Source: an uncultured virus (IMG/VR IMGVR_UViG_2597490124_000004) (taxonomy: Duplodnaviria; Heunggongvirae; Uroviricota; Caudoviricetes). From it: DNA of 20,000 bases. Below, piece after piece: positions 1 to 20,000 of this stretch. Numbering within the stretch: the first letter of the stretch is position 1; every line of letters starts with the position of its first letter. The notes beneath the pieces were generated by a model. That model saw nothing but the letters and a program-made list of their open reading frames with translations. It had not been told where the DNA came from and did not search any database. A program made the translations under genes and the position numbers. Location of the stretch: IMG/VR virus record IMGVR_UViG_2597490124_000004; one strand, 5' to 3'.

Positions 1-27
1 GGCTGGCAACTGCACCGTCAAAATCAC
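1..27 (-). CDS. 5' start of the next phage gene (GTG, MILTVQLPA...), truncated by the window edge
   Basis: GTGA overlap with the stop of 24..446, the coupling pattern used throughout this operon. Only 9 codons are visible. Confidence 0.4.
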
Positions 28-446
28 TGGCAATTTGCATCTCCCATCTTTCGAGCCCGTACCGGCTCCCATTCCTCATATGCCCGATCCCACGTTGCGA
101 CCTTCTCCATGCGTGGCGCCGGGCCAAAGTCGAGCCAGTAATGACAAGGTCCGCATCCGGGCACGGTGTACTCGTGCTTCGCCTTGATCCCGGCGCCCTT
201 TCCATGCTTCGACTGGTTCGAGTGACAATCGACGACCGATTCATGCGACCACCCAATCGAACAGCAGACGCCCGGCACGCGGAGGTAGCATTCCTCGCCG
301 CGGCAAGCCGCCAAATACTTCAAGCCCTCGGCAACCGTCACCCTCTTGATCCGGCTCACGATCGCCTTCTGACGCTTCAGCGTCGCCGTTCGCGTCAGGC
401 TGCTGAACGGCGAATGCGGCTTCCGCTTGAACCCAGTTCGTTTCAT
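24..446 (-). CDS. DUF1364/YbcO-like HNH-type nuclease domain protein
   Basis: CYLRVPGVC...CHSNQSKHGKGAGIKAKH...GCGPCHYWLD Cys/His pattern. The ATG at 446 overlaps the upstream stop (ATGA). Confidence 0.75.
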   Translation of the reverse strand: MKRTGFKRKPHSPFSSLTRTATLKRQKAIVSRIKRVTVAEGLKYLAACRGEECYLRVPGVCCSIGWSHESVVDCHSNQSKHGKGAGIKAKHEYTVPGCGPCHYWLDFGPAPRMEKVATWDRAYEEWEPVRARKMGDANCQ

Positions 447-817
447 TGATGCCGGCTGCTTTGCTCGCGTGACGCGCACGAACGGATCATTCGATCAACG
501 GCGAGTACCGCGTGCGCGATCGCTGCGCTGCGTTCTCGGTGTTGCTCAGCCGCTCGCTTCAAGATGCGCTCCTGCGGCGACTCCGTCGGCGACGGAAGAT
601 CCTTGAGCACGCAGCGGTACGTGACGGGACGCGAGCCTTCGATCCGTTCAACGCACTTCTTGCCGAGGAGGTTTCGTATGCGCCCCTTCACGGTATCGGT
701 CGTCATCGACGCTTCGTATGCGATCTGCTCAATCGTCAGTCCGCGGCGCCCGGCCTTCCGCTTCAAGCAATCGCAGATCAACCAGTTACCCGAACTCAAG
801 CTCACTGCCTTCTTCAC
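443..817 (-). CDS. Winged helix-turn-helix DNA-binding phage protein
   Basis: GLTIEQIAYEASMTTDTVKGRIRNLLGKKCVER is an HTH followed by a wing. Four-base overlaps with both neighbours. Confidence 0.65.
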   Translation of the reverse strand: MKKAVSLSSGNWLICDCLKRKAGRRGLTIEQIAYEASMTTDTVKGRIRNLLGKKCVERIEGSRPVTYRCVLKDLPSPTESPQERILKRAAEQHRERSAAIAHAVLAVDRMIRSCASREQSSRHQ

Positions 818-1365
818 TCGACCTCCTGAATCGTGATGCCGTGCTCTCGGAGCATCAGCTTTCGTTTAATGACGTAGTCCTTGTTCTTCCGCGTGATGAC
901 CGACTTCACATCCTCGACAACAAGCTCGCCCGCGGAATTGCGATAGGTGAAGTCGGCGACGTATTCGACGGCTCGCTCGATCGAGCCGTCCGAGCGCCGC
1001 TGACGCGCGATCAGCTCGAACTCCACCTGAAGACGAAGCTCGCTGATGTGGCCTGCCTCCTGTTGCCGGCTCAATTCGAACCACCGTGAACGCTCGCGCT
1101 TGCTGTCGAACTTGATGCCGTCGTACTCGCACTTCGTGTTGCGGTACTTCGAGCGCTTCGCCGTCATTGCTGGCGGGAAGATCGGCCTATCGAGGTCGCC
1201 TGAAGCGATCTCGTCGAATTCGGAGTTCGGCTGCTTGCCCGTGCGGCGCGCCAGCTCGCGCTCGGCGAAGCTGCGGCCGGTGGTTCGGTCGTCGCGCACG
1301 CGTGCCGTGCCAACCATCGCCGTACCCTCGGGAACGACGAGCGGCCATGAAGTACGCTTCGTCAC
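814..1365 (-). CDS. DUF1064-family PD-(D/E)XK nuclease-like protein
   Basis: SKYRNTKCEYDGIKFDSKRE...YVADFTY...VVEDVKS...YVIKRKLM signature. GTGA/ATGA coupling. Confidence 0.8.
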   Translation of the reverse strand: MTKRTSWPLVVPEGTAMVGTARVRDDRTTGRSFAERELARRTGKQPNSEFDEIASGDLDRPIFPPAMTAKRSKYRNTKCEYDGIKFDSKRERSRWFELSRQQEAGHISELRLQVEFELIARQRRSDGSIERAVEYVADFTYRNSAGELVVEDVKSVITRKNKDYVIKRKLMLREHGITIQEVE

Positions 1366-2354
1366 GTCGCCTCCTGATCGCGCGGAATGTCGTTGAAGTA
1401 CCGGTAGAGCTGCTCGTAGGTCGCGTTCCCGAAGCGGGCAGCCTCGCGGAGCATTTCCTCCATCGCCTCGCCGGGCCCGTCCGCCTTGACGACGCGCGCC
1501 TTGAAACGCATGAACACTTCGCCGTCGCGCTGCTCGATGCCCAGTTGCTTGCCGCGGTCAGTGACGCCCTGCGCGCTCTTGTGCCAGTCGCTGGGAACGT
1601 CCTGCCCGCTCGTCGCCGTGCCGTCCGGTTTCACCGGGAACAGCCCCGTCCAGCCGCGCAACACCGCTTCGTCGATGCAGTCCGCCGGGGCATGCCCAAG
1701 CTCTCGAAGCTTCTCAAGGCGGCGCAGCGAAACCTTCGCCGCAGGGCGCGTCCACGGCGCCGACTTCTCCGACGCTTTCGCCTCGCGGTGCTCGCACCAG
1801 TCGAGCCATGCGTCGAGGGGCAGCCAGTCGGGCAGTTCGATTGATCGCAGTTCGCCATGCAACGCAACTCGCGGCGCACGCCGCGCGGGTTGATGGTTCT
1901 CTGATGGTTCTATGACGGTTCCTGATGATTCGGGTGCAAAAGCTTTGCACCCTTTAGTGCTGTGATTTGCACCCTTTATGTCGCCAGTTGCACCCTTTAC
2001 GTCGTCGTTTGCACCCTTTCCATTGGGTGCATTTTTTGCACCCTTTGAACCCGACGAAATGGGCGCAAGTTCTGCACCGTTTATCCAGTCCGGATTGATT
2101 CGGTATTCGCGCGTGTTCCCACGCCCGCCCTTCGATTCGCTCACGAGAATCAGCCAGCCGGACTGCTGCATCCGGCGAAGCTGGTACTGCACCGCACGCG
2201 GCGATTGGCGCGTCTTCGCAGCCAGCTTGTCGACGCTCGGATAGATGTGTGTGCCGTCGTCGTGCGAATGGTCCGCGAGTGCCAGCGCAAGAATCATCTC
2301 GCCGCCGCCCTCGGGATAGCGCTCGAACACCGCGTTCATAACCTTGACGCTCAT
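1362..2354 (-). CDS. Phage replication initiator (N-terminal HTH_36-type domain, iteron-containing linker)
   Basis: MSVKVMNAVF...ILALALAD...IYPSVDKLAAKTRQSPRAVQYQLRRMQQSGWL. KGA-repeat linker. GAGGAG RBS upstream of the ATG at 2354. Confidence 0.8.
   Translation of the reverse strand: MSVKVMNAVFERYPEGGGEMILALALADHSHDDGTHIYPSVDKLAAKTRQSPRAVQYQLRRMQQSGWLILVSESKGGRGNTREYRINPDWINGAELAPISSGSKGAKNAPNGKGANDDVKGATGDIKGANHSTKGCKAFAPESSGTVIEPSENHQPARRAPRVALHGELRSIELPDWLPLDAWLDWCEHREAKASEKSAPWTRPAAKVSLRRLEKLRELGHAPADCIDEAVLRGWTGLFPVKPDGTATSGQDVPSDWHKSAQGVTDRGKQLGIEQRDGEVFMRFKARVVKADGPGEAMEEMLREAARFGNATYEQLYRYFNDIPRDQEAT
1932..2082. repeat. Iteron array, probable phage replication origin
   Basis: TTGCACCCTTT at 1945, 1967, 1988, 2009 and 2036, a variant CTGCACCGTTT at 2072, and inverted GGG(T/C)GCA at 1932, 2025 and 2061, all inside the initiator gene. 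Confidence 0.8.
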
Positions 2355-2361
2355 AGGCTCC

Positions 2362-2511
2362 TCAGTGCCCGCACGGCAGCTCGCCGCGAGCGTCAGTCTT
2401 TGCGCCACACGACAAACACATGCGCTCGGTAGCCACGCGAGCCGTTACTGCGTCGGGCGTCATTTCGCCGGCGTGCGCCGGGCCTGCTTCTTGGACGTCG
2501 GTCGGATTCAA
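2362..2511 (-). CDS. Small Cys/His protein (49 aa; ...CLSCGAKTDARGELPCGH)
   Basis: TTG start overlapping the upstream TGA, with GGAGG at 2517-2521. Fills the gap between operon genes. CxxC...CGH possible zinc-binding motif. Confidence 0.6.
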   Translation of the reverse strand: MNPTDVQEAGPAHAGEMTPDAVTARVATERMCLSCGAKTDARGELPCGH

Positions 2512-2768
2512 GACGTCCTCCCAAGAGTCAAGCGATAGGCGCTCGGCTGGCCGGGCCGGCGCGTAACGCGCAGCACGCCGGCTTCCTCCAATGCGCGGAG
2601 GGCGGACGACACCGTGACGCGCGTAACGCTCGCGAACTCGGCAATGTCGTCGATTGACGGATCGCAATTCCCCTTCTCATCGGCCAACCTCGCCAGAAAG
2701 ATCAGGATCACCTTGGCCGTCGGCGGGAGCTGCTCACGCATAGCGCGGTTGAGGTACTCAAAACTCAT
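2508..2768 (-). CDS. Stand-alone HTH_36-type winged-helix protein
   Basis: TAKVILIFLARLADEKGNCDPSIDDIAEFASVTRVTVSSALRALEEAGVL. ATGA coupling to the ParB gene. Confidence 0.75.
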   Translation of the reverse strand: MSFEYLNRAMREQLPPTAKVILIFLARLADEKGNCDPSIDDIAEFASVTRVTVSSALRALEEAGVLRVTRRPGQPSAYRLTLGRTS

Positions 2769-3586
2769 TCGGCAGCCTCCTGTGCGCTTTCCGCGTCATC
2801 GATGCCGAGCACCCACCGCAGCGCCGCCAAGCGCTCGCCCGTCGCCTCCGTGAGCGCCGCCTCGATCTGCTTACGCGAGCGCACGCGTGCCGCCGTACCG
2901 CCGAGCACGGCCTTCTGCGCGCGCGAACGCGCGTGCCCTTCCTTGCCTTCCGCCGCGTCGATCAGCGCCTGAACCTTCGCGCGTTGCTCGTCCGGAGGCA
3001 GCTTCGCGAGCTTCAGCGCGTGCGACACCGTGATCTGTTCCGCTTCGACGGCGTCGCGCACCGCCATGCAGCAGTCGAGCAACTTCAACGCGGCACGCAC
3101 AGTCGGCACCTCGACGCCGAACGCGACAGCGATTGCGTCCTCGGTATGGCCGACGTCGAGCATGCGGGCCATCTTCTCGGCCCGGTTGATCGGCGAGTCC
3201 TCTTCGCGGATCTCGTTCGTGCTGACCATCATTCCGACGAACGACTTGCCGCTGTCGCGCATGACGCGTTTCGGGATCGCCGGGATCGTGATCGGCTCTT
3301 CGCCTGCCTCGATCAGCAGGCGATTCAGCTCGCGCGCGTTGATCACGCGGCGGCGGCCGTCGATCACGAGGTTCTCGCCCGTCTCCGGGTCTTTGTAGAA
3401 GAGCACCGGCTCGAGCACGCCCTGCGCGCGATAGTTCCGCACCGTTTTCGGGTTCGGCGCCTGATGTACACGCCGGTCGTACAGCGGGTGCTTCGGGTCC
3501 GTGACGAGCGTCAGCTTGTCCGGGTCCATCGAAAGGACGTTGCCCTTGCCTGATGCCCCGTAGACGTCGATCGAGTTCTTCGCCAT
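2765..3586 (-). CDS. ParB/RepB/Spo0J-family protein
   Basis: QGVLEPV...VIDGRRRV (ParB/Srx box), NEIREEDSPINRA, then an HTH (EDAIAVAFGVEVPTVRAALKLL). Confidence 0.85.
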   Translation of the reverse strand: MAKNSIDVYGASGKGNVLSMDPDKLTLVTDPKHPLYDRRVHQAPNPKTVRNYRAQGVLEPVLFYKDPETGENLVIDGRRRVINARELNRLLIEAGEEPITIPAIPKRVMRDSGKSFVGMMVSTNEIREEDSPINRAEKMARMLDVGHTEDAIAVAFGVEVPTVRAALKLLDCCMAVRDAVEAEQITVSHALKLAKLPPDEQRAKVQALIDAAEGKEGHARSRAQKAVLGGTAARVRSRKQIEAALTEATGERLAALRWVLGIDDAESAQEAAE

Positions 3587-3592
3587 GTTGTT

Positions 3593-4990
3593 TTACCTAT
3601 TCGAAAAGCCCGGCTCGCCGAGCAAGAGTGACAATTGCGACCGCAGCTTGGAGCGGTACGACACCATTTCCGACCTGACGGAGTTGGTGATTCCGGGATT
3701 CGTCCACCATGTAGGCCAACCCATCAGCCAGCATGCGAACGCCGGGTTCAATCGCCGGCGCAAGGTCCGGTCGGTTGGCGATAATTCGCGGCCATCGATC
3801 ATCGATTGGACCGGGCGCAAAGAGGTCGAGAAATCCGCCGCCTGCCCGGCAAGCACCATCCCGTGACCGTTCCCGTGACTCGGCGCCGACTTCGTAGTCC
3901 GGTTGCTGTTTTCGCTGCTCGTTGGCGTCGCCCATTGCGACACCTGATCTTTCAGGCCGGGATTTGCGCCTTGCACCTGCCGACTTGCGCTGCCCGAGTC
4001 GCTGCCGTTCGTCGCCATCGATGCACGAGGCGTTGCCCAATGGCGCGTTTCCGACTCGAGCCCGACCTGTCGCTTGCCGTTCGCCGTCTTGCCACGTGTC
4101 GCCACCACTTCCGCAGACACAGAGCGCCCGCCGCTCGGAACATTTGGTGTTGACCACTGCGCCGCCATGCTCGGCAACATCGGATCGCCCGAACTGTCGC
4201 GCTGATTCGGACCACCCTTCGTGCCATCCGTCCCGCGCGACGTCGGCCATGCGCGGGCCGCTAACGCCAACGTCGGGCGCTCGGCCGCATTCGGCGATGA
4301 CGATCGATTCGTTCGCTCCATCGCATTCGCGTCCGGCGTCGCCCATGTCATCGCCTGCTGACGGATGTTTTGCCCAAACTCGCCGTTGCTGTAGCTGGAC
4401 GTATTGCAGTCGGGCGTCGCCCATCCGCCATGCGAGGCAGAACCAGCGCTCACGCTGATGGCTCCCGCCAACATCGGACGCACGTAGATGCACCCACTCC
4501 GCATCCCAGCCGCGGTCGGCCAGTTCTCCCACGACGCGGGAGGCCGCGCGCTCAACGAGCTCGCCTTCCGTTTCGTCCACAACGGAGGCGGTGGCAGAAG
4601 TGATTCCTGAGACGTTCTCCAAAACGAGGAGCCACGCACCGCAAGCGTCGGCGATATCGACGACGCTGAAAAAGAGACCTGAGCGCCTTCCGTCGAGACC
4701 GGCACGACGTCCGGCAACGGATAAGTCTTGGCACGGGAATCCGGCAACGACGCAATCCACTCGTCCGCGCCACGCTGCGCCATCGAAAGTGAGTAGGTCA
4801 GACCAGACAGGCGCCGGATCAATGGCTCCCGCTTCCATAAGCGCGACAAGTTGCGCGGCAGCAGTGGCTTCGCGCTCCACGTAGCAAACGGTTCGATGTC
4901 CGATTCCAAAATGCTCGAGTGCGGTCCGGACGCCTTCCCCGAGCATGCCGACGCCAGCACAAAGCTCGATGGAATGAAAAGCCACACCAT
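3593..4990 (-). CDS. Overprinted +1-frame ('beta') polypeptide of the C5-MTase: WxTP repeats plus a motif IX-like segment, 465 aa
   Basis: Stop-free for 465 codons. ATG lies 8 nt after GGAGG. Contains RRRLNPAFACWLMGWP (motif IX-like) and repeated W[APS]T[PS]. The true start could be internal. Confidence 0.65.
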   Translation of the reverse strand: MVWLFIPSSFVLASACSGKASGPHSSILESDIEPFATWSAKPLLPRNLSRLWKREPLIRRLSGLTYSLSMAQRGADEWIASLPDSRAKTYPLPDVVPVSTEGAQVSFSASSISPTLAVRGSSFWRTSQESLLPPPPLWTKRKASSLSARPPASWENWPTAAGMRSGCIYVRPMLAGAISVSAGSASHGGWATPDCNTSSYSNGEFGQNIRQQAMTWATPDANAMERTNRSSSPNAAERPTLALAARAWPTSRGTDGTKGGPNQRDSSGDPMLPSMAAQWSTPNVPSGGRSVSAEVVATRGKTANGKRQVGLESETRHWATPRASMATNGSDSGSASRQVQGANPGLKDQVSQWATPTSSENSNRTTKSAPSHGNGHGMVLAGQAADFSTSLRPVQSMIDGRELSPTDRTLRRRLNPAFACWLMGWPTWWTNPGITNSVRSEMVSYRSKLRSQLSLLLGEPGFSNR

Positions 4991-4994
4991 TCAC
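3597..4994 (-). CDS. C5-cytosine DNA methyltransferase, catalytic ('alpha') frame, 465 aa
   Basis: Motif I ELCAGVG, IV GFPCQ, VI ENV, VIII QRERWF and X GNGVVP. No motif IX in this frame. GTG start at 4994 overlaps the upstream TGA (GTG at 4985 is an alternative). Confidence 0.88.
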   Translation of the reverse strand: MNGVAFHSIELCAGVGMLGEGVRTALEHFGIGHRTVCYVEREATAAAQLVALMEAGAIDPAPVWSDLLTFDGAAWRGRVDCVVAGFPCQDLSVAGRRAGLDGRRSGLFFSVVDIADACGAWLLVLENVSGITSATASVVDETEGELVERAASRVVGELADRGWDAEWVHLRASDVGGSHQRERWFCLAWRMGDARLQYVQLQQRRVWAKHPSAGDDMGDAGRECDGANESIVIAECGRAPDVGVSGPRMADVARDGWHEGWSESARQFGRSDVAEHGGAVVNTKCSERRALCVCGSGGDTWQDGERQATGRARVGNAPLGNASCIDGDERQRLGQRKSAGARRKSRPERSGVAMGDANEQRKQQPDYEVGAESRERSRDGACRAGGGFLDLFAPGPIDDRWPRIIANRPDLAPAIEPGVRMLADGLAYMVDESRNHQLRQVGNGVVPLQAAVAIVTLARRAGLFE

Positions 4995-5437
4995 ACCGCC
5001 TCCCAAAGGAGCTTTTGGCCGCGTAGATGTGCAGCCGTGTCGACTCGCGGTCGTGATGGCGTGTTCCAGTTGCCACCACCGCGCGCACCCACGAGCCGCC
5101 ACCCGGCTCCGCGAAGACTCGGCCCGCCCTCGTCGGGCAGCGTGTATGTGATCAGGCGTCGATAGCCGAGTGCGCGAGCGGCACGCCACGCGGCGGCATA
5201 GAGTGCGGAGCACGCGTTACGTGTTCCGTCGGTGCAGCAACGCGTGACCTCCAACGTGAGGCCGTTGTCATTGCCGCGAGCAACCGGTCGCCCGACAATC
5301 GCAACACCTCGAATGGCCTCGTTGACTGCGACTGCGACACTGAACTTGTGGCCGATCACGGGCCGATGATGGCGGTGGTGAATCGAAACGAACGCGTTCG
5401 CCTCTTCAAGCGTGATCGGCGTGACGATAAGGCTCAT
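4991..5437 (-). CDS. XF1762-family protein, Mom-like GNAT fold (putative DNA-modifying acyltransferase)
   Basis: PITLEEANAFVSIHHRHHRP...GVAIVGRPVAR...LEVTRCCTDGTRNACSALY...LITYT...SLRGAGW. The family was recognised by eye and the function is inferred. Confidence 0.7.
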   Translation of the reverse strand: MSLIVTPITLEEANAFVSIHHRHHRPVIGHKFSVAVAVNEAIRGVAIVGRPVARGNDNGLTLEVTRCCTDGTRNACSALYAAAWRAARALGYRRLITYTLPDEGGPSLRGAGWRLVGARGGGNWNTPSRPRVDTAAHLRGQKLLWEAV

Positions 5438-5441
5438 TCGG

Positions 5442-5882
5442 TTACTCGGCCATACCGCGCAGCCGCGCGGAAATATCGAGAAGCACCTGCGCATGCTTGA
5501 AAATTCGGTGATCCACGCGCTCAATCTCGTGCCGCTCGACGCGCCCGTCTTCAAGCGTCTTAACGATCTCCTGCCCGACGTCGCCATGCGTCGACCACGC
5601 CTTGCCCATCAGTTCGACGATCGCGGCGTCGCAGCAGTCCACAGCGCTCGGCAACTTCACGAGCGCATAACCCCGCGCCGTAGCCCACGCTTCGAGCATC
5701 CGATCGTCGTCGGTCACGTCCGTCGCGCGAACCGCGTCAGCGAGCCCGAGGTGATGCGTAGCGTTGTTTGGGTTCACCTTGTTCCGCAGCACCGCCGCCG
5801 ACATACCGAGACGCGGCGCGAGCGACTCACTGCCGCCCGGGTAATCGTGAACAACCGCGTATGCGGCGTCGATGATGTTCAT
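5442..5882 (-). CDS. cII: Phage regulatory protein CII (CP76-like)
   Basis: DYPGGSESLAPRLGMSAAVLRNKVNPN...LEDGRVERHE. GAGGA RBS. Position downstream of cro. Confidence 0.85.
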   Translation of the reverse strand: MNIIDAAYAVVHDYPGGSESLAPRLGMSAAVLRNKVNPNNATHHLGLADAVRATDVTDDDRMLEAWATARGYALVKLPSAVDCCDAAIVELMGKAWSTHGDVGQEIVKTLEDGRVERHEIERVDHRIFKHAQVLLDISARLRGMAE

Positions 5883-6065
5883 TCAATCCTCATCTGAACG
5901 TTGTTCGTCACGGTAAGGACTACTAAAGTGTGTCCCTATGACATGAACGAAATTTCAACTTCCTCGACCACGCCATGCAGGCGCGATCTACTGCATTGGG
6001 CGAGGGTCCCGGACTTTCGTCTTAGAATTGGCAGCTCTCAAACAACCACTTCTCTACGGGCCCTC

Positions 6066-6302
6066 ATGGAAGTTCCAAACCACGAACTCGAAATTCTTGC
6101 TAACCGCGTCCTCATTCAAACGATCATTGCGGCACTCGAAGTGGCGCATCCCGGCTCCGAGGCAACGATCAAACGGCTAATTGAGAAATTCACTCAGGTC
6201 GACGGCCTAGACCCATTGAGCGAAAAGATTGCCGAGATTGCTTTGCGGGTCGTCTCTAACGAGCCCGAGAAACCAGCTCTGACGCTCGTAAAGTCCGACT
6301 AA
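6066..6302 (+). CDS. Hypothetical moron protein (78 aa), antisense to the PR operon
   Basis: MEVPNHELEILANRVLIQTIIAALEVAHPG..., natural amphipathic composition, lower GC. TAGAAT -10-like element at 6023-6028. Confidence 0.6.
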   Translation: MEVPNHELEILANRVLIQTIIAALEVAHPGSEATIKRLIEKFTQVDGLDPLSEKIAEIALRVVSNEPEKPALTLVKSD

Positions 6303-6311
6303 GCTTTTTGG

Positions 6312-6404
6312 TCAATGCGGCGATGTCCAGCTCGCGTTCCGCACGATGTGCTTCGATCGCGGCCGGATCAGCCACAGGACGAAACGCGCGTACATGCGCT
6401 TCAT
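6312..6404 (-). CDS. Small phage protein MKRMYARFVLWLIRP..., possibly frameshifted near 6360
   Basis: Strong AAGGAG RBS before the ATG at 6404. 30 codons as read. A neighbouring frame continues IEAHRAERELDIAALTKKL to 6256. Confidence 0.5.
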   Translation of the reverse strand: MKRMYARFVLWLIRPRSKHIVRNASWTSPH

Positions 6405-6462
6405 GAAATCTCCTTTTGTTGAGCACTCGCCATCTGATTGCCATCCATAGGATATCGTTAAC

Positions 6463-6792
6463 TTGAATAAGATAAAACCGGCACCGCTCACGCAGCACGA
6501 CCTCGATCACCACCGCCTCAGAATCCAGGTCCTCGCCCTACAGCAAATCGTCTTGCGATTACTCGTCCAACGATCGTTCGAGGAAGTCGACGGCGATCCG
6601 AAGGAAACGCGCGAGCTCGCGCCCTTGCGCCTGCGTGAAGCGCTTCAAGGGCTAGAGCCGGAACCCGGTACTTCGGAATGGCATCCAGCCGAAGCGGCCG
6701 CGTTCGACGACGAACACCGCGAAGTGCTTGCCGACCTGCACAAGCACCTTGAGGTCGTGCTCGCCGACCTGCTTCCGACAGAAGAAGGCTGA
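6463..6792 (+). CDS. Hypothetical moron protein (109 aa), antisense to the PR operon
   Basis: Protein-like helical, acidic composition. Exactly fills the gap after cro and ends 6 nt from the cro stop. Confidence 0.65.
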   Translation: MNKIKPAPLTQHDLDHHRLRIQVLALQQIVLRLLVQRSFEEVDGDPKETRELAPLRLREALQGLEPEPGTSEWHPAEAAAFDDEHREVLADLHKHLEVVLADLLPTEEG

Positions 6793-6798
6793 CCGGCA

Positions 6799-7095
6799 TC
6801 ACGCCGTTGCCTCCTTCTGTAGAGATAGGTTCGCGTCACCACGCAATAACCGTTGGCGCAGAACTGCCCATCCTTGATAGTCCGGCCGAAGCGTTTCGCA
6901 GATGACGCGCGAATCGCCAACGGCGCGCTCGATAAATGGGCAAGCTTCGATCGACGCACGACGATCCCGCTTGATCCAATTGCGGACTGCTTGCGGCGAT
7001 ACGCCGACCCTCCTCGCGAAGTCGGCTTGCGAGCCACAGAGGTCGACTGCGAGGGACAACGTTTCGAATGGTGAGAGTTGCGACGAAGTGTTCAT
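6799..7095 (-). CDS. cro: Cro-like regulator (YdaS family)
   Basis: AVDLCGSQADFARRVGVSPQAVRNW...CPFIERA...VICETLRPD. Divergent from the repressor. Confidence 0.85.
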   Translation of the reverse strand: MNTSSQLSPFETLSLAVDLCGSQADFARRVGVSPQAVRNWIKRDRRASIEACPFIERAVGDSRVICETLRPDYQGWAVLRQRLLRGDANLSLQKEATA

Positions 7096-7101
7096 GCGCG
7101 A

Positions 7102-7130
7102 ACGATAAACCATAGTTTATCGACAGTCAA
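7102..7130 (-). promoter_or_regulatory. PR-like sigma70 promoter for cro (leaderless)
   Basis: On the - strand: TTGACT-17 bp-TATCGT, then 6 nt to the cro ATG. No SD. Confidence 0.75.
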
Positions 7131-7165
7131 CTCTCGTTTATTGAACAAATATACAATTGTTTATA
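7103..7165. promoter_or_regulatory. OR-like operator cluster (3 sites, consensus ATAAAC-N4-GTTTAT)
   Basis: Perfect CGATAAAC-cata-GTTTATCG at 7103-7122. Degenerate GTCAAC-tctc-GTTTAT near 7126-7141 and ATATAC-aatt-GTTTAT near 7149-7164. Confidence 0.75.
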
Positions 7166-7169
7166 GAGT
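7141..7169 (+). promoter_or_regulatory. PRM-like promoter for the repressor (leaderless)
   Basis: TTGAAC-17 bp-TAGAGT, then 7 nt to the ATG at 7177. No SD. Confidence 0.65.
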
Positions 7170-7176
7170 CCGGCTC

Positions 7177-7578
7177 ATGGCACTCGGAAAGAACGTCGCA
7201 CGACTACGCACCCTGACGGGCGAGACCCGTCCGGACCTTGCACGCGCGATCGGCATCGAATCACAGCAGCCGATCTACGCGCTGGAATCGCGCGACAGCA
7301 GCCGGTCGGATCTGGCACCGAAGCTGGCAAAGCACTTCCAAATTGATTTGAACGTGTTGCTCGAAGACGATTTGACGCATCTCGACAACGCGGGTCTTGA
7401 CGCGCTTCGCCGATCGCGAAAGCCTCCCCCTGGATCGGGGAAGAAAGTGAAGATTCAGGAGCAGTTTGAAGCGGCGCCCGAGCCGATACAACAGGCGGTC
7501 CGCGACCTCCTCGATCTGCCCATTGCGGACGCCGAAAAGGTCGCAGCCCTGATAGCCGCATTTCGCGGCAGTCGTTAG
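7177..7578 (+). CDS. cI: CI-like XRE/HTH repressor, 133 aa, no S24 peptidase domain
   Basis: LGKNVARLRTLTGETRPDLARAIGIESQQPIYALESRDS is an HTH. Divergent from cro across the operators. Confidence 0.8.
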   Translation: MALGKNVARLRTLTGETRPDLARAIGIESQQPIYALESRDSSRSDLAPKLAKHFQIDLNVLLEDDLTHLDNAGLDALRRSRKPPPGSGKKVKIQEQFEAAPEPIQQAVRDLLDLPIADAEKVAALIAAFRGSR

Positions 7579-7838
7579 TGAACGTCTTGCAAAGTTTGCG
7601 CTATTGACTCGACGGCGTCGTCTATGTCAACACAGACGTCCCCGGCAATCCAATTTCCACACCGTGCGAGATCACGCGCTATGCGCGCTTGATCTGATCG
7701 CTCAGACAGCGCATCGATCGCAGAGAAGATCGCTTGTAAGTGACGAATTCTCTCTGCCGCGAGTAGCCCGAGATCCTTTGCCATAAGGCTCACAGACTGC
7801 AGCGCTCCCGCGGCAAACTCCTTGCTGTATTTCTTCAA
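7575..7838 (-). CDS. Hypothetical helical protein (87 aa), convergent with cI
   Basis: GAGG RBS then TTG at 7838. Its stop overlaps the cI stop. Confidence 0.55.
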   Translation of the reverse strand: MKKYSKEFAAGALQSVSLMAKDLGLLAAERIRHLQAIFSAIDALSERSDQARIARDLARCGNWIAGDVCVDIDDAVESIAQTLQDVH

Positions 7839-7923
7839 GTTGCCACCTCGTAGGTCAGATTGAACGCGCTCGCAAGGTCGACGCCTCCCAGGATCTTTCA
7901 TGGAGAGGCGCGCCCAATCGTCA

Positions 7924-9213
7924 TTACTTCCTGCGAGGCTGCCAGAGAGAGACAGCAATCAAGCTCACGATGGCCGTTGCGATTACATAGAATGCCGGCG
8001 CAAGATTGTTGTGCGTCGTCGCGATCGCCCAGGTGATGATCGCGGCAGAGAATCCGCCGAACGTGATCACGGCAAGGTTGTACGAAATCGAAATCCCCGT
8101 CGACAACACGCCATCCGGGAACATGTCGCTGAGCGCCGCAAGAATCGGCCCCTCGTAGCCCGCGATCACGAGCCCAAACACGACCTGGAAGAGAAGCAGC
8201 GATTGTAGGCCGGGCTTGGCATTCAGCAGCGCAAACAACGGGTAGGCAGCGAGAATCGCAACAATCAGCGCCCCCGCAAGAAACCAGCGCCGCCCGAATC
8301 GATCGGAAAGGTGTCCAACGACGGGCGTAATGAACAAGACAATCGACGCGCCCACGAGCACCGCGATAAAACCCGTCGACGAAGCAAGCTTCAGAACCTT
8401 CGTTGCGTAGGTCGGGATGTAGAACAGCAAAACATAAGAGCACACCGTCCAGAAGACAACCAGACCGAATCCAACCAGTGCCTCACGAGAAAAGCTCCTG
8501 ACAACCTCGACTACTGGAGCGTGCCCTCCCTCGCGCCCGTCAGCATGGACGCCGGGTTCATTTAGCCTGCTGCGGATGTAGATGCCAACTGGGCCGAGCC
8601 CGAGCCCAAGCAGAAAGGGAATACGCCAACCCCAAGACTCAATCTGATGCTGATCGAGGCACTTCACGATAAACACCGCGAGAACAGACGCAAGGATAAT
8701 CGCGAAGCCGATACTCGCCTGAATCCAACTCGTGTAGTAGCCGTGTCGCTCAGCAGGCACGCGCTCCCGAAGGTACGCTGTCGCGCCTCCCATCTCACCG
8801 CCAGCCGAGAACCCCTGTAGCAAACGCGCGACGACGATCATCAATGGCGCACCGAGCCCGGCGTCGTTGTATGTCGGCGCGAAGCCGATCATCGCTGTCC
8901 CGACAGTCATCAGAGCAATAGTGACGGTAAGCGCCGTGCGGCGCCCTACTTTGTCTGCAATTCCGCCGATTACGATGCCACCAACAGGGCGCATAAAGAA
9001 ACCCACACCGATCGTGGATACCGACAGCAGTAAGGAAAGGTTATCGTCGGTAGATGGGAAAAACAGTTTCGCGATAATGACGGAAAAGAAACTGTACGAA
9101 ATGAAGTCGAACCACTCGAAACCATTGCCAACGATGACGGCAATGACCGCCCTCATATGTGCGTCGGCGCCCGCGCCCCGCGTGGCCCCACGCGCGTACG
9201 TTGATGATTGCAT
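7924..9213 (-). CDS. MFS transporter, metabolite:H+ symporter (ProP/CitA-like) family
   Basis: GNGFEWFDF, GFFMRPVGG, ADKVGRR, RLLQGFSAGGEMGG, WGWRIPFL, SDRFGRR. About 12 hydrophobic segments. Confidence 0.93.
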   Translation of the reverse strand: MQSSTYARGATRGAGADAHMRAVIAVIVGNGFEWFDFISYSFFSVIIAKLFFPSTDDNLSLLLSVSTIGVGFFMRPVGGIVIGGIADKVGRRTALTVTIALMTVGTAMIGFAPTYNDAGLGAPLMIVVARLLQGFSAGGEMGGATAYLRERVPAERHGYYTSWIQASIGFAIILASVLAVFIVKCLDQHQIESWGWRIPFLLGLGLGPVGIYIRSRLNEPGVHADGREGGHAPVVEVVRSFSREALVGFGLVVFWTVCSYVLLFYIPTYATKVLKLASSTGFIAVLVGASIVLFITPVVGHLSDRFGRRWFLAGALIVAILAAYPLFALLNAKPGLQSLLLFQVVFGLVIAGYEGPILAALSDMFPDGVLSTGISISYNLAVITFGGFSAAIITWAIATTHNNLAPAFYVIATAIVSLIAVSLWQPRRK

Positions 9214-9367
9214 TTTTTCGTGCCCTCGGATTTTTGAGTTATTACGATCATCGAACAAAATTTGATCGTGCACGAAATATTACGACCATTTACGAATTAC
9301 TTACTATGAAAAATTCTCTGTGCAGCCTGACTTACTGGAATGGTGCATGGTGAACCAATCGTCTGAT

Positions 9368-10267
9368 TTATACATGCGTGAGTAACCACTCCCGAAACAT
9401 AGTAACTGCCGGCGTGTCGCGGCGATCCGCGGGCCAGATGACCTGATACGCGCCGCGGAAGCTAGCATGCGCATCCGATGCCAAGACCAATTGCCCGGAC
9501 TGAACCAGCGGCGTGATCATGTGCTTCCAGCCCAGAATCACCCCGTGTCCGCGCAGCGCCAGTTGAAGCAATACTGGATAGCTGTTCGCCGCAATGGTGC
9601 GAGCTGGCCTAAATCCGATCTCGCCGGCAGTCAGGCGAAACCAGTCTCGCCAGCCCATCCACTGGCGTTGTTGCTCCTCCGCGACGAGTAACGTCGCCCC
9701 CATCAGTTCTTGCGGAGGCACGCGATGCCCCCCGAGAAATGCGGGCGCGCAGTAAGCGTAAACGTCTTCCTCGATGATCCTCGTGCCAACAATACCCGGG
9801 GGCGGCACATCTCGGATGTAGTAGACGCCGATATCGAATTCGGCCGCGTTCAGATTGAAGACCCCCTCTCGGACGAGTATCCGTACCGACACTTCCGGAT
9901 GGTCTGCGCTGAATTCAGCGATCCGATCCGCAAGAAACAGCGTCGCAGTACCTGATGCGCATGCAATTGTGATGCTATGCGGCGTCTGCTCTTTCATAAC
10001 AAGCGCGGTTGCCTCGGCGCAGTCAGCCAAAATCGCATGTACTCGGTCCGCGTACTGCTGACCCGCTCGGGTTAGATGCAGCGCTTTAGCATCACGGACG
10101 AAGAGCGTCATCCCAAGAAACGTCTCGAGTTTCACTACCTGCTTACTCACTGCACCTTGCGTCACGCTCAATTCCTCAGCAGCTCGCGTGAAATTGCCGT
10201 GCCTCGCGGCCGCGTCAAAGAAAACAAGGCACTGTAGGGGTGGGAGGGGTTGAATTCTCATGATCAT
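9368..10267 (-). CDS. LysR-family regulator (GcvA-like)
   Basis: LPPLQCLVFFDAAARHGNFTRAAEELSVTQGAVSKQVVKLE...LF.R, 299 aa. GGAGG lies 8 nt before the ATG at 10267. Confidence 0.93.
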   Translation of the reverse strand: MIMRIQPLPPLQCLVFFDAAARHGNFTRAAEELSVTQGAVSKQVVKLETFLGMTLFVRDAKALHLTRAGQQYADRVHAILADCAEATALVMKEQTPHSITIACASGTATLFLADRIAEFSADHPEVSVRILVREGVFNLNAAEFDIGVYYIRDVPPPGIVGTRIIEEDVYAYCAPAFLGGHRVPPQELMGATLLVAEEQQRQWMGWRDWFRLTAGEIGFRPARTIAANSYPVLLQLALRGHGVILGWKHMITPLVQSGQLVLASDAHASFRGAYQVIWPADRRDTPAVTMFREWLLTHV

Positions 10268-10350
10268 GTCCAATTCCTCCCCCGAATTTACCGGCTGATC
10301 TACTTCTTTGCCATGCGCATCCGCTCGCGTCCCCACTCAGCGGCAAAAAA

Positions 10351-10392
10351 CGACAAACTCTTGTTGACTGTCGATAAACTTCTGTTTATTCT
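10351..10392 (+). promoter_or_regulatory. OL operators and PL-like promoter
   Basis: TTGACT(10364)-17 bp-TATTCT(10387). Operators CGACAAAC-tctt-GTTGACTG and CGATAAAC-ttct-GTTTATTC match the OR sites. Confidence 0.8.
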
Positions 10393-10425
10393 TCGAGTCA
10401 TGCCGCAGCACTAATCGCTGCGCCA

Positions 10426-10451
10426 CCGCTCCGGCGGATCGATCTTTAAGA
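10426..10451 (+). promoter_or_regulatory. nut-like element: short hairpin plus boxA-like CGATCTTTAAGA
   Basis: CCGC-tccg-GCGG followed by CGATCTTTA (1 mismatch to boxA CGCTCTTTA), about 40 nt after the PL start. Confidence 0.45.
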
Positions 10452-10647
10452 GTGCCAGCGCACCGGGACCCGAGAGGGAGCAACCGGTCGTATCCAAGGC
10501 GGGATTCGAGAATGGGAGTGGCTTCCCTCGCCGAACAGCTTTGAGCAGATGAGCTCGTAACCGTCTGGTGAAACCTGTTTCTAAAGATAAGGACTACTAC
10601 GCGAGTGCATCGCCGTGCGCGCTCGTGACTCTTCGAAAGGAGAACCA

Positions 10648-10875
10648 GTGGAATCGAATCGGAAGATCCCAACCGTCTCGGTCGAGTGGTTGGAGAACGC
10701 GGCAGCTGATCTCGAGGTGAGCGCAAACGCGAGCCGTGAGACTTGGGCCCTGCTCGGTCTATCCCATCGGTACAGCGAGAACATCGGCCGCGCTCACGCT
10801 ATGCGACACGCGGCGCGCATGAAGCTCGACTACGACCGACGCATGTTCCTGCGTACGGTCGGGCTCAAGGTCTAG
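10648..10875 (+). CDS. Hypothetical phage protein (75 aa), first substantial gene of the PL operon
   Basis: AAGGAGA RBS then GTG at 10648. Confidence 0.7.
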   Translation: MESNRKIPTVSVEWLENAAADLEVSANASRETWALLGLSHRYSENIGRAHAMRHAARMKLDYDRRMFLRTVGLKV

Positions 10876-10885
10876 GAATTCGATC

Positions 10886-11017
10886 ATGAGCCAACCCGCA
10901 AAGAACCTGCTCGAGTTGCTCCGCATGCCTCGCGGTGCGCTTGTCGAGCATCTGCTGCGCGAAGTTGCGCAAGACCTGATCGCCCGGGCCGTCGTTGATG
11001 TCCGCGGCGGACGCTAG
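10886..11017 (+). CDS. Small phage protein (43 aa; MSQPAKNLLELLRMPRGALVEHLLREVAQDL...), absent from the ORF track
   Basis: AGGA RBS, ATG at 10886, TAG at 11015-11017. Tiles the operon. Confidence 0.6.
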   Translation: MSQPAKNLLELLRMPRGALVEHLLREVAQDLIARAVVDVRGGR

Positions 11018-11038
11018 CCACTCACGAATGGAGACACG

Positions 11039-11158
11039 ATGGAACGACAAATGATCAGTGAGTACATCCGCGGCTGGAACGATCGAGCACTCGGCCGCGC
11101 TCCCCGCGCCGGCACGATCGGCTACCGGCTCGGCTACAAGGACGCGCGCAAGAACTGA
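11039..11158 (+). CDS. Small phage protein (39 aa; MERQMISEYIRGWNDRALG...GYRLGYKDARKN), absent from the ORF track
   Basis: GGAGA RBS, ATG at 11039, TGA at 11156-11158. Contains YxxGW/YxxGY repeats. Confidence 0.6.
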   Translation: MERQMISEYIRGWNDRALGRAPRAGTIGYRLGYKDARKN

Positions 11159-11159
11159 T

Positions 11160-11282
11160 ATGAACATGCTCAAGGTTTGGGTAGGGGCAGCTGTAGCAGT
11201 CGCCATATTCCTCTTGCTGTGCGCGCATGCAGACGAGCGTGAAGACGCGCTCGAACAAACGGCGCCGCATCTTTCAACCTGA
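11160..11282 (+). CDS. Small single-pass membrane protein (40 aa)
   Basis: ATG 1 nt after the upstream stop. Hydrophobic VWVGAAVAVAIFLLLCA. Confidence 0.55.
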   Translation: MNMLKVWVGAAVAVAIFLLLCAHADEREDALEQTAPHLST

Positions 11283-11383
11283 TAGCGGACAAATCTCGGC
11301 AAAAGACTCCTCGCAATTAATTTCGCATTCCTAACTCCCGCTCGCCGCGCGCGGGATTTCCTCTCGGATAAGCGCGGCCTTTA

Positions 11384-11411
11384 AGGGTGGCCAGTTCGGC
11401 ACCCTCTTTTT
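11384..11411 (+). terminator. Intrinsic terminator-like hairpin
   Basis: AGGGTG...CACCCT stem followed by CTTTTT. Confidence 0.5.
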
Positions 11412-11415
11412 CCCC

Positions 11416-11526
11416 GCGGAGATTCAAGAGCGGACGCTCGGCGGTGGCGGTTGGGCTCCGTCACTCCGTTCACCTCATGCAACGCTGCCTTATGCGAGCG
11501 CTGAGTGTCCGCCCTTGAACCCCCGC
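11416..11526 (+). ncRNA. Structured non-coding RNA candidate (long closing stem with internal hairpin; C4/CI-antisense-like architecture)
   Basis: 11416-11443 pairs with 11499-11526 at 25 of 28 positions including G-U. Inner stem GUGGCGG/CCGUCAC. Confidence 0.55.
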
Positions 11527-11528
11527 TT

Positions 11529-11558
11529 TGCTGGCGCCTGCATGGGCCAGCACTTTTT
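11529..11558 (+). terminator. Intrinsic terminator-like hairpin
   Basis: TGCTGGC...GCCAGCA followed by CTTTTT. Confidence 0.55.
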
Positions 11559-11590
11559 CGAACTCCAATGATGCGCATGAGGGCCACACC

Positions 11591-12298
11591 ATGAAAGAAC
11601 TGCAACAAGCCGTATCCACCGCCTTCTCGAACATCGTCGCGGCCGGCGCGATCGAGGAGGCGATCGAAGAAAAGCTGACGAAGACGCTCACCGCGATCAT
11701 CGACGACGAACTCCGCTCGTACTCGACCTTCGGCGAGCAGCTGAAGGAACACGTCAAAACGGCGCTGCAAGTCGATTTTCGTAACCTCGGGCTGCCTGGA
11801 TACAACGACTTCATTCTCAAGGTCGTTCGGCAGCAGGTCGACGCGCAACTGGACGCAACGATCGCAACGCAGATCGAGCAGCAGATGAAGGAGTTGCTCG
11901 CGCCCGCCCCCGCCGAAATCAAGCTATCGCAACTCGTCGAGGAATTCATCAAGGACGAGCACACCGATCGGCAATACAGCTCGTGTTCGTGCGACGAATC
12001 GGATCGGATCACGCTGATTGTTCGCGCAGAGAGCGGCTTCACTTCGAAGTTCCACCACATTTACTTGGACGGCGAGTACGGCACCGAATCCCACGACTGC
12101 CCGTATCGGATCGACGTCCACGACGGCCGCGTGTACAGCATCCAACTCGACCGAAAAGACCCGAGCAAGACGCTGTTCGTCGGCCCCATGCACGGCTTCA
12201 AGCGCCGCCTGTTCCAGCTCTACGCCGCCGGCACGAAGCTGATCATCGACGGTGACGAGAACAGCATCAATACCTACTACCCGGGTCGTGACTACTGA
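11591..12298 (+). CDS. Hypothetical phage protein (235 aa)
   Basis: GAGGG RBS, ATG at 11591, strong GC3-type codon usage. Function not recognised. Confidence 0.8.
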   Translation: MKELQQAVSTAFSNIVAAGAIEEAIEEKLTKTLTAIIDDELRSYSTFGEQLKEHVKTALQVDFRNLGLPGYNDFILKVVRQQVDAQLDATIATQIEQQMKELLAPAPAEIKLSQLVEEFIKDEHTDRQYSSCSCDESDRITLIVRAESGFTSKFHHIYLDGEYGTESHDCPYRIDVHDGRVYSIQLDRKDPSKTLFVGPMHGFKRRLFQLYAAGTKLIIDGDENSINTYYPGRDY

Positions 12299-12312
12299 AC
12301 CGCGAGGCGAAC

Positions 12313-12651
12313 ATGACGAACGAAGCGATGCTCCAAAAGATCCCCGTCGTGCGTGACCAAGACGGCTATTTCATCCACCCCGATCTGCTCCACTTCTGGA
12401 TGGTCACGATGGGCGAAGCCGAGCATTGCACAGATGAACAGTGGGCCGCGCTCGAAGCACAGGCCGGCATCAAGACGACCATTTACCGCCTCGAAAACGA
12501 AAACATCGATCACCCGGCATACGTCTCGTACTTCGACAACGGAAACCTCGACATCACCGCATGGGATCCGTCTCCGGAGCCCGGCTGGTGGCTGCTTGAG
12601 ATCAGCGACAGCGAAGACGGCCCGTACGCGGTCTATGCAACCCACGCGTGA
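12313..12651 (+). CDS. Hypothetical phage protein (112 aa)
   Basis: GAGG RBS. PVVRDQDGYFIHPD...WDPSPEPGWWLLEISDSEDGP. Confidence 0.8.
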   Translation: MTNEAMLQKIPVVRDQDGYFIHPDLLHFWMVTMGEAEHCTDEQWAALEAQAGIKTTIYRLENENIDHPAYVSYFDNGNLDITAWDPSPEPGWWLLEISDSEDGPYAVYATHA

Positions 12652-12659
12652 GGATCGTC

Positions 12660-13904
12660 ATGACCACCGATAAGAGCCGCGCTGATGCGCTGACGGACGA
12701 ACGACGCATGGCAATCATTTTGCAGGTGATCGACGAACGCGACCGGGCCGAAGAAGTCGGCACACGTCTCGCCAACGCGGTCGGCGAATTTCTCGGCGTG
12801 GATGTCGGGGAATGGTCGAGCGCCAACGATCCGATCCTCGTGGCGATCGAGGCGCTCGAATCACGCGCCCCTCGCGCTGAGGTGGCGGGAGCGGTGCCGG
12901 AGGGGTGGAAGCTTGTGCCGATTGATCCGACGGTGGAAATGCTGACCTTCGTCTACGATCCAGACGCAGACGATTCTCCGTCGGAGCGCTATGCGGCATT
13001 ACTCGCCGCCGCCCCGCAACCTCCCTCCGCAGATGCAGCGGCAGCACCGAAACCTGCAGCGGAACCTCACTCTGACGATATCGCGGTGGATACCTTCGCT
13101 CGCGTTATGAAAGACAAGCTAGCACAGGCGCGCGCGAAAGGCCGTGGCGGCTGGGAGATGTGCGACCGGCGCGAGCTCTCCCGGACGCTTCACGAGCACA
13201 TCGAGAAAGGCGACCCGCGCGACGTGGCGAATTTCTGCATGATGCTCTGGCATCACGGCGTGGCAATCTCTCCCGCGCAGCCCGCAGCGGCAGCGGGGCA
13301 AGAGGCGGCGATCTATCAGGTGTGGATTGAGGAGACCAGCTCCTACGCAGACGTGACCGAGGAGTACTACCGCGAGCGCCAGCCGAGCAAACGGCGCATC
13401 GTCTACGCCGATCCCGTCGCCGCAGATGCAGCGGCAGCACTGGCAGACGAGCGGGCGGCGTTCGAGGAAAAGTTTCCGATGCCCAGTCAAACCGAGCGCT
13501 GCGGAAACGGTTATGCCGCTACCGGCTACAACGCGTGGGACGCCCATAAGTTCATCGCCCGATGGGAAGGCTGGCAAGCCCGCGCAGCAGCATCGCAGCC
13601 CGCAGCGGCAGCGGGGCAAGAGGCGGTGGCGTGGGAGACGACCCATCCTGCCGTTTGCACGCCGATCACGAAAGAGCCTCTGATTGCGGCTGATTGGCGC
13701 GAGCAGGGGTGGCACGTTGTCCCGCTCTACACCACCCCGCCCGCGCAGGTCGCCACTCGGCAGGGGCTGACGGATGAGCAGATCATCGAGTGCGCCGGGA
13801 AATATCGAATCGACCACTACGGCGATTATTCGCGAAACGCGTCTGAGCACACGCGTGATTTGCTCGCGTTCGCCCACGCCCTTCTCGACGGAGCCAAGCA
13901 ATGA
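12660..13904 (+). CDS. Mosaic multi-module phage protein (Ea/Ead-like accessory type)
   Basis: GAGGA RBS, ATG at 12660. Short domains separated by repeated linkers ADAAAA and QPAAAAGQEA. Contains VPEGWKLVPIDPT and MKDKLAQARAKGRGGW...GDPRDVANFCMML modules. Confidence 0.8.
   Translation: MTTDKSRADALTDERRMAIILQVIDERDRAEEVGTRLANAVGEFLGVDVGEWSSANDPILVAIEALESRAPRAEVAGAVPEGWKLVPIDPTVEMLTFVYDPDADDSPSERYAALLAAAPQPPSADAAAAPKPAAEPHSDDIAVDTFARVMKDKLAQARAKGRGGWEMCDRRELSRTLHEHIEKGDPRDVANFCMMLWHHGVAISPAQPAAAAGQEAAIYQVWIEETSSYADVTEEYYRERQPSKRRIVYADPVAADAAAALADERAAFEEKFPMPSQTERCGNGYAATGYNAWDAHKFIARWEGWQARAAASQPAAAAGQEAVAWETTHPAVCTPITKEPLIAADWREQGWHVVPLYTTPPAQVATRQGLTDEQIIECAGKYRIDHYGDYSRNASEHTRDLLAFAHALLDGAKQ
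13027..13626 (+). repeat. Two interleaved perfect direct repeats (A-B-A-B)
   Basis: A, 21 bp CCGCAGATGCAGCGGCAGCAC at 13027 and 13420. B, 33 bp CGCAGCCCGCAGCGGCAGCGGGGCAAGAGGCGG at 13276 and 13594. Confidence 0.9.
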
Positions 13905-14188
13905 GCGCCCTGATCAATCTGCCGGGTGTCGCTGGCGGCCGAATCGACGACGTTCCGTTTTTCAATTCGGTATCGCAGGCGATCCGCCTGCTTAGTACAT
14001 ATCGGGCATGTACTGGCGCAGGCGACCACGGAGCGGCAACCGTCTATCGAGGCGATGACGGTCGATTCCGCTGCATGTTTCATCGTCGCTGCATCGAACT
14101 CGATCAAACGATCGTTTATACGAAGAAGGATGTCCGACGCTGGCTCGTCGAGTGGTATCCGCGAGTCCATGAAGGGAGCCAAGCATGA
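13901..14188 (+). CDS. Hypothetical phage protein (95 aa)
   Basis: GGAG RBS and ATGA overlaps at both ends. Confidence 0.7.
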   Translation: MSALINLPGVAGGRIDDVPFFNSVSQAIRLLSTYRACTGAGDHGAATVYRGDDGRFRCMFHRRCIELDQTIVYTKKDVRRWLVEWYPRVHEGSQA

Positions 14189-14541
14189 ATAAGACGCTGA
14201 CGGAGGCGCAGATCAACCGGCGCTGGGTCGAGATCTTGATCGAGACCTTGAGCCTTGAAAAGCCCACTACGATCGGGCCTAACGACGCATCGTGTTTCGT
14301 GAACGCGCTTCGCGGAATTCTCGCCGCTCAGCAGCCGGAGCCGCGCGCCGAGGTGACGAACGACGACAAAGTGTGCGCCGAACGGTATCGGTGGTTGCGC
14401 GAGCGAGCGTGGTACGTCGATGCAGCGACGTACGCGCTCGAGCTTCGCGAGCGCTGGCGCAACGGCGATGAGCCGCCCCCTGATACAGACGATGTCGAAT
14501 GCGCGCTCGACGCCGCCCGCACTCAAGGGAGCCGCACGTGA
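14185..14541 (+). CDS. Hypothetical phage protein (118 aa; AERYRWLR motif)
   Basis: ATGA/GTGA coupling. AERYRWLR...LDAAR pattern typical of lambdoid accessory proteins. Confidence 0.75.
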   Translation: MNKTLTEAQINRRWVEILIETLSLEKPTTIGPNDASCFVNALRGILAAQQPEPRAEVTNDDKVCAERYRWLRERAWYVDAATYALELRERWRNGDEPPPDTDDVECALDAARTQGSRT

Positions 14542-15503
14542 GCGAAAACAGCAAAATCGAATGGTGCGACCACACGTTCAATCCGTGGGAAGGTTGTCAG
14601 AAGGTCGGCCCCGGCTGCGACCACTGCTACGCTGAAGCGCGCAACACGCGTTTCGGTGGCGGCAAGCCCGTCAACTGGGGACCGGGCGCGCCGCGTCGCC
14701 GCACGTCGCCGGCGAACTGGCGCAAGCCGCTCGCGTGGAATGCGGCGCACGACGAGTTCTTCGCCGCGCACGGGCGGCGCCAGCGCGTGTTCTGCGCGTC
14801 GCTCGCCGACGTGTTCGACAACGCAGTCGACCCGGCGTGGCGCCGCGACCTGTTCGACCTTATTGTCGACACACCGAATCTCGACTGGCTCTTGCTCACG
14901 AAGCGCGTTGGAAACGTTCAGCGGATGGTTCAAGCGGCAACCCTATGCGACTTTCTTCCGTCGAACGTCTGGCTCGGCGCGACGATCGTCAACCAGGCCG
15001 AAGCGGATCGCGATATTCCGAAGCTGCTCGCGATGCCCGCGCGAGTGCGTTTCTTGTCGATGGAGCCGCTGCTCGGGCCCGTGGATTTGGCGTCGAGCGG
15101 GGCCCTCTGGTCGGACATGAACGGGAATATCGTCAACGCACCTTCGTGCGGGCTGCGGGGCGTCGACTGGGTGATCGTCGGCGGCGAAAGCGGCCCCGGC
15201 GCGCGTCCGATGCATCCGGACTGGGCCCGCTCGCTCCGCGATCAGTGCTCAGCTGCCGGCGTGCCCTTCCTGTTCAAGCAATGGGGTGAATGGCGCGAGC
15301 CGGTCGACGGTGAGCGCTACGACACGACGATGGGTCGTGCTCAGCGCGTGCCGGCGTTCATCGTCTCGAAGACCGGCACCGTCCATTGCTTCGAGAACGA
15401 TCAGACGCGCGATGGCGGCCGAACGATGCTGCGGGTCGGCAAGCGCGCCGCCGGCCGCCAACTCGACGGCCGCACGCACGACGAATTCCCGGAGACTCTA
15501 TGA
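14538..15503 (+). CDS. Phage Gp37/Gp68 (DUF5131) family, radical-SAM-like protein
   Basis: SKIEWCDHTFNPWEGCQKVGPGCDHCYAE, LLLTKR, RFLSMEPLLGP, DWVIVGGESG, PFLFKQWG. GTG start at 14538. Confidence 0.9.
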   Translation: MSENSKIEWCDHTFNPWEGCQKVGPGCDHCYAEARNTRFGGGKPVNWGPGAPRRRTSPANWRKPLAWNAAHDEFFAAHGRRQRVFCASLADVFDNAVDPAWRRDLFDLIVDTPNLDWLLLTKRVGNVQRMVQAATLCDFLPSNVWLGATIVNQAEADRDIPKLLAMPARVRFLSMEPLLGPVDLASSGALWSDMNGNIVNAPSCGLRGVDWVIVGGESGPGARPMHPDWARSLRDQCSAAGVPFLFKQWGEWREPVDGERYDTTMGRAQRVPAFIVSKTGTVHCFENDQTRDGGRTMLRVGKRAAGRQLDGRTHDEFPETL

Positions 15504-15505
15504 CC

Positions 15506-15772
15506 TCAAACGTCAGGGAAACCAGCATTGATTGCTTGCATCGCGCGGTCAGCTGCGTCACGAAGAGCGTCTTCAACTTCCCCGAATATCGCTCCTTCGA
15601 GAACGTCATAAGGAAGGAAGTTCTTGTACACCGGCTTGCCGTCAAGCCTTGTGATTCTCGCTCTGGCCTTGAAGCCGCCATTTGGATCGGGACGGCCCGG
15701 AAGGTATTCGCGCGCCGCATTTACGACAATCAGGTGCGGCGGTACCTCGATCTCCCTATGCAATGCGGACAT
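15506..15772 (-). CDS. Hypothetical antisense moron protein (88 aa)
   Basis: GGAGAG RBS, ATG at 15772. Fills the gap between two + strand genes. Confidence 0.65.
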   Translation of the reverse strand: MSALHREIEVPPHLIVVNAAREYLPGRPDPNGGFKARARITRLDGKPVYKNFLPYDVLEGAIFGEVEDALRDAADRAMQAINAGFPDV

Positions 15773-15807
15773 GGCGCTCTCCATCAAGAAACCGTGGGAA
15801 TCCCAGT

Positions 15808-16512
15808 ATGACAGAGCGGCCAATTCTCTTTTCACGCCCGATGGTACGCGCCATCCTCGACGGCCGAAAGACGCAGACACGCCGCATCGCTATCCCGAAA
15901 CGCAGCTACGTCGATTTCATCGGCGGAGGGCCGAAGGGCGGCCCGGACTGGAATGACCCGACGTGCCGGGGCTTCGAAGATCCGAACACCGGCTTGTGGT
16001 GGGCGCTTCGCGGCGATGAGCAGTGCTATCAGCTTCCCTGCCCGCACGGAAATACCGGTGATCGACTGTGGGTGCGCGAGACCCACGACGCGAATCGCCT
16101 CGGCAACGAGACATTTCCGGATGGTAGTCAGCGATGGTATGCGGGCATTGCCTACCGCGCCGATGACGGACGGCACGAGGTCGACATCACAGACAGCCAG
16201 TGCAGAGGAATCGAGGCGAAACAGTGGCGCGGCTGGACGCCGAGCATCCATATGCCGCGCTGGGCATCGCGTATCACGCTCGAGATCACCGGCGTGCGCG
16301 CCGAGCGTCTGCAGAGCATCAGCGAGTCAGACGCTCGGGCCGAAGGCGTGACGATCGAGGATCACCACATGCGCGGATATTGCGCCGGCGAGCATCTGCC
16401 TCCGAGCATTCGCGCATTCCGCGATCTGTGGGACGGCCTCAACGCCGCTCGCGGCCACGGCTGGGATGCAAACCCCTGGGTGTGGGTTGTCGAATTCAGG
16501 CGTACCGGCTAA
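15808..16512 (+). CDS. ASCH/PUA-like phage protein
   Basis: MTERPILFSRPMVRAILDGRKTQTRR...GDRLWVRET...WTPSIHMPRWASRITLEIT...NPWVWVVEF. Confidence 0.85.
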   Translation: MTERPILFSRPMVRAILDGRKTQTRRIAIPKRSYVDFIGGGPKGGPDWNDPTCRGFEDPNTGLWWALRGDEQCYQLPCPHGNTGDRLWVRETHDANRLGNETFPDGSQRWYAGIAYRADDGRHEVDITDSQCRGIEAKQWRGWTPSIHMPRWASRITLEITGVRAERLQSISESDARAEGVTIEDHHMRGYCAGEHLPPSIRAFRDLWDGLNAARGHGWDANPWVWVVEFRRTG

Positions 16513-16705
16513 GCCACTCTTCCGAAAAATTCTTTGCATAGGCGACCGCTTCGGCCTCTGTGCCGAACTCGCCGAGATTCCGGAACGCGGCCTCCCTGCT
16601 GTATCCCAACTTCGTCACTTCGACCTGAGCGGCAAACTTGCCGTCTTCGGTCACGCGCGGCTCGCAGTTCATTTCGTACCCGCGCATCACAAATTTCTTC
16701 TGCAT
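16496..16705 (-). CDS. Hypothetical antisense small protein (69 aa)
   Basis: MQKKFVMRGYEMNCEP...FGTEAEAVAYAKNFSEEWL, a protein-like beta-beta-beta-alpha pattern filling the gap before xis. Confidence 0.7.
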   Translation of the reverse strand: MQKKFVMRGYEMNCEPRVTEDGKFAAQVEVTKLGYSREAAFRNLGEFGTEAEAVAYAKNFSEEWLSRYA

Positions 16706-16741
16706 TGGTTCAACGCCTTTTTGAGACAGAGGGATCGTAGC

Positions 16742-16951
16742 ATGGTCGACTCACCTACTCTGATTGCGCCTGCCCCGTACGTCACCGTAGCGCTTGCCGC
16801 CGTGATCACGGGCCTCACCGAGAAAGCCATCCGTCGAAAAATCGAGGACGGAAAGTGGCTCGAAGGTCGCGAGTACCGGCGCTCGCCTGACGGCGGCATC
16901 TTCATTTCCATCAAAGGGTATCAACTATGGGTAGAGCAAGCGGCGGCGTAG
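16742..16951 (+). CDS. xis: Excisionase
   Basis: YVTVALAAVITGLTEKAIRRKIEDGKWLEGREYRRSPDGGIFIS...WVE. Overlaps the int start. Confidence 0.85.
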   Translation: MVDSPTLIAPAPYVTVALAAVITGLTEKAIRRKIEDGKWLEGREYRRSPDGGIFISIKGYQLWVEQAAA

Positions 16952-18105
16952 AAATTCGCACGTCATCCATCCGCCTGAACTTCACACTCGACGGCAAAAG
17001 AGAACGGCAAACGCTGATGCTGAACGGCAAACCGATGCCGCCGACTCCGGCAAACGTCAAGTACGCCCACCGCCTGATCGCCGAGATCGTCGATCGGATC
17101 CGACTCGGAACCTTCAGTTTGGTCGAGTATTTTCCGACCTCTGGAGCACCCAGCACACTGACTGTCGGCGGCTGGCTCGACACCTGGCTCACCGCCCAGC
17201 GAATCGAATCGTCGACGAAAGACGGATACGAGAGCGCCATCCGATTCTGGAAAGCCGCGGCGTGCGACAAGAATCAGAATCCGCTCGGACCGACTCCACT
17301 CCGCAGGTTGAAGTTGAGCCACGTATTGACTGCGATTGCGGGCCGGCCTGACCTGAGCGGCAAAACGGTCAACAATTACGTGTCGGTAATGAGAAAGGCG
17401 CTCGACTTGGCCGTGTCCGACAATGTGTTGACCGACAATCCCGCGGCAAACGTGCCTCGCGCGAAACACCAAAAGCCCCCACCCGATCCGTTCTCCCGCG
17501 ACGAGTCTGAAAAAATCATCCATGAGGCCGAGCGCGCCTATCCCGGACAGGTCCACAACCTCATCGAGTTCTGGTTCTGGACCGGCCTTCGAACATCGGA
17601 GATATTTGGCCTGCAGTGGCTAAATGTGGATTTGCAGAACGGGACCATTCTGGTCGCCGAAGCGCTAGTCCGCGGCGAGCACAAGGATCGAACCAAGACA
17701 GCAGTCGCCCGCACGGTTCGCCTGAACAGCCGGGCGCTAGCTGCATTGACGCGTCAGCGCTCATTCACCCAGATGGCTGGCGCCGCGATTTTTCATGATC
17801 CGCGGTACAGCACCCGGTGGGAGGACGAGCGTGCATTCCGACGAAGCTTCTGGACGCCGATTCTGAAACGACTCGGAATTCGCTACCGTCGCCCGTACAA
17901 CATGCGGCATAGCTACGCGACCGCGATGCTGATGGCCGGAATGACCCCAGCGTTTTGTGCGAAACAGCTCGGGCACAGCATCGAGATGTTCCTGACAACG
18001 TACGCGAAATGGATGGATGGCGAGCAGAACGCTCTAGAGATGGCGAGGCTCGAATCGACGCTATTGTCCCCGAGTTGTCCCCCGCAAAGCAAAACAGGCG
18101 CCTAA
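16927..18105 (+). CDS. int: Tyrosine integrase with N-terminal arm-binding domain
   Basis: GVEIRTSSIRLNF N-terminus. Catalytic TGLRTSE, TKT, YNMRHSYA, QLGHS...TY. Confidence 0.95.
   Translation: MGRASGGVEIRTSSIRLNFTLDGKRERQTLMLNGKPMPPTPANVKYAHRLIAEIVDRIRLGTFSLVEYFPTSGAPSTLTVGGWLDTWLTAQRIESSTKDGYESAIRFWKAAACDKNQNPLGPTPLRRLKLSHVLTAIAGRPDLSGKTVNNYVSVMRKALDLAVSDNVLTDNPAANVPRAKHQKPPPDPFSRDESEKIIHEAERAYPGQVHNLIEFWFWTGLRTSEIFGLQWLNVDLQNGTILVAEALVRGEHKDRTKTAVARTVRLNSRALAALTRQRSFTQMAGAAIFHDPRYSTRWEDERAFRRSFWTPILKRLGIRYRRPYNMRHSYATAMLMAGMTPAFCAKQLGHSIEMFLTTYAKWMDGEQNALEMARLESTLLSPSCPPQSKTGA
18064..18082 (+). repeat. Tandem TTGTCCCC direct repeat, probable integrase arm-type sites
   Basis: TTGTCCCC at 18064 and 18075 (11-bp period), about 50 bp from the tRNA 3' end. 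Confidence 0.55.
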
Positions 18106-18120
18106 GCGCCTGTTTTGTTT
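18090..18120. terminator. Bidirectional intrinsic terminator between int and tRNA-His
   Basis: Perfect 12-bp stem CAAAACAGGCGC-ctaa-GCGCCTGTTTTG. The int stop codon is in the loop. Confidence 0.8.
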
Positions 18121-18130
18121 ATGCATTCGG

Positions 18131-18207
18131 TGGGGTGGCTGATGGGACTCGAACCCACGACGACAGGAATCACAATCCTGGACTCTACCAACTGAGCTAC
18201 AGCCACC
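18131..18207 (-). tRNA. tRNA-His (GUG), including G-1 and encoded CCA; prophage attachment site
   Basis: GGTGGCTGTAGCTCAGTTGGTAGAGTCCAGGATTGTGATTCCTG...GGTTCGAGTCCCATCAGCCACCCCA. Anticodon at 18171-18173. Confidence 0.97.
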
Positions 18208-18261
18208 ACTATTTTTTCTCCGCTTGATTCGCCGCAGTTGGCTCATCAACGAAGAAGCGAG

Positions 18262-18289
18262 ATTATACAAAGGCCGTTTAACTTTGCAA
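18262..18289 (-). promoter_or_regulatory. tRNA-His promoter
   Basis: TTGCAA-16 bp-TATAAT on the - strand, overlapping the dusA 3' end. Confidence 0.8.
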
Positions 18290-19297
18290 AGCCTTTTCTT
18301 CAAAAAAATCTTCCGGAGTCGTCAGGTGCGCGCGCGCCTCGTCGAAGATCGACAGATCGCCGCGCGCAAGACGCTTGCTGTCCGACAGCACGCGGCGCCA
18401 GCCGCGCGCGCCCGCGACGCCGCGATACAGACCGAGCGCATGCCGGACGATCGCGCCGAGATATGTGCCGCGCGCGAGTTCGGTCGCACAGTATTCGACG
18501 AGTTGCGCCTCCACTGCCTCGCGCGTCGGCGCCGGCGTGGCCGCGCCGTAGAAGCGCGCGTCGACGTCGGCGAGCACGTACGGATTGTGATAAGCCTCGC
18601 GGCCGAGCATCACGCCGTCGACGTGCTGCAGGTGCCGCTCGACTTCGTCGAGCGTCGTGATGCCGCCGTTGACGATGATCTCGAGCTGAGGAAAATCCTG
18701 CTTCAGCCGATACGCGTAGTCGTACTTGAGCGGCGGAATCTCGCGGTTCTCTTTCGGCGACAAGCCCTTCAGGATCGCGTTGCGCGCATGCACGATGAAC
18801 ACGTCGCAGCCGGCCGCGGCGACCGTGCCGACGAAGTCGCGCACGAACGCGTAGTCCTCGACCGCGTCCACGCCGATCCGATGCTTGACCGTCACCGGAA
18901 TCGACACCGCGTCGCACATCGCCTTCACGCAATCGGCGACGAGTTGCGGCTCGTTCATCAGGCACGCGCCGAACGCGCCGCGCTGCACGCGCTCGGATGG
19001 ACAGCCGCAATTCAGGTTGATTTCGTCGTAGCCCCAGCGCTCGCCGAGCTTCGCGGAATGCGCGAGATCCGCGGGCTCGCTGCCGCCGAGCTGCAGCGCG
19101 ACGGGCGCTTCGCCGGGCGTGAACGCCAGGTGGCGCGCGACGTCGCCGTGGACCAGCGCGCCCGTCGTCACCATCTCCGTGTAAAGCCACGTGTGGCGCG
19201 AGATCGTCCGATGAAACGAACGGCAGTGGCGATCGGTCCAGTCCATCATCGGGGCGACGGACACTCGGCGTGGACTGAACGAAGACGAGGCAGACAT
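18278..19297 (-). CDS. dusA: tRNA dihydrouridine(20/20a) synthase DusA
   Basis: VAPMMDWTDRHCR, LYTEM, QLGGS, EINLNCGCPSERVQRGAFGACLM, VHARNAIL.GLSPKENREIPPL, GVMLGREAYHNP. Confidence 0.96.
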   Translation of the reverse strand: MSASSSFSPRRVSVAPMMDWTDRHCRSFHRTISRHTWLYTEMVTTGALVHGDVARHLAFTPGEAPVALQLGGSEPADLAHSAKLGERWGYDEINLNCGCPSERVQRGAFGACLMNEPQLVADCVKAMCDAVSIPVTVKHRIGVDAVEDYAFVRDFVGTVAAAGCDVFIVHARNAILKGLSPKENREIPPLKYDYAYRLKQDFPQLEIIVNGGITTLDEVERHLQHVDGVMLGREAYHNPYVLADVDARFYGAATPAPTREAVEAQLVEYCATELARGTYLGAIVRHALGLYRGVAGARGWRRVLSDSKRLARGDLSIFDEARAHLTTPEDFFEEKALQS

Positions 19298-19411
19298 AGG
19301 CAGTACGGAAAAGCGCGGCGGCGCGTGGACAACCGCGCATTTTACCGCAATGCGACCGAAGGACAGGTTCGCGGGACGCGCGGCGCGCCGTTCGCGCTTG
19401 CCGATTCCCAA

Positions 19412-19459
19412 ATGCGAAAGCCCCGACCGCATGACGCAGCCGGGGCTTTCTTTCGCATC
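19412..19459. terminator. Intergenic hairpin (terminator or REP-like)
   Basis: GAAAGCCCCG(19416)...CGGGGCTTTC(19450), a 10-bp inverted repeat. Confidence 0.5.
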
Positions 19460-19745
19460 AGATCCTTTGGCACGAGGAGAAGATGCTTGAACCAGTATAT
19501 TCGACGCGCGCCGCGCGGCACGCCGATTCTTTGTGAATATTTGTATCGCTATTCAAGCGGTCGCGTGCGAGAACCGATCCAATCGGATGGATCGATGCGA
19601 ATACCGCCATCGAAGGTGCGTCGACAGCCCTGCGACACCGACGATGCACCGCCTCGAATCCGATGCCGCGCCCAATCGATTCGCGCCTCGCTCCCGCACG
19701 ATCCGCGCGCGGATCGCCGGCGCAACCGAGTACGGACAAAGCCCG

Positions 19746-20000
19746 TCAAACGACCCCCGCCCCCAGCAGTTCCCGATCGACCGTCGATCGCGCGACGGCG
19801 AGCGTCTGCTCGATTACCCTGCGCTCGCTGAGCAGCAGCCCGTCGATATGCACGAGGCGCCAGTCGATCACGACCGCGCCGCCCTGCAGCACCCGGTAAT
19901 GGGCTTTCTCGCCCGCCCAGAGCTGCTCGGTCTTCACTTCGATGTCGTAGCCCTTGTAAGACTCGCCGAAGTCGCCGATGTCATTGCCTTTCGGTTCCAT
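19746..20000 (-). CDS. Small host hypothetical protein (84 aa; possibly DUF6566-like)
   Basis: ESYKGYDIEVKTEQ...LAVARSTVDREL, with host-like codon usage. The start is at the window edge and may extend further. Confidence 0.65.
   Translation of the reverse strand: MEPKGNDIGDFGESYKGYDIEVKTEQLWAGEKAHYRVLQGGAVVIDWRLVHIDGLLLSERRVIEQTLAVARSTVDRELLGAGVV

Follow-up and report, generated by a model that had tools for sequence, protein, structure and literature searches.

Can a single segment of phage DNA encode two full-length proteins on one strand, and would these proteins belong to one enzyme? The question is raised by the window, a stretch of 20,000 nucleotides from an uncultured virus (Caudoviricetes), in which two open reading frames, here termed alpha and beta, overlap almost completely. 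Apart from those of small viruses, genomes are considered to contain few long overlaps between genes on the same strand, and to our knowledge a two-frame, two-chain layout has so far been proven for one E. coli enzyme only. As described in PMC2836561 and PMC3404938, M.EcoHK31I from E. coli (Lee, Kam and Shaw 1995) is an alpha/beta C5 methyltransferase with the target YGGCCR. Its alpha chain carries motifs I-VIII and X together with the target-recognition domain (TRD), motif IX belongs to its beta chain, whose coding sequence lies within that of alpha in a different frame, and both chains are needed.

Two coextensive frames and their start region

A reading of the sequence alone had described two 465-codon frames offset by 4 nt. 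The ORF listing and the sequence agree with this description: both frames lie on the same strand, are equal in length and are offset by 4 nt at both ends. The features of the frames and their surroundings are as follows.

3597..4994, minus strand: alpha ORF, GTG 4994 to TAG 3597, 465 codons plus TAG; predicted catalytic chain with motifs I-VIII and X
3593..4990, minus strand: beta ORF, ATG 4990 to TAA 3593, 465 codons plus TAA, frame +1 relative to alpha; made up of a leader, then six WxTP modules and motif IX
4999..5003, minus strand: GGAGG, a putative Shine-Dalgarno sequence, 4 nt 5' of the alpha GTG and 8 nt 5' of the beta ATG
4988..4994, minus strand: GTGAATG, comprising GTG 4994-4992 (alpha start), TGA 4993-4991 (stop of the Mom-like gene) and ATG 4990-4988 (beta start)
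4991..5587, minus strand: upstream gene for a Mom-like DNA modification protein (phrog_1384, 9.5e-41); its stop overlaps the alpha start
2765..3586, minus strand: downstream gene for a ParB-like protein (phrog_1033, 7.2e-65)

The frame ending at 3597 is open upstream as far as 5213, and GTG 4994 lies inside it. At the other end, alpha closes with GAA TAG (3599-3597) and beta with AGG TAA (3595-3593); the ATG of the ParB-like gene is in the beta frame, two codons past the beta stop. The start region was read as GGAGG-CGGT-GTGA-ATG, with CGGT between GGAGG and the alpha GTG and with a TGA that overlaps the GTG and abuts the ATG, just as the sequence-only reading had it. A pattern search across 131 intact related loci assigned 44 start regions to the layout NTGA-ATG, 19 to ATGTGG, 19 to ATGnnATGG and 34 to others, while none was found in 15; the three named layouts together account for 82 of the 131. 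Wherever the pattern located a beta start, a start codon of the alpha frame was present at a distance of no more than 5 nt.

Catalytic and putative recognition parts in separate frames

The two frames were divided into segments by profile matches, AF2 models and conservation.

4410..4994, minus strand: alpha residues 1-195, predicted folded catalytic domain (pLDDT blocks 83-98); the same DNA encodes the beta leader
4932-4970, 4728-4742, 4611-4619 and 4440-4457, minus strand: alpha motif I, GFPCQ, ENV and QRERWF, respectively
3825..4409, minus strand: alpha residues 196-390, linker; open, unconstrained and predicted to be disordered
3600..3824, minus strand: alpha residues 391-465, with FAPGP..W, EPGVR.LADG and motif X VGNGVVP (about 3654-3674); this DNA also encodes beta motif IX
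4424..4990, minus strand: beta residues 1-189, leader; open, yet not constrained in sequence
3755..4423, minus strand: beta residues 190-412, array of six WxTP modules whose first residues are 190, 216, 248, 279, 318 and 353; putative target-recognition region
3935..4039, minus strand: WxTP module 5, 35 residues (105 nt); present in the window, missing from phi1026b
3596..3754, minus strand: beta residues 413-465, motif IX (RLNPAFACWLMGWPTWWT) and a C-terminal helix (pLDDT 71-92)

Judged by its PF00145 match, its motifs and its predicted large-domain fold, alpha is the predicted catalytic chain of a DNA (cytosine-5) methyltransferase. Residues 7-209 matched positions 2-180 of the 324 positions of the PF00145 profile (E 6.8e-23; 82 bits versus a cut-off of 22), and alpha matched phrog_29583 end to end; against the NCBIfam dcm model it remained under the cut-off (64.5 versus 100.65 bits). 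Its translation contains LCAGVGMLG, GFPCQ, ENV, QRERWF and VGNGVVP, among which we take PCQ, ENV and QxRxR to be motifs IV, VI and VIII, and the AdoMet motifs to be I and X. Residues C88, E126, N127, R181, R183, G442 and G444 were invariant in 126 sequences. Motif IX and the target-recognition domain were absent from the alpha chain according to conservation and translations; motif IX and the conserved modules sit in the +1 frame. This matches the earlier claim that alpha has motifs I, IV, VI, VIII and X but no IX.

The AF2 model of alpha was confident over residues 1-195 and 391-465 and had a pLDDT below 50 over residues 223-386. It aligned with M.HhaI (2i9k_A) with Z 23.0 and an rmsd of 3.4 over 228 residues (model 4..465 to chain 10..324) and with M.HaeIII with Z 19.4; Foldseek gave E 1.5e-12 in this comparison. 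In these predicted superpositions alpha covers the large domain of the two monomeric enzymes, including the C-terminal motif X end. A total of 228 of the 327 residues of M.HhaI were matched, and its small domain (TRD and IX) had no confident counterpart in the alpha model.

Beta residues 411-426 (3713-3760) read RRRLNPAFACWLMGWP, which is the stretch that had earlier been pointed out as motif IX-like at about 3713-3760. The columns of the motif IX region (413-465) were 99% conserved over 131 loci, and residues 299-449 matched positions 142-298 of the profile phrog_1008 (DNA methyltransferase). Of 8000 candidates scored, 571 proteins were relatives of beta at E<=1e-3, and many of these were full length; a beta profile retrieved 48,926 cluster representatives at E<=1e-3, among which there may be single-frame relatives. 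Named products of the beta frame are mostly labelled hypothetical or uncharacterised in the sources that name them, and no separate Pfam domain has been precomputed for any of them. Searches of beta against Pfam and NCBIfam gave no match, its predicted structure found nothing in the PDB by Foldseek (best E 7.2), and the beta profile met only chance matches among PDB sequences (E 0.14). Modelled alone, beta was predicted to fold poorly (mean pLDDT 54), with low confidence throughout the leader except residues 41-80.

The WxTP modules appear to be exchangeable. Module 5, with its 35 residues, is the sole gap in the alignment of the window's beta with that of phi1026b, and it occurs in 5 of the 130 other intact loci. 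The six modules of the window recur elsewhere in other combinations and orders, e.g. 4236, 143, 1243 and 2536.

Actinophages provide a single-chain counterpart. Saroj gp68 (Mycobacterium phage) and Ailee gp4 (Gordonia phage) share a homologous catalytic part, xPTP modules, motif IX (RLAAAFPEWMMGWPAGW) and motif X (IIGNGVVP). Unlike in the window, most modules as well as IX and X are in the catalytic frame of these proteins. Their alternative-frame ORF is 100-122 residues long, and its module is identical to module 3 of the window in 22 of 26 residues. Saroj gp68 thus joins a beta-type motif IX and an alpha-type motif X in a single frame, which was counted as sequence support for alpha and beta being parts of one enzyme.

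Open frames and frame-specific selection

The catalytic part was found in one frame and the WxTP/motif IX part in the next (+1) frame in all 159 loci that had both kinds of match. Of 154 loci, 134 had motif X in the catalytic frame and one had it in the beta frame; in 19 it was not found. Both frames were open along the whole gene in 131 of the 159 loci, which are mutually related and do not represent independent events; with protein identities of 32-44%, they are not copies of one recent sequence. Whether homologues keep both frames open, a check proposed in the sequence-only reading, was assessed with synonymous shuffles. The beta leader was open in 121 of 126 loci versus 7.5 expected (33 of the 159 loci left out), with 6 stops seen versus 301.8 expected, and the alpha linker was open in 135 of 136 loci versus 9.1 expected (4 left out). 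None of the 126 loci and none of the 136 had an open third frame, and 561 stops were counted in that frame. For the window alone, 2 of 200 shuffles that kept the alpha protein and codon usage left the beta leader open, and 0 of 200 that kept the beta protein left the alpha linker open. In a second sample of 80 viral loci, picked by alpha patterns and blind to beta, 58 had a beta frame spanning 95% or more of the alpha ORF and 79 had one spanning 80% or more, whereas the third frame never reached 50%. By these counts, both frames are held stop-free by selection over their whole length.

Some loci deviate. Single stops are present in the beta leader of L009, L020 and L137; L051 and L083 were also flagged for leader stops, but there the start pattern perhaps chose the wrong codon. 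In L117, L048-L050 and L141, stops occur in the alpha linker or just past motif VIII while beta is open. Full-length chains are therefore not obligatory everywhere.

Substitutions between the window and phi1026b served as a per-frame check of selection. Of the 53 substitutions in the first 585 nt, 36 were synonymous in alpha and changed beta, and 44 altered the beta leader. In the next 600 nt, 25 of 37 were synonymous in beta and changed alpha, and the last 214 nt contained only 6 substitutions. The comparison with L083 gave the same pattern. The check proposed earlier thus showed substitutions sparing alpha first, beta in the middle and both at the end: in these comparisons, the target of purifying selection changes along the gene, being alpha first, beta next and finally both. 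By the same comparisons, beta residues 1 to about 189 and alpha residues about 196-390 are unconstrained passengers rather than functional protein, and being open is the only property demonstrated for the beta leader. Among distant pairs, the same-codon excess was 1.19 in the beta leader, 1.08 in the alpha linker, and 1.55 and 1.28 in the doubly coded end. Within the leader it peaked at 1.25-1.30 over alpha codons 51-85, where AF2 predicts helices (pLDDT 74-79). Despite the weak excess of 1.19, a folded leader domain is not claimed for beta because the leader changes freely between close pairs.

These data bear on the view that only alpha is a gene, with the second frame open through G+C-rich composition, a sequencing error or gene decay. 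With its G+C content of 0.63, the region of the window is of a kind in which long spurious ORFs often arise, and many were listed here. Composition would not account for a third frame that is never open, nor for the persistence of the layout at G+C contents of 0.47-0.49 (L061, L063, L066, L077 and L135); below a G+C content of 0.55, 11 of 13 loci had an open beta frame and all of 11 an open alpha frame. Neither composition nor error would place the middle 600 nt under constraint in the beta frame. The whole 1501-base stretch was recovered in contigs from runs of three studies with 0 differences and 0 gaps, although these identical runs may include the source of the window itself; a fourth run with a different organism label showed 106 substitutions and 0 gaps. 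RNA runs were absent from the listing of runs that carry the stretch. Two compensating indel errors, which the sequence-only reading had named as a possible refutation, find no place in these identical, gap-free contigs. Sequencing error, a pseudogene and a composition artefact were rejected on the basis of the shuffles, the contig identity and the frame-specific substitutions, and we give this view almost no credence.

Beta could also be real but initiated internally, nested in alpha as in M.EcoHK31I, with an untranslated leader. The absence of protein-level constraint on the leader would fit this arrangement, as would the single leader stops of L009, L020 and L137 and the nested beta-like ORF of Saroj and Ailee. 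An untranslated frame, however, would not be stop-free in 121 of 126 loci. Moreover, the beta start codon and the N-terminus M(x)WLY are conserved in related loci, and residue 1 of beta proteins delimited by gene callers aligns to positions 7-8 of the beta profile. Internal initiation is thus considered unlikely.

As an alternative to two chains, the sequence-only reading had suggested a single chain made by two compensating frameshifts. Programmed shifts of +1 after motif VIII and -1 between IX and X would restore the canonical order I-VIII, TRD, IX, X, in which the segments are arranged along the DNA, and motifs IX and X share a frame in Saroj gp68. Stops crowd the alpha linker of L117 and L048-L050 but spare the motif X part, so there motif X must be reached by another route. 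Yet frameshifting gives no reason for the open leader, the open linker or the conserved beta start codon beside the alpha start, and on these grounds it is disfavoured. At the first junction, neither a stop nor an obvious pause is present in the alpha frame, and no slippery heptamer was seen by eye in the IX-X interval of the window. The profile phrog_1008 aligns with beta up to residue 449 and with alpha from residue 433, so that one stretch of 50 nt serves both frames. In a programmed frameshift gene the zero frame closes soon after the shift site, and stops close the shifted frame ahead of that site; here both were open in 131 of the 159 loci. A single frameshifted polypeptide is accordingly regarded as quite unlikely.

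Relation to other methyltransferases and a proposed mechanism

The anatomy of the locus, its conservation, the frame-specific selection and, as a predicted model, the alpha fold were established in this analysis. The two frames most likely give the catalytic and the DNA-recognition chains of one cytosine methyltransferase, a member of a very large family of phage genes. We consider it probable that this is a fully overlapped alpha/beta enzyme of the M.EcoHK31I kind with its recognition modules in beta. The heterodimer with end-to-end overprinting and coupled initiation that the sequence-only reading had inferred is backed by the open frames, the switch in selection and the paired starts.

Compared by its published description, M.EcoHK31I resembles the window in having two polypeptides with beta in another frame of the alpha gene, and in the placement of motifs I-VIII and X in alpha and IX in beta. 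It differs in that its beta is short and nested in alpha, whereas the frames of the window are coterminous, with 465 codons each and 4 nt apart, and each chain of the window carries some 190 passenger residues. Furthermore, the TRD of M.EcoHK31I is assigned to alpha, while the conserved variable modules of the window are in beta (25 of 37 substitutions beta-synonymous in the middle 600 nt). The parallel drawn earlier consequently stands for motif IX in an alternative frame, but not for the variable region, since the six WxTP modules belong to beta and not to alpha. M.AquI (CYCGRG) is another two-subunit C5 methyltransferase; in the passage of PMC3404938 it is likewise split in the variable region after motif VIII, but IX and X share its small subunit and no long gene overlap is mentioned there. 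Locus L141 has the M.AquI split, with motif X in the beta frame and an alpha that ends past motif VIII, and its beta overlaps all of alpha. For M.SssI, the abstract of the same paper reports that the best complementing C-terminal fragments begin between motif VIII and the TRD (PMC3404938).

In the mechanism we propose, ribosomes would reach the one Shine-Dalgarno-like site, many of them fresh from terminating the Mom-like gene at the TGA, and would initiate either at GTG 4994 (alpha) or at ATG 4990 (beta). Both frames would be translated; the beta product would consist of about 189 unconstrained leader residues followed by the six WxTP modules and motif IX. This latter part corresponds to the small DNA-recognition domain of single-chain enzymes. 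Alpha and beta would then associate as in M.EcoHK31I into an active enzyme, which may protect the phage DNA against restriction. Each frame would have to remain open while crossing the functional part of the other.

The Bacillus phages SPR, phi3T, rho11s and H2 have multispecific C5 methyltransferases, single chains encoded in one frame that carry several tandem TRDs. The window resembles these enzymes in its variable region of tandem, exchangeable modules and differs in the use of two frames. By analogy, it may be conjectured that every WxTP module has a separate recognition target. A wider reading is offered tentatively, as possible but short of even odds: interleaved double coding would be standard in a very large clade of C5 methyltransferases from phages and prophages, the start region would divide ribosomes between the frames once the upstream gene has been terminated and thereby set the ratio of alpha to beta, each chain would carry about 190 passenger codons across the functional domain of the other, and cassettes that are stop-free in the alpha frame, each with its own target, would be shuffled to yield a multispecific anti-restriction methylase.

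No earlier description of a two-frame methyltransferase family was found in the open literature that was searched. Here 1.4 kb would be read in two frames, in a layout kept from Burkholderia prophages to loci with a G+C content of 0.47. The layout accounts for inconsistent annotation, which, as the sequence-only reading had expected, reports one frame only: the alpha frame in phi1026b and the beta frame in the Acidovorax phages Alfacinha1 and 3. The gene is also a natural experiment in two proteins sharing one sequence, where selection alternates between frames and the unselected stretches are mere open passage. If our reading is true, M.EcoHK31I would be no curiosity but the first studied member of a widespread design. 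Methylome prediction for such phages would require both chains, and the cassette array could determine which restriction systems a phage evades.

Two coextensive frames in a Burkholderia prophage gene

The window corresponds to the early part of a Burkholderia prophage of the phi1026b type (92.3% identity over 95% of the query). Within it, the sequence-only reading had claimed two overlapping same-strand frames of 465 codons each, and the ORF listing together with a reading of the sequence confirmed both frames, their coordinates and their start region.

Features of the two-frame gene and its surroundings
4999-5003, minus strand: GGAGG, followed by CGGT and then GTGAATG
4994-4988, minus strand: GTGAATG heptamer (alpha GTG 4994-4992; TGA stop of the upstream gene 4993-4991; beta ATG 4990-4988)
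4994 (GTG) to 3597 (TAG), minus strand: alpha ORF, 465 codons from the GTG, frame open upstream to 5213
4990 (ATG) to 3593 (TAA), minus strand: beta ORF, 465 aa
5442-5882, minus strand: CII-like activator
4991-5587, minus strand: Mom-like modification protein, between the activator and the two-frame gene
2765-3586, minus strand: ParB-like protein, after the two-frame gene
Beyond the ParB-like protein, minus strand: replication O-like protein, then resolvase, then HNH endonuclease
16927-18105, plus strand: integrase

Alpha matched the methyltransferase profile PF00145 with residues 7-209 only, equivalent to profile positions 2-180 of 324 (6.8e-23). It carries the motifs GFPCQ, ENV and QRERWF as well as VGNGVVP close to its C-terminal end. 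Beta had no match in Pfam and NCBIfam; RRRLNPAFACWLMGWP occupies its residues 411-426 (3713-3760). The PHROG family phrog_1008 (DNA methyltransferase) was matched at positions 142-298 by beta residues 299-449 and at positions 293-319 by alpha residues 433-459. The two frames thus jointly hold what related enzymes carry in a single chain.

The 1501-base stretch was recovered whole, with 0 differences and 0 gaps, in run contigs from three studies, which may include the window's own source. A run with a different organism label showed 106 substitutions and no gap. The compensating indel errors considered in the sequence-only reading did not appear in these contigs; the gap-free contigs rule out sequencing or assembly error as the source of the layout, and we regard an artefact as extremely improbable.

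The phi1026b record annotates the gene in the alpha frame, whereas the beta frame is annotated, as cytosine-specific methyltransferase, in the P2-like Acidovorax phages Alfacinha3 and Alfacinha1 (79% DNA identity). Both frames are open end to end in all three records. The beta frame of phi1026b (L001:1711-3831) lacks a stop and continues in frame into parB, forming a 706-aa ORF, and gene callers predict beta-ParB fusions of 643-741 aa with a ParB-type Pfam domain. In the window (3586-3595) the ParB gene starts in the beta frame, with its ATG (3586) two codons past the beta TAA, a stop abolished by A>C at 3595 in one sequencing run. Elsewhere in the prophage, the large ORFs at 7924-9273, 9368-10336, 14499-15503 and 18224-19831 matched only PHROGs of unknown function (phrog_2034, phrog_3736, phrog_2045) or none, the latter applying to one ORF of 535 aa.

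Conservation of the layout and of the start region

A search with beta yielded 571 proteins at E<=1e-3 among 8000 candidates scored. Many spanned 98-100% of the query, and none of the 571 carried a Pfam domain save a ParB-type domain in fused forms. A beta profile matched 48,926 cluster representatives at E<=1e-3, of which 11,919 also passed E<=1e-30, numbers which may include single-frame relatives. An alignment of 20 beta relatives (A1) guided the retrieval of 79 loci from genomes, where 187 of 399 pattern matches were confirmed and the best 80 kept, and of 80 viral loci, for which 598 pattern matches gave 157 confirmed ones. Alpha and beta, each divided into three pieces, were then compared by tblastn with 163 sequences, made up of the retrieved loci, the window and three records of phages. 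In all 159 sequences with matches to the alpha N-part and to beta, the beta match was in frame +1 relative to the alpha match. Among the 154 loci with a match to the beta C-part, the motif X pattern was located 134 times in the alpha frame and once in the beta frame (L141); it was not found in 19. Both frames were open and nearly coterminous in 131 of 159 loci, five of them (L061, L063, L066, L077, L135) at a G+C content of 0.47-0.49. In L018, L019, L021 and L054, both frames shift jointly by one base mid-gene, so that the C parts keep the +1 relation in frames other than those of the N parts; indels, insertions or errors of assembly could account for these jumps.

The openness of both frames, which the sequence-only reading had proposed to examine in homologues, was far above the expectation from shuffled codons. 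When each alpha protein was held fixed and its synonymous codons were shuffled, the beta leader (residues 1-189) was open in 121 of 126 loci versus 7.5 expected, with 6 stops versus 301.8 expected; the third frame over this region was open in 0 of 126 loci and contained 561 stops. This test omitted 33 of the 159 loci (start pattern failed, 18; locus end, 9; alpha N part interrupted by a stop or an N, 6). With each beta protein held fixed, the alpha linker (residues 196-390) was open in 135 of 136 loci versus 9.1 expected, and the third frame in 0 of 136; four loci were omitted. For the window alone, the leader was open in 2 of 200 shuffles and the linker in 0 of 200. As the first loci had been found with beta patterns, a second sample of 80 viral loci was drawn with alpha patterns (32-44% identity). 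Measured against the alpha ORF, the longest open beta-frame stretch in this sample extended over 95% or more in 58 loci and over 80% or more in 79; the third frame never reached 50% (median 18%).

Start layouts among the 131 intact loci
NTGA|ATG, with alpha start, upstream stop and beta start as in the window: 44
ATGTGG, alpha GTG two bases into beta: 19
ATGnnATGG, alpha ATG five bases on: 19
Other layouts, mostly GTGTGG or GTGATGTGG: 34
Start not located with the search pattern, unclassified: 15

The two starts are adjacent, and one ribosome-binding region can therefore feed both frames. Ribosomes terminating at the upstream TGA would be placed on both start codons, and this termination may set the alpha:beta ratio. 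The beta start is conserved together with the N-terminus that follows, which reads M(x)WLY(I/V)P or, in one subfamily, MSWLFSQAL, and in the best beta-profile matches the own residue 1 falls on profile positions 7-8; internal initiation of beta appears improbable.

Contributions of the two chains

The alpha model (mean pLDDT 67.5, pTM 0.62) was confident over residues 1-195 (blocks 83-98), 391-410 and 431-465, and below 50 over 223-386. M.HhaI aligned with Z 23.0 and an rmsd of 3.4 over 228 residues (model 4..465 to chain 10..324), and M.HaeIII was matched with a Foldseek E of 1.5e-12. Because the M.HhaI alignment spans model residues 4..465, alpha is predicted to supply both ends of the large domain with a disordered linker between them. 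No confident part of the alpha model corresponds to the small domain. Beta modelled alone reached a mean pLDDT of 54.1, better only at residues 41-80 and 411-460, the latter comprising a helix at motif IX and a long one at the C-terminus; beta had no match in the PDB.

Substitutions between the window and phi1026b
First 585 nt: 53 (alpha-synonymous/beta-changing 36; beta-synonymous/alpha-changing 8; both changed 8)
Next 600 nt: 37 (6; 25; 6)
Last 214 nt: 6 (2; 2; 1)

One further substitution in the first part and one in the last were synonymous in both frames. Locus L083 gave the same picture: alpha-synonymous changes made up 27 of 44 substitutions in the first part and beta-synonymous ones 42 of 64 in the middle, and the last part held 9 substitutions. 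Across the 131 loci, alpha is conserved at residues 1-195 and 391-460, and beta at the WxTP sites and at RLNPxFVEWLMGWPxGW (99%). As substitution classes and conservation agree, selection acts on the alpha protein in the 5' part, on beta in the middle and on the two proteins together over the 3' end. This would leave the beta leader and the alpha linker as passengers, merely kept open.

Natural variants show that linker and leader are dispensable as protein. L117 and L048-L050 have stops in the alpha linker (14 in L117), yet beta is intact throughout, as are the N part and the motif X part of alpha; translation of the motif X part may begin from an ATG that a WATP site creates (MGDA in the alpha frame), or this part may be reached by frameshifting. 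L009, L020 and L137 each have a single stop in the beta leader. In L141, an IMG/VR contig, motif X (RLKAIGNGQCP) is in the beta frame and alpha stops just past motif VIII, the frame being closed downstream. This split resembles that of M.AquI, which lies past motif VIII and leaves motifs IX and X to a small subunit (PMC3404938), yet beta still overlaps all of alpha in L141. The split position can thus move, and full-length chains are the rule, not a necessity.

Single-frame methyltransferases occur in actinophages, namely Saroj gp68 and Gordonia phage Ailee gp4. The single frame of Saroj gp68 encodes xPTP modules, a motif IX of the beta type and a motif X of the alpha type alongside the homologous catalytic part, which links the beta modules and motif IX to the same enzyme as alpha. 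Assembly of such a chain through two programmed frameshifts in the window gene seems distinctly improbable. An alternative-frame ORF is retained in Saroj (L163:1529-1897, 122 residues) and Ailee (L164:1604-1906, 100 residues), with the conserved pattern MPxPIAxWNP...LPTSGMTRNG...PRATDGTKGGPNQRGSSGDLMLPS; it resembles either the remnant of a nested beta or a small subunit, and in Saroj it includes a module identical to module 3 of the window at 22 of 26 residues. The Ailee gene is annotated as a two-piece join around an HNH endonuclease ORF (L164:1103-1603), yet its catalytic frame runs through the insert without a stop (763..2637, 624 aa).

Module array and relation to known enzymes

Beta contains six WxTP modules, putative units of target recognition.

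Modules of beta, with start residue and occurrence among the 130 other intact loci
Module 1, residue 190: 10
Module 2, residue 216: 11
Module 3, residue 248: 44
Module 4, residue 279: 33
Module 5, residue 318: 5
Module 6, residue 353: 24

These loci combine and order the modules differently (e.g. 4236, 143, 1243, 2536), with 1 to 7 per chain. Module 5 (35 residues, 3935-4039) is the sole gap versus phi1026b. Within module 3, a stretch of 76-79 nt (4171-4249; query 954-1032) shares 81-84% DNA identity, far above the rest of the gene, with 30 records assigned to Mycobacterium or Gordonia phages by organism name. Multispecific methylases of Bacillus phages carry tandem target-recognition domains (TRDs), which the module array of beta resembles; we conjecture that each WxTP module reads its own target.

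The closest known system is M.EcoHK31I. It is described as an alpha/beta enzyme that requires both chains, alpha holding motifs I-VIII, X and the TRD, and beta (motif IX) being coded wholly within the other frame of alpha (PMC2836561; PMC3404938). The window gene shares the principle of a second chain in the other frame but differs in its complete overlap, its variable modules in beta and its two adjacent starts. No published account of this family was found in the literature searched. From the sequence comparisons, the best reading is that the gene probably encodes a two-chain enzyme from two fully overlapping frames.
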